This document shows positions 1 to 50,046 of a stretch of DNA of 50,046 nt, piece by piece (positions within the stretch are counted from its first letter, which is position 1; each line of letters begins with the position of its first letter). Position numbers and translations under genes: made by a program. The notes under the pieces are model-generated. The model saw nothing but the letters and a program-made list of their open reading frames with translations, searched no databases and was not told the DNA's origin. The DNA is taken from positions 1-50,046 of the IMG/VR virus record IMGVR_UViG_3300038393_001567. One strand, written 5' to 3'. Origin of the DNA: a virus. Lineage: Duplodnaviria > Caudoviricetes.

Positions 1-465
1 GTGACGGCCCGCGTGTTCGGGCCCGACGGGGAACTCAAGCAGGAGGTGGTGACGCACAACCTCATCACCGCCAACGGCGACCAGTACTGCGCCAAGAAGC
101 AGTACTCCACCCCGACGGCGATGAGCGGCATGAAGCTCGGCACCGCCTCCACCGCCGCGGCCAAGACGGGCGCCGGTTCCTTCCAAGCCGTCGCCGACTA
201 CGTCTCGGGCTCGGCCCACGCCTTGGACGCCACCTACCCCAAGCAGGGGGCCACGGCCGACATCGCACAGTACAAGTGCACGTGGGCGGCGGGCGAGGCC
301 ACCGCCACCGGCATCCAGCGCGTCTCCATCACCGACAACACCACCAACGCCGGCGAGGCCGACGGCACCCACACCCTCGCCATCGCCGTGCTCTCCCCCT
401 CCGTCAACAAGGGGGCCTCGGACACGCTGGTCGTGACGTGGGACCACACCTTCCTCGGCGCGTAA
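1..465 (+). CDS. Putative virion structural protein (may be 5'-truncated)
   Basis: 154-aa Thr/Ala/Gly-rich ORF at the window edge, upstream of the head-tail joining genes; GC3-rich codon usage matches neighbours. Confidence 0.55.
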   Translation: MTARVFGPDGELKQEVVTHNLITANGDQYCAKKQYSTPTAMSGMKLGTASTAAAKTGAGSFQAVADYVSGSAHALDATYPKQGATADIAQYKCTWAAGEATATGIQRVSITDNTTNAGEADGTHTLAIAVLSPSVNKGASDTLVVTWDHTFLGA

Positions 466-518
466 CGCCCCGGGGAGGGCGGGAATAGGGGTGACGCTCC
501 CAAACCGGAGGACCGGGT

Positions 519-1406
519 ATGTTCCGTGGCGTGGCTCAAAAGTTGTTGGTGGTGGTGCTCAACAAGCTCACCAACGAGCGGTTCCCGGGGATCGCCGGTA
601 CCCTGTCGGCCAAAGTGGACAAGGGGGCCACGGGCACCTTCCAAGCCTTGGCCGACAACACGGCTTCCGAGCCCGACGCGGCGGCGGCCCCCGGGGACTA
701 CTACTTCGACGTCTCCGCGGCGGAGACCGACGCGGACACCCTCGTCTTCTCCGCCGTCTCCACCAACCCCAACGCCTTGGTGGCCTGCCTGCCCACGCGG
801 GTGAACCCCCGCAACGTCAGCGACGGGTACGCCGGGCCCGTTAAGCTCACCGTCACCATCCTCGCCTTGGGCTTCGGCCCCCTGCCCGGGGCCCGTGTGG
901 CCTACACGTTGGGCGTCAACTCCTTCGTACGCACCACCGACGTGAACGGGCAGTGCGTCTTCGACCTCGACCCCGGCACGTACGCCATCTCCGTCACGAA
1001 GAGCGGGTACGACTACGTCGACGCCGCCGGGCAGGACGTGGCCGCCTCCGGCCCCGTCACCCTCCTCATGCGGGCCAACGTCGTCACCCCCGTGGAGGAC
1101 CCCGCACTGGTGACGGGCACGCTCGTCACCTACGACTCGGCCAACGCCCCCGCCTCCGGCGTCGTGCTCCAATTCATGCTGCTCGACGGGCCCGGTACCC
1201 CGGGGCACAGCTACCCCCGGGACCCGGTAAACGTCACCAGTGATGCCGGGGGCGTACTCACCGTCGGGCTCCTCCCCGGGGCCTCGTACCAAGTGCGCCG
1301 CCTCACCGCGGCCGGGCGGCCCGGGGCTTGGGAGAACGTGGCGGTGCCCGACACCCCGGGGGAGGCGTTCAGCCTCCCCGAGAACCTCGGCCGTCTCAAC
1401 GGCTAA
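519..1406 (+). CDS. Putative virion protein with Ig-like/carboxypeptidase-regulatory-like beta-sandwich repeats
   Basis: GGAGG RBS upstream; motifs TTDVNGQCVFDLDPGTYAISVTKSGY and VTSDAGGVLTVGLLPGASYQV. Confidence 0.55.
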   Translation: MFRGVAQKLLVVVLNKLTNERFPGIAGTLSAKVDKGATGTFQALADNTASEPDAAAAPGDYYFDVSAAETDADTLVFSAVSTNPNALVACLPTRVNPRNVSDGYAGPVKLTVTILALGFGPLPGARVAYTLGVNSFVRTTDVNGQCVFDLDPGTYAISVTKSGYDYVDAAGQDVAASGPVTLLMRANVVTPVEDPALVTGTLVTYDSANAPASGVVLQFMLLDGPGTPGHSYPRDPVNVTSDAGGVLTVGLLPGASYQVRRLTAAGRPGAWENVAVPDTPGEAFSLPENLGRLNG

Positions 1407-1477
1407 TGGCGGTTAATTCCAACCGCCCGTAAACCGAAGACTTCAACCCCTTACCGCTCTTTCGAAAGGAGCACGCA

Positions 1478-1768
1478 ATGGCCCCGCATCAGTACCAACT
1501 CCCCACCCGGCACGTCCTCATCGTCGGCGAGGAGGACAACGGCCGCGTCACCATCAACGCCTCCGACTTCGACCCGGAGAAGCACACCCCGTGCGACGTC
1601 GACGGCAACCCGCTGGAGGAGGACGGCGACGAGAACGCCGACACCAACGGGGACGGCACCGTCGACGAGGCCGAGGCCAAGGCCGCCGCGGAGAAGAAGG
1701 CCGCCAAGGAGAAGGCCAAGGCCGAGCGCAAGGCCAAGAAGAAGGAGCAGATCCCGCTCCGCCAGTAA
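1478..1768 (+). CDS. Small protein with EF-hand-like loop and Lys/Ala-rich tail
   Basis: AAGGAG RBS; DTNGDGTVDEAE followed by a basic helix. Confidence 0.55.
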   Translation: MAPHQYQLPTRHVLIVGEEDNGRVTINASDFDPEKHTPCDVDGNPLEEDGDENADTNGDGTVDEAEAKAAAEKKAAKEKAKAERKAKKKEQIPLRQ

Positions 1769-1834
1769 CGCGGCCACCCGGGAAGGTGGAGACGACAGGC
1801 ACTCGAAGCCCCTCAAGAGAAGGAAACCCGACCC

Positions 1835-2362
1835 ATGGCCCTCGACGCGACACCGGCAGGCAGCTCGTCCAATTCTTACGGCACCGCCGTGGAAGCGGAC
1901 GACTACTTTGCGAACCGACGGCTCAACGGCGAGGGGTGGGCGGCCTTGACGACGGCCACGAAGGAACGTGCGCTCATCATGGCGTGTAACCTTCTGGAGA
2001 GGGGCTTCGAGTGGCAGGGGGCCCTCCGCCTCTGGAGTCAGAAACTCTCTTGGCCCCGGAGCGGGGTGGAGGTGAGCGACGGCCGTTACGAGCCGTACGA
2101 CACCGTGCCCGACGGGGTGAAGGAGGCGCAGTTCGAGTTGGCCTTCGCCCTCACCAAGAAGGACCGCTTGGCCGCTCAGGAGCCCGACTTGGTGGGGCTG
2201 GGGTTCAAGCACGTCAAGGCCGGCGAGGTGGAAATCGACGTGGACGACGTCACCATCCCCATCATCCCCGACGTCGTCATCGCCCTGCTCGAACGGTACG
2301 GCACGCCGAAGGAGACGATGCTCGGCTCCAAGGGAATGAAGCAGATTAAACTGGTGAGGTAG
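1835..2362 (+). CDS. Head-tail adaptor (DnaT-like phage family)
   Basis: NSYGTAVEADDYFANR..W, KERALIMA, QKLSWPR, VPDGVKEAQFELA; position before the neck genes. Confidence 0.75.
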   Translation: MALDATPAGSSSNSYGTAVEADDYFANRRLNGEGWAALTTATKERALIMACNLLERGFEWQGALRLWSQKLSWPRSGVEVSDGRYEPYDTVPDGVKEAQFELAFALTKKDRLAAQEPDLVGLGFKHVKAGEVEIDVDDVTIPIIPDVVIALLERYGTPKETMLGSKGMKQIKLVR

Positions 2363-2368
2363 CACGCC

Positions 2369-2740
2369 ATGGGATTGCTCGACGGCCCGCTCAAGGCGGT
2401 GATGAAGGCGGTGACGGGCGTACTCGGCACCACGGCCACCCTCACGCGCACCACCCGCCAGTACGACCCCCTCCACTCGGAGAGTTTCGACGCCAAGACA
2501 ACGCACACCCTGCGCCTCCTCCGGGGCGCGGAGGAGTTCGGCCTGATTAACGCCGACTCCACCAACAAGCGGGAGGCGGATGTCCTCGTCGACGCCGTCA
2601 GCGTGGAGGGCGTGGCCGTCGAGCCCAGCAACGTCACCGACACCCTCACCGTCGGCAACGTCCTCTGGCGCATCGTCAAGGTGAAGCCCGTGTACGGGAG
2701 TGCGGAGGCCGTCGCCTACACGGTGACGCTGAACCGATGA
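2369..2740 (+). CDS. Head-closure / head-tail joining protein
   Basis: 123 aa, beta-rich, between the adaptor and the gp10-like gene. Confidence 0.6.
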   Translation: MGLLDGPLKAVMKAVTGVLGTTATLTRTTRQYDPLHSESFDAKTTHTLRLLRGAEEFGLINADSTNKREADVLVDAVSVEGVAVEPSNVTDTLTVGNVLWRIVKVKPVYGSAEAVAYTVTLNR

Positions 2741-3195
2741 GTTTCGCCGCCGACATCTCCAAGTTCGTCGAGAAGACCAAGCTCAAGGCCGACGTCGTGG
2801 TGCGCAAGATCGCCATGGACGGCCTCGCCGGCGTGGTGCGCATGTCGCCCGTCGACACCGGGCGGTTCCGGGGCTCGTGGCGGGTGGGCGTCAACCGGGT
2901 GGATCTGGAGACGGAGCCCAAGGGAAACCAGCACAAGGACAAGAACGGGCACACGCTGGAAGACCCCTTCAAGCAGAAGGCCGCAAACACCAACGTGGCC
3001 ACGGCCAAGGCCCTCTCCGAGGGCAGCAAGCAGATCGCTCAGGCCAAGTTCGGGGACGTCATCGCCATCACCAACAATCTCGCCTACGGCCCGCCCCTCG
3101 AACGCGGCCACTCCAAGCAGGCCCCCCAAGGCATGCTCCGCGTCACCTTCATGCGCCTCCAAACCCAGCTCAAACGAATGGTCGGGAGCCTCTAA
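2737..3195 (+). CDS. HK97 gp10-like neck/tail-completion protein
   Basis: SPVDTGRFRGSW and NNLAYGPPLERGHSKQAPQGM motifs; ATGA overlap with the upstream gene. Confidence 0.85.
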   Translation: MSFAADISKFVEKTKLKADVVVRKIAMDGLAGVVRMSPVDTGRFRGSWRVGVNRVDLETEPKGNQHKDKNGHTLEDPFKQKAANTNVATAKALSEGSKQIAQAKFGDVIAITNNLAYGPPLERGHSKQAPQGMLRVTFMRLQTQLKRMVGSL

Positions 3196-3196
3196 C

Positions 3197-3700
3197 ATGC
3201 CGATTCAAGTGCGACTCATCAAGGAGGCCTTCCGCAAACGACTCATGGCCTTCCCCGCCGAGCGGGCCGGGGAGGAGATCGTCGACGCGGGCACCTCCGT
3301 CTGGGAGACGATTCTGGCCGCGGAGCGGGAGCGGATTTCTTGGGAGGGGGAGAGCTTCAACCCGCCCGCTTCCGGCCTGTGGGTGAAGGAGGCTTTCCTG
3401 CTGGCCGACGAGGGCCTCTACGCCACCGACTTAATGGAGGCAAGCGGGATTTACCAACTTGATATTTATTCCCCGCAGGGTGAGGGTACGAGGGCACAGG
3501 AGGACTTGGCGGATGCGTTGAAGTGGTACTTCAAGCCCGCCTCCTCCTTCGTCGACGGCGAAACGGGCGTCGCCGTCGCAATCGACAAATCCCAACGCTC
3601 TAAGGTGAGCGTGGATCGGAGCACGGTGAGTGTCGGGCAAAACTTCCCGTGGCTGAATGTCAGTGTGGAAATTAACTGGCGTAGCTACGCCCCAGAATAG
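3197..3700 (+). CDS. Tail terminator protein
   Basis: GIYQLDIYSPQGEG and ADAL..YF motifs; directly upstream of the tail tube gene. Confidence 0.7.
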   Translation: MPIQVRLIKEAFRKRLMAFPAERAGEEIVDAGTSVWETILAAERERISWEGESFNPPASGLWVKEAFLLADEGLYATDLMEASGIYQLDIYSPQGEGTRAQEDLADALKWYFKPASSFVDGETGVAVAIDKSQRSKVSVDRSTVSVGQNFPWLNVSVEINWRSYAPE

Positions 3701-3709
3701 GAGCTTGTC

Positions 3710-4861
3710 ATGCCGACGCTCGCATCGGGAATTCGTTGTGACTGGAGTTACGTTCCGGAGGTGACGCACGGCACCACGCCGGGCTCCCCCGCAATGAAGA
3801 AGTTGCGCACCATCGGTCGCAACATCAACCTCACCAAGAACATCCTCACCTCCAGCGAGGTGCGCCAAGACCGGGCCAAGAAGGACGTTCGCCACGGCTT
3901 CAACTCCATCGCCGGGGGCCCCTCCTTCGAGTTGTCGGCGGGGGCTTACGACGACTGGCTCGCCGCCCTACTCGGCTCCTCCTTCGCCGCCGTCAACATC
4001 ACCGGCGCCCCCAACCTCTCGGCCACCAACCCGTCCACCTTCACCCGGGCCGCGGGCTCCTTCGTCACCGACGGCATCCGCGTCGGGGACCGCATCGTCA
4101 CCTCCGGCTTCACCAACGCCGCCAACAACGGCAAGTTCACCGTCGTCGCCGCCACCGCCACCACCCTCACCGTGGCCGAGACCACCCTCGCCACCGAGGC
4201 GGCGTCGGCCGGGCGGACCCTCCAGCTCGCCGGGATGCGGTGCGACAACGGCACCACCCTCACCACCTTCACCGTGGAGCGGCGGTTCCTCGACGTCGCA
4301 CAGTACCAAGTCTTCCGCGGCGTCAACCCCAACACGCTCAACCTCACCATCTCCCCGGAGTCCATCGTCGGCGGGCAGTTCGGCATCGTCGGCATGAGCG
4401 GGGGCGCGATGTCGGGCACGTCGCTCGGCACCCCGTCGGCCGCCCCCACCAACGCCCCCTTGGCCGCGTTCGAGGGCTCCCTGTACGAGGGCGGGGTGTT
4501 GCTCGGCCTCGTCACCGGGGCAGAGATCAACGTGGACAACGGCCGGGGCCTCCAGCCCGTAGTCGGCTCGAAGTTCTCCCCCGACGTGTTCGACGGGGAG
4601 ATCATGGTGACGGGGCGCCTCACGGTGCTCTTCCAAGACGCCACCATGCACAACAAGTTCGTCAACGAGACGGGCTCGAGCCTCTCCATCCGGCTCGACG
4701 ACATCAACGGCACGGACTTCGTCAACATCTCCATGCCGAGCATCAAGTACACGGGCTCCAACATCGACCCGCCCTCCAAGGGGCCGGTGCCGTTGGAGAT
4801 GCCCTTCCAAGCACTGGTCGACAACACCAGTGGCGTCTGCCTCTCCATCCAGAAGAGCTAA
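3710..4861 (+). CDS. Major tail tube protein
   Basis: YVPEVTHGTTP, SSEVRQDR, TFTVERRF and C-terminal PLEMPFQAL motifs; AGGAG RBS; synteny. Confidence 0.85.
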   Translation: MPTLASGIRCDWSYVPEVTHGTTPGSPAMKKLRTIGRNINLTKNILTSSEVRQDRAKKDVRHGFNSIAGGPSFELSAGAYDDWLAALLGSSFAAVNITGAPNLSATNPSTFTRAAGSFVTDGIRVGDRIVTSGFTNAANNGKFTVVAATATTLTVAETTLATEAASAGRTLQLAGMRCDNGTTLTTFTVERRFLDVAQYQVFRGVNPNTLNLTISPESIVGGQFGIVGMSGGAMSGTSLGTPSAAPTNAPLAAFEGSLYEGGVLLGLVTGAEINVDNGRGLQPVVGSKFSPDVFDGEIMVTGRLTVLFQDATMHNKFVNETGSSLSIRLDDINGTDFVNISMPSIKYTGSNIDPPSKGPVPLEMPFQALVDNTSGVCLSIQKS

Positions 4862-4878
4862 CGCGCAAGACTTTGGTG

Positions 4879-4918
4879 CGGACGGGGGCTAGGCGTGTGC
4901 CGGCCCCCATCCGTTTTT
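4879..4918 (+). terminator. Intrinsic terminator after the tail tube gene
   Basis: CGGACGGGGGC...GCCCCCATCCG hairpin followed by TTTTT. Confidence 0.65.
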
Positions 4919-4951
4919 CCCCCTCTCTAGCATCACGTAGGAGCACGCATC

Positions 4952-5389
4952 ATGTTTGACCTGTCATCCCTCCCCACGCACAAGATCGAGGAAGGCGTCG
5001 CCTTCGACCTCCTCCACCCCGGCACCAACAAGCCCGTCGGCGTTACCATCACCCTCCTCGGCGCCGACTCGTCGGAAGTGCAGGAACTCCAACACAAGCT
5101 CGCCAACAAGCGCATCAACGACGTGGCCAAGGCGGGCGGGAAGCTCAAGGGCCTCGTCACCTCCGAGGAACTCGAAGCGGAGAAGGTGGAGATCCTCGTC
5201 AAGGCCACCAAGGGGTGGGACGGGCTAACCGACAACGGGGCAACGTACCCCTTCAACCCGGAAAACGCCCGCAGGCTGTACACGCAGCACAAGTGGATTC
5301 GGGAGCAGGTCGAGGCCTTCATCTCGGACCGGAGTAACTACTTGGGAAACTCCGGGAGCGACTCTGTGCCTACGCCCGCCAAGAGTTAG
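4952..5389 (+). CDS. Tail assembly chaperone (lambda G-like)
   Basis: Between tube and tape measure; ITLLGADS, GWDGL, FNPENARRLY..WIREQV. Confidence 0.85.
   Translation: MFDLSSLPTHKIEEGVAFDLLHPGTNKPVGVTITLLGADSSEVQELQHKLANKRINDVAKAGGKLKGLVTSEELEAEKVEILVKATKGWDGLTDNGATYPFNPENARRLYTQHKWIREQVEAFISDRSNYLGNSGSDSVPTPAKS
5344..5350 (+). other. Programmed -1 ribosomal frameshift heptamer G GGA AAC
   Basis: XXXYYYZ heptamer in the correct phase (TTG GGA AAC); the -1 frame is open and continuous with ORF 5404..5754. Confidence 0.85.
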
Positions 5390-5754
5390 AGCTCAAACAG
5401 GAAGTGGCCCCGGGGATGGGCAACGTCGACGCCCACCTCCGACAGGCCGCGAAGCAGATGGGCGTGCCGGTAGAGGAGGTGGCCCCGAGGTCCCACGATT
5501 GCCCCAGCGAAGCCCTACACCTTTGGCTTTACTTCACCGAGTTGCACAACGCTAGGGCGTCGGGGGGCTTCGGGCCGTCTCCCATCACCTTCGAATCGAT
5601 CCGGGCATGGTGTGACCTTACTGGCATTTATCTTCTCCCATGGGAGGTTAAGGCCGTCAAGGAGATCGACAGGGTTTTTCTGGAGGTAACCAATGCCCGA
5701 CTTAGCGCAGCTCAACCTCGTCATCAACAGCGCGCAGGTACAGAAGGCGAATAA
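5344..5754 (+). CDS. Tail assembly chaperone frameshift extension (lambda T-like)
   Basis: -1 frame from the slippery site; WLYFTELHNAR..GFGPSPITFESIRAW..EVKAVKEIDRVFL. Confidence 0.8.
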   Translation, partial: GKLRERLCAYARQELELKQEVAPGMGNVDAHLRQAAKQMGVPVEEVAPRSHDCPSEALHLWLYFTELHNARASGGFGPSPITFESIRAWCDLTGIYLLPWEVKAVKEIDRVFLEVTNARLSAAQPRHQQRAGTEGE

Positions 5755-8230
5755 CGACCTCAAGGTCCTCGTCGAAATCTCGGGCAAGGTGGAGGGCTCC
5801 ATGAAGAACATGGGCAACTCCGCCAACGCCAACACCTCCATCGTCGGGAAACTCGGGGACTCGTACCGCAAACTCTACGGCATCCTCGCCACGGTGGCCG
5901 CGGGTGCGGGGGCCGTCGGCACCGCGTTGAAGGCCGTCCAACTCGCCGGGCAGCAGGAGATGCGGGTGGTGGGCTTCACCACCCTCCTCAAGGACGGGGA
6001 CAAGGCCAAGCAGATGCTCGGAGACCTCCGGAAGTTCGCCAACGAGACCCCCTTCGAGTTCACCGACTTGGCCGACTCCGCCAAGAAGATGCTCGCCTTG
6101 GGCTTCGCCGCCAAGGATTTGATCCCCACCCTCCGCACCGTCGGCGACGCCACCTCCGCCCTCGGCGGGGGCAAGGAAACCCTCGACCGCATCGTCTTGG
6201 CCCTCGGGCAGATCCAGCAGAAGGGCAAGCTCTCCCAAGAGGAGCTCAACCAGCTAGCGGAGTCGGGCGTCGACGCCAAGAAGTACTTGGCCGACGCCTT
6301 CAACGTCACCAAGGAGGCCCTCCAACCCCTCATCGACAACGGCACCATCAACGCCAAGGCCGCCGTGCGTGCCATCATGGCTGGCATGAACAAGGAGTTC
6401 GCCGGGGGCATGGAGCAGCAGAGTAAAACCCTGCTCGGGCTAGTCTCCAACTTCAAGGACGAGCTCACCACGGTGCTCACCGACGTCGGGCAAACCTTAA
6501 TCGAGGCTTTCGACTTGAAGCAGGTGGTGGCCAACGCCACCCGGCACCTCCACGACTTCGGGGCCGTCTTCTCCGACGTCGTCCGCGTCGTCGCGGGGAT
6601 GCCCCCGAGGAACAAGGAGATTGCCGCCACCATGAGGCAGGTGGGCGACGCCGCCAAGATCGCCGCCGGCTTCTTGGAACTGCTGGTGGGCGTCAAGGTG
6701 CTCCAATCGTTCGATAACCTGCTGGTCAAACTGGCCCTGATGCGCAAATCGTTCATCTCCCTCACCCTCACCAACGCCCCGCTCCTCGCCGGCGTGCTCG
6801 CCATCGGCGTGGCCCTCTCCACGTGGACGATCAGCACCACCCTTATCGACCGCCTGCAAACCCTCCAGCGGTTCGTCGACAAAATCAGCAACTTCTTCGA
6901 GTCGGCCACCGACCCCGCCAACGCCCCGCGGGCCACCCCGCTCACCGACAAGGAGAAAGCCGACTTCGCCGCCCGGGAAAAGTTGCGCCAGTCCATCCAG
7001 CGGGTGAACGCGGCCAACATCGCCGCGGGGATCGACCCGCAGTTCAACCCCGACGCCACGTTCACCGACAACTTCACCAAGGCCCTGCACGGACTGGGTT
7101 CGGCCACCTTCTCGGGGCTCAAGGGCTTCATGCCCGACATCGCCGGGGCCGTCAAGGAAGCTAACCAGCAGTTGGAGGCCTTGACGAGCACACAGGACAA
7201 GGGCGTCAAGTCCACCGACAAGTTGCGGGACTCGGCCGACGTCTTCATCGCCGACTTGGAGCGCCAGCAGAAACTGCTGGCCGGCCCCAACTTCCTCAAG
7301 AGCTATAACGACGACCTGCTCAACCTCAAGAAGACGCTGGACTCGGAGTACGGGCAACGCGACGAGTCGGTCGGCAACTTCCTCCGCCAGTTCGGCCTAG
7401 ACGGGCCGGCCAACATGGTGCAGCAGGCCCTCAACGCGGGCAGTCAACAACGCATCGACTCCCGCCTCGACGCGGCCAAGACGGCCCTCGGGGACTTGGA
7501 GACGGCCAAGAAGGTGAAGGAAATTAGTGAGGACATGGCGACGTCCCAGCGCGAGCAGAACATCCTCGCCACGACGTACGGGCAGGCCCGCGAGGAGGCC
7601 CTCATGCTGGAGAAGCAGATCGGCAAGGCCCAAGCCGACGGCCTCCACTTCTCCGACGAGTACGTCAACAAGCTCAAGGAGCAGAACCACCAACTTGCCG
7701 AGCAGGAGAAGATCAACGCCCGACTCGACAAGGCCGCGGAGCAGATCGGGGACGCCTTCGGCAACGCCTTCGAAGACCTCATCCTCGGGGCCAAGAGTTT
7801 CGGCGAGGTGATGACGGGCGTGATGAAGGAGGTGGAGAAGGCCGTCTTGGAGGCCTTCGTCGTCGCCCCGCTCAAGGAGGGCATCTCCAACATGGCCCGC
7901 GGGGCCTTGAGCGGCGGGGGCAACGGCGGGCTGTGGGGCGGTGTGGCCAAGGGCGTCACCTCCCTCTTCGGGTTCGCCGACGGGGGCATCGTCAACACCC
8001 CCACCTTCTTCCCGCTGGGCGGGGGGAACGCCGGCGTGGCCGGGGAACGGGGCACGGAGATCATCGCCCCCGCGGTGAGGGGCCCCGACGGCACGCTGGG
8101 GGTGAAGGTGCACGGGGAGAACCGGCCGAAGAACGTCACCGTGAACATGACGGTGATGACCCCCAACGCCGACAGCTTCCGCCGCAGTGACCGGCAGATC
8201 GCCTACGACATGAAGAGGAGGATGGGTTAA
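5693..8230 (+). CDS. Tape measure protein
   Basis: 845 aa, helical and Ala-rich; FANETPFEF, ALGQIQQKGKLSQEELNQLAE and C-terminal FADGGIV..AGERGTE. Confidence 0.92.
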   Translation: MPDLAQLNLVINSAQVQKANNDLKVLVEISGKVEGSMKNMGNSANANTSIVGKLGDSYRKLYGILATVAAGAGAVGTALKAVQLAGQQEMRVVGFTTLLKDGDKAKQMLGDLRKFANETPFEFTDLADSAKKMLALGFAAKDLIPTLRTVGDATSALGGGKETLDRIVLALGQIQQKGKLSQEELNQLAESGVDAKKYLADAFNVTKEALQPLIDNGTINAKAAVRAIMAGMNKEFAGGMEQQSKTLLGLVSNFKDELTTVLTDVGQTLIEAFDLKQVVANATRHLHDFGAVFSDVVRVVAGMPPRNKEIAATMRQVGDAAKIAAGFLELLVGVKVLQSFDNLLVKLALMRKSFISLTLTNAPLLAGVLAIGVALSTWTISTTLIDRLQTLQRFVDKISNFFESATDPANAPRATPLTDKEKADFAAREKLRQSIQRVNAANIAAGIDPQFNPDATFTDNFTKALHGLGSATFSGLKGFMPDIAGAVKEANQQLEALTSTQDKGVKSTDKLRDSADVFIADLERQQKLLAGPNFLKSYNDDLLNLKKTLDSEYGQRDESVGNFLRQFGLDGPANMVQQALNAGSQQRIDSRLDAAKTALGDLETAKKVKEISEDMATSQREQNILATTYGQAREEALMLEKQIGKAQADGLHFSDEYVNKLKEQNHQLAEQEKINARLDKAAEQIGDAFGNAFEDLILGAKSFGEVMTGVMKEVEKAVLEAFVVAPLKEGISNMARGALSGGGNGGLWGGVAKGVTSLFGFADGGIVNTPTFFPLGGGNAGVAGERGTEIIAPAVRGPDGTLGVKVHGENRPKNVTVNMTVMTPNADSFRRSDRQIAYDMKRRMG

Positions 8231-8232
8231 AC

Positions 8233-9213
8233 ATGGCTTTCCATGAGGTACAGTTCCCGCCCACCATCGCCTACGGCTCCAGCGGCGGCCCGGGGTTCAA
8301 CACCAACGTCATCACCGTGGACTCCGGGCAGGAGGAGCGCATCGCCCGCCGCGGACAGGCCCGGTGTAAATTCGACGCCGCCTCCGGCCTGAAGAAGCAG
8401 GAAGACGTCCACACCCTCATCACCTTCTTCCGGGCCCGGATGGGCTCGGCCTACGGCTTCCGGTTCAAGGACTGGAGTGACTACGCCACCACCGTCTCCG
8501 GCGTGACGTACGGGAGCCCCGACGGCATCCTCTACGACCAAGTGAGCAACACGGACTGTGTGCTCGGACTGGGCGACGGCTCCACCACCGCCTTCCAACT
8601 CGTCAAGGTGTACACCTCCGGCCCCGTGTCGCGCAACCGCACCATCACCAAGCCGGTGGCCGGCACCGTCAAGGTGGCCGTCGACGGCGTCGACCAGACC
8701 GGCTCGTTTACCGTCAACACCGCCACCGGCGTCGTCACCCTCGCCGCCGCCCCCGCCGTGGGGGCCGTCGTCTCCGCGGGGTTCGAATTCGACGTGCCGG
8801 TCCGCTTCGGGGAGGAGGTCGACAAGGGCCTCCCCGTCTCCCTCGACAACTACCGCTCCGGGAGCGTGTCCGTCCCCCTCATCGAACTCTTGGACGAGGG
8901 GGAGAGCAGTGACGAGTGGTTCCCGGGCGGGGCCGTCGAAACCGACCTCACCGCCGACTTCGCCGTCACCGGCGTCAACCGGGTCTGGGTCTTCAAGTCC
9001 ACCACGGCCGGGCGGGCCGTCTCCCTCCCCGCCATCACCTCCATGGTGGCGGGCGGCCCGCACTTCGTCGTCATCAACGACTCCACCTCGACACAAGCAA
9101 TCACGCTGAAAGACGCCAGTGGCACCACGCTGACGACGGTCAACGTGGGCGCCGGGGTGGAGGTCTTCGTCAGCCGCGACTCCGTGGGCACGAGGGTGTG
9201 GTATGTTAAGTAA
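8233..9213 (+). CDS. Distal tail protein (DUF2460/GTA-like) with C-terminal extension
   Basis: MAFHEVQFP..YGSSGGPGF, FFRARMG..YGFRFKDW, AGFEFDVPVRF. Confidence 0.85.
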   Translation: MAFHEVQFPPTIAYGSSGGPGFNTNVITVDSGQEERIARRGQARCKFDAASGLKKQEDVHTLITFFRARMGSAYGFRFKDWSDYATTVSGVTYGSPDGILYDQVSNTDCVLGLGDGSTTAFQLVKVYTSGPVSRNRTITKPVAGTVKVAVDGVDQTGSFTVNTATGVVTLAAAPAVGAVVSAGFEFDVPVRFGEEVDKGLPVSLDNYRSGSVSVPLIELLDEGESSDEWFPGGAVETDLTADFAVTGVNRVWVFKSTTAGRAVSLPAITSMVAGGPHFVVINDSTSTQAITLKDASGTTLTTVNVGAGVEVFVSRDSVGTRVWYVK

Positions 9214-10861
9214 AGCCAAGTTCTACGGGGAGGGGTTCTCCCTCGCCTCCGGCCCCCTGCGCCGCGGACACCCCCGGGGCGTCGACATCTCCGCGTACAC
9301 GCCCTCCACCGGCCCCTTGGTCGCCGCCGACGACTTCACCGCCGCCGACGGCACCAACCTCACGGCCCGCGGGTGGACGGCCGGGGCCGGCTCCACTTGG
9401 GCCGTGTCGGGCAACCGGGCCACGAAGACGGGGGGCACTGGCCAAGACGTCGTCTACCGCCCGTGCGCGGCCAACGGCGTGCTCACCGTCACCGCCTACG
9501 TCACGGGGGGCGGGGACAACGTCGGCGTCGTGTTCAACGTCGGGGGTGGCAAGTACTGGCTCGTCAACCCCCTCTTCGGGTCGATGGCCCTCTACTACTT
9601 CGACGGGGCCACGTTCACCAGTAAAGCCTCCAGCGGGGCCCCGAGCACCACGACGGTGTCCATCGAAGTCACGATCAACGGCGACAACGTCAAGGTCAAA
9701 CTCAACGGCACACAGTACATCAACTTCACCGAGTCCGGCCGGGCCAACCAGACGGCCACGGGGGCGGGGTTGCGGGATTTCGGAACGCCCGACGGGAGCG
9801 GGTTCGACGACTTCGCCTTCAACGCCCTCCCCGGGCTATTCCTCCCGTCCCGGCAGATCAACTACCGCACGCCGATGCCCCCGGGCGGGCCGTACTTCTA
9901 CCTCCGCAACGCCGGCTCCAACACCGTCCCGCTCTATCAGGACACCGGGGCCCTCCTCGCCAACTGCGGCCCCAACACCGTCACCTCCGTCGTGCTGGGC
10001 ACCTCCAAGTGGTGGGCCTACCAAGACGTACTCGGCACCGCCAAACCTGTGGCCGACAACGGCGCCTCCGTGCGCACGGTGCCCATCGGGTACCTCGGCA
10101 CGACGCCCGCGTCGCCCGTGCCCACCAGTTACGACCCCATCACGTGCGACGGGGGTTGGCGTCGGGCCCGTTCGTGCGCGTCGGGCGGGCTGATGGACAT
10201 CTGGATGGCCACCGACGAGGTGACGCCCCACTTCGTGGACGGGGTGGCCGTCTTCAAGTTCAACGGCAACTGCTACTATTTCAAGGCCTCCGACAAGGAG
10301 ACGCTGGGCCACGGCTTCTCCCTCACGGCCGACCAAGTCACGTGGTACGCCGACTGCGACGCGTGCACCAACGGGGACGGGGGCGGGGACACCGGTCCCG
10401 TGCCGTGCACTGTCCCCGACGCCGTGAAGGGGATGAGTTTCAGCGTGGCGTGGCACAACAAGGTGCGCCTCGACGCCGGCCCGGCCGGGTACGGGGTGGC
10501 GTGCGCCCCGACGTGCGAGTCCAACCTCTCCGCCACCGTCTCCGACCCGGCCGGTATCGCCAACTGGAGCGTCGGCGGCACCAACGCCTCCGTGCCCTCG
10601 TGCGGAGGGGGCCCCGGCATCCAAGTCAACGTCTACCACCAGAACCTCGGAGACGGCACGTGCTGTTGGGAGGCCCAATTCAGCCAAGACGACAGCCCCA
10701 CGTGTTATAGTCTCTTCCGCAAGTACACCGGCACGTCCCCGGCCGGCAGCGGGTGGGTGCAGGTGTACCCCGCGCCGTGGGCGTGCGGCGGGGACGGCGA
10801 CACCCACCAGTACTGCACGGGCACCGGACTGGACGCCATCTCCTCGGTGGTGGTGAGTTGA
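9203..10861 (+). CDS. Tail-tip accessory / putative receptor-binding protein (lectin-like domain, Cys-rich C-terminus)
   Basis: DDF..ADG..L..W to FDDF beta-sandwich; many Cys in the C-terminal half; follows the distal tail gene. Confidence 0.55.
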   Translation: MLSKAKFYGEGFSLASGPLRRGHPRGVDISAYTPSTGPLVAADDFTAADGTNLTARGWTAGAGSTWAVSGNRATKTGGTGQDVVYRPCAANGVLTVTAYVTGGGDNVGVVFNVGGGKYWLVNPLFGSMALYYFDGATFTSKASSGAPSTTTVSIEVTINGDNVKVKLNGTQYINFTESGRANQTATGAGLRDFGTPDGSGFDDFAFNALPGLFLPSRQINYRTPMPPGGPYFYLRNAGSNTVPLYQDTGALLANCGPNTVTSVVLGTSKWWAYQDVLGTAKPVADNGASVRTVPIGYLGTTPASPVPTSYDPITCDGGWRRARSCASGGLMDIWMATDEVTPHFVDGVAVFKFNGNCYYFKASDKETLGHGFSLTADQVTWYADCDACTNGDGGGDTGPVPCTVPDAVKGMSFSVAWHNKVRLDAGPAGYGVACAPTCESNLSATVSDPAGIANWSVGGTNASVPSCGGGPGIQVNVYHQNLGDGTCCWEAQFSQDDSPTCYSLFRKYTGTSPAGSGWVQVYPAPWACGGDGDTHQYCTGTGLDAISSVVVS

Positions 10862-11245
10862 GTGAAAGCCATGAAGATACCCCTCGTACAATGCGCACAC
10901 TGGCAACACCTCTCGGTCCACGGGGGCCGGTGCTCCGTCGGGCACGGCAAGGTATCCCCCGGGGTGTGCGAGCGGTGCGTCGACTACTCCGGCCCGGCCA
11001 CCCGGGTAATCCGGCCCGACGCCCCGGCCGTGCCCGACAACGCCCACCTCTTCCCCGCCCGCGTCGCGGAGGTGGAGGGGTTCAAGGCGGTGTGCCAGAC
11101 GTGCCCGGATTGGCTGGGGCACTTCCTCGACACCCCGGGCATCCCCGTCGCCACCTCCACCAAGTGTGACGCCTGCTCGTGCCCGGGCCGGAAGGTAAAC
11201 CTCCTCACGGGCAACTGCCCGCGGAAGAAGTGGAGCCAAGCGTGA
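10862..11245 (+). CDS. Small Cys-rich protein
   Basis: 10 Cys including CxxC pairs and C-terminal CDACSC..K..CPRKKW; stop overlaps the next start. Confidence 0.55.
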   Translation: MKAMKIPLVQCAHWQHLSVHGGRCSVGHGKVSPGVCERCVDYSGPATRVIRPDAPAVPDNAHLFPARVAEVEGFKAVCQTCPDWLGHFLDTPGIPVATSTKCDACSCPGRKVNLLTGNCPRKKWSQA

Positions 11246-12102
11246 TCCAACTCCCCTCACACCTCGACGGCCTCCTCAACGACCGGGTCCACCGGTTCGC
11301 CACCCTCTGGCGACTCACCCGGAAGGACGGCAACGTCCTCCGGTTCACCAACCACGACGCCGGCATCACGTACGCCAGCCAGTTTTACACCCCCATGGGG
11401 GCCATCTCCTCCACGGCCAAGCAGAAGATCGAGGGCCTCCGGGACCGCAACCTCGACTTCAACGGGGCCCTCACGTCCGACGCCATCACGTACAACGACC
11501 TGATCGCCGGGAAGTACCGGCAGGCCAAGATCGAGGAGTACCTCGTCGACTGGCGGTACCCGTGGGCCGACCCCTTCGCCAGCTACGTCTACTTCATCGT
11601 CAACACCACCTTCACCGGGGAAATATGGCAGGCGCAGGTGGAGGGGCTGACGCACCGGCTCAAGCAGCAGGTGGGCCGGGTGTACGGGCGCACGTGCGAC
11701 GTCCACGCCTTCGGGGACTCCCGGTGCAACGTCGCCGGGGGCGAGGCCGCGTACACCTCCTCCGGCTCCGTCACCGGCGTCAACGTCTCGCGCCGCGACT
11801 TCAACACCACCGTCTCGCAACCTACCAACTATTTCAAGTACGGGTACGTTAAGTGGACCAGTGGGCTCAACACCGGGCTCACCATGGAGGTGAACAAGAG
11901 TTACGGCACCGCGGGCAGGCTCACCCTCTGGCTGCCCATGCCGTACGACGTCGCGGTCGGGGACACGTTCAACGTCGTGGCCGGGTGCGACCGGTTGATC
12001 GGCACGTGCTTCGAGAAGTTCGACAACGTGGCCAACTTCCGCGGGTTCCCGACGATTCCCGGCACCGACGCGATGCTCAAGACGCCCAACTCCAAAAGCT
12101 GA
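11242..12102 (+). CDS. Baseplate hub protein (DUF2163/GTA-like)
   Basis: WRLTRKDG..FTNHD, C..FGDSRC, GCDR..TC..KFDNVANFRGFPTIPG; GTG start at 11242 inferred from the GTGA overlap. Confidence 0.85.
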   Translation: MIQLPSHLDGLLNDRVHRFATLWRLTRKDGNVLRFTNHDAGITYASQFYTPMGAISSTAKQKIEGLRDRNLDFNGALTSDAITYNDLIAGKYRQAKIEEYLVDWRYPWADPFASYVYFIVNTTFTGEIWQAQVEGLTHRLKQQVGRVYGRTCDVHAFGDSRCNVAGGEAAYTSSGSVTGVNVSRRDFNTTVSQPTNYFKYGYVKWTSGLNTGLTMEVNKSYGTAGRLTLWLPMPYDVAVGDTFNVVAGCDRLIGTCFEKFDNVANFRGFPTIPGTDAMLKTPNSKS

Positions 12103-12105
12103 CTC

Positions 12106-12579
12106 ATGGCCCGACGCACCGACATCATCGCCTACGCCCGCACGCTGGTCGGCACCCCCTTCCAACACCAAGGGCGCCTCCCCGGGGTGGGGCTCGACTG
12201 CGTCGGGCTCCTCGTCGCCGTGGCCCGCCGTTTCGAGCTCACCTTCCACGACCACACCGGGTACTCCAAGTACCCCGACGCCCAGTCCTTCCTCCGCGAG
12301 CTCTCGTCGGGCCTCATCCCCATCGACGCCAAGGAGGCCCTCCCCGGTGACGTGCTCACCTTCTGGGTCCGCCACCCGAGCAAACCCCAGCACGCGGCCC
12401 TCGCCTCCGACCGCGGGATGATCCACGCCTACCACTCCTTCCGCCCGGTGGGGGTGGTGGAGGAGCCCGTCTCCCGCTTCTGGCGGGTGCGTGCGACGCA
12501 GTGCTTCCGCTTCCCCGGGCTGTACGAGGAAACCCACCCCGACACGTTCCGCATCGACTGGCACGGGGGCAAGGAGTAA
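12106..12579 (+). CDS. NlpC/P60 family tail-associated peptidase
   Basis: GTPFQHQGR..GLDCVGL (catalytic Cys) and QHAAL..MIHAY (His residues). Confidence 0.9.
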   Translation: MARRTDIIAYARTLVGTPFQHQGRLPGVGLDCVGLLVAVARRFELTFHDHTGYSKYPDAQSFLRELSSGLIPIDAKEALPGDVLTFWVRHPSKPQHAALASDRGMIHAYHSFRPVGVVEEPVSRFWRVRATQCFRFPGLYEETHPDTFRIDWHGGKE

Positions 12580-12585
12580 CACACC

Positions 12586-15225
12586 ATGGCGACGTTGGTC
12601 CTGATCCCCCTCTTCTCCTACCTCGGCTCGGCGGCGGGTTCGGCCGGCGTCACCGGGGGCATCATCGGGGGCATGAGCGTCGGCGGGGCCGCGGCCATCG
12701 GCGGGGCCATCGGCACCGTCGCGGGGGCGGCCCTCGGCACGTACATCGACCAGAAGTACGTGTACCCGATGTTCCAGCCCACGACGAACACCACGGGCCC
12801 ACGCATCGACGACCTGCCGATCCAGACGGGGAGCGAGGGCTCCCTCATGCACTACGCGGTGGGGGCGGAGAACCGGATGGCCGGCACCGTCATCTGGCTC
12901 TCCGACTTGGTGGAGGTGAAGCGGGAGGAGTCGGTGGAAGGCGGCAAGGGCGGGGGCGGGGGCAGCAAGCAGACGACGTACGACTATTACCTCTCGTGCG
13001 CCGTCGGGGTGTGCGAAGGCCCCATCACGGCCATCAAGAAGATTTGGGCCGACTCCAAGCTCATCTACGACGCCGACGGGGGGCTGGGTTCCGGCACCGC
13101 CTCCGGGTACGTCGTCAACTCCTTCCAGCCCGTCGGCGACGAGAACATCAACATCGACTCCGGCACGGGCAACTTCCGCAAGGGGGACGTGGTCAGGTTC
13201 GGCACGCAAACCACCACGTACGAGGTCTCGAGCGACTTCAACGAGGGGGACACCACCCTCGTCATCGAAACCCCCGGGCTGGTCGACGACGTGCACACCG
13301 GCGACGCGGTGACGCTGGTGCAGGGCGGGGACCCGGAGAACACCAACAAGGATCGGCGGGTGCACCGCATCCGCATCTACGTCGGGGACGAGTCACAGGT
13401 GCCCGACTCCATCATCTCCGCCGCCATCGGGCCGGAGCTGACGCCGGGCTTCCGCGGCCTGTGTTACGTCGTCATCGACGGGCTCCAGCTCCGCGACTTC
13501 GGCAACCGCCTCCCGCAGTTCTCCTTCCTCGTCCAAGTACAGACGCACGAATCCCTCGCGGGGGCCCTTTACAACATCATCCACCGGGCCGACATCGCGG
13601 ACTCGGAGATGAACCTCGACTACGTGGCCCACTCCGTGCGCGGGTACACCACCACCGGCCCCACGGAGATCGTGCGGCAGATCGAGCCGCTTATGCAGGC
13701 TTACACGGTGATGACGCGGGAGAGCAACGGCGTGCTCTACTTCTTCACCGAGGGGTACGAGCACCAAGTAACCGTCAACCCGAACGACTTGGTGGCCCAA
13801 GAGGGGGAGGGGAGTGCCGGGCGGCCCTTCATCCTCCAAGACCCCTCCGGCTTCTCCCTCCCCCGGGAAGTCAACGTGCGGTACATCGACCCGTCCGCCG
13901 ACTACCAGTCCGGCAACCAGCGGTACTCCCGCACCGACAGCTTCACCACCCACGTCGAGAACCTCGACGTGCCCATCGTGATGAGTGCCCGCGACGCACG
14001 GGACATGGCGGCGAACCGGCTGTGGCGGAGTTACTCCGAGCGCCTCCAAGTCCAGTTCTCCCTCCCGCCCCGGTACGTCGTGCTTGAGGAGAACGACCTC
14101 GTCAACATCGACTACGCCGGCGAGCAGTACACCGTCCGCCTCTCCGAGGTCACGCAGGGCAATAACTTCATCGTCGAGTGCAAGGGCGTGTTGACGGGCA
14201 AGGCCGACGCCGACGAGGCCATCGACTGTGCCCGCCGCCTCAACGAGGCCGAGCCCGTCACCTTCCCCCTGCCGATGACGGCCGCCGTCATGGACTCCCC
14301 GGCCCTCCAAGACGCCGATTCCGTGCAGGCGGGCGTGTACGTCGCCGCCTCCACCGTGCTGGGACAACCCAACTTCACCGGGGCCGCCCTCTACGCCTCC
14401 GCCGACGCCACCAACTGGAACGCCGTCGGGAGCGTGGGGGCCACCTCCACCATGGGCACCACGTCCGACGACTACGGGGCGGGGCGGGGCACCCTCGGTC
14501 CTGCGTCGGAGGGGGTGATCGACTACGTCTCCACCGTCGACGTCCTCCTCCAAGGCGGGACCCTCGAGTCCGTCACCCCCGAGCGCCTCCTCAACGGGGC
14601 CAACCGGGCTTGGGTGGGGGCGGAGTTGGTGGGCTTCCAGACCGCCACCCAGCTCGGCCCCATGGCCTACCGCCTCTCCGGGCTCCTCCGCGGGCTCCGG
14701 GGCACGGCCACCACCGCCCACCACGCCGGGGAGGGGTTCGTGCTCGTCTCCCCCGTCACCGTCGGCTTCCAGCCCCTCCAAGGCGGGGCCATCGGGGCCA
14801 CCCGGTACTACAAGGTGGTGCAGGACGGCCAGTCCGTCGACGACGTGCCCACCCTCACCTCCGTGTACACCGGCAACAACTTGAAGCAACTCCCCGTGTG
14901 CCACCTCGACGCCTTCCGCGACGCCACCACCCACGACGCCACGCTGACGTGGAAGCGGCGCACCCGGAGCCTCGTCAAGGCCTTCGCCCCGTACAAGCCG
15001 CTTGGCGCCGACGCGGAGCGGTACGAGGTGGACGTCTTCGCCGGCACCGACACCGGGGCCATCCCCCTCCGCACGGTGACGGTGACGAGCCCCACCCTCA
15101 CGTACACCAAGGCCCAGCAGGACGCCGACACCGGCTCCTCCTCCGTGGCCTCCTTCACCGCCGTCGTCTACCAGATCAACGAACAAGTCGGCCGGGGCGT
15201 GCCGGCGTCCGTGGTAATCCCGTAA
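12586..15225 (+). CDS. Large tail-tip / host-specificity protein (GTA-like tip)
   Basis: GPRIDDL, AVGVCEGPI..IWADSKLI, PGFRGLCYVV..LRDFGNRLPQFSF, LSGLLRGLRGT, WKRRTR. Confidence 0.88.
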   Translation: MATLVLIPLFSYLGSAAGSAGVTGGIIGGMSVGGAAAIGGAIGTVAGAALGTYIDQKYVYPMFQPTTNTTGPRIDDLPIQTGSEGSLMHYAVGAENRMAGTVIWLSDLVEVKREESVEGGKGGGGGSKQTTYDYYLSCAVGVCEGPITAIKKIWADSKLIYDADGGLGSGTASGYVVNSFQPVGDENINIDSGTGNFRKGDVVRFGTQTTTYEVSSDFNEGDTTLVIETPGLVDDVHTGDAVTLVQGGDPENTNKDRRVHRIRIYVGDESQVPDSIISAAIGPELTPGFRGLCYVVIDGLQLRDFGNRLPQFSFLVQVQTHESLAGALYNIIHRADIADSEMNLDYVAHSVRGYTTTGPTEIVRQIEPLMQAYTVMTRESNGVLYFFTEGYEHQVTVNPNDLVAQEGEGSAGRPFILQDPSGFSLPREVNVRYIDPSADYQSGNQRYSRTDSFTTHVENLDVPIVMSARDARDMAANRLWRSYSERLQVQFSLPPRYVVLEENDLVNIDYAGEQYTVRLSEVTQGNNFIVECKGVLTGKADADEAIDCARRLNEAEPVTFPLPMTAAVMDSPALQDADSVQAGVYVAASTVLGQPNFTGAALYASADATNWNAVGSVGATSTMGTTSDDYGAGRGTLGPASEGVIDYVSTVDVLLQGGTLESVTPERLLNGANRAWVGAELVGFQTATQLGPMAYRLSGLLRGLRGTATTAHHAGEGFVLVSPVTVGFQPLQGGAIGATRYYKVVQDGQSVDDVPTLTSVYTGNNLKQLPVCHLDAFRDATTHDATLTWKRRTRSLVKAFAPYKPLGADAERYEVDVFAGTDTGAIPLRTVTVTSPTLTYTKAQQDADTGSSSVASFTAVVYQINEQVGRGVPASVVIP

Positions 15226-15237
15226 CTGGAGCAATTC

Positions 15238-15906
15238 ATGGCATCACAGACCGGAAACTTCGCCGTCCCCTTCATCTTGGAGAGTCAAGCCTCTCAGGAG
15301 GTGACGGCCAACGAAGCCTTCGTGCGCTTCGACGCCCTCATCGGGCTCACCCTCGACTCCGTCCGCTCCCCCGGCAATGCACCCCCGGGTTCCGCCCCGG
15401 CCAACGGCACCGCCTACTTGGTGGGCTCGACGCCGACGGGGTTGTGGTCCAGCAAGGCCGGGAAGATCGCCGTGTACCACGACGGCGGGTGGTACTTCGC
15501 CACCCCGAAGAACGGGTTGGTGGCGATCAGCCGGGATACCGGCAAACGCTACGTCCACAACGGCACCAAGTTCCGCATCCTCTCCGGGGTGACGAGCAAG
15601 GCGTACGCCGCCACCATCACCCCCGACGCCGACGACGACTTCGACCTCGTCGTCGCCGCCCTCACCGGCAACGTCACCGTCGCCAACTTCACCAACACCC
15701 CCGACGACGGGCAAACCCTCTGCATCCGCTTCCTCCAAGACGCCACGGGCGGGCGCACCGTCTCCTTCGGCACCAACTACAAGTTCACCACCGCGGTGCC
15801 GCAGAGCCTCATCACCACCACGGCCTCCAAGTACTGCTTGGTGCTGTTCAAGTTCGTCACCGGCGTCGGCTTCGTCTGCACGGCCGTCCTCCCCGACATC
15901 GGCTAA
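15238..15906 (+). CDS. DUF2793-type tail fibre protein
   Basis: SQASQEVTANEAF..FDAL..PP..G..YLVG..PTGLW..GGW.F..PKNG. Confidence 0.8.
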   Translation: MASQTGNFAVPFILESQASQEVTANEAFVRFDALIGLTLDSVRSPGNAPPGSAPANGTAYLVGSTPTGLWSSKAGKIAVYHDGGWYFATPKNGLVAISRDTGKRYVHNGTKFRILSGVTSKAYAATITPDADDDFDLVVAALTGNVTVANFTNTPDDGQTLCIRFLQDATGGRTVSFGTNYKFTTAVPQSLITTTASKYCLVLFKFVTGVGFVCTAVLPDIG

Positions 15907-15918
15907 GGAGTCACCCAC

Positions 15919-16488
15919 GTGTCCGTACAAACCAAGGCCCCGAGTTCCAACGCCGTCGAGCAGAGTTACCCGCAGTTCACCAACCCCGGCAACGCGTACG
16001 CCTCCGACTCCTCCGGGGCCACGGCGGCCATCTCGGCCCCGTCGAATCAGGACTTCGCCAACCGGTACGGGGGCTTCGGCTTCTCCATCCCGTCCGGGGC
16101 CACGATTACCAACGTCACGGTCAACGTGCGCTACAAGTACAGTGCGGGCACGACGGGGTCGAGTGGCATGCAGTGGTTCGGGTTCCTCTACCGCACCGGC
16201 TCCACCACCTTGGTGAACAACGGGCTAGGGTACTCCTTCGCCTCCCCCACCCCCCGCGGGGCCGCGGGCTCCCCGGCGTACGCCACCTACCAGACGGAGA
16301 GTTTCGACGTCACCTCCCTGCGCACGTGGGTGGACACGGACTTCGACGCCAACTTCAAGCTGGGGCTAGACGCCCGCTTCGCCGGGGCCGCTGGCACGGT
16401 GGACCTCGACTACGCGGAGGTGGTGGTGACGTACACGGGCGGGAGTTCCGGGGGAGGGAGGACCGGCTTCTTCCTCGGTGCGCGGTAA
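15919..16488 (+). CDS. Putative virion fibre/receptor-binding protein
   Basis: AAGGAG RBS; FGFSIPSGATI..V motif; last gene of the structural operon. Confidence 0.55.
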   Translation: MSVQTKAPSSNAVEQSYPQFTNPGNAYASDSSGATAAISAPSNQDFANRYGGFGFSIPSGATITNVTVNVRYKYSAGTTGSSGMQWFGFLYRTGSTTLVNNGLGYSFASPTPRGAAGSPAYATYQTESFDVTSLRTWVDTDFDANFKLGLDARFAGAAGTVDLDYAEVVVTYTGGSSGGGRTGFFLGAR

Positions 16489-16492
16489 ACGT

Positions 16493-16523
16493 AAAGAGGC
16501 CCCACGTGCGTGCGGGGGCCTCT
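16493..16523. terminator. Hairpin between convergent transcription units
   Basis: AGAGGCCCC...GGGGCCTCT 9-bp stem at the junction of the + and - gene blocks. Confidence 0.65.
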
Positions 16524-16566
16524 CACTCGGGCCCGTCGGGACGTGATGCACCCCGACGGGCTCTCT

Positions 16567-16755
16567 TTATTTCGGCTTTTCGACGTACTCCACGACGGCC
16601 CGCACGGAAGGGGCTTCCGAATCGAGCTGGCTGCCCTCGTACCCTCTGGAGACCTCCAGCGTCACCTTGGCGACGTTGTAGCGCTCCCTGTAGTGGGCTT
16701 CCACCGCCTTGCGGATGTCCTCCTCACCTAGCGTAATGGTGTGCCTTGCCATCAC
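16567..16755 (-). CDS. Hypothetical protein
   Basis: 62 aa; GGAGG RBS; overlaps the stop of the upstream gene. Confidence 0.55.
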   Translation of the reverse strand: MMARHTITLGEEDIRKAVEAHYRERYNVAKVTLEVSRGYEGSQLDSEAPSVRAVVEYVEKPK

Positions 16756-16973
16756 TCACCTCCTCCGACCGGCGACAGCGTCTCGTACACCACGACGCGG
16801 GAGACGACGTAGGAGCTGGCGTGCATCCCGTTCACCATCGTGTCCCGCACCGACACCAGTTGCCGGGTATCCCCGAGAAACTGCTCGACCTCCGAATCGA
16901 GCTTGGCGTAAGCGGACCGAATCGCGTCGGCCCCCACACTCCCGGTGGAAGCCACGAACGTCTTCACCATCAT
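16752..16973 (-). CDS. Hypothetical protein (MMVKTFVAST...)
   Basis: 3' part of track ORF 16752..17618; start abuts the queE stop; GAGG RBS. Confidence 0.55.
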   Translation of the reverse strand: MMVKTFVASTGSVGADAIRSAYAKLDSEVEQFLGDTRQLVSVRDTMVNGMHASSYVVSRVVVYETLSPVGGGE

Positions 16974-17716
16974 CACACACCTCGTTTCTTGCCCCAGAGG
17001 ATGGAATGCAACCGGGGCGTAAGGACGTACCCCATATCGGCCAAATGTGGCACTAGCCACCGACACGCCGCCAAGATTTCTTCCGGCTCCTGCCCGTACG
17101 GCATGACGTGGATTTGGAACCCCCGTTTGCGAACTTGGAAGAAGTCGTCGAATTGGGCCACGGCGAGCAGGTCGTGGTCGTCGCGCACCACCAGTTTCAC
17201 GCACGTCTTCCGCTCCCGCCCGGCCAGCGCTTCGAGGATCGCCGCCACGTTCTGGTCGTACTCGTGCTCCCCCTTCGGCCCGGTGAGGCACGGCGTCACC
17301 TTGGGGGAGAAGGAGACGGTGTCGAAGCGGCGGAAGAACCGTTGGCACTGTGCCGCCGTCAACGCCTTGCCGACGTACCCGGACGTTTCGAGTGACTGCC
17401 ACGGCAGGAAGACGTCGATGCGGTCGAGGAACGCCAAGACGTTCTCGTTGGCGTAGTGGATGAGGGGCTCCCCGCCCGACACCACCAGCCCGCACCGCGG
17501 GTGGGCCACGTTGGCGGCCCGGATTCGGCTCGCCAACTCCTCCAAGTGGGTGACGGTGCCCCGCTCGCTCCCGTCCCACGTCCAACTTGTATCGCAACCC
17601 GGACACTGGACCGGGCACCCGTGGAGGCGGAGGAAGTAACAGGGTTTGCCGACGTCGAGGCCCTCACCCTGAATGGTGGGGCCGAAGAACTCGTTGACGG
17701 GGACGGTGAGTTTCAT
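16973..17716 (-). CDS. queE: 7-carboxy-7-deazaguanine synthase (radical SAM)
   Basis: EFFGPTIQGEG..G.P..FLRLHGCPVQCPGCDT (CxxxCxxC), VSGGEP, LETSG, SPK, PRLH. Confidence 0.92.
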   Translation of the reverse strand: MKLTVPVNEFFGPTIQGEGLDVGKPCYFLRLHGCPVQCPGCDTSWTWDGSERGTVTHLEELASRIRAANVAHPRCGLVVSGGEPLIHYANENVLAFLDRIDVFLPWQSLETSGYVGKALTAAQCQRFFRRFDTVSFSPKVTPCLTGPKGEHEYDQNVAAILEALAGRERKTCVKLVVRDDHDLLAVAQFDDFFQVRKRGFQIHVMPYGQEPEEILAACRWLVPHLADMGYVLTPRLHSILWGKKRGV

Positions 17717-17732
17717 GGGAAGGTATACAAAC
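17714..17732 (-). promoter_or_regulatory. GTTTGTATACCTTCCCATG motif, copy 1 (queE start)
   Basis: 19-mer identical to 23711..23729 and 29149..29167; preceded by a GC hairpin at about 17738-17766. Confidence 0.7.
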
Positions 17733-17790
17733 GAAGGCCCCCGGGCACCGTCACGCACCCGGGGGCTACACAAGGAGTTTTGCCGAGGGA

Positions 17791-18237
17791 TTACTTTCCC
17801 GGGTTGTACCGGATGTACTCACCCAACCCCGCCTTCCTGAATTCCTCCGCCATGTCCAACTGACTTTGTATTTGTGCCAGAAGAGCCATCCGCACGCGAA
17901 GTGGCATCTTGGCTTCTAACTGCACTTGGCGCACTAACCAATTGTTGATTATGTCGTCCTGCTCCCTTAGTTGGAGCATACGACCCACGATGCTCTCAAC
18001 GGCATCACGGTTGCCGTGGAAGAGGGTAACAAGCCCGGCCTTGTTGGTGTACAAGGCCGTGTGCGTATGGGGCTCGACGTCGTACTTAGTAACGATTACT
18101 TGGAATTCGTCATCCCGTACGTGGGTGACTTTTGTAACCCCATCCCGGCTAATTACGTTCACCGTGGGGGGTCTTCCAAGTGAAATTAAAGCCTCACCTT
18201 CCGGAATATTTAGTAGTTGCTCTAACATCGTCGTCAT
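17791..18237 (-). CDS. Hypothetical protein (lower GC than neighbours)
   Basis: 148 aa; GGAG RBS; AT-richer codon usage. Confidence 0.6.
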   Translation of the reverse strand: MTTMLEQLLNIPEGEALISLGRPPTVNVISRDGVTKVTHVRDDEFQVIVTKYDVEPHTHTALYTNKAGLVTLFHGNRDAVESIVGRMLQLREQDDIINNWLVRQVQLEAKMPLRVRMALLAQIQSQLDMAEEFRKAGLGEYIRYNPGK

Positions 18238-18437
18238 CTCCAGTAAAAGACTCTCAGGGGTACGACACGCTTGGCCACGACGGGCTCGTCACCCTTCCTG
18301 CGGAGGAACACCCGCCGCACCAGCACCACCGCCAGAGACTTCGCCGGCCCCGTCATCCGCCCCCGGCTGAGCACCTTGTACGTCTTCCCCGGTTTCAGCC
18401 CGTACGCCCGCGCCGTCTGGAGTGCTCGGAGTCTCAC
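18234..18437 (-). CDS. Small basic hypothetical protein
   Basis: GAGG before GTG; stop overlaps the next start; overlaps the upstream ORF by about 150 nt. Confidence 0.45.
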   Translation of the reverse strand: MRLRALQTARAYGLKPGKTYKVLSRGRMTGPAKSLAVVLVRRVFLRRKGDEPVVAKRVVPLRVFYWR

Positions 18438-18681
18438 CGGCCACCTCTTTCTTTCCCCCGTAAGCCCGGGCCATCTCCCCGTCGTCCTCGAAGAACTCGG
18501 TCGTGAGGATCATCCCCAACAACTCGCCGCGCCTCTTCCCCTTGTGCGTCTTGACGGCATCGGCCCTGCTGCTACACCCGTACCCCGCGATGGAACGCAA
18601 TTCGTCAAGGGGCTTGTCGGCCAACTCCTCCGCACGCTCTGCGATGGCGTACATCAAATCGTTCTGCGTTTTGTACTTCAC
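18289..18681 (-). CDS. Hypothetical protein
   Basis: ACACAAGGAG RBS before GTG; 130 aa. Confidence 0.6.
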   Translation of the reverse strand: MKYKTQNDLMYAIAERAEELADKPLDELRSIAGYGCSSRADAVKTHKGKRRGELLGMILTTEFFEDDGEMARAYGGKKEVAGETPSTPDGAGVRAETGEDVQGAQPGADDGAGEVSGGGAGAAGVPPQEG

Positions 18682-18770
18682 GGTGAAACTCCTTGTGTCT
18701 GCTGGGAAACGACGAGGGAAAAGGGGGCCGAGCCCGCATCACGAACGGCCCGGCCCCCGGGAGGTAGAGA

Positions 18771-19736
18771 CTACTCCTTGGGCAGCTCCTTCAAGGCCGC
18801 CTTCATCATCGCCGCCACCTCCTTGGCCACCTTCCCGTCCGGGGCCGGCACGTTGTCGCCGTTCCGCCCCTTGCGCGACTGGATCTTGACGGTGGTGGGG
18901 TCGGGGTCGAAACCCACCTTGACGGCGACGGCGGTGACGGCCTCCTTCGGGGCCTCCTTGAAGGCGGCCCCGACGTACCGGAGAAAGGCACACATTCCCA
19001 TCCCGTTCCACTCCGGGCGGATGACGGCCTTCTTCTCCTTCTTCGGGGCCGGGGCCTTCTTGGTGGCCGTCACCTTCTCCGCCTCCTCCATGGTGGCGTC
19101 GGTGACGCCGCCGTTGAGCCCCTCCTCCTTCATCTTGTTGGCCACCGTCTGCGCCGGCGAGGGTTCGGGCTTGGGGGCCACCCGCTTGACGGGCTTGGGC
19201 GGGTTGACGGCGTTCCCCGGGTACTTGGCCACCTCGGCGGCGCCCTCCGGGGTGGCGACGAAGTACCCCGACACCTTCCCCTTGGCCACCAGCCCGTCCT
19301 TCTCCAGCGCACCGAGCTCCAGCTCCACGACGCGGGCGGGGACGTTACTCTTGGAGGCGACGGCGACGGCGGTGACGCCCTTCCCGGCCTTCACCAGCGC
19401 CCGGAGGGTGGCCTCCCGGTTGGTGAGCACCACCGGCGTCTTGGTGACGGGGGCCTTCTTTGCGTTGACGACGGCCTCCGCGGCGATCATCGTCTTGGCG
19501 GTTGCCGGTTCCACGAAGTCGCCCAGAATACCGCCCCCGACGCCGACGGTGGCGGGCTTCGGCGTCTCCCGGCCGTTGACGACGGAGGGCTTGGCTGCCT
19601 CCAAGATGGCCTTGACGTCGGCCTCCGTCACCGTCATGCCCTTCTTCCCCATCCGCTCCACCGTCTGCTTGGCCGAGCGCTTCTGGGCCTTGAAGGTGAG
19701 AACGGCGTCCACGATTTCCTTGGCGTATTGTGCCAT
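18771..19736 (-). CDS. Lys/Ala-rich putative DNA-binding protein with a central winged-HTH-like segment
   Basis: ACACAAGGAG RBS; LTNREATLRAL..AVASKSNV..LGALEKDGLV..YFVATPEG. Confidence 0.6.
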   Translation of the reverse strand: MAQYAKEIVDAVLTFKAQKRSAKQTVERMGKKGMTVTEADVKAILEAAKPSVVNGRETPKPATVGVGGGILGDFVEPATAKTMIAAEAVVNAKKAPVTKTPVVLTNREATLRALVKAGKGVTAVAVASKSNVPARVVELELGALEKDGLVAKGKVSGYFVATPEGAAEVAKYPGNAVNPPKPVKRVAPKPEPSPAQTVANKMKEEGLNGGVTDATMEEAEKVTATKKAPAPKKEKKAVIRPEWNGMGMCAFLRYVGAAFKEAPKEAVTAVAVKVGFDPDPTTVKIQSRKGRNGDNVPAPDGKVAKEVAAMMKAALKELPKE

Positions 19737-19827
19737 GATGCGACACTCCTTGTGTGTTTGCTCCGATTCACCGTGAATCGGGAGGAGGTACTCCCCCGGG
19801 GAGGAGTACCCCACCCGTGCCACGATC

Positions 19828-20100
19828 CTAGTTGCTGCCGACGACGTCTTCCACGGCCCCGTCGACGGCGTAAATCTGGCCCGTCTTGACTTCCTGATAG
19901 AAGCGACACTCGGCCACTCGGCCACCGGCGAAGGAAACCCGGCGGTCAATCCGGGCCTTTTCGGTGAGGTGCTCGGGGAGGCCCACGGTATTCTTGGCGA
20001 GCCACGTCACGTCGGCGAAGTCCACCTTGTTGGTGACGTGCAACCCGGTGCCGTCTTGGTACACCCCGTACATCCCGACCTCCACGTTTACCTTCTGCAT
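19828..20100 (-). CDS. Hypothetical early protein
   Basis: Preceded by a sigma70 promoter and AAGGAGACAGTC RBS. Confidence 0.7.
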   Translation of the reverse strand: MQKVNVEVGMYGVYQDGTGLHVTNKVDFADVTWLAKNTVGLPEHLTEKARIDRRVSFAGGRVAECRFYQEVKTGQIYAVDGAVEDVVGSN

Positions 20101-20123
20101 GACTGTCTCCTTGTTATGGTTAT

Positions 20124-20152
20124 AGTTTAGGTATAACCGGGGAGAGGGTCAA
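20124..20152 (-). promoter_or_regulatory. Sigma70-type promoter TTGACC-17-TAAACT
   Basis: Consensus spacing; member of the repeated promoter-RBS cassette. Confidence 0.7.
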
Positions 20153-20168
20153 GCAGAATCCAGCAAAA

Positions 20169-20603
20169 TTATTCCGAAACCTCCAGATAGGTGAGGAAGT
20201 CGGCGGCCAACTCGGCCCCGTTGCGGAAGACGAACCACGTGCCGTACTCCGTGGATTCCTCCTCGTACTCCAGCCACTTGAGGTGGTTGACGACGTCTCC
20301 GGCCTGTGCCTTGAGGTGGTTGCGCCAGAGGGCGGTAATCACCGTCACGCCCCCGGCCTCGTCACACCCGGAGTCCTGCGTACACCACCGCACGAACTCG
20401 TGGAAGAAATGCTCCATGGTGGGGTACGTCTTGCCGGCGTTGACGGTGGCCTTGTACTTCCGGTATTGGCCGTTGCTGAGGATCGATTCGGGGAGGTGGG
20501 TTTCCACGACACCCAACGTCATCGGGTGAGTCTTGGCCATCATCTCCGGGGAGTCGGCCGGGGGTGTCGTTGTCTTCTTCGTCTTCTTCGATTTCTTTGC
20601 CAT
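20169..20603 (-). CDS. Hypothetical protein (MAKKSKK...)
   Basis: GAGGAGACTGTC RBS before the ATG at 20603. Confidence 0.65.
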   Translation of the reverse strand: MAKKSKKTKKTTTPPADSPEMMAKTHPMTLGVVETHLPESILSNGQYRKYKATVNAGKTYPTMEHFFHEFVRWCTQDSGCDEAGGVTVITALWRNHLKAQAGDVVNHLKWLEYEEESTEYGTWFVFRNGAELAADFLTYLEVSE

Positions 20604-20668
20604 GACAGTCTCCTCGGTAAGTGAAACGGGGTGAAGTCTCCCCCGCGGGGGAAACCACACCGTGTCAC

Positions 20669-20869
20669 TCACGGGAGGGGCTTGACGTCGTCCAAGTCGC
20701 TCTCGTGCGTCATCCCCAACTCCTTGGCCCGTCTCACGGCGTCCTCCCGGGAAGTACACCGGATGGCCTCCGGGCCGTAGTTGTCGTCAGTCTCCAACAA
20801 CCACGTGCGGTTAATCTCGGAGTACCAAATGCAACAGAGTTTCTTGACGTCGACTTCCACGTAAGCCAT
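20669..20869 (-). CDS. Hypothetical early protein
   Basis: Promoter plus ACACAAGGAG RBS. Confidence 0.65.
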   Translation of the reverse strand: MAYVEVDVKKLCCIWYSEINRTWLLETDDNYGPEAIRCTSREDAVRRAKELGMTHESDLDDVKPLP

Positions 20870-20894
20870 GACGAGTCTCCTTGTGTATCCCTAT

Positions 20895-20922
20895 ACCTTA
20901 ACCCTTCCATCGGGTGGGTCAA
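20895..20922 (-). promoter_or_regulatory. Sigma70-type promoter TTGACC-16-TAAGGT
   Basis: Cassette member followed by ATAGGGATACACAAGGAG. Confidence 0.65.
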
Positions 20923-21370
20923 GGTTATAAGTCCGACCGGGGTTTATACACCCCACCCCACCCCCCGGTGTACATCTTCCCAACTCGATAACCGACTCTC
21001 CCCCGGCATTCGTCACCCTCCAACCGGGTAGACGGGGAGACGTGGGGCCCACCCGACGACACGAGGGGTGGAGAGGGTAAGACGCCACACCCGGGGACCC
21101 GGTGTGGTGCTGGGACGTCTCCCGGTGACGGCGATCACCCGCGGCACGACTCCCCCAAGCTATCCCGTGGTATCGGCTCTTGGCACACCTCCCAAGGAAA
21201 TGGTGGAAACCACGGCCACGTCAACCGGCATACCTCACCCATGCCGGGAGTGAGTGCCACGGCATCTGACTTCGCTGGGGTCCACTCCCGACTCCCTACC
21301 CATGCGATAGCAAGGGATGGGAGGAGGGGAGTGTGGGTATACCTTAGTGGCACTTACCAAAGGAGATGCC

Positions 21371-21931
21371 ATGGCGCAAGTGAAGTACCCGCCACTTAAA
21401 TACTCCGACTCCACCTCCTTCAAGGAGCGTGAGGCGTACGCCGTGCGATTCACCAAACGGTACCCCAAAGACGAGCAAGGACTCCCGAAACTTTACATCC
21501 CCTTCTACGAATTCGGCCGGCGCCAAAAGCTATCCATCATGGTGGCGTGGCAGAAGTGTTTCGGTGACGGCCGGTACGTACTCCTCACCCGCACCAACGT
21601 AATGAAGTGGTTACGTTTCCGGTGCGTCTTACCGGACCACTCGCACGCCCGCGGCGTCATCGACCCCTTGGTGGACTTCTTCGAAGAATTCATCGGGCAG
21701 ACTTCGTACGCCGTGAAACCGGGCCAGCGCTCCATGGCTCGCGCCGCCTTCCGCGTATTCCAACGGGACACCAACGATTGGGCGGAAGCACGCACGGAAG
21801 ACTGGCGAGTCAACGCTCCGCCCGTGAAGACGTGCGACGCCTTCTTCCGAATCCTCCACCTCGCTCACCACGAAAAGGTGCTTTCAAACTCCTACCACAT
21901 CCGCCACAAACCACGGGAGCTCAACCGATGA
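21371..21931 (+). CDS. Hypothetical protein
   Basis: AAGGAG RBS; GTATACCT motif at about 21336. Confidence 0.65.
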   Translation: MAQVKYPPLKYSDSTSFKEREAYAVRFTKRYPKDEQGLPKLYIPFYEFGRRQKLSIMVAWQKCFGDGRYVLLTRTNVMKWLRFRCVLPDHSHARGVIDPLVDFFEEFIGQTSYAVKPGQRSMARAAFRVFQRDTNDWAEARTEDWRVNAPPVKTCDAFFRILHLAHHEKVLSNSYHIRHKPRELNR

Positions 21932-22467
21932 TTAAGCACGCTTGGATATCCCCCTGCGGGTACTACCGCTGGGAACTCGTACGCACGTGGGCCTCGGGCA
22001 AACCGACGTTACTGTACGTCATGCTCAACCCCAGCACTGCCGACGACACCAAGGACGACGCCACGTTGCGCCGGTGCCTCTCCTTCGCCGACCGCCACGG
22101 GTACGGCTCGATCCGCGTCGTCAACCTCTTCGCCTTCCGGGCCACCTCCCCCGCCGTCATGCGGCGGGCGGAAGACCCCGTCGGCGAAAAGTGCGACGAG
22201 GTGATTAGACGCAACGTGAGAAGGACCGACGACGTCTGCCTCGCGTGGGGAGCCCTCGCCGGGCGGGTGGCCAAGCGACGGGCCGAGGCCGTACTCAAGA
22301 TGCTCCGCCGGACCTTGGCTGAGTTGAAGGAGTACACCGACAACGCCGACGGGGCCGTGCCCCGGGAAATCCCCCGCCTCCTCTGTCTGGGCACCACGCT
22401 CAGCGGCCAACCCGTCCACCCCGTCCGACAACCCGGGTCCGCCCGGTTAATCCCATTCCGTGGTTGA
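21928..22467 (+). CDS. DUF1643 family protein
   Basis: S.CG.YRW.L.R.W, MLNPSTAD...DD.T.RRC, VNLFAFRATSP, AWG, G.P.HP. Confidence 0.85.
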   Translation: MIKHAWISPCGYYRWELVRTWASGKPTLLYVMLNPSTADDTKDDATLRRCLSFADRHGYGSIRVVNLFAFRATSPAVMRRAEDPVGEKCDEVIRRNVRRTDDVCLAWGALAGRVAKRRAEAVLKMLRRTLAELKEYTDNADGAVPREIPRLLCLGTTLSGQPVHPVRQPGSARLIPFRG

Positions 22468-22492
22468 CTTCCCCGGAAACTATGGTTAAGGA
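22464..22492 (+). promoter_or_regulatory. Possible sigma70 promoter TTGACT-17-TAAGGA
   Basis: Shares ACTATGGTTAAGG with the promoter at 30920. Confidence 0.5.
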
Positions 22493-22516
22493 TTAACCAT
22501 CGGAGGACTGTGTACC

Positions 22517-22825
22517 ATGGTAGCGACGCTGAAACGACAACCCGGGCCGCCACAACGGGAAGAGACCCACGGGGAACTCATCCGCCGACTCGTCGCCGAG
22601 TTGGTGGACACGTCGTACCTCTGTCGCGTCTTCAACCGCTCCGACCTCACCGTGCAGCTCTGGCGTCAGAACAAGGGGCTCCCCCACGTCGTCATCAAGG
22701 GCGACAAGCGGGACGCCATCCGGTACTACCTCCCCGAAGTGACGGAGTGGGCCGCCCGCAACAACGTGCGGATTTTCCCCGTTGAGCCCAAGGGGGCGGG
22801 TGCGATAAACAAGGCCGCCGACTAG
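22517..22825 (+). CDS. Putative MerR/excisionase-like HTH protein
   Basis: LCRVFNRSDLTVQLWR..GLP...IRYYLPEVTEW. Confidence 0.55.
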   Translation: MVATLKRQPGPPQREETHGELIRRLVAELVDTSYLCRVFNRSDLTVQLWRQNKGLPHVVIKGDKRDAIRYYLPEVTEWAARNNVRIFPVEPKGAGAINKAAD

Positions 22826-22952
22826 GAGACTCGGCCCCACGACCCCGGTGGGGCTTTACTCGACGCCCGTTCCTGAGTCGCGTTCGTGAATCCGCCGAGT
22901 AGCGGAAGTACGGTGATTCGGTGCGGGAAGGGGATTACCGGAGAGCAGTCAC

Positions 22953-23516
22953 ATGGCCGACTTGCTGGATAAACTCGCGGAACTCACCCCGGCCCAGCAG
23001 AAGGAAGCGCAGGCCCGCCTCGCCTTCCTCTTGGGCACGTCCGCCTCGGCGACCCCCGACGCCGAGGCGGGGGGAGGGGCCCCGTCGGGGACGGAACGCC
23101 TCGCCCTCGACTGCCTCCGGGAAGTCATGGTCGGGTACGGCTTCCCCTTCCCCAAGAGCGACGCCCTCGTGCGCCGCCACCCCCGGTACGCCGCCTTCCT
23201 CACCGGGGCCGAGTTCCTCGCCGACTTCGTGGAGGAGGCCGTGCGGCCGGAGAACCGGGTGGAGCGGGTGGCGGCGTGGCGGTACCTCTTCGGACTGGTG
23301 GCCCGGCACCGCATCCGCCTCCGCCGCGACAACGACAAGGCCCGGGAACTCTCCTTGGAGAGCTTCGCCCTCGACCTCCCCCGCGTCGGGCAGGTGGTGG
23401 AGCGCAACCTCCCCGGGTACGTCACCGCGGGGCTCCTCGGCGCCGTCATCGGCAAACGCAGAACCCCGCGGGAGCGCATCCGGGTGAGACGGGTCACACG
23501 GGCGGCGAGCGCCTGA
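22953..23516 (+). CDS. Hypothetical protein upstream of the replicative helicase
   Basis: 187-aa ORF with typical codon usage; GGAG RBS. Confidence 0.6.
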   Translation: MADLLDKLAELTPAQQKEAQARLAFLLGTSASATPDAEAGGGAPSGTERLALDCLREVMVGYGFPFPKSDALVRRHPRYAAFLTGAEFLADFVEEAVRPENRVERVAAWRYLFGLVARHRIRLRRDNDKARELSLESFALDLPRVGQVVERNLPGYVTAGLLGAVIGKRRTPRERIRVRRVTRAASA

Positions 23517-23672
23517 CGCGAGCGGGGGTGGAGGGATGACGGCCACCCCCGCCGTGACGCCGCGCGGCACTCGCCGACACTCACCGCCTCGCCGGGCGAC
23601 TCCGCAAGCCCCAGCCCGGCGAGGCTCCTAGACTTCAAACTCCCCCGGCCGGCGTAGGCCGGGGTGCCATTC

Positions 23673-23710
23673 AGACCCCACCGGCGCCCACACGGGCCGG
23701 TGGGGTTTTG
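23673..23710 (+). terminator. Intrinsic terminator-like hairpin
   Basis: AGACCCCACCGGC...GCCGGTGGGGTTTT. Confidence 0.65.
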
Positions 23711-23729
23711 GTTTGTATACCTTCCCATG
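23711..23729 (+). promoter_or_regulatory. GTTTGTATACCTTCCCATG motif, copy 2 (helicase start)
   Basis: Identical 19-mer ending in the ATG; no Shine-Dalgarno. Confidence 0.7.
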
Positions 23730-25190
23730 AAGTTAAACGCCGGGATACAGGAAGCCCTGCTCGCCATCCTCTGCTTCGACGACACCCCGGGCGGGGCCCG
23801 CACGGCCCTCGCCTTGGTGCCGCCGCGGAGTTACGACACCTACTTCCGTGACGTCGCCGAGAAGGCCGCGGAGTACTTGGAGAAGTACAAGCACGCACCG
23901 GGCGAGCACACCCTCGACATCGTCGACCAGCTCAAGGCCCAGAAGGAAGACTCGGCCGAAATCTTCCAGCGCATCTACCGCTCCCTGCTGGCCACCAAGG
24001 ACACGATCAACCGCGACTACGTCTTGGCCCGCGCCGGCGTCTTCCACCGCCAGCAGAAGCTCAAGGCCCTCTTCACGCAGGGTATCGGGCTCCTCCAACA
24101 GGGGAAGGAGTCGAGCGTCGACGAGGCCGAGGCCCTCCTCTACCAGACGCAACGCAACACGCACGACGCCTTCGAGCCCGGCCTCCTCCTCAACGACGCC
24201 AAGCAGGCCACCAGTTTCCTCCGGATGGAGGACGAGTACTTCGACACCGACGTCGCCCTGCTCGACAAGTACAACCTCGGCCCGGTGCGGGGCGGGCTAC
24301 ACCTCTTCGTCGCCGGCCCCAACAAGGGCAAGAGTTGGTGGCTCAAGCAACTTGGGCGGGCGGCCATGCTCCGGCGCAAGCGGGTGCTCCACGTCACGCT
24401 GGAGATGAAGAAGGAGCAGGTGGCCATGCGTTACATGCAGATGCTATTCTCGCTCACCAAACGGCAGGCCGCCGTGGTGTACCAGCGCATAATCAAGGAA
24501 AAGGGCTCCTTCGTCGGGGTGGAGCCGGTGGAGATCAAGTCGCGGCCCTCCATGGACCTCGACTCCATCACCCACCACATCCTCAAGCAGCACAAGAAGG
24601 TGATGAGCCACCGCCCGCCCTTCTGGATCAAGGAGTTCCCGTCGGGCTCCCTCACCGTGGCCGGGCTCCGGGCCTACCTCGACTCCATGGAGGGCCGTCA
24701 CCACTTCATGCCCGACCTCATCCTCATCGACTACCCCGACCTCATGCGCATCGACCCGAAGAACAAGCGGGCGGAAACCGGCACCACGTACGTGGAGTTG
24801 CGCGGCGTCGGCGGGGAGCGCAACGCCGCATTGGCCGCCGTCACGCAGGCCAACCGCGACGCCGAGAACGCCCGTAAGGCCATCATTCAGGGCAAGCACC
24901 TCTCCGAGGATTACTCCAAGTTCGCCACCGCCGACACCATCGTCACGTACAACCAGACGGACGAGGAGTACCAATTGGGCCTCGCCCGCCTGTTCAACTT
25001 GAAGGCCCGGGCCGACGTGAAAAACCACGCCATGCTCATCTCCCAAGCCTACGCCATGGGCCAATTTTGCATGCACTCGGCCCGGATGAAGAACTCCGAC
25101 CCCAAGTATTGGCAACTCGTCGGGGAGCCGGGGGACGGTGGGAATGGTACAGATGAAGAGGACGTGGACTACGCCGACTCGGAGGATTAA
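23727..25190 (+). CDS. Replicative SF4 (DnaB-like) DNA helicase
   Basis: Walker A AGPNKGKS, VTLEM, LIDYPDLM, TQANR, LKAR. Confidence 0.88.
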   Translation: MKLNAGIQEALLAILCFDDTPGGARTALALVPPRSYDTYFRDVAEKAAEYLEKYKHAPGEHTLDIVDQLKAQKEDSAEIFQRIYRSLLATKDTINRDYVLARAGVFHRQQKLKALFTQGIGLLQQGKESSVDEAEALLYQTQRNTHDAFEPGLLLNDAKQATSFLRMEDEYFDTDVALLDKYNLGPVRGGLHLFVAGPNKGKSWWLKQLGRAAMLRRKRVLHVTLEMKKEQVAMRYMQMLFSLTKRQAAVVYQRIIKEKGSFVGVEPVEIKSRPSMDLDSITHHILKQHKKVMSHRPPFWIKEFPSGSLTVAGLRAYLDSMEGRHHFMPDLILIDYPDLMRIDPKNKRAETGTTYVELRGVGGERNAALAAVTQANRDAENARKAIIQGKHLSEDYSKFATADTIVTYNQTDEEYQLGLARLFNLKARADVKNHAMLISQAYAMGQFCMHSARMKNSDPKYWQLVGEPGDGGNGTDEEDVDYADSED

Positions 25191-25835
25191 GTGGCAAAGA
25201 AATATAAGCACGAGGTGAAGCTCGCGTACTACCTCACTCCCGGTGACGAGAGCTCCGTCATCGCGGAGACGGTAAGCCGCAAGGTGTTGGTGACGCCGCT
25301 CCGTTTCGTCATCCGCCCGGAGTGGGTGGAGGAGCCGGAGTGCTGGTCGTCTCGCAAGGTGCACTTCAAGAAGGAGTACCGGTTCGACCGCGATACCGGG
25401 GTGCCCGTTGACACCGACGCCGGCAAGTGGAGGCTCGCCAAGGGCGAGCTCCAGAAACTCAACCTGCGTTTCGGGGAGTCGGATTCCGCGGCGGTGGCCG
25501 AAGGCTCCTACCACGAGCCCCAACCGAAGTATCAAGGGGACCCCGCCTTCAAGAAACCCCCGGTCCCGGGGCGGGTGAAGGTCCGGGTGAGGGAGGAGAC
25601 GCCCCAACGGGTGAAGATTGAGGACCGCCCGGAGCCCCTCACCCTCCAACCCGGGGAGATGGTGGTGGTGGAGTTCAACGAGAACGTCTCCCTCGTCCAG
25701 CCGCTCAAGGGCGGGCGGGTGCGCGTGTCGTACAACCCCGCCTCCAAGATCCCCGTGGCCAAGTACTACGCCCACCTCCGCCCCGACGGCGTGCTCGAAA
25801 TCATCCCCGGGTGTGTTCTGCGGCCGAAGGAGTGA
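25191..25835 (+). CDS. Hypothetical protein
   Basis: GGAGG RBS; 214-aa ORF abutting the helicase stop. Confidence 0.6.
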   Translation: MAKKYKHEVKLAYYLTPGDESSVIAETVSRKVLVTPLRFVIRPEWVEEPECWSSRKVHFKKEYRFDRDTGVPVDTDAGKWRLAKGELQKLNLRFGESDSAAVAEGSYHEPQPKYQGDPAFKKPPVPGRVKVRVREETPQRVKIEDRPEPLTLQPGEMVVVEFNENVSLVQPLKGGRVRVSYNPASKIPVAKYYAHLRPDGVLEIIPGCVLRPKE

Positions 25836-25842
25836 CGCGACG

Positions 25843-26178
25843 ATGGGCCGACACGTCTACCAGCACGACCCGAACGCCGGCACCGCCTCCCCCGGGCGGG
25901 TGCTGCGCCTCGACGACGCCGTGCGGGAGTACGAGGGACTCGTCCTCCTCTGCGCCTTGGAGGCGTGTAACTGGAACAAGTGCGCGGCCGGGAGGCAGCT
26001 CGGCATCACCCGCCAGCGCGTACTCCTCCTCTGCAAGAAACACAACCTTCACGCCCCCACCAAGGCCGAGCTCATCCGCCCCACCTTGGAGGCCAACGGG
26101 GGCAACATCCGGAAGACGGCCCGGCAGTTGCGGGTGTCCCCTTCCACCGTCTGGAAAGTAGCCCATGGGCGAGATTAG
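25843..26178 (+). CDS. Tandem Fis-type HTH protein
   Basis: ALEACNWNKCAAGRQLGITR and TLEANGGNIRKTARQLRVSPSTVW; AAGGAG RBS. Confidence 0.7.
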   Translation: MGRHVYQHDPNAGTASPGRVLRLDDAVREYEGLVLLCALEACNWNKCAAGRQLGITRQRVLLLCKKHNLHAPTKAELIRPTLEANGGNIRKTARQLRVSPSTVWKVAHGRD

Positions 26179-27748
26179 CCGACAAGTCGTCCGGGAGTAC
26201 TTGGCCGAGCCCAAGCGGGACTCGAGCCTCGTCAAGCAGTTCTCCCGCAAGGCCCTGATGAGGAAGGCCAAGGCCCTCGACGTCGAGCCCGTCTTCCACA
26301 CCGAGCCCCGCACCCACCAGCTAGCGTGCTTCCTCCTCCAAGTGAAGTACCGGCACTACATCCACCTGCTCGACATGGGGCTGGGCAAGACGTGGGTGGC
26401 CCTCAACTCGGCCCGGTACTTCATGCACACCGGGCGGGTGCGCCGGGTGATGGTAATGGTGCCCAACACGGCCAACATCAACGATTGGGTCGAGCAGGTA
26501 CAGAAGCACACCCCGTCGCTCCGCGTCGCCTCCCTCGACGGGGGCCGGGACGGTCGCACGGAGGTGCGGGACTCCGACGCTCAAATCGTCGTCGGCACGT
26601 ACGCCGGGTGGTGGACGGAGATGTGCGTGAAGGCGAAGGGGCGGAAGGGGAAGAACCGGCTCAAGATCCACCCGCCGACGATCCGCAGGTGGGCCAAGGC
26701 CGGCTTCGACATGATGGTGCTCGACGAGATGAACATGGTGGCCAACAAGGACTCCCTCCCCCACCGCGTCTGCTGGCAACTCCGCAAGCACATGGCCGCG
26801 AGTATCGGGCTCACCGGCACCCCCTTCGCCAAGAAGGACGACGGGCCGCTGGCCGTGTGGGGCCAGTTCCGCATCATCGACGGCGGGCTCACGTTCGGGG
26901 AGTTCGGGCTCTTCCGCGGGGCCTTCTTCTCGGCCACCAAGAAGTTCTTCGGCGGGTACGACTACAAGTTCCGGAAGGGGTTGCGCCGGGTGTTCAACGC
27001 CTTCCTCCGCAACCGCTCCGTCCGGTACCGGCAGCGGGAGTGCGGGGACCTGCCCCCGCTGGTGGAGACGCCCGTGCACGTGGTGTGGCCGGTGGAGACG
27101 TGGAAGTACTACGAGCGCCTGCTCGCCGACCTGTACGCCGCCAAGGGCAACTTCCGGGCCCTCAAGAACACGTGGCTACAGATGCGACAGACGGCCAGCG
27201 GGTTCCTCACCGTCAAGGACCCGGAGGACGAGAAGCACGTCATCCGGTTCAAGCAGAACGCCAAGAAGGAGGCCCTGCTCCAACTCCTCTCCCTCGTGCC
27301 CGAGCACGAGAAGGTGCTGATCTTTCACGATTTTAAGACTACCGGGGAAATCATCGCCGACGTCGTGAAGGAGGCCAAGCTCAAGCACCTCCGCATCGTG
27401 GGCGGGCAGAGCAGGAAAAACGGCGTTAACCGGGACCGCTTCGTCAAGGAGCCGGGCATCCGGTGCCTCATCTCCTCCACCGCCGGGGCGTACGGGCTCA
27501 ACCTCCAAGTGGCCCGCTACGTCGTCTTCTACGAGCTCCCCAACAACCCGCTCCTCTGGCAGCAGATGTTGAAGCGGGCGCACCGGATGGGCCAAGAGGG
27601 CACGGTGTTCACGTGGTACCTCTTGGTGAAGAATTCGGTGGAGGAGCGGATTTACAAGGCGGGGCTGGAGGGCGTGGATTTGCTCCAAGCCCTCGTCGAC
27701 GGAAAGGCTAAAGTCGCAGACGTATTCGAGCCGATAGGAGACGTATGA
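26165..27748 (+). CDS. SNF2-family helicase
   Basis: DMGLGKT, VLDEMN, GLTGTP, GAYGLNLQ, QMLKRAHRMGQ. Confidence 0.9.
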   Translation: MGEISRQVVREYLAEPKRDSSLVKQFSRKALMRKAKALDVEPVFHTEPRTHQLACFLLQVKYRHYIHLLDMGLGKTWVALNSARYFMHTGRVRRVMVMVPNTANINDWVEQVQKHTPSLRVASLDGGRDGRTEVRDSDAQIVVGTYAGWWTEMCVKAKGRKGKNRLKIHPPTIRRWAKAGFDMMVLDEMNMVANKDSLPHRVCWQLRKHMAASIGLTGTPFAKKDDGPLAVWGQFRIIDGGLTFGEFGLFRGAFFSATKKFFGGYDYKFRKGLRRVFNAFLRNRSVRYRQRECGDLPPLVETPVHVVWPVETWKYYERLLADLYAAKGNFRALKNTWLQMRQTASGFLTVKDPEDEKHVIRFKQNAKKEALLQLLSLVPEHEKVLIFHDFKTTGEIIADVVKEAKLKHLRIVGGQSRKNGVNRDRFVKEPGIRCLISSTAGAYGLNLQVARYVVFYELPNNPLLWQQMLKRAHRMGQEGTVFTWYLLVKNSVEERIYKAGLEGVDLLQALVDGKAKVADVFEPIGDV

Positions 27749-27945
27749 GCAACATCACCCCCACCGCGGAGAAGACGCAACAACCGAGACGCCGGGAGTA
27801 CCTCGGCCAGTACGACACCCTCGCCAAGCGGGCGTACCACCGGTACACCATCGACCCCAATGACGGCCCCGTACTCCAGTACGAGCAGTGGTACCGCACA
27901 GTCTGGATGCCCACGCAGGGTGGCACGGCCGACGTCCCCGAGTAG
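27745..27945 (+). CDS. Hypothetical protein
   Basis: AGGAG RBS; ATGA overlap. Confidence 0.55.
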   Translation: MSNITPTAEKTQQPRRREYLGQYDTLAKRAYHRYTIDPNDGPVLQYEQWYRTVWMPTQGGTADVPE

Positions 27946-28006
27946 TTGCTAAACCCCCGAAATCCCGTCACTTAGCAAAATCCGGAATAAAATCCGGATT
28001 CTTTGC

Positions 28007-28035
28007 TTGACACCACCCCACACGATACCTAAAGT
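28007..28035 (+). promoter_or_regulatory. Sigma70-type promoter TTGACA-17-TAAAGT
   Basis: Near consensus; 33 nt (28024-28056) identical to 41502-41534. Confidence 0.8.
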
Positions 28036-28058
28036 ATAGGGATAACAAGGAGACAGAT

Positions 28059-28526
28059 ATGAGCAAGTCTATTAAGCATTCGGTGACGGTTGACGGCAAG
28101 GAATTCACCCGCAAATCCCCCCGCACCTACACGCACGCCGTAATCGCTCGCACCAGCAAGGAGAATTTGGTAAAGGCTTCCACCAACGAGAAGGCCAAGG
28201 CCAACTTCCTCCGGGAGTGGGATTACCTCACGGGCGGCTGGCGTCGGTGGCAAGACCAGAATTCCCCCGAAACCAACGCCCACCACGCCGCCAAGGAGGA
28301 GGAGTGCAAGGCTCTCGGCAAGGATGGGGCTTGGGCCAAGGAAGTCGCCCGTATCATCGCCTCCGCCGACGCCAAGGAGTACCGCAGGGCGGTGATGGGG
28401 TGGAGCCAGTCCCCGGAAAACGCCATGAAGATGGCCAACAAGTACCGGGGCTTCACGCACTGGACGGACAAGAGCCTCCCCGTGTACGTGGAAGTGGAAG
28501 TCATCCCCGTCAACCGGGCCGAGTAG
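28059..28526 (+). CDS. Hypothetical early protein
   Basis: Promoter-RBS cassette upstream. Confidence 0.7.
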   Translation: MSKSIKHSVTVDGKEFTRKSPRTYTHAVIARTSKENLVKASTNEKAKANFLREWDYLTGGWRRWQDQNSPETNAHHAAKEEECKALGKDGAWAKEVARIIASADAKEYRRAVMGWSQSPENAMKMANKYRGFTHWTDKSLPVYVEVEVIPVNRAE

Positions 28527-28559
28527 AAGAAAAGTGGCAAAATTATAACCACCCGGGGG

Positions 28560-28587
28560 TTGACCCTCCGGGTGTTTTTGCTAAAGT
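28560..28587 (+). promoter_or_regulatory. Sigma70-type promoter TTGACC-16-TAAAGT
   Basis: Followed by ATAGGGATACTCAAGGAGACAGTCATG; overlaps a terminator-like hairpin. Confidence 0.65.
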
Positions 28588-28611
28588 ATAGGGATACTCA
28601 AGGAGACAGTC

Positions 28612-28833
28612 ATGGCAGACGGCAAATACACCATCGAATGCACGAAGGATTACAACTCCTTCTGGAGCAAGGGCGACGCTTTCGACGCCGACACCCTCAA
28701 CCAAGAGGGCGGGTGGATCGTCGGCAAGGACATCGACGGGGAGCGGTACCACTTCCCCCTCACGCACTTCACCTTCCAACGCAACCGCTCGGGCGACTAC
28801 GGGCTCCACTTCCTCCTCCCCTTCGCCAAGTAA
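28612..28833 (+). CDS. Hypothetical early protein
   Basis: Cassette RBS; 73 aa. Confidence 0.65.
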   Translation: MADGKYTIECTKDYNSFWSKGDAFDADTLNQEGGWIVGKDIDGERYHFPLTHFTFQRNRSGDYGLHFLLPFAK

Positions 28834-28845
28834 AGGAGAAACGTT

Positions 28846-29094
28846 ATGGCAACCGAAGGCATCCGAATCCGAGTCACCACCACCATCGGCTCCACCACGC
28901 TGGCAGAGAAACTCGAGTCCCTCACCGTGGAGGAGGCCATGTCCCTGCTGACGGCCCTCTTCCCCGACTTCACCGCGGAGGAGAGTCTCGCCGCTCTCCG
29001 GAAGGGGTACGTCTTGACGGAGGCGGCGTCGCACCACACCGCCCGCATCCGCCTCACCACCGTCATCCGGTTCGAAAGGTTCGAAAGCAAGTAA
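28846..29094 (+). CDS. Hypothetical protein
   Basis: AAGGAG RBS; 82 aa. Confidence 0.6.
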   Translation: MATEGIRIRVTTTIGSTTLAEKLESLTVEEAMSLLTALFPDFTAEESLAALRKGYVLTEAASHHTARIRLTTVIRFERFESK

Positions 29095-29148
29095 CGGGTG
29101 GTCTTCCAACTCCCGCGGCACCCGACTCATCGTGAGCCGGGTGTTTTC

Positions 29149-29167
29149 GTTTGTATACCTTCCCATG
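29149..29167 (+). promoter_or_regulatory. GTTTGTATACCTTCCCATG motif, copy 3 (PRTase start)
   Basis: Identical 19-mer directly after hairpin CACCCG...CGGGTG-TTTT (about 29119-29147). Confidence 0.7.
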
Positions 29168-29743
29168 ACACCACAACCCAAGCTAAACGTCCAACCCATC
29201 CTCTCGCAGTTGGAGATTGCCGCCCAAGTCAACCGCCACGGCCAGCTCATCACCCACCACTACACCGGGGTCGTGGGGGAACTGGTGGTGGTACCCGTCC
29301 TCATCGGGGCCCTGCCGTTCGCCGCCGACCTCCTCCGGTTCATCAAGCGCCCGCTACGCGTCGAGCCCGTGCGCGTCTCCACGTACAAGGGGGAGACCAA
29401 ACACGTCGCCCCGCCGAAGCTCCACGACGACGTCTCCTTCGCCAACGGCCGGCACGTCCTCGTCGTGGAGGACATCCTCGACACCGGCACCACCTTGGCG
29501 CACGTCGTCACGAAACTCCGTCAAGCCGGGGCCCTGTCGGTCGAGGTTATCGCCCTCCTCCGTAAGCAGGGTACGCAGACGGCGTTTCTGGAAGAGCCCC
29601 GGTGGGTGTGCTTCAACGTCCCGCAGTGTTTCGTAGTCGGGTACGGGCTCGACTACCAGCACCTCCACCGCAACATGCCCTTCATCGGGGCCTTGGTGGA
29701 GGAGCGGGGCGTCGGGAAGAAGCCGGAAATCGTCCAATCCTGA
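29165..29743 (+). CDS. hpt: Hypoxanthine/guanine-type purine phosphoribosyltransferase
   Basis: VL.GA..F.ADL, VSTY loop, PRPP motif VLVVEDILDTGTTL, FVVGYGLDY..RN.PFIG. Confidence 0.88.
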   Translation: MTPQPKLNVQPILSQLEIAAQVNRHGQLITHHYTGVVGELVVVPVLIGALPFAADLLRFIKRPLRVEPVRVSTYKGETKHVAPPKLHDDVSFANGRHVLVVEDILDTGTTLAHVVTKLRQAGALSVEVIALLRKQGTQTAFLEEPRWVCFNVPQCFVVGYGLDYQHLHRNMPFIGALVEERGVGKKPEIVQS

Positions 29744-29746
29744 GCC

Positions 29747-30769
29747 ATGCCCTTCGACTTCCTAGCCTTCCTCGCCCAAGAGGCCGTGCCCCACGTCGTG
29801 GGCCCGGCGAAGAACGTGCGCCGCAACCACGTCGGGCTCCAGTGCCCGTTCTGCGGCCCGTCGGACCCGGGGATGCACTTCTCGTACAACCTCGACACCG
29901 GGGCGTACGGGTGTTGGCGCGACTCCACCCACCGCGGCAAGAACGTCTACCGACTCATCCAAGCCGTCAAGGGGTGTAACCGCGACACGGCCCGCGAGAT
30001 CGTGCTCGACGGGCTGGCCACGGAGGAGGTGAGTTGGGAGGAGCTCACGGAGCGGGCCAACAACCTCTTCAAAGCAAAGCCGAGGAAGGAGGGGCTCAAA
30101 CGAATGCGCTTCCCCGACGACTTCAAACCCCCGGCCAAGACGAGGCTCCGCCGCCCGTTCTGGGACTACCTCCGGTACGAACGGGGCTTCCTGAGGGAGC
30201 ACGTGGACTCCGTCGTCGAGCGGTACGGGTTCATGTGTTCCCTCGCCGGGCCGCACGCCGGGCGCCTCATCATCCCCGTCCAAGTCAACGGCGTCCTCAT
30301 CGGCTGGACGGGGCGCACGATCCACGACGTGGAGCCCCGGTACAAGGCGTGGCCCCCGGGCGACACCATCAAGCAAGGCCTCCCGTTTTACGACGTCGTA
30401 ACCGGCTTTAACGAGGGTGCTCGCGGTGCCGTGGGTAACGCCATGCTCGCCGTCGTGGAAGGCGGGCTAGACGCTCCCAAGCTCGACTTCTACGGGGCCG
30501 AGTACGGGCTCAACGCCCTCCCCATCATGGGCACCAGCGCCACCCCGGCACAACTCACCCTTATCGCCAAGGCCGCCAAGTTCTACGAGCGGGTGGTGGT
30601 GCTCCTCGACCAGAAGGCCGAGGCTTCCGCGATGCTGCTGGCGTCACAACTGGCGACGGTGGGGGCCGTGGCCGACTTCCTCCCCGACGACGTGAAGGAC
30701 CCCGGGGCCTTCACCCCACGGCGTGCCGAGAAGTTCGCACGCCACCTCGTCAAGAAGTGGGGGAGGTGA
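29747..30769 (+). CDS. DNA primase (Zn finger plus TOPRIM)
   Basis: CPFC..C, GRLIIPV..GWTGR..PRY, VVEGGLDA, KDPG. Confidence 0.85.
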   Translation: MPFDFLAFLAQEAVPHVVGPAKNVRRNHVGLQCPFCGPSDPGMHFSYNLDTGAYGCWRDSTHRGKNVYRLIQAVKGCNRDTAREIVLDGLATEEVSWEELTERANNLFKAKPRKEGLKRMRFPDDFKPPAKTRLRRPFWDYLRYERGFLREHVDSVVERYGFMCSLAGPHAGRLIIPVQVNGVLIGWTGRTIHDVEPRYKAWPPGDTIKQGLPFYDVVTGFNEGARGAVGNAMLAVVEGGLDAPKLDFYGAEYGLNALPIMGTSATPAQLTLIAKAAKFYERVVVLLDQKAEASAMLLASQLATVGAVADFLPDDVKDPGAFTPRRAEKFARHLVKKWGR

Positions 30770-30919
30770 GCCCGTCACAACCTTTCGGCGTATCCAATAC
30801 GTGTGCGATTTGACTTCATTCTTTCACCCCCTACGTTGACGAGATCCCCGCGGGAGGAGTCCCCGCGCGGGCCGTATCTCGTTTAAGACATCCTAGATTT
30901 TCCCCTCCCTCAACCGGGG

Positions 30920-30948
30920 TTGACGAGTCAACCGACTATGGTTAAGGT
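30920..30948 (+). promoter_or_regulatory. Sigma70-type promoter TTGACG-17-TAAGGT
   Basis: Consensus spacing, upstream of the sigma-like gene. Confidence 0.6.
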
Positions 30949-31058
30949 TTAGGGTTGGTGTCGATCCCTAGTCGGGTGTGGTGCCCGACGCGAGACACTG
31001 ATGGTTGCCGGTGGTGGTGTCACCGGCCAGCGGCTCCTCACATCTCCGGAGTCTCTCG

Positions 31059-31679
31059 ATGCTACGCATCCGTTTCGTCAACCGTGACGGGGAAGAAGAA
31101 GACAGGGAAGAGCGGCGGGTGGAGTTCAACTCCATGCCGTGGGACGGGCCCATCAAGGGGTACGCCATCAACTTCATCGAACACGTCGCGTGGATGTTCG
31201 CCAACCGGTGTGAGCCCGATGACCTGCTCCAAGAGGCGTGGGTGGTGTACTGGAAGGTGAGCGAGGCTTACCCGCACATCTCCAAGCGCAAACACTTCAT
31301 GGCCCTCTTCAAGTCGGCCCTCCGCAACCACTTCATCAACTACAACCGCAAGCTCAAGCGGTTCCCCGACGTCGTCTCCTTGGCCGACGGAGGGGACGGG
31401 GAGGGAGGCGACTCGTCGGAAATGCTGCCGCCCGTCACCGACGGGCTCGCCGCCGCCGAGCAACGCCTCTTCCGCGACTTCGCCCCGGAGCCGGTGAGGA
31501 ACGTTATCAAGCAACTCTGCGAGGGGGAGCTTCCCCTCCGGTACGAGTGGCGCGACGGGGTGCGCGAAACCACCAACGAATTTCTGGCCCGCGTGGCGGG
31601 CGTGCCCGCCTCCACCCCCGTCGTGGAGATGGTGCTCCAGTACGTGGACGGGCAAACCCCGAAGGAAATCAAGTCATGA
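31059..31679 (+). CDS. Phage sigma-factor-like protein (sigma70 region 2-like)
   Basis: EPDDLLQEAWVVYWKV..Y..HFMALFKSALRNHFINYNRK..VSL resembles the region 2 pattern DDL.Q...F......RN. Confidence 0.65.
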   Translation: MLRIRFVNRDGEEEDREERRVEFNSMPWDGPIKGYAINFIEHVAWMFANRCEPDDLLQEAWVVYWKVSEAYPHISKRKHFMALFKSALRNHFINYNRKLKRFPDVVSLADGGDGEGGDSSEMLPPVTDGLAAAEQRLFRDFAPEPVRNVIKQLCEGELPLRYEWRDGVRETTNEFLARVAGVPASTPVVEMVLQYVDGQTPKEIKS

Positions 31680-32116
31680 AGACTACGTGCATGCGCCGGA
31701 TTCAATTCTGCTCGGGCCACCGCCTCGTCGGGCACGAGTCCAAGTGTTCCCACCTCCACGGGCACAACTACGTGGCCATGATTCACTGCGAGGCCGATCA
31801 ACTCGACGGGGTGGGCCGGGTGGTCGACTTCTCCTGCATCAAAGACGTCATTGGTAATTGGATTGACGAGCAGTGGGACCACGGGATGATCCTCCACCAA
31901 GACGACCCCAACGCCCACGCCATCGCCACCGCGAATCTCGGCGGGGTGGGCCGACAGAAGCTTTACTTGATGGCCGTGAACCCCACGGCCGAGAACATGG
32001 CCGCCCACCTCCTCCAAGTGGGCAACCAACTCTTCGAGCGAGCCCACTACTCCGTCCGCGTCGTCAAGGTGGTGCTCTGGGAGACGGAGAACTGCTTCGC
32101 CGAGGTGACGGTCTAG
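31676..32116 (+). CDS. queD: 6-carboxy-5,6,7,8-tetrahydropterin synthase
   Basis: F.SGHRL..H..KC..LHGHNY, G.VVDF, WDH, NPTAENMA, LWET. Confidence 0.93.
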   Translation: MKTTCMRRIQFCSGHRLVGHESKCSHLHGHNYVAMIHCEADQLDGVGRVVDFSCIKDVIGNWIDEQWDHGMILHQDDPNAHAIATANLGGVGRQKLYLMAVNPTAENMAAHLLQVGNQLFERAHYSVRVVKVVLWETENCFAEVTV

Positions 32117-32265
32117 GGAGCAGGGCGAGAAGTAGCCCCCGCAAAATTATTTTGCGTGCCCCGTTGACAACCGATTTGCCCTGAGTGTATACCTTAGCAC
32201 AAGTCGTGAGTGGCCGAGTGGCACCGACGCAGGGAACCCCAACCTCTCCCGAAAGGAGACGCATC

Positions 32266-32928
32266 ATGGCGACGAAGCAGCACGCAATCGAGAAGGCCCT
32301 CATCAAGGCCACCGGGCAGGCCCCCCAGAAGGACGGCGAGAAGCGCGAGAAGTACCTCGCCCGCCTCGCCAAGGCCGGGGCGAAGCTGGAGGAGAAGGAC
32401 TGGAAGGGCCTCACCGCCGACGTGCAGGGCTGGGTGAACGCCGCGGGCGCCGCCTTCAACGACGAGGAGCCCCTCCCCGAGTTCGACGCCGTGCCGGCCC
32501 CGAAGGGCAAGGCCAAGAAGGGCGCCGCCGACGACGACGAGGAGCAGGACGAGGACGAGGAGGAGGGCGACGACGAGGAGGGTGAGGAGGAAGAGGAAGA
32601 GGAAGAGGAAGAGGAGGGCGACGACGAGAAGGAGCAGGAGGAGGGCGACGAGGACGAGGAGGAGGAAGAGGAGGAGGAGAAGCCCGCCAAGAAGACGGCC
32701 AAGAAGGGCGGGGCCAAGAAGGAGCCGAAGGAGAAGAAGCCCCGCGACGGGGCCGTCCACAAGATCCTCACCGTCTGCTGCAAGAACCCGGGCTGGCCGA
32801 TGGACAAGGTCAAGGCCGAGCTGGAGAAGAAGGGCGTGGAGACGAGCGAGGCCACCATCGCCACGCAGTTCCGCAACGCCCGCAACGTCATCGCCGTCTT
32901 GAAGGAACTCGGCAAGCTGGCCGACTAG
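32266..32928 (+). CDS. Protein with a central poly-acidic tract flanked by Lys-rich segments
   Basis: AAGGAG RBS; about 55-residue D/E run; TTGACA and GTATACCT upstream. Confidence 0.75.
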   Translation: MATKQHAIEKALIKATGQAPQKDGEKREKYLARLAKAGAKLEEKDWKGLTADVQGWVNAAGAAFNDEEPLPEFDAVPAPKGKAKKGAADDDEEQDEDEEEGDDEEGEEEEEEEEEEEGDDEKEQEEGDEDEEEEEEEEKPAKKTAKKGGAKKEPKEKKPRDGAVHKILTVCCKNPGWPMDKVKAELEKKGVETSEATIATQFRNARNVIAVLKELGKLAD

Positions 32929-32956
32929 TCACTTGACCCCGGCACCAGAGAGAAGG

Positions 32957-32986
32957 AAACCCCCGGCAACTCGCCGGGGGTTTTTC
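32957..32986 (+). terminator. Intrinsic terminator
   Basis: CCCCCGGC-AACTC-GCCGGGGG-TTTTT. Confidence 0.75.
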
Positions 32987-33036
32987 GTTCCCCCGGTGTG
33001 TATACCTTCTCAACCAACGTACGTAAGGAGACAGTC

Positions 33037-33930
33037 ATGCACAACGACGCGATGCGACAAGTGGAGGGCGGGAGCGCCTTGGTGGTGCTTTCGGGCGGGC
33101 AGGATTCGACCACGGCCCTCTTCTGGGCCTTGGAGCGGTGGAAGGACGTGCGGGCCGTCACCATCGACTACAACCAGCGCCACCGGCTCGAAATCGACGC
33201 GGCGAGGAAGGTGGCCCTACTCGCCGGGGTGCCCCACGAAATTGTCGAGGTCGGCCCCGTCCTCACCGGCACCTCCCCGCTCACCAACCCGCAGGAGAAG
33301 GTCGAGCACTACCCCGACTCCGCCTCCCTCCCGGGCGGGCTGGAGAAGACGTTCGTCCCGCTCCGCAACCCCTTCTTCATCACCATCGCCGCCAACCGGG
33401 CCGCCGTCATGGGCACCGACAACCTCGTCATGGGCCTCTGCCAAGAGGATTACGGCGGGTACCCCGACTGCCGGGCCACCTTCGTACAGAAAATGCAGGA
33501 GGCCATCTCCCAAGCCCTCTACGGCACCGATACCGGCTTCACCATCCACTGCCCCCTGATGTTCCTCACCAAGGCCGAGTCCGTACGGTTCGCCAAGGCC
33601 CGCGGCCCGGTGTGCTGGGAGGCTTTGGGCTTCTCCCACACGGACTACGACGGCCAGTACCCGCCCGTGCCCTTCAACCACGCCTCCCTCCTCCGGGCAC
33701 GGGGTTTCAACCAAGCCGACGAGTGCGACCCCCTCATCCTCCGGGCCAAGAGCGAGGGGAAGCTCCCCGACGACTACCCGTGCGACGGGCTGGTGGAGGG
33801 CACCGTCTACGGCAACCCGACGACGTGGGCCGACGCCGTGCGGGCCGGGCTAGAGGCCCGCAACGGGGCCAAGGGGACGCCCACCACGGCCGAACTCCGG
33901 GCCGCGGGGAAGCGGGGGAAGGGGAAGTAA
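33037..33930 (+). CDS. queC: 7-cyano-7-deazaguanine synthase (variant lacking the Zn cysteines)
   Basis: VVLSGGQDSTT, YNQRH..E, TFVPLRN, GYPDCR, PLMFLTKAE. Confidence 0.9.
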   Translation: MHNDAMRQVEGGSALVVLSGGQDSTTALFWALERWKDVRAVTIDYNQRHRLEIDAARKVALLAGVPHEIVEVGPVLTGTSPLTNPQEKVEHYPDSASLPGGLEKTFVPLRNPFFITIAANRAAVMGTDNLVMGLCQEDYGGYPDCRATFVQKMQEAISQALYGTDTGFTIHCPLMFLTKAESVRFAKARGPVCWEALGFSHTDYDGQYPPVPFNHASLLRARGFNQADECDPLILRAKSEGKLPDDYPCDGLVEGTVYGNPTTWADAVRAGLEARNGAKGTPTTAELRAAGKRGKGK

Positions 33931-33949
33931 CGGCAGCTTCAAATCGTCA

Positions 33950-33998
33950 ACCCGGGAGTAAAGGCGGAATGTTTCCGCCTTCTCCCGGGTGGCTTTTG
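33950..33998 (+). terminator. Long hairpin with T-tract between queC and folE
   Basis: ACCCGGGAG..AAGGCGGAA / TTCCGCCTT-CTCCCGGGT then GGCTTTT. Confidence 0.55.
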
Positions 33999-34012
33999 GT
34001 GGAGAGACGGTG

Positions 34013-34615
34013 ATGAATCAAACGGCGTACGAATTAAACGGCACCGAAGTCGAAGCCCACGTCATCGAACGATTCGTGCGGGCTTTGATTCGGCGTGCCG
34101 GTGACGACCCCAACCGCCCCGGCGTGACGGAAACCCCGGCACGTTTCCTCAAGGCTTGGGACTTCTACACGTCGGGCTACAAGCACAAGCCGGAGGAGTT
34201 CTTCAAGACGTTCGCCGACGGGGCCGAGGGCGTGGACGAGATGGTGGTGGTGGGTCCGCTCCGCGTCTACTCCATGTGCGAGCACCACCTCGCCCCCTTC
34301 TTCGGCAAGGCGTGGATCGGGTACATCCCCAACGGCAAGGTACTCGGGCTCTCCAAGATGCCCCGCCTCCTGCGCATCTTCTCCCGCCGCCTCCAAGTGC
34401 AGGAGAGGCTCACCAACCAAGTGGCCGACGCCATGGTCCAACACCTCCAGCCCCTCGGCGTCGGCGTCGTGCTCCAGTGCCGGCACCTCTGCATGGAGTG
34501 CCGGGGCGTGGAGGAGGTCGGGGCCGTCACCACCACGTCCGCCCTCCGGGGCAACATCAAGAACCTGCCCGACGCCCGGGCGGAATTCTTGGCTTTCGCT
34601 CACAACGGTAAATGA
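34013..34615 (+). CDS. folE: GTP cyclohydrolase I
   Basis: ETPAR, YSMCEHHLAPFFG, GLSK..R, RRLQVQERLT, HLCM..RGV. Confidence 0.95.
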   Translation: MNQTAYELNGTEVEAHVIERFVRALIRRAGDDPNRPGVTETPARFLKAWDFYTSGYKHKPEEFFKTFADGAEGVDEMVVVGPLRVYSMCEHHLAPFFGKAWIGYIPNGKVLGLSKMPRLLRIFSRRLQVQERLTNQVADAMVQHLQPLGVGVVLQCRHLCMECRGVEEVGAVTTTSALRGNIKNLPDARAEFLAFAHNGK

Positions 34616-34674
34616 TCGACGTCGACGCTTACATGAATTGGCTAACCCGCCCGGAATCGGGCAAGGAGAACGTC

Positions 34675-34959
34675 ATGAGTTGGTCCGCGAGTGGAAAGAT
34701 CCTTACCCAACCGGGTCGTGCCCCGGTAATCGAGCTGTCGGCACAGCAGACGCAGACGGGCAACGGGGCTCAGGAGTCCAAGGACGCCTTGGAGATGGCC
34801 AAGACCGTAGCCCGTGACATCGTCGACACCGGGCGCCTCGGCACCGGTGAGTTCACCGTCAACCTCTCCGGCCATGCTAACGACGGGAATAAGCCGGTGC
34901 CCGGGTGGTCCAACGACTACCTCACCATTACCATCAACCAGCAGTCACCGCCGAAGTAA
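34675..34959 (+). CDS. Hypothetical protein within the deazaguanine cluster
   Basis: AAGGAG RBS before the ATG at 34675; VNLSGHAN..PGWSND motif. Confidence 0.6.
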   Translation: MSWSASGKILTQPGRAPVIELSAQQTQTGNGAQESKDALEMAKTVARDIVDTGRLGTGEFTVNLSGHANDGNKPVPGWSNDYLTITINQQSPPK

Positions 34960-35082
34960 CCCGGCACACCACAACCCGCAATCCCCCGGCAGGACGGGCG
35001 GTCTCCCCTCTCCACCAACGGGCCACCCTCACCACCCTGCCGGGGGATTTGCGTTTTGTATAGATTTGACGGGGAGACTAAG

Positions 35083-36114
35083 GTGAGCCCGCGAATGATC
35101 CGACACGTACGACTACTCCTAGACTCCGGGGCCTTCTCCGCTTGGCGGATGCGCAAGCGGATTCCCCTCGCGGAGTACGTCGACTTCGTCGAGCGCCACC
35201 ACGACTACCTCACCCACTACGTCAACCTCGACGAGATCCCCGGCACCCCGGGGGCCAACCCCACCTCCCGCCAAGTCGACGAGGCGGCGCACGCCAGTTG
35301 GTCCAACTACCTCAAGATGCGCGAGGCGGGCCTCGACCCGTGGCCCGTCTTCCACATCGGCGAGCGGTTCCTCTGGCTGGAGAAGATGGTGAGTGCCGGG
35401 GCGAAGTACGTCGCCCTCGGGGGCATCGCACTGGTCGACGAGCGGGAGCGGCGGCGGTGGCTGGACGACGTGTTCCACTTCCTCTCCGGCAACCGCGGGT
35501 ACCCGATGGTGAAGGTGCACGGTCTCGGCGTCTCCTCCGCGGAGATCATCCACCGCTACCCGTGGGCCTCCACCGACTCGACGACGTGGCTTAGCGTGGC
35601 GTCCAACGGGGCCGTGCTCATCCCCGCCGAGGGCGACTTCGAACGCAAGCCCCTCCAAGTCGAGTTCGTCACCAAGAAGCTCAACGGCGAGGCCTCCACC
35701 TCCACGGCCAAGGCCGCCCACTTCAAGCAACTCGGCCCGGGGTATCAACGGTACGTCACCGACTACCTCAAGCAAGAGGGGTACGAGCCCGACGGGCTGG
35801 AGCACTACGTGGACCGGCGGCGACTCAACGTCCGGTACTTCCTCCGGTGTGCCGCGGCTCACCGCCTCCGCCCCTTCCGCTCGGTTACTAGCAACGTGTT
35901 CCGAACCGCCACCCTCCCCGGCCTCCCGTCGAAGCCCGACCGGTTCCGCTTCTACTTCGCCTCGGACCGCCGGTGGATGATGGCCAAGCCCCTCCACGAC
36001 GAGGGGGCCCGCAATCAACTCCTCTCGTACTACATGCTGAAAGACGCCACGGACTTGCGGGAGTACGTGTTGACGGGCGAATTCCCCCACATCGAAAAGG
36101 AAGCCAGCAAGTGA
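35083..36114 (+). CDS. dpdA: DpdA/TGT-like deazaguanine DNA transglycosylase, paralog 1
   Basis: LLDSGAFSAW, NLD.IPG, PVFHIGE, VALGG, KVHGLG, YPWASTDSTTW; adjacent to folE and queC. Confidence 0.7.
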   Translation: MSPRMIRHVRLLLDSGAFSAWRMRKRIPLAEYVDFVERHHDYLTHYVNLDEIPGTPGANPTSRQVDEAAHASWSNYLKMREAGLDPWPVFHIGERFLWLEKMVSAGAKYVALGGIALVDERERRRWLDDVFHFLSGNRGYPMVKVHGLGVSSAEIIHRYPWASTDSTTWLSVASNGAVLIPAEGDFERKPLQVEFVTKKLNGEASTSTAKAAHFKQLGPGYQRYVTDYLKQEGYEPDGLEHYVDRRRLNVRYFLRCAAAHRLRPFRSVTSNVFRTATLPGLPSKPDRFRFYFASDRRWMMAKPLHDEGARNQLLSYYMLKDATDLREYVLTGEFPHIEKEASK

Positions 36115-37166
36115 GCAAGGACTTCGCAATCAAGTTGATGCTTGACAGTGGCGCGTTTTCGGCGTGGAAGCTCAACAAGGAGATTTGCGTCAAGCGGTAC
36201 CGCAAGTTCCTCCTCCGCAACCGGGAACACCTCTGGTGTGCCGTCAACCTCGACATCATCCCCGGCCGCCCCGGCACCCGCACGAGTAAGCAGGTGGAGG
36301 AGGCCGCCGCCGCGTCGTGGGCCAACTACCAGTACCTCACCGAAGCCGGGCTGAACGTGATGCCGGTGTACCACTTCGGGGAGCGACTCGACTGGCTCAA
36401 GCGGATGGTGGACTCGGGGGCCCCGTACGTCGGACTGGGTGGCGTGGCCACGGCCCCCGACAGGGTGCGCCGGCCGTGGCTCGACGAGATGTTCAACTTC
36501 TTCTGCGGCACCAAGGGGTACCCCACCGTCAAGATTCACGGCATGGGCATCACCAGCCCGAAACTGGTGGAGCGGTACCCGTGGTACTCCACCGACTCCA
36601 TCTCTTGGGTGGGGCTGGGCGGCATGGGCATGTGTACCATCCCGGTGCCCGACGCCTCCGGCCGGTTCGACTACTTCCGCAACTTGAAGGTGGGCTTTTC
36701 CAAGGGGAGCGTCAAGGGGCTAACCAACACCCAGTCCCTCCGCGGAGACCACTACAAGTCTTTGGGCCGTGGCACCCGGGCTTTCGTGGACAGGTGGCTC
36801 GAAGAGGAGGGCTTCGACGCGGAGGAGTTGTGCGAGAACCGCAACACCCGTCTTCGGGTGAACGCCCGGTACTTCAAACGGATGGCCGAAGCCCACCCGA
36901 TGAAGCCCCACCTCCGCCGGGCCGGGCTATTCTCGGAGCCCGTCAAGCAGTGTGACGCCGGCAAACCGCCGTTCAAGTACCGCATCGTTTTCTCCGGCGC
37001 AGACAAGGACCCCGACGCCGTGATGCTCACCAAGGAGCGGTGCCGGTACCGCCTCATTAGCTACTTCCTCTTCATGGACGGGGCCAACCCCGTCGACCTC
37101 CCCCGGTACGTGCGCACCGGGTGTGTGCGCGAGCAGGAGGGGGAGAAGATTCGCCTCCGGGTATAA
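36111..37166 (+). CDS. dpdA: DpdA/TGT-like deazaguanine DNA transglycosylase, paralog 2
   Basis: MLDSGAFSAW, NLDIIPG, PVYHFGE, VGLGG, KIHGMG, YPWYSTDSISW; GTGA overlap with paralog 1. Confidence 0.7.
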   Translation: MSKDFAIKLMLDSGAFSAWKLNKEICVKRYRKFLLRNREHLWCAVNLDIIPGRPGTRTSKQVEEAAAASWANYQYLTEAGLNVMPVYHFGERLDWLKRMVDSGAPYVGLGGVATAPDRVRRPWLDEMFNFFCGTKGYPTVKIHGMGITSPKLVERYPWYSTDSISWVGLGGMGMCTIPVPDASGRFDYFRNLKVGFSKGSVKGLTNTQSLRGDHYKSLGRGTRAFVDRWLEEEGFDAEELCENRNTRLRVNARYFKRMAEAHPMKPHLRRAGLFSEPVKQCDAGKPPFKYRIVFSGADKDPDAVMLTKERCRYRLISYFLFMDGANPVDLPRYVRTGCVREQEGEKIRLRV

Positions 37167-37172
37167 CTTTCC

Positions 37173-38288
37173 ATGAAGAAAACCAAACCCCAAGACGACG
37201 CTACCACCGTCACCGTGCCCCGCCAAGAGATGCTCGACACCCTCAAGCGGGTGGAGCCGGCCCTCTCGGGCAAGGACCTCATCCAAGTCTTCGCCTGCCT
37301 GTGCTTCACCGGGGACAGTGTGCACGCATTCGACGACGTGGTGGCCCTCCACCTCCCCACCAAGGGCTTCGGCTTCCGGGGAGCCATCCGGGGGCGGGTG
37401 CTCATCGACACCTTGGCCAGCTCCAAGGCCAAGGAGGCCACCCTCTCCCAAGACGGGCACGAGGGGTGCGTCGTCGTCAAGGCCGGGCGGAGCAAGTTGA
37501 TGATCCCCCTCCTGCCCGAATCGGAGTTCATCTTCAAGAAGTTGCCGAAGATGAAGGACGGGGTGGTGGTGAAGGTGGGCCGGGAGTTCGTCGACGCCTT
37601 CGCCCGGGCCATGGTGTCGATGGGCCGCGACGCCTCGCACCCCACCCGCCTCGGCGTGACGATGGCCACCACCTCCGACCCCAAGCCCGGGTTCCTCTTC
37701 TACTCCTCCGACAACAAGGCCGCCACCCGCGTCTACCTCCCCGAGAAGGGGGCCGACGACGCCGGCGAACTCGCGGCCATCCTCCCGCCCCGCTTCTGTG
37801 AGTTGCTGGTGGAGATCGGGAAGGAGGACGAGCCCACGCAGATCACCTTGACGAGCGAGTGGGTGGAGGCCGTCTTCACCTCCGGGCTCCGCCTCTTCGC
37901 CCGGGCCATTCTGGGCGACGGGGTGGAGATGTTCGAAGGCGTGTTCGCCCGCCAGTGGAAGCGCAAGCCGAAGATGGTGGACGTTCCCAAGGGGCTGGAC
38001 AAGGCCCTCGAACGGGCCATGGTGGTGGCCAAGTACGCCAAGGAGCCCTTCACCGCCGTCGCCGTCAAGGAGTCGGTGTTGCGCCTCACCACCCTCTCCG
38101 ACTCGGCCGGGCGGGTGGACGACAGGCTCTCCGACGTGGAGTTGCCGGACGTCTCCACCCGCGTCACCCCGGACCTGCTGTACCGGGCACTCCCCATGGC
38201 CGAGCAGTTCGGGTTCGGCGAGGGGTGTGTGCTCTTGAAGGGCGACGACTTCGACCACCTCATCACCACCATCGAAGCCGGCGAGTAG
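37173..38288 (+). CDS. Sliding clamp (DNA polymerase III beta-like)
   Basis: 371 aa (beta-clamp size); three-domain alpha/beta pattern, SSDNK..R, ILPPRF, LRLFAR.I; upstream of the polymerase. Confidence 0.65.
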   Translation: MKKTKPQDDATTVTVPRQEMLDTLKRVEPALSGKDLIQVFACLCFTGDSVHAFDDVVALHLPTKGFGFRGAIRGRVLIDTLASSKAKEATLSQDGHEGCVVVKAGRSKLMIPLLPESEFIFKKLPKMKDGVVVKVGREFVDAFARAMVSMGRDASHPTRLGVTMATTSDPKPGFLFYSSDNKAATRVYLPEKGADDAGELAAILPPRFCELLVEIGKEDEPTQITLTSEWVEAVFTSGLRLFARAILGDGVEMFEGVFARQWKRKPKMVDVPKGLDKALERAMVVAKYAKEPFTAVAVKESVLRLTTLSDSAGRVDDRLSDVELPDVSTRVTPDLLYRALPMAEQFGFGEGCVLLKGDDFDHLITTIEAGE

Positions 38289-38386
38289 TACGGCCCCTTT
38301 CCCGCTTATCGACCCTTGGTTAGACATGCGCCTTACGGGGCTCATGGCCGGGGGCGGGAAGGGGACTTTTGTTTGGAGTCATAGTA

Positions 38387-41110
38387 ATGGCGTTGATGGA
38401 AGGCTTGTTCACCCGCACGGAAGTCAAGGAGAAGGTCCTCTCCGTCTCCCGCAAGATGGCCTTCACCCCCGAGCGCCTCCACCAACTCGGGCTGGCGGGC
38501 GTGAAGGGGATGAACCCCCGGGCCAAGCACCCCAACATGGAGCCCAGCGGGCCCGAGTCGTCGAAAGTCTACGTCCTCTCCCTCCACCCGGGGGAGGAGG
38601 AGGACAAGCAGAACCGGCCCCTCATCGGCAACTCCGGGCGCTTCCTCTTCCGCCACCTCCCCGTCAAGACGGGCTTCCGCCTCGGGTACATCGTGCGCAC
38701 CCTCCCGCCCAACGGGAAGGACGGCAAGCCCCGTAAGGTGACGCCGACGGAGGTCGAGTGCTTCCGCCCCTCCGTCGTGGCCGACATCGAGCGCGTCAAG
38801 CCCCGCGTCATCGTCGGGCTAGGCACCGACGTCGCCAAGTGGGTGCTCGGCGACGGGTTCAAGGTCGACGTCGGCGTGGCTCGCGGGCGCCGGTTCCCCG
38901 TCAAGGTGGGCTCGCACGTCTGCTGGTTCCACCCCGTCTACCACCCCTCGTACGTCCTGCAGAAGTTGGAGGAGGAAGAGGCGGCGAGGCGGGCCGGGCG
39001 GCCGGTCAAACGCAACCTCGACGAGCCCAACCCCAAGGACTTGGAAGACGCCTTCCACCGCGACTTGGTCCGAGCGTTCAGGGACGGGAACGAGGGGGAG
39101 GATACCCCGGAGATCCTCGACGCGGACCTTGACACCCTCTTGAAGCCCGTGACGCTGATGGAGGGAGGCGGGGAAAAGGAGGTGCGGTACGTCGAGGCCT
39201 TCCTCGCCAAAGCCTCCAAGAGCAAGCGGGTGCAGTCGGTGGACCTCGAGTCCAGTGCCCTCCGCCCCTACACCAAGGGGGCCAAGCTCCTCTCCGTCTC
39301 CGTCGGGCATTGGGAGGGGGAGACGCTGGCGATCGCCCTCCACCACCCGCAGGCGCACTGGAGCAAGCCCCACCTCGACCGAATCCACAAGGCCCTCAAA
39401 TCCTTCTTCTGCTCCAAGGCGAGGAAGGTGGCCCACAACCTCTCCACGGAGCTGGAGTGGTTTGCGTACGTGTACGGCCCCGACGTCCTCAAGACGGCCA
39501 AGACGTGGCACTGTACGTACAACCAAGCGTACGCCCTCGACGAAAGGAAGGGCGGGCACTCCCTCAACTTCCTCTCCGTCCTCCGGTTCGGGCTACAGGT
39601 CAAGTCACTCTCCAAGGCCACGCTAATCACCGGGAAGGGCTCCGGGCCACTCGCCGACTTCTTCGACGTGGGCACGGAGGAGAAGATCGACCGGGCGAGA
39701 CTGGAGCAGACGAAACTCGCGTACGTGCTCAAGTACAACGGGCTGGACGTACGCTTCACCTCGTACCTCGAGACCATCCAGCGCCGACTCCTCCGGGCCG
39801 ATAACCTCTGGGGCTTCTACAAGGACTTCCAAGTCAAGCGCATCAAGGCCCTCGTACAGGCCCAACTCTCCGGCATGGTGGTGAACGAAACCGCTACCGC
39901 GGAGTTCACCACCGACCTCTCGGCCAAGGTGAAGCGGGCGGAGCGGGCCATCCGGGAGCTGCCGGCCGTCAAGAAGTACGTGGCACGCTTCGGGGAGTTC
40001 AACCCGGGGTCTGAGAAGCTCATCAAGAAACTGTACGCCGACGTGCTCAACGTCAAGCTAACCTCCACCAAGGAGGCCACGCTACTCGACGTCAAGGCCA
40101 AGTACCGGGGAGACGCGGCGGAGCTGGCCCAACTCATCCTCGACTTCCGCAAGCCGGGGAAGATGCTCTCCACGTACGTCGACCCGCTCAAGGCCGACAC
40201 CCCCAACTCCGTGCTCTTCCCGGATAAGAAGATCCACGCCGTCTTCAAGGCGTGTTGGACCGGCACCGGGAGACTCGCCGCGGAAGACCCCTCCGTACAG
40301 AATTGGCCGAAGCGCAAGAACGCGTGGCTCCGGGCCGTCATCGGGTGCCCTGCCAACCACGTCATGCTCTCGTGCGACGAGGGCCAACTTGAGTACCGCG
40401 TGGCCGGGATGAACTCCCGGGACAAGGTGCTGGTGGACTCGATGTTCACCGGGTTCGACGTCCACCAGTATTGGGCCGAGCGCATCGTCAGGAAGTACGA
40501 CAAGACTTTCCTCGCCCGCGGCGGGGACATGAAGGCGTTCCGGGGCGACGTGAAGAACCAATGGGTATTCCCGCAAATCTTCGGCTCCTCCCCGGGCTCG
40601 TGCGCCAAGAATCTCCAGATGCCGGAGAAGATTGCCTATGAGCTGGCCGAGGAATTCTGGGAGCAGTTGAAGGGCGTGCGAGCGTGGCAGAAGCGGGTGA
40701 CGGGGTTCTACGACAAGCACTTTTACGTGGAGTGTCTCTCCGGGCGCCGGCGCCGCGGGCCCCTCTCGTACAACATGCAGATTAACTCCCCGATTCAGGG
40801 CCTTGCCTCCGACATGGTGGTGGACGCCATGGTGAGACTGGCGGAGCTATCCATCACCCTAGACAAGCCGTACCTCGCTCCCGTCCTCAACATCCACGAC
40901 GACCTCACCTTCTACGTGCCCAAGCGGCGGGTGGAGGAGGCGCTGGAGTACATCGTGCCGGCGATGCTCACCTTCGATTACCCGTGGGCCGAGGGCATCC
41001 CGATGATGGTGGAGGCGTCGGTGGGCAACGATTGGGGCAATCAATCCCCGGTGGGCAAGTTCGACGGCGTCAAGCTCGGCATCGGAAACTTCACGGCCCG
41101 GGCCGCGTAG
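38387..41110 (+). CDS. Family A DNA polymerase with N-terminal UDG-like domain and 3'-5' exonuclease
   Basis: UDG-like PGEEED..PLIG.SG, IVGLG, YHPSY; Exo DLES, AHN, YNGLD; TGRL..P.VQNWP, motif A DEGQLEYR, INSPIQG.ASD, motif C IHDD. Confidence 0.92.
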   Translation: MALMEGLFTRTEVKEKVLSVSRKMAFTPERLHQLGLAGVKGMNPRAKHPNMEPSGPESSKVYVLSLHPGEEEDKQNRPLIGNSGRFLFRHLPVKTGFRLGYIVRTLPPNGKDGKPRKVTPTEVECFRPSVVADIERVKPRVIVGLGTDVAKWVLGDGFKVDVGVARGRRFPVKVGSHVCWFHPVYHPSYVLQKLEEEEAARRAGRPVKRNLDEPNPKDLEDAFHRDLVRAFRDGNEGEDTPEILDADLDTLLKPVTLMEGGGEKEVRYVEAFLAKASKSKRVQSVDLESSALRPYTKGAKLLSVSVGHWEGETLAIALHHPQAHWSKPHLDRIHKALKSFFCSKARKVAHNLSTELEWFAYVYGPDVLKTAKTWHCTYNQAYALDERKGGHSLNFLSVLRFGLQVKSLSKATLITGKGSGPLADFFDVGTEEKIDRARLEQTKLAYVLKYNGLDVRFTSYLETIQRRLLRADNLWGFYKDFQVKRIKALVQAQLSGMVVNETATAEFTTDLSAKVKRAERAIRELPAVKKYVARFGEFNPGSEKLIKKLYADVLNVKLTSTKEATLLDVKAKYRGDAAELAQLILDFRKPGKMLSTYVDPLKADTPNSVLFPDKKIHAVFKACWTGTGRLAAEDPSVQNWPKRKNAWLRAVIGCPANHVMLSCDEGQLEYRVAGMNSRDKVLVDSMFTGFDVHQYWAERIVRKYDKTFLARGGDMKAFRGDVKNQWVFPQIFGSSPGSCAKNLQMPEKIAYELAEEFWEQLKGVRAWQKRVTGFYDKHFYVECLSGRRRRGPLSYNMQINSPIQGLASDMVVDAMVRLAELSITLDKPYLAPVLNIHDDLTFYVPKRRVEEALEYIVPAMLTFDYPWAEGIPMMVEASVGNDWGNQSPVGKFDGVKLGIGNFTARAA

Positions 41111-41167
41111 AAAATTCGGCCCGGAATTCACTCGACCCGACCCGGGGCCCCGCCGATAATACCGGGC

Positions 41168-41464
41168 ATGGTTGACGTCTTTTACCACCGCTGGAACCGG
41201 AAGGCCGAGAATCACTGCGGGCCGGTGGAGTGCCTCCAACTCGACACCGACTCCACCTCCCTCGACGACATCTTGGCCGACTTCCGGGAGGAGTACGGCA
41301 CCACGGGCTCCCACCACACCTCCGGCATCTTCGAAATCCAAACCGACACCGGCATTTACCGCCGGTGGGACGGCCGATCCTTCGCTAAACGCCCCCAGAC
41401 GGCCCAATTCTTCACGTGGGAGGAGCTGGAAGTCATTGAATTGCAGGGACTTGAGATGCCCTGA
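41168..41464 (+). CDS. Hypothetical protein
   Basis: 98-aa ORF with typical codon usage. Confidence 0.5.
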   Translation: MVDVFYHRWNRKAENHCGPVECLQLDTDSTSLDDILADFREEYGTTGSHHTSGIFEIQTDTGIYRRWDGRSFAKRPQTAQFFTWEELEVIELQGLEMP

Positions 41465-41484
41465 AAATTCTTTGCTAAAGGGGG

Positions 41485-41513
41485 TTGACACCCCGCCCGA
41501 TGATACCTAAAGT
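41485..41513 (+). promoter_or_regulatory. Sigma70-type promoter TTGACA-17-TAAAGT
   Basis: Near consensus; 33-nt identity with the 28024 cassette. Confidence 0.8.
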
Positions 41514-41536
41514 ATAGGGATAACAAGGAGACAGTT

Positions 41537-41731
41537 ATGAAACCCACGCAACTCCAACTCATCACCCTTCGCCGCATGGCCGTTAACGTTAAGGTTGACG
41601 GCACGATCTCCCTCCGGGAGTCCATGGTGGGCCTCCCCACCATCGGGGCCTTCTATCGGATGGGCCTCATGGAGAAGGTTGGCAACGATACCGTTAAGCT
41701 CACTTCCAAGGCCGTCGCTTTCGTCAAGTAA
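41537..41731 (+). CDS. Hypothetical early protein
   Basis: Cassette RBS; 64 aa. Confidence 0.6.
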   Translation: MKPTQLQLITLRRMAVNVKVDGTISLRESMVGLPTIGAFYRMGLMEKVGNDTVKLTSKAVAFVK

Positions 41732-41761
41732 TTCAACCCTTTTCACACAAGGAGACTCGTC

Positions 41762-42199
41762 ATGGCCGCCACCGTCACCGCCAGCAACTATGCCATCCGC
41801 CTCGCCTTCCAAACCGCCTTCGGGCAGAAGATGAGCACCACCCGGCACGGGGGCTTCGCCGGGGCGCTAACCGCACTCCTCACCCGGCTCGGGGAGACGC
41901 AGGCCGAGCAACTCTTGGCCGTCTTCGAACGCCCGGAGATGGGCTTCCCCAACGATCCCAACTACCTCCCCGACCGCAAGGCCGGCGTCACCCTCCCCTT
42001 CTACGTCGTCACCCCCGTCGCCGGGGAGGACTCCGCCTTCAAGACGGACAAGCCGTTCCGCACGTTCGAGTTGGGCAAGGCCGAGTTCGTGCTCCAGCAG
42101 TGTGTGGCCAAGGGCATCCCCGTCACCACCGCCACCCGGTTCACCTCCAAGAAGGCCAAGCAGGACACCACCCCCGACGACACCGGGGAGAACTGCTAA
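41762..42199 (+). CDS. Hypothetical protein
   Basis: CACACAAGGAG RBS. Confidence 0.65.
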   Translation: MAATVTASNYAIRLAFQTAFGQKMSTTRHGGFAGALTALLTRLGETQAEQLLAVFERPEMGFPNDPNYLPDRKAGVTLPFYVVTPVAGEDSAFKTDKPFRTFELGKAEFVLQQCVAKGIPVTTATRFTSKKAKQDTTPDDTGENC

Positions 42200-42240
42200 A
42201 CGGTGGGGTAAAACCCGAGTCCGTCGGGCGCCGCCCACCT

Positions 42241-42274
42241 CCCCCGGGGATGTTCCCCGGGGGTTTTGCTTTTC
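42241..42274 (+). terminator. Intrinsic terminator
   Basis: CCCCCGGGGA-TGT-TCCCCGGGGG-TTTTGCTTTT. Confidence 0.75.
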
Positions 42275-42300
42275 CCGGGCAAAATTCTTTGGAAATTCCC

Positions 42301-42329
42301 TTGACGGGGTTGACGATGATACCTATAGT
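42301..42329 (+). promoter_or_regulatory. Sigma70-type promoter TTGACG-17-TATAGT
   Basis: Cassette member followed by TAACAAGGAGTCAGTCATG. Confidence 0.75.
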
Positions 42330-42352
42330 TTAGGCATAACAAGGAGTCAGTC

Positions 42353-43135
42353 ATGAGCAACGTTTCCCGTCAAGTCACCGTGTACGTCAAGGACACCCCC
42401 GTCACCTTCACCACCACCCTCACCTACGCCGAGGCGTGGAAGAGGCTAGCGGAGTTCACCATGGCCGGTGGGCCCCTCGCCAACTCCTCCTTCGCCAAGG
42501 ATCTGCTCGCCAACGGGAAGAAGTACGGGCTCTCCGAAAAGCAACGTAATTGGGTGGTGAAGTTGGTTCACGACGCCATCAACCCCGTCGCCACCCCGCA
42601 GGTGAAGGCCGACACCTTCGCCGGCATCCTCACCCTCTTCACCGCCGCCAAGCAACACCTCAAGTTCCCCAAGATTTGGCTCCAAGTCGGTACCCAGCAA
42701 CTCCGCCTCGGCGTCGCCGGGAACGCCTCCAAGTACCCGGGCGCCGTCAACGTCACCGACGGGGTGTTTAACGGCACGTGGTTCGGGCGCATCAACACCG
42801 ACGGCACCTTCACACCCTCCAAGGCCCTCACCCCCGAAGTCGCCAAGATTCTGGAGCAACTCGCCGCCGATCCCGTCAAGACGGCCGCCGACTTCGGGAA
42901 ACTCACCGGGCGGTGTTGCTTCTGCAACAAGGCCTTGAAGGACGAGAAGAGCACCGCCGTGGGGTACGGGCCAGTTTGCGCCAAGAAGTTTAACCTCCCG
43001 TGGGGCAAACTCACCCCCGCCGACTTGGCCAAGGTCACCTTCACCGCCGAGAAGGGGGAGGAGACGGAGGAGTACGACGCCGACGACGTTTCCCCCGAGG
43101 CCATGGCGTGGAGGCACGGCAAGAAAACCGCCTAG
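42353..43135 (+). CDS. Protein with C-terminal DUF6011-type Zn finger
   Basis: GRCCFCNKALKDEKSTAVGYGPVCAKK. Confidence 0.75.
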   Translation: MSNVSRQVTVYVKDTPVTFTTTLTYAEAWKRLAEFTMAGGPLANSSFAKDLLANGKKYGLSEKQRNWVVKLVHDAINPVATPQVKADTFAGILTLFTAAKQHLKFPKIWLQVGTQQLRLGVAGNASKYPGAVNVTDGVFNGTWFGRINTDGTFTPSKALTPEVAKILEQLAADPVKTAADFGKLTGRCCFCNKALKDEKSTAVGYGPVCAKKFNLPWGKLTPADLAKVTFTAEKGEETEEYDADDVSPEAMAWRHGKKTA

Positions 43136-43211
43136 CCGAGAGTGGGCCGGGTCGGGTACTCTGGCAAATGGAGTACCCATCCCGTTTCACCCTCACACAA
43201 GGAGCACCGTC

Positions 43212-43436
43212 ATGGCCGGAAAGTTTTACGTCTTCGCAGAGGATTTCTGTTCTTGTCTCGTCGGGCCGTTCGACACCAAGGAGGAGGCCGAGGCGCACCT
43301 CGTCTGGTGCCGAGACGTACGCAACGACGGGGCCACGATGGAGGTGGTGTCGGAATTCATCGGGGAGAGACTCGTCGCCGTGGCAGACTCCAAGATGACG
43401 CCGGCCGAGGACAAGGCTTGGGACCCCGCCGAGTAA
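43212..43436 (+). CDS. Hypothetical protein
   Basis: CACACAAGGAG RBS; VGPFDTKEEAEA motif. Confidence 0.6.
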   Translation: MAGKFYVFAEDFCSCLVGPFDTKEEAEAHLVWCRDVRNDGATMEVVSEFIGERLVAVADSKMTPAEDKAWDPAE

Positions 43437-43446
43437 GGAGACGACA

Positions 43447-43806
43447 GTGGCAACTAAACTCTACACCGTCTGGACGAAATCCCCCTTTTACAATAATCAC
43501 GGGTATATCCGCAACGATGACGAGTACGCCTTCTGCAAGAAGTGGCAAAGTCGGTTCACCAAGGAGGAGGCCGACGCCGCTAAGGAGTACATGATTCAGC
43601 ACGTGGACGCCGATATGGAGGTGCGAATCAAGTACGTCGAAACCGTAAAGCAAGTCATCGTCATCCAATTCAACGACGGTACCATCACCGACGTCGCCTT
43701 GGTCCGAGACGGGGAGACGCCGGAGCAAACCTTCGCACGCCGGTGTGAATCCGGTGACGTCGACGACACCGATTACAGCTACGAAACCACCACCCTCACG
43801 GAGTAG
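43447..43806 (+). CDS. Hypothetical protein
   Basis: AAGGAG RBS; 119 aa. Confidence 0.6.
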   Translation: MATKLYTVWTKSPFYNNHGYIRNDDEYAFCKKWQSRFTKEEADAAKEYMIQHVDADMEVRIKYVETVKQVIVIQFNDGTITDVALVRDGETPEQTFARRCESGDVDDTDYSYETTTLTE

Positions 43807-43811
43807 TCGCC

Positions 43812-44402
43812 ATGTGGCTCTTCTCACGATACGGCTACGTGTCAATCGTAGCACACACCAACAAGACGGAGATGATGCTCCGATTCCGGGCCAAGGTCGA
43901 CGCACAGGCTCACAAGAAGTACGCCGTGACGGTACTCCCGAAGGGCAAGAGGCGGGTGAAGATTCACCACACCCCTAAGGCCGACTACCCCTTCCGCTTC
44001 CTCATCCCGGTCGACGTGTTCCCGGCGTTCCTCGCCGGGCTCGCCGCCACCGTCGACTACCCCAACTTCAAGAGTGCGGTGACACCGGACCTCACCACCA
44101 AACGCCACCGGGCGTACCTCAACGTCTGGAGCGCCACCCACCGCCTCTCCGACGCCGACGTTGACGAGACGCACCGGGGTGAAAATCGACTGTACCTCCC
44201 TTCGCAGACGAGGTACGAGACGGAGGAGCTCCGGGCCAAGACGCCGGACGAGCTTGACGACATCATCGCCTCCCTCGACAGTGTCGGCTCTCCCACGGAC
44301 TTCATCCGTGATACGTGCCCCGATTGTGACGGGCTGGGCTTTACGGAAGACGGGCCGTGCAAGACGTGTCGGGGTACGGGCGAAGTGAAGGAGGAGGTAT
44401 AA
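43812..44402 (+). CDS. Hypothetical protein with C-terminal DnaJ-type Zn finger
   Basis: MWLFSRYGYVSIV, ADYPFR, VDYPNFKS; CPDCDGLG...CKTCRGTG. Confidence 0.65.
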   Translation: MWLFSRYGYVSIVAHTNKTEMMLRFRAKVDAQAHKKYAVTVLPKGKRRVKIHHTPKADYPFRFLIPVDVFPAFLAGLAATVDYPNFKSAVTPDLTTKRHRAYLNVWSATHRLSDADVDETHRGENRLYLPSQTRYETEELRAKTPDELDDIIASLDSVGSPTDFIRDTCPDCDGLGFTEDGPCKTCRGTGEVKEEV

Positions 44403-44408
44403 CTCACC

Positions 44409-45416
44409 ATGAAACGCCTCTACCGCCACCGCAACTTCCGTCCCGCCGCTCTGGGCCTCATCAAGGCCGCGAATCAAATCATCGCGGAGTACCAAGCCGC
44501 GGGCTACTCCATTACCCTCCGCCAGTTGTACTATCAGTTCGTCTCCCGGGATTTGCTCCCCAACAAGCAGGAGGAGTACAAGCGGCTTGGAGACGTCATT
44601 AACGACGCCCGCCTCGCCGGGCTGGTGGACTGGGAGGCCATCGAGGACCGGGGGAGGTACCCCCGGGAGAATGCCCATTGGGACTCCCCGCAGGACATCA
44701 TTGACGCCTGCTCCCGCCAATTCCGGTTCGAGAAGTGGGCCAACCAGCCGAAGGCCGTGGAGGTGTGGGTGGAGAAGGACGCACTCATCGGCATCGTGGA
44801 GCAGGTGGCGAGGGAGGAGGATTGCGTGGCCTTCTCCTGCCGCGGGTACTCCTCCGCCACCGCCATCTACAACGCCGAGCAGAGAATTCTCAAGCGGGCC
44901 GTCAAGGGCCAATCCACCACCATCCTCCACCTCGGCGACCACGACCCCTCCGGCATGCACATGACGGAAGACGTGCGGGGGCGGATTGAGGAGATGCTCG
45001 CCAACGATTGGTACCACGACGTGATGGTGCCGAAGGGGCTCGGGCACCTCAGTAAGTTTAGCCAAATCTTCCTCAACATGGAGGAGGCCGGCGTGGGCTT
45101 CTCCGTCGAGCGCATCGCCCTCAACATGGACCAAGTGGAGGAGTACAACCCGCCGCCCAACCCGGCTAAGGAAACCGACGCCCGCTTCAAGAAGTACCAA
45201 GCGCAGTACGGGGACGAGTCGTGGGAGCTCGACGCCCTCGACCCCACCGTGCTGGCAGACTTGATTCGCACCAACATCGAGGCCAACCGGGTTGCGGTGT
45301 TGTGGGAGCAATCCTTAGAGGAGGAGCGGAAGGCCCGACTCGGCATCAAGGCCGTGGCTAAGCAGTGGGAGAAATGCCGGAGGCACGCCGAGTGGTTGAG
45401 TGAAGACGCGGAGTGA
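44409..45416 (+). CDS. Topoisomerase VI-A/Spo11-like TOPRIM protein
   Basis: ITLRQLYY (candidate catalytic Tyr), EVWVEKDAL, RGYSS, LGDHDPSG (DxD), WELDAL. Confidence 0.7.
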   Translation: MKRLYRHRNFRPAALGLIKAANQIIAEYQAAGYSITLRQLYYQFVSRDLLPNKQEEYKRLGDVINDARLAGLVDWEAIEDRGRYPRENAHWDSPQDIIDACSRQFRFEKWANQPKAVEVWVEKDALIGIVEQVAREEDCVAFSCRGYSSATAIYNAEQRILKRAVKGQSTTILHLGDHDPSGMHMTEDVRGRIEEMLANDWYHDVMVPKGLGHLSKFSQIFLNMEEAGVGFSVERIALNMDQVEEYNPPPNPAKETDARFKKYQAQYGDESWELDALDPTVLADLIRTNIEANRVAVLWEQSLEEERKARLGIKAVAKQWEKCRRHAEWLSEDAE

Positions 45417-45443
45417 TTGTATAACTTGTGAAGGAGATTCGCC

Positions 45444-45659
45444 ATGATGACGGTTGGCTACATATCACCGACACAGGCACGGCAAATCCTCAAGATTCTC
45501 CGGGCCTCGAAACTCCGGGGCGCCAAGACTCGGGCCAAAGAGTGGGAGAAGATGATGGAGGACGCCACTATCGGCATCGACGGCCCCGGGAAGTGGGACA
45601 CGGATTTCATGGTTGCGTGCTCTGACGAGTACGAGCGGGAAATGATGGAAGACGATTAA
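45444..45659 (+). CDS. Hypothetical protein
   Basis: AAGGAG RBS; GTATAACT upstream. Confidence 0.55.
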   Translation: MMTVGYISPTQARQILKILRASKLRGAKTRAKEWEKMMEDATIGIDGPGKWDTDFMVACSDEYEREMMEDD

Positions 45660-45703
45660 CCCTTAACACCACCTTGGCGGGTGGTAGAGAGTAGAGGAAG
45701 ACG

Positions 45704-46042
45704 ATGTCGGCAGTGGCAGAGAAGCAACGCAAGTCGCAGAAGGGCAAGCCCAAGGCCCCGCGGGTGGACTTCGAGCACCGCCCGCAGGATCAACTGGCCC
45801 GCAAGTTGGTGAAGGCGGGTACGACGCACGAGGTGGCGGCGAAGCGGGCCGGGCTAAAGGTGTCTCGCGTCGGTACCATTACGAAACACATGCGCCGCAA
45901 GGGCGAGCTCCCCACCCTCCGGGACCGACAGGGGAAAACGGATTGGGTTAAGCGCATCATCGCCCGGTACGACGACTTGATTGAGCAGTGCCAGCGGTTG
46001 CGTCAAGACGTGAAGGAGACTCTTCATGGCCACAACAAATAA
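45704..46042 (+). CDS. Putative HTH DNA-binding protein
   Basis: GTTHEVAAKRAGLKVSRVGTI; GAGG RBS. Confidence 0.5.
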   Translation: MSAVAEKQRKSQKGKPKAPRVDFEHRPQDQLARKLVKAGTTHEVAAKRAGLKVSRVGTITKHMRRKGELPTLRDRQGKTDWVKRIIARYDDLIEQCQRLRQDVKETLHGHNK

Positions 46043-46250
46043 ACTACCCCGGGAGAATCACATCTCCCTCCAACTCCGGTTCCCCGACCAATACTCGGAA
46101 ATTAATCAACAGATGGGAAAGCTTGACGCAATCCACGCACGTCTCCTCCGCACCGACGGAGTTGACGAGCAGATTAAACTGGCCCGCTCTATGAGGGGCC
46201 ACGTCGCCGTCATGCTCAAACAACTGCACGACATCCGGAGGAAGTTGTGA
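46026..46250 (+). CDS. Hypothetical protein
   Basis: AAGGAG RBS; 74 aa. Confidence 0.5.
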   Translation: MATTNKLPRENHISLQLRFPDQYSEINQQMGKLDAIHARLLRTDGVDEQIKLARSMRGHVAVMLKQLHDIRRKL

Positions 46251-46270
46251 GGTGAGGTGTATATCTCACC

Positions 46271-47236
46271 ATGAAGACGACAGAAGAAACGCCAACCAAG
46301 CCGGCCGGTGACTTGCACGTCAAGTACCGGCCGGATTCCTTTGATAACGTCATCGGGCACGAGGGCGTCGTCAAGTCGGTACAAAAGGTCCTCGCCGGGA
46401 AACTCGGCAGGGCTTTCTTGTTTGTCGGCCCCCCGGGCTCCGGGAAGACGACGCTCGGGCGAATCATCGCCCGCAGGGTGAAGTGTCACAAGCACAACCT
46501 CTTGGAGATTGACGCCGCCTCCAAGTCGGGCATCGACGACATGCGCACCCTCACCGAGTCCCTCTCCCTCTCCCCGCTCGACGGGGGCTCCAAGGTGGTG
46601 ATCCTCGACGAGGCGCAGGGGCTGAGTAAGCAGGCGTGGGACTCCCTCCTCAAGACGATCGAGGAGCCCCCGCCCCGCGTCTATTGGGTGCTCTGCTCCA
46701 CCAACCCGGGGAAGATCCCGCCCTCCATCCAGTCCCGGTGCCAGAAGTACACGCTCACCGGGGCCAACAACGAACAACTCCGCACCCTCCTCGACCACGT
46801 GGTCGAGCAGGAGGGGTGGGAAACCCCGTCGGAAGTGCTCGGCATCGTGGCCAAGAAGGCCGACGGGAGTTACCGCAACGCCCTCACCTACCTCGCCCAA
46901 GTGTACGAGTGTGCGACGCGGAAGGAGGCCCTCGAAGTCATCAAGACGGTTTCTCTGGACGACGGGGAGGTGGTGGACCTGTGCCGTGCCCTGTACAACG
47001 GCAACCCGGGTTGGGAGGAGTGCCAGCGCCTTCTCGCCCCGCTCAAGGAGCAGAAGCCGGAAACCCTCCGCATCGTGCTCACCAACTGGTTCATCCAAGT
47101 GGCCCTCACCGACAAGAGGCCGCTGACGGTGGGCCGGGCTCTTGAGGTGTTGTCGGCGTTCGACACCCCGTACCCCGACTCGCCCAACATCGCCCCCTTC
47201 GTCGTGTCACTGGCACAACTCACCATGGGAGAATGA
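46271..47236 (+). CDS. Clamp loader AAA+ ATPase (DnaX gamma/tau-like)
   Basis: KYRP..F..VIGHE, GPPGSGKTT, EIDAAS, ILDEAQ, LLKTIEEPP, SRC, GSYRNAL. Confidence 0.9.
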   Translation: MKTTEETPTKPAGDLHVKYRPDSFDNVIGHEGVVKSVQKVLAGKLGRAFLFVGPPGSGKTTLGRIIARRVKCHKHNLLEIDAASKSGIDDMRTLTESLSLSPLDGGSKVVILDEAQGLSKQAWDSLLKTIEEPPPRVYWVLCSTNPGKIPPSIQSRCQKYTLTGANNEQLRTLLDHVVEQEGWETPSEVLGIVAKKADGSYRNALTYLAQVYECATRKEALEVIKTVSLDDGEVVDLCRALYNGNPGWEECQRLLAPLKEQKPETLRIVLTNWFIQVALTDKRPLTVGRALEVLSAFDTPYPDSPNIAPFVVSLAQLTMGE

Positions 47237-47237
47237 C

Positions 47238-47765
47238 GTGAAGAAAACCAACGTCCAGCTCGAAAAGTACAAGGCCATGGAGTCGCAGCTAGTCATTGAC
47301 GAGCACGACTTGGACCACGAAGCCATGGCCCAGCCCCAGCGGTTCAACGACGCGGCCAAGGAGTCCGCCCGGGCGGAGAGCCGTGCCGAGGCGGCGAAGG
47401 ACAACTTGAAGACGGTGGAGGCCGAGTTGGAGTTGGAGCTACGCGAGCGGGCCGAGACGGAGGGGAAGAAGAGCACGGAGGCCACCATCAAGGCACAGGT
47501 GCAGATTCACCCCCGGCGCAAGGAGGCGTACTCCGAGTACCTCCGCGCCAAGCTCGACGCCTCCAAATTCGACGGGCTCAAGGAAGCCTTCAAGGACCGC
47601 TCGTTCATGATCCGCGAGTTATCCGGCATGTGGCTCGCCGGGTATTTCCAGAAGACGAGCATCGACGGCACCGCCAAGCAACGCGACGAGGTGGACTACC
47701 GGGTGGCCAAGGAAGCCTTGGCTGCGGAGCGCAAGCGGCGGAAGGTGAGGCGCGGTCATGATTGA
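47238..47765 (+). CDS. UvsY-like recombination mediator (coiled coil)
   Basis: Helical; LVIDEHDLD, KSTEATIKAQV, EAFKDRSFMI; located before the SSB and RecA-like genes. Confidence 0.55.
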   Translation: MKKTNVQLEKYKAMESQLVIDEHDLDHEAMAQPQRFNDAAKESARAESRAEAAKDNLKTVEAELELELRERAETEGKKSTEATIKAQVQIHPRRKEAYSEYLRAKLDASKFDGLKEAFKDRSFMIRELSGMWLAGYFQKTSIDGTAKQRDEVDYRVAKEALAAERKRRKVRRGHD

Positions 47766-47907
47766 GTTGCTCCAACTCATCCTCATCCTCGGCTCCCCCG
47801 TCGTCGTGTATATCTTCGTGTACGTGAGCGGTAAGGCGTGGTACACGGCCAAGCACCAAGCCTTCGAAAATTACACCAAGCGGGCACAGGCTCGCAGAAG
47901 GAGATGA
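47758..47907 (+). CDS. Small membrane protein, 49 aa (not in the ORF track)
   Basis: MIELLQLILILGSPVVVYIFVYVSGKAWY...RRRR: one hydrophobic segment plus a basic tail; fills the gap between neighbours. Confidence 0.55.
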   Translation: MIELLQLILILGSPVVVYIFVYVSGKAWYTAKHQAFENYTKRAQARRRR

Positions 47908-47912
47908 CGGCC

Positions 47913-49358
47913 ATGAAGAAGTTAAAACTCAACCCCAAGGGCGACAAGAAGCAGAAGCCCAAGTTCGTTTACCGGGAGCGCTCGGAGGCGCAGAACCAGA
48001 AGCGGATGAACCAGCGCGGCGGGGCCAGCTTCGACCCCATCATGTCCGACGTGTACCCGAAGTTTTCCCCCAAGGCCGGCGACCACACCATCCGCATCCT
48101 CCCCCCGACGTGGGAAAACCCCGACGGCTTCGGGCTCGAAGTCTTCGTCCACTACGGCATCGGCCCCGACTCCTCCACGTACCTCTGCAACAAGAAGAAC
48201 AAGGTGGAGCACGAGGACACCGGGTGCCCCGTCTGCGTCGAGCTGGACCGGGCCAACGCCGAGGGCGAGGACGAGTACGGGGCCAAGATTGCTCCGCGCA
48301 AGAAGGTGCTGGTGCTCGTCATCGACCGCAACGACGAGAAGAAGGGCCCGCAGTGGTGGATGATGCCGTGGAAGGGCGAGCGCGACATCGTCAAGGCGTC
48401 GTACAACAAGAAGACGCGGGAGACGCTCAAGGTGGACCACCCGGAGGAGGGGTACGACGTCAACTTCACCGTCACCGGCACGGGGATGAAGACGGAGTAC
48501 AGTGCATGGGCCGTCGAGCGCGACTCCTCCCCGCTCTCCGACGACGAGGACACGATGGCCGCGTGGCTGGAGAAGATCGCCGAGAACCCCCTGCCCGAGC
48601 AGCTCGTCTTCTACTCGGAGGAGTACCTCGCCGGCGTCTTCTCGGGCAAGAGCTCGAAGAAGAAGGGCGACGACGACGACGAGGACGAGGAGGATGACGA
48701 CGACACCGGCTCCACCCGGTCCGAGCGCTCCTCCAAGAAGCCCTCCAAGAAGTCGCGGTCCCGCGACGAGGACGAGGAGGATGAGGAGGAAGACGACGGG
48801 GAGGAGGAAGACGAGGCCCCGCGGAAGGGCAAGGGGAAGAAGTCGGCCCGTGACGAGGACGACGACCTCGACTCCGACGACGACGAGGATGAGGAGGAAG
48901 ACGAGGAGGAGGAGCCGGCGCCCAAGAAGGGCAAGGGCAAGAAGTCGTCGGCCCGCGACGAGGAAGAGGAGGAGGACGACGACGAGGAAGACGACGACGA
49001 AGAGGAGGAAGAGGAAGACGAGGAAGAGGAGGAACCAGCCCCCAAGAAGGGCAAGAGCAAGAAGAAGCCCGTCGTCGACGAGGATGAGGAGGAGGAAGAC
49101 GAGGACGACGACGAGGATGAGGATGAGGATGAGGAAGAGGAGAAGCCCAAGAAGGGCAAGAAGTCGTCGGCTCGTGATGAGGATGAGGAGGAAGACGAGG
49201 ACGACGAGGAAGAGGAAGACGAGGATGAAGAGGAGGATGAAGACGAGGATGAAGAGGAGGATGAAGACGAGGATGAGGACGACGAAGAGGAGGAGGCTCC
49301 CAAGAAGAGCAAGCTCAAGTCGGCCATCCGCGACGGGTTGAAGGGCAAGAAGAAGTAG
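47913..49358 (+). CDS. gp32-like single-stranded DNA-binding protein with a very long charged tail
   Basis: IRILPP, H..C..CPVC metal site, GYDVNFTVTGTGMKTEY; more than 200 residues of D/E and K blocks. Confidence 0.75.
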   Translation: MKKLKLNPKGDKKQKPKFVYRERSEAQNQKRMNQRGGASFDPIMSDVYPKFSPKAGDHTIRILPPTWENPDGFGLEVFVHYGIGPDSSTYLCNKKNKVEHEDTGCPVCVELDRANAEGEDEYGAKIAPRKKVLVLVIDRNDEKKGPQWWMMPWKGERDIVKASYNKKTRETLKVDHPEEGYDVNFTVTGTGMKTEYSAWAVERDSSPLSDDEDTMAAWLEKIAENPLPEQLVFYSEEYLAGVFSGKSSKKKGDDDDEDEEDDDDTGSTRSERSSKKPSKKSRSRDEDEEDEEEDDGEEEDEAPRKGKGKKSARDEDDDLDSDDDEDEEEDEEEEPAPKKGKGKKSSARDEEEEEDDDEEDDDEEEEEEDEEEEEPAPKKGKSKKKPVVDEDEEEEDEDDDEDEDEDEEEEKPKKGKKSSARDEDEEEDEDDEEEEDEDEEEDEDEDEEEDEDEDEDDEEEEAPKKSKLKSAIRDGLKGKKK

Positions 49359-49434
49359 ACCAGCCGGCCCGGAGTGCCTCCCGGGGATACCTCGGCCCCG
49401 CGCGGAGGCCGCCAACATTCCGAGCCGGAGCACC

Positions 49435-49473
49435 GCCACCCGTGGGAACCACAACCCCCACGGGTGGCTTTTC
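49435..49473 (+). terminator. Intrinsic terminator
   Basis: 12-bp stem GCCACCCGTGGG/CCCACGGGTGGC followed by TTTT. Confidence 0.75.
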
Positions 49474-49489
49474 ATGCAGGAGACGACAG

Positions 49490-50046
49490 ATGGAACGCGT
49501 GAAGATCAAAGAAAAGTCGACGGAGGCCAAGCCGGCCAAGAGTAACGGCCGGTACCTCCCCCCGGAAATGGACGTCGAGCGGTTCTCGTCGGGGTGTACC
49601 CTGCTCGACTGTTCGCTGGGCGGCGGGTACGCCAAGCGGCAGGTGCTTAACATCGTCGGGGACAGCTCCACCGGCAAGACGCTACTGGCCATCGAAGCCT
49701 GCGCCAACTTCTCCCGGTCCGTGCGGCGGAAGGATCGCACCCCCGTCATCCGGTACCGCGACAGGGAGGAGGCCTTCGACGTGCCGTACGCGGAGAGCGT
49801 CGGGCTCCCCTCCGACTGCGTCGACTTCGGCGACGTCGACCCGAAGACGGGCGAGTTGATCCCCGTGGAGACGGTGGAGGAGCTGGAGCGGGACATCATC
49901 AAGTTTTCCGACAAGCTCAAGTCCGACGAGGACGGGCTCTACGTCGTCGACTCCCTCGACGCCTTCACCGACGAGCAGGAACTCAAGAGAGACGCCGACG
50001 GCAAGGGCTCCTACGGCACCGGCAAGGCCAAGCAGATGTCGGCCCT
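49490..50046 (+). CDS. recA: RecA/UvsX-like recombinase (3'-truncated by the window)
   Basis: AGGAG RBS; SSGCTLLDCSLGGG, Walker A GDSSTGKT, DREEAFD, VVDSL. Confidence 0.85.
   Translation, partial: MERVKIKEKSTEAKPAKSNGRYLPPEMDVERFSSGCTLLDCSLGGGYAKRQVLNIVGDSSTGKTLLAIEACANFSRSVRRKDRTPVIRYRDREEAFDVPYAESVGLPSDCVDFGDVDPKTGELIPVETVEELERDIIKFSDKLKSDEDGLYVVDSLDAFTDEQELKRDADGKGSYGTGKAKQMSA

What the first reader, a model, noticed from the sequence alone, without database searches (positions are those of the whole stretch)
35083..37166. Tandem, translationally coupled DpdA-like paralogs that both look catalytically intact
Seen: two collinear but well-diverged proteins of about 345-350 aa overlapping at GTGA. 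Both keep DSGAFS, NLD, PVxH, HGxG and STDS. Inference: they differ in target sequence or in the base inserted, act as a heterodimer, or one acts on tRNA. Described phage systems typically rely on one DpdA.
Basis: partly seen in the sequence, partly recalled or inferred. Interest (0 to 1): 0.7.

Follow-up and report, generated by a model that had tools for sequence, protein, structure and literature searches.

The report
Twin circularly permuted phage DpdA enzymes
An uncultured phage carries two adjacent, 41%-identical genes of the enzyme family that swaps guanine in DNA for a 7-deazaguanine; both keep the full active site, both have the first piece of their predicted barrel fold moved to the end of the chain, and they likely mark different DNA sequences to widen protection from host restriction enzymes.

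Summary
Two intact genes (35083-36114, 36111-37166) overlap at GTGA and encode 343 and 351 aa proteins, 41% identical, that keep both catalytic aspartates and the base pocket of phage DpdA1. They sit in a phage preQ0 cluster (folE, queD, queC; queE elsewhere).

The chain starts at barrel strand 3, and strands 1-2 are fused at the C-terminus (profile match 95.8%; both models align to DpdA 7UI4 only from residue ~84 yet close a whole barrel). Relatives carry this piece at the N-end, at the C-end or as free mini-genes.

Multi-copy dpdA is rare but not unique: 6 of 149 environmental loci, Microbacterium phages Megan and Nicole72, and phage Knocker in a published table.

Best reading (about 0.5): two independent enzymes insert preQ0 at different DNA motifs. 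That step is inferred; the divergence pattern is ordinary for the family. An obligate heterodimer or a tRNA target is unlikely. New variant of a known kind.

The parts
35083..36114 (+). dpdA-1 (copy A): circularly permuted DpdA1-type transglycosylase, 343 aa; D14, F18, D50, H91, D165 kept
   Evidence: (phrog_887 E 4.6e-40 from profile position 57)
35941..36090 (+). C-terminal module of copy A (residues 287-336) = barrel strand 1, helix, strand 2, N-terminal in canonical DpdA1
   Evidence: 12.0 bits to an HMM of N-terminal segments; 0 of 1000 shuffles reach it; strands 289-293, 311-315
36111..36114 (+). GTGA stop/start overlap between the two genes
   Evidence: spanned by an independent contig
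36111..37166 (+). dpdA-2 (copy B): circularly permuted DpdA1-type transglycosylase, 351 aa; D12, F16, D48, H88, D162 kept
   Evidence: (phrog_887 E 2e-45 from profile position 53)
36975..37133 (+). C-terminal module of copy B (residues 289-341)
   Evidence: strands 291-295, 313-317; 2.8 bits alone, 6 of 1000 shuffles reach it; family profile match 95.8%
33989..34615 (+). folE, GTP cyclohydrolase I (preQ0 step 1)
   Evidence: above curated cut-offs
31676..32116 (+). queD, 6-carboxytetrahydropterin synthase family
   Evidence: PTPS E 1.3e-26; below the TIGR03367 cut-off
32998..33930 (+). queC, preQ0 synthase, with no glutamine amidotransferase domain
   Evidence: TIGR00364 above cut-off, residues 27-203
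16973..17773 (-). queE-like radical SAM gene, about 14 kb from the cluster
   Evidence: (phrog_2076 E 1.2e-37)
34612..34959 (+). small ORF of unknown function before dpdA-1 (likely start ATG 34675); 57% identical homolog at the same place in L006
37173..38288 (+). beta-clamp-like gene, followed by a UDG-fused family A polymerase (38369-41110); dpdA next to a clamp as in phage 9g

Best explanation
The two genes encode intact, long-diverged, circularly permuted DpdA1-type proteins that likely act as independent enzymes, each predicted to swap guanine for phage-made preQ0 in the phage's own DNA, likely at different sequence motifs. Shown here: open frames, active-site residues, the permutation, the preQ0 gene set and recurrence of multi-copy arrays. 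From established knowledge: FolE-QueD-QueE-QueC make preQ0 from GTP; DpdA exchanges it for G after replication using one Asp as nucleophile (D165/D162 here) and one as acid/base (D14/D12); the modification blocks restriction enzymes; single DpdA1 enzymes have narrow motifs (GA+GGC in CAjan, GA in iggy). Inferred: the base is preQ0, both copies are active, and keeping two copies widens the set of protected sites.
For: Active site: all CAjan-numbered positions D63, S64, F67, D105, H132, G153, G154, D206 are kept in both; F189 is L/M (residue list from PMC7544227). Fold: pLDDT 92/89 models with DpdA 7UI4 at Z 14.0 and 13.9, tied with archaeal TGT. Permutation: alignment to 7UI4 covers model 1-266 to chain 84-411, while unrelated barrels align over model ~4-342. 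C-terminal module versus 64 N-terminal segments picked by position only: HHalign 95.8%, E 7.8e-9. The module is C-terminal in 54 of 149 short-N proteins and in 1 of 67 long-N proteins. Independence: 12 distinct loci with at least 1.5 kb flanks hold a single permuted copy; bacterial DpdA is a monomer (PMC10164549). Retention: 41% identity, 7 of 8 listed strain differences synonymous, and copy A groups with the first copy of the related phage L006 (90/93). DpdA motifs differ between phages (PMC10484667). Identity is 50-57% in strands 3-8 but 25-31% in the post-nucleophile insertion and the moved module, regions proposed to touch DNA in PMC10164549.
Against: No test of activity or motif. The low identity in the DNA-facing regions is not special to this pair: among 190 family pairs of similar core identity the medians are 27% and 28%, and 126 and 130 of 190 are as low or lower. 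One CAjan DpdA already serves two motifs, so two motifs do not need two genes. Old orthology is not established: support for copy B with L006's third copy is 52/78, and a lineage-specific duplication is not rejected (p-AU 0.51). The record is about 63% complete, so a base-changing enzyme could lie outside it. The aromatic wedge essential in Salmonella DpdA (Phe265) could not be mapped; the position where CAjan and 9g have Phe holds Asn and Met here.
Confidence: 0.52

Rival explanations
1. Both copies are active with the same or largely overlapping motif; the duplicate is kept for dose, timing or robustness.
For: Divergence pattern is ordinary for the family; pocket residues near-identical; one DpdA can cover two motifs.
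Against: 41% identity with both frames intact implies long joint retention; coupled genes in one operon leave little room for different timing; pure redundancy usually decays, as the dead middle copy of L006 and the frameshifted copy of L186 show.
Confidence: 0.2
2. The copies insert different 7-deazaguanines (for example preQ0 versus CDG, ADG or host preQ1).
For: Some DpdAs have shifted or relaxed base choice (VH7D DpdA2). The Gly-rich loop differs after GG: IALV versus VATA. The record is incomplete.
Against: No QueF, ArcS, Gat-QueC or formyl/methyltransferase hit among 51 proteins scanned with Pfam. Neither loop has the Gly of the preQ1-type motif of PMC10164549, though that rule already fails for 9g and CAjan, which have Gly there.
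Confidence: 0.1
3. The two proteins form an obligate heterodimer or swap their C-terminal modules.
For: Stop/start coupling suggests equal amounts; tRNA TGTs are dimers and a non-catalytic TGT subunit exists (QTRT2); free modules near 72 of 149 loci imply the piece can work in trans.
Against: Each chain closes its own barrel in prediction; 12 single-copy permuted loci; bacterial DpdA is monomeric; both keep catalytic residues, unlike a catalytic/non-catalytic pair.
Confidence: 0.07
4. One copy is inactive or regulatory despite an intact motif set.
For: Copy A has the longer branch (0.76 versus 0.46) and lacks an aromatic residue at the position where CAjan has Phe; dead copies occur in such arrays (L006 middle gene).
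Against: All eight pocket/catalytic residues kept; the 3 listed strain differences in copy A are synonymous; the sole DpdA of Edwardsiella phage ZHS also has Asn there.
Confidence: 0.07
5. One copy modifies tRNA or another RNA.
For: Shared TGT fold; archaeal TGT ties with DpdA in the fold search.
Against: No Pfam or NCBIfam TGT hit; no zinc-binding cysteine motif or PUA domain in either sequence; no tRNA gene in the window; both nest among phage DpdA1-type proteins.
Confidence: 0.04

Closest known systems
Phage DpdA1 of Escherichia phages 9g and CAjan and Pseudomonas phage iggy (PMC6884629, PMC7544227, PMC10484667)
   Same: About 31% identity to 9g DpdA; same catalytic and pocket residues; folE/queD/queC/queE present; dpdA next to a beta clamp.
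   Different: Two copies instead of one; first two barrel strands are C-terminal; extra loop after NLD; queE is detached from the cluster.
Microbacterium phages Megan (gp2, gp3; MN586020) and Nicole72 (OR159674)
   Same: Two overlapping tandem dpdA genes, 46% identical in Megan, both with intact sites, beside preQ0 genes.
   Different: Distant lineage (about 30% identity to the window pair); Megan's QueC is 455 aa with a long N-terminal extension that looks like a Gat domain; both keep strand-2-like sequence at the N-end. Annotated only; no paper found.
Mycobacterium phage Knocker in Cui et al. 2023, Data S1 (PMC10516641)
   Same: One phage tabulated with two DpdA entries two loci apart (QWY84440, QWY84442).
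   Different: Listed as two subfamilies (DpdA4 and DpdA1) with QueF and DpdM; not mentioned in the main text; I did not check the record.
Bacterial DpdA, Salmonella Montevideo, PDB 7UI4 (PMC10164549)
   Same: Top or tied-top structural match; same two-aspartate mechanism.
   Different: Canonical strand order, structural Zn site, needs the DpdB ATPase; no DpdA/B/C model hit among 12 proteins scanned with PADLOC.
Edwardsiella phage vB_EpM_ZHS DpdA (UNA00821)
   Same: Closest cultured relative (37%), similar queC-folE-dpdA-clamp-polymerase layout; also starts at strand 3.
   Different: Single copy, 266 aa, with the module at neither end; ZHS_63 is only a weak candidate for a free module.

Membership tests
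Phage DpdA1 | Sequence homology to 9g DpdA | tested here: met
   31% identity, E about 2e-29 pairwise for both; phrog_887 E 4.6e-40 and 2e-45
Phage DpdA1 | Two catalytic Asp plus pocket Ser, Phe, Asp, His, Gly-Gly | tested here: met
   all kept in both copies
Phage DpdA1 | TGT-type eight-stranded barrel | tested here: met
   predicted models; 7UI4 Z 13.9 (rmsd 3.4, 229 aligned) and Z 14.0 (rmsd 4.1, 228 aligned)
Phage DpdA1 | Phage context with preQ0 synthesis genes | tested here: met
   folE, queD, queC, queE; virus record
Phage DpdA1 | Canonical order, strands 1-2 at the N-terminus, as in 9g, CAjan, Dp-1, phiSM (a shared trait of characterised members, not a published criterion) | tested here: not met
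   circularly permuted; hence filed as a variant
Phage DpdA1 | Inserts a 7-deazaguanine into DNA | not testable with these tools
   needs LC-MS or nanopore data
tRNA-guanine transglycosylases (bTGT, aTGT) | TGT family profile, structural Zn site, PUA domain (aTGT) | tested here: not met
   no Pfam or NCBIfam hit; no CxCxxC motif in either sequence
Bacterial Dpd system (DpdA-B-C) | bDpdA with Zn site and linked dpdB, dpdC | tested here: not met
   no PADLOC DpdA/B/C hit in 12 proteins; only a SNF2 helicase with partial DpdE hits
DpdA2, DpdA3, DpdA4 | Closest homology to nt-1, phiST or HVTV-1 proteins | not tested
   no direct comparison; the top 60 phage hits of each search were 9g-type or unlabelled

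The most novel reading that the evidence does not exclude
The moved strand-1/strand-2 module is a specificity plug. Phages keep it at either end of DpdA or as several free mini-genes, and in arrays like this one the two cores and two modules could recombine in trans, so a few genes would write a combinatorial set of 7-deazaguanine motifs, like the swappable specificity subunits of restriction-modification systems.
Probability: 0.12. Interest if true: 0.75.

Novelty: new variant of a known kind. Interest (0 to 1): 0.47.

Why it matters
Motifs are known for very few DpdA enzymes and what sets them is open. A natural pair with one pocket, one precursor and one host, but different DNA-facing parts, allows a clean test by single expression and module swaps. 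If the motifs differ, duplication is a route by which phages extend epigenetic protection against restriction and Cas9 PAM reading. A natural barrel found fused at either end and also split is a good case for protein evolution. It also explains annotation misses: Pfam, NCBIfam and PADLOC give no hit, and the database gene call for copy A (P0122) starts at residue 23, after the catalytic Asp.

Tried and rejected
Frameshift fusion: the second gene's frame is open from 35892, but no X XXY YYZ heptamer lies in frame there, and L006 has a third gene between its copies; rejected.
Accelerated divergence of DNA-facing parts: seen, removed by the control.
A third multi-copy phage in run X2 (record 10): spacing (3790 nt) and identities equal L006's, so not counted as independent.
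Single-protein scans of IMG/VR found nothing or one distant locus.
Partner search by shared contig length: recovered L006's pair and one further probable pair (P0007/P0230, 37% identical). No partner was listed for P0003, P0004, P0008 or P0123, but that search also missed P0002, so the blank was not used.
PDB sequence searches gave nothing below E 0.2, so Salmonella Phe265 was not mapped. Foldseek gave no match at E<=0.001 for copy B (7UI4 rank 30).
Palindrome counts: GATC 0.51 and TGCA 0.60 of expectation; cannot name a motif.
No Rfam match, no tRNA, no RNA holder listed, no Atlas hit for the small ORF.
0 of 50 prokaryotic-genome loci had two copies.

Full report
Observation. The window is a linear virus record, about 63% complete, with tail genes on the left and replication genes on the right. 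Two ORFs, 35083-36114 (343 aa) and 36111-37166 (351 aa), overlap at GTGA. They are 41% identical and collinear, 67% alike in DNA over only 360 nt, and have the third-position GC of real genes here. A contig from a second study spans the junction without gaps; the run that matches the whole stretch exactly may be the source and is not counted. Seven of the eight differences listed within the two genes are synonymous; the table was cut, so this is a small sample.

What they are. Both hit PHROG 887 but no Pfam, NCBIfam or PADLOC model. Both are about 31% identical to DpdA of phage 9g and 37% to that of Edwardsiella phage ZHS. Aligned with CAjan DpdA, both keep D63, S64, F67, D105, H132, G153, G154 and D206; F189 is Leu or Met (residues from PMC7544227). 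In Salmonella DpdA the equivalent two aspartates are essential (PMC10164549). The window has folE, queD, a stand-alone queC and a distant queE. No QueF, ArcS, Gat or other base-changing enzyme was found among 51 proteins scanned with Pfam. Phages with this gene set (CAjan, Rosebush, iggy) carry dPreQ0 (PMC10484667).

Circular permutation. Both proteins start within 14 residues of the first catalytic Asp, whereas 9g, CAjan, Dp-1 and phiSM have 46-71 residues before it. AlphaFold models (pLDDT 89 and 92) have six barrel strands in the first ~165 residues and two more near the C-end. Structure alignment to 7UI4 and the TGTs covers model 1-266 against chain ~84 onward, while unrelated barrels align in order over ~4-342. 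A profile of the C-terminal module matches a profile of 64 N-terminal segments chosen by position only at 95.8%, E 7.8e-9. An HMM of those segments scores copy A's tail at 12.0 bits (0 of 1000 shuffles) and copy B's at only 2.8 (6 of 1000). Among 216 homologs with the motif, 54 of 149 short-N proteins have the module at the C-end, against 1 of 67 long-N proteins; that one, P0018, has it at both ends. Among 149 distinct environmental loci the module is C-terminal in 22, N-terminal in 11, free-standing in 72 (5 of these also N-terminal) and undetected in 49. That HMM was seeded on the C-terminal form and under-detects the others.

How common are multiple copies. In GenBank phages, 3 of 193 records have two places: Megan (two accessions) and Nicole72. 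Megan gp2 and gp3 overlap, are 46% identical and both keep the site. Six have two intact copies (L006, L064, L097, L104, L122, L151) and L186 has one intact and one frameshifted. Many loci are short: among the 95 with 1.5 kb on both sides, 4 are multi-copy. None of 50 prokaryotic-genome loci is. L006 is a related phage with the same gene order and three copies, the middle one lacking the catalytic residues. Pairs fall in several parts of the tree, so they arose more than once. Copy A groups with L006's first copy (90/93) and copy B weakly with its third (52/78); a lineage-specific duplication is not rejected.

Mechanism. Shown: two intact permuted DpdA1-type proteins in a preQ0 cluster. Established: DpdA exchanges G for preQ0 after replication, the mark blocks restriction enzymes, and motifs differ among DpdA1 enzymes. 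Inferred: each copy works alone, since each closes its barrel, 12 well-flanked loci have a single permuted copy and bacterial DpdA is monomeric; both use preQ0; and they differ in motif. The copies are 50-57% identical in strands 3-8 and 25-31% in the insertion after the nucleophile and in the moved module, which hold the elements proposed to contact DNA. The control shows this pattern is typical of any family pair at that distance, so it permits but does not show different motifs. I put different motifs at 0.52, redundancy 0.20, different base 0.10, heterodimer 0.07, one inactive 0.07, tRNA 0.04.

What is in print. Searches for 'DpdA' with 'circular permut', 'two dpdA / second dpdA / dpdA paralog', 'two copies', permuted/split, Megan and Knocker found no description of tandem phage dpdA genes or of a permuted DpdA. 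Data S1 of Cui et al. 2023 lists Mycobacterium phage Knocker with a DpdA1 and a DpdA4 entry, without comment in the text. The part of the Hutinet 2019 table that I read lists one DpdA per phage (part 1 of 2). What I saw: passages of PMC6884629, bioRxiv 2023.04.13.536721, PMC10484667 and PMC5699537; passages and one section each of PMC10164549 and PMC7544227; supplement parts as named (part 1 of 19 for PMC10516641). A 2024 review of 7-deazaguanines is recalled only, did not appear in the listings and may mention such cases; subscription papers and bioRxiv supplements were not searchable. Earlier notes of this scan report tandem, split and permuted DpdAs in other genomes. I had recorded the permutation before looking; they are leads, not support.

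Verdict. Real, and correctly read as two intact DpdA paralogs. It is a rare, recurring and apparently unstudied variant of a known system, with the added feature of circular permutation. Interest 0.47.

Noticed in passing
L024, L043, L067, L165, L215 and others (72 of 149 distinct loci): One to five free-standing 45-70 aa ORFs (MKIYxA...RLLSYY type) flank N-truncated dpdA genes: split DpdA with several alternative first pieces.
   Followed up: partly
P0018 (457 aa): Carries the module at both ends, the expected intermediate of a permutation.
   Followed up: partly
L006:5377-6477: Catalytically dead dpdA paralog (no D63, H132, GG or D206 equivalents) between two intact copies.
   Followed up: partly
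window 34612-34959 +: Small ORF of unknown function, 57% identical to the ORF at the same place in L006 and found in no other fetched locus searched; no family or Atlas hit.
   Followed up: partly
window 29132-29743 +: Hypoxanthine phosphoribosyltransferase-like gene (TIGR01203 E 2e-38, below cut-off), 2 kb before queD; no homolog in the dpdA loci searched. Could feed GTP or salvage released guanine.
   Followed up: partly
window about 34977-35053 +: Long GC-rich hairpin just upstream of dpdA-1 (z -3.0, 1 of 200 shuffles); no Rfam match.
   Followed up: partly
window 16973-17773 -: queE lies about 14 kb from the other preQ0 genes, on the opposite strand at the end of the tail region.
   Followed up: no
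window 38369-41110 +: Family A DNA polymerase with an N-terminal uracil-DNA-glycosylase-like domain, next to a clamp; a clamp-loader-like ATPase at 46271-47236.
   Followed up: no
L004:6013-6813 (Edwardsiella phage ZHS): A cultured phage whose DpdA lacks the module at both ends; ZHS_63 is a weak candidate for the free piece. A handy test case for split DpdA.
   Followed up: partly
L005:1626-2543 (Megan gp3): By eye it has only the strand-2 motif at the N-end and a strand-1-like stretch near the C-end, possibly a permutation with another breakpoint.
   Followed up: no
L104, L122 and several homologs: Some DpdAs replace the pocket Gly-Gly with Ser-Pro (SPAND type); L122 pairs one GG-type with one SP-type copy, a better candidate for different bases.
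   Followed up: no
whole window: GATC (0.51) and TGCA (0.60) are depleted; GGATCC, AGATCT, TGATCA, TCGCGA and CAGCTG are absent.
   Followed up: no
run X2, record 10: A contig with L006's spacing and identities occurs in the same run as a near-identical strain of the window's phage.
   Followed up: partly
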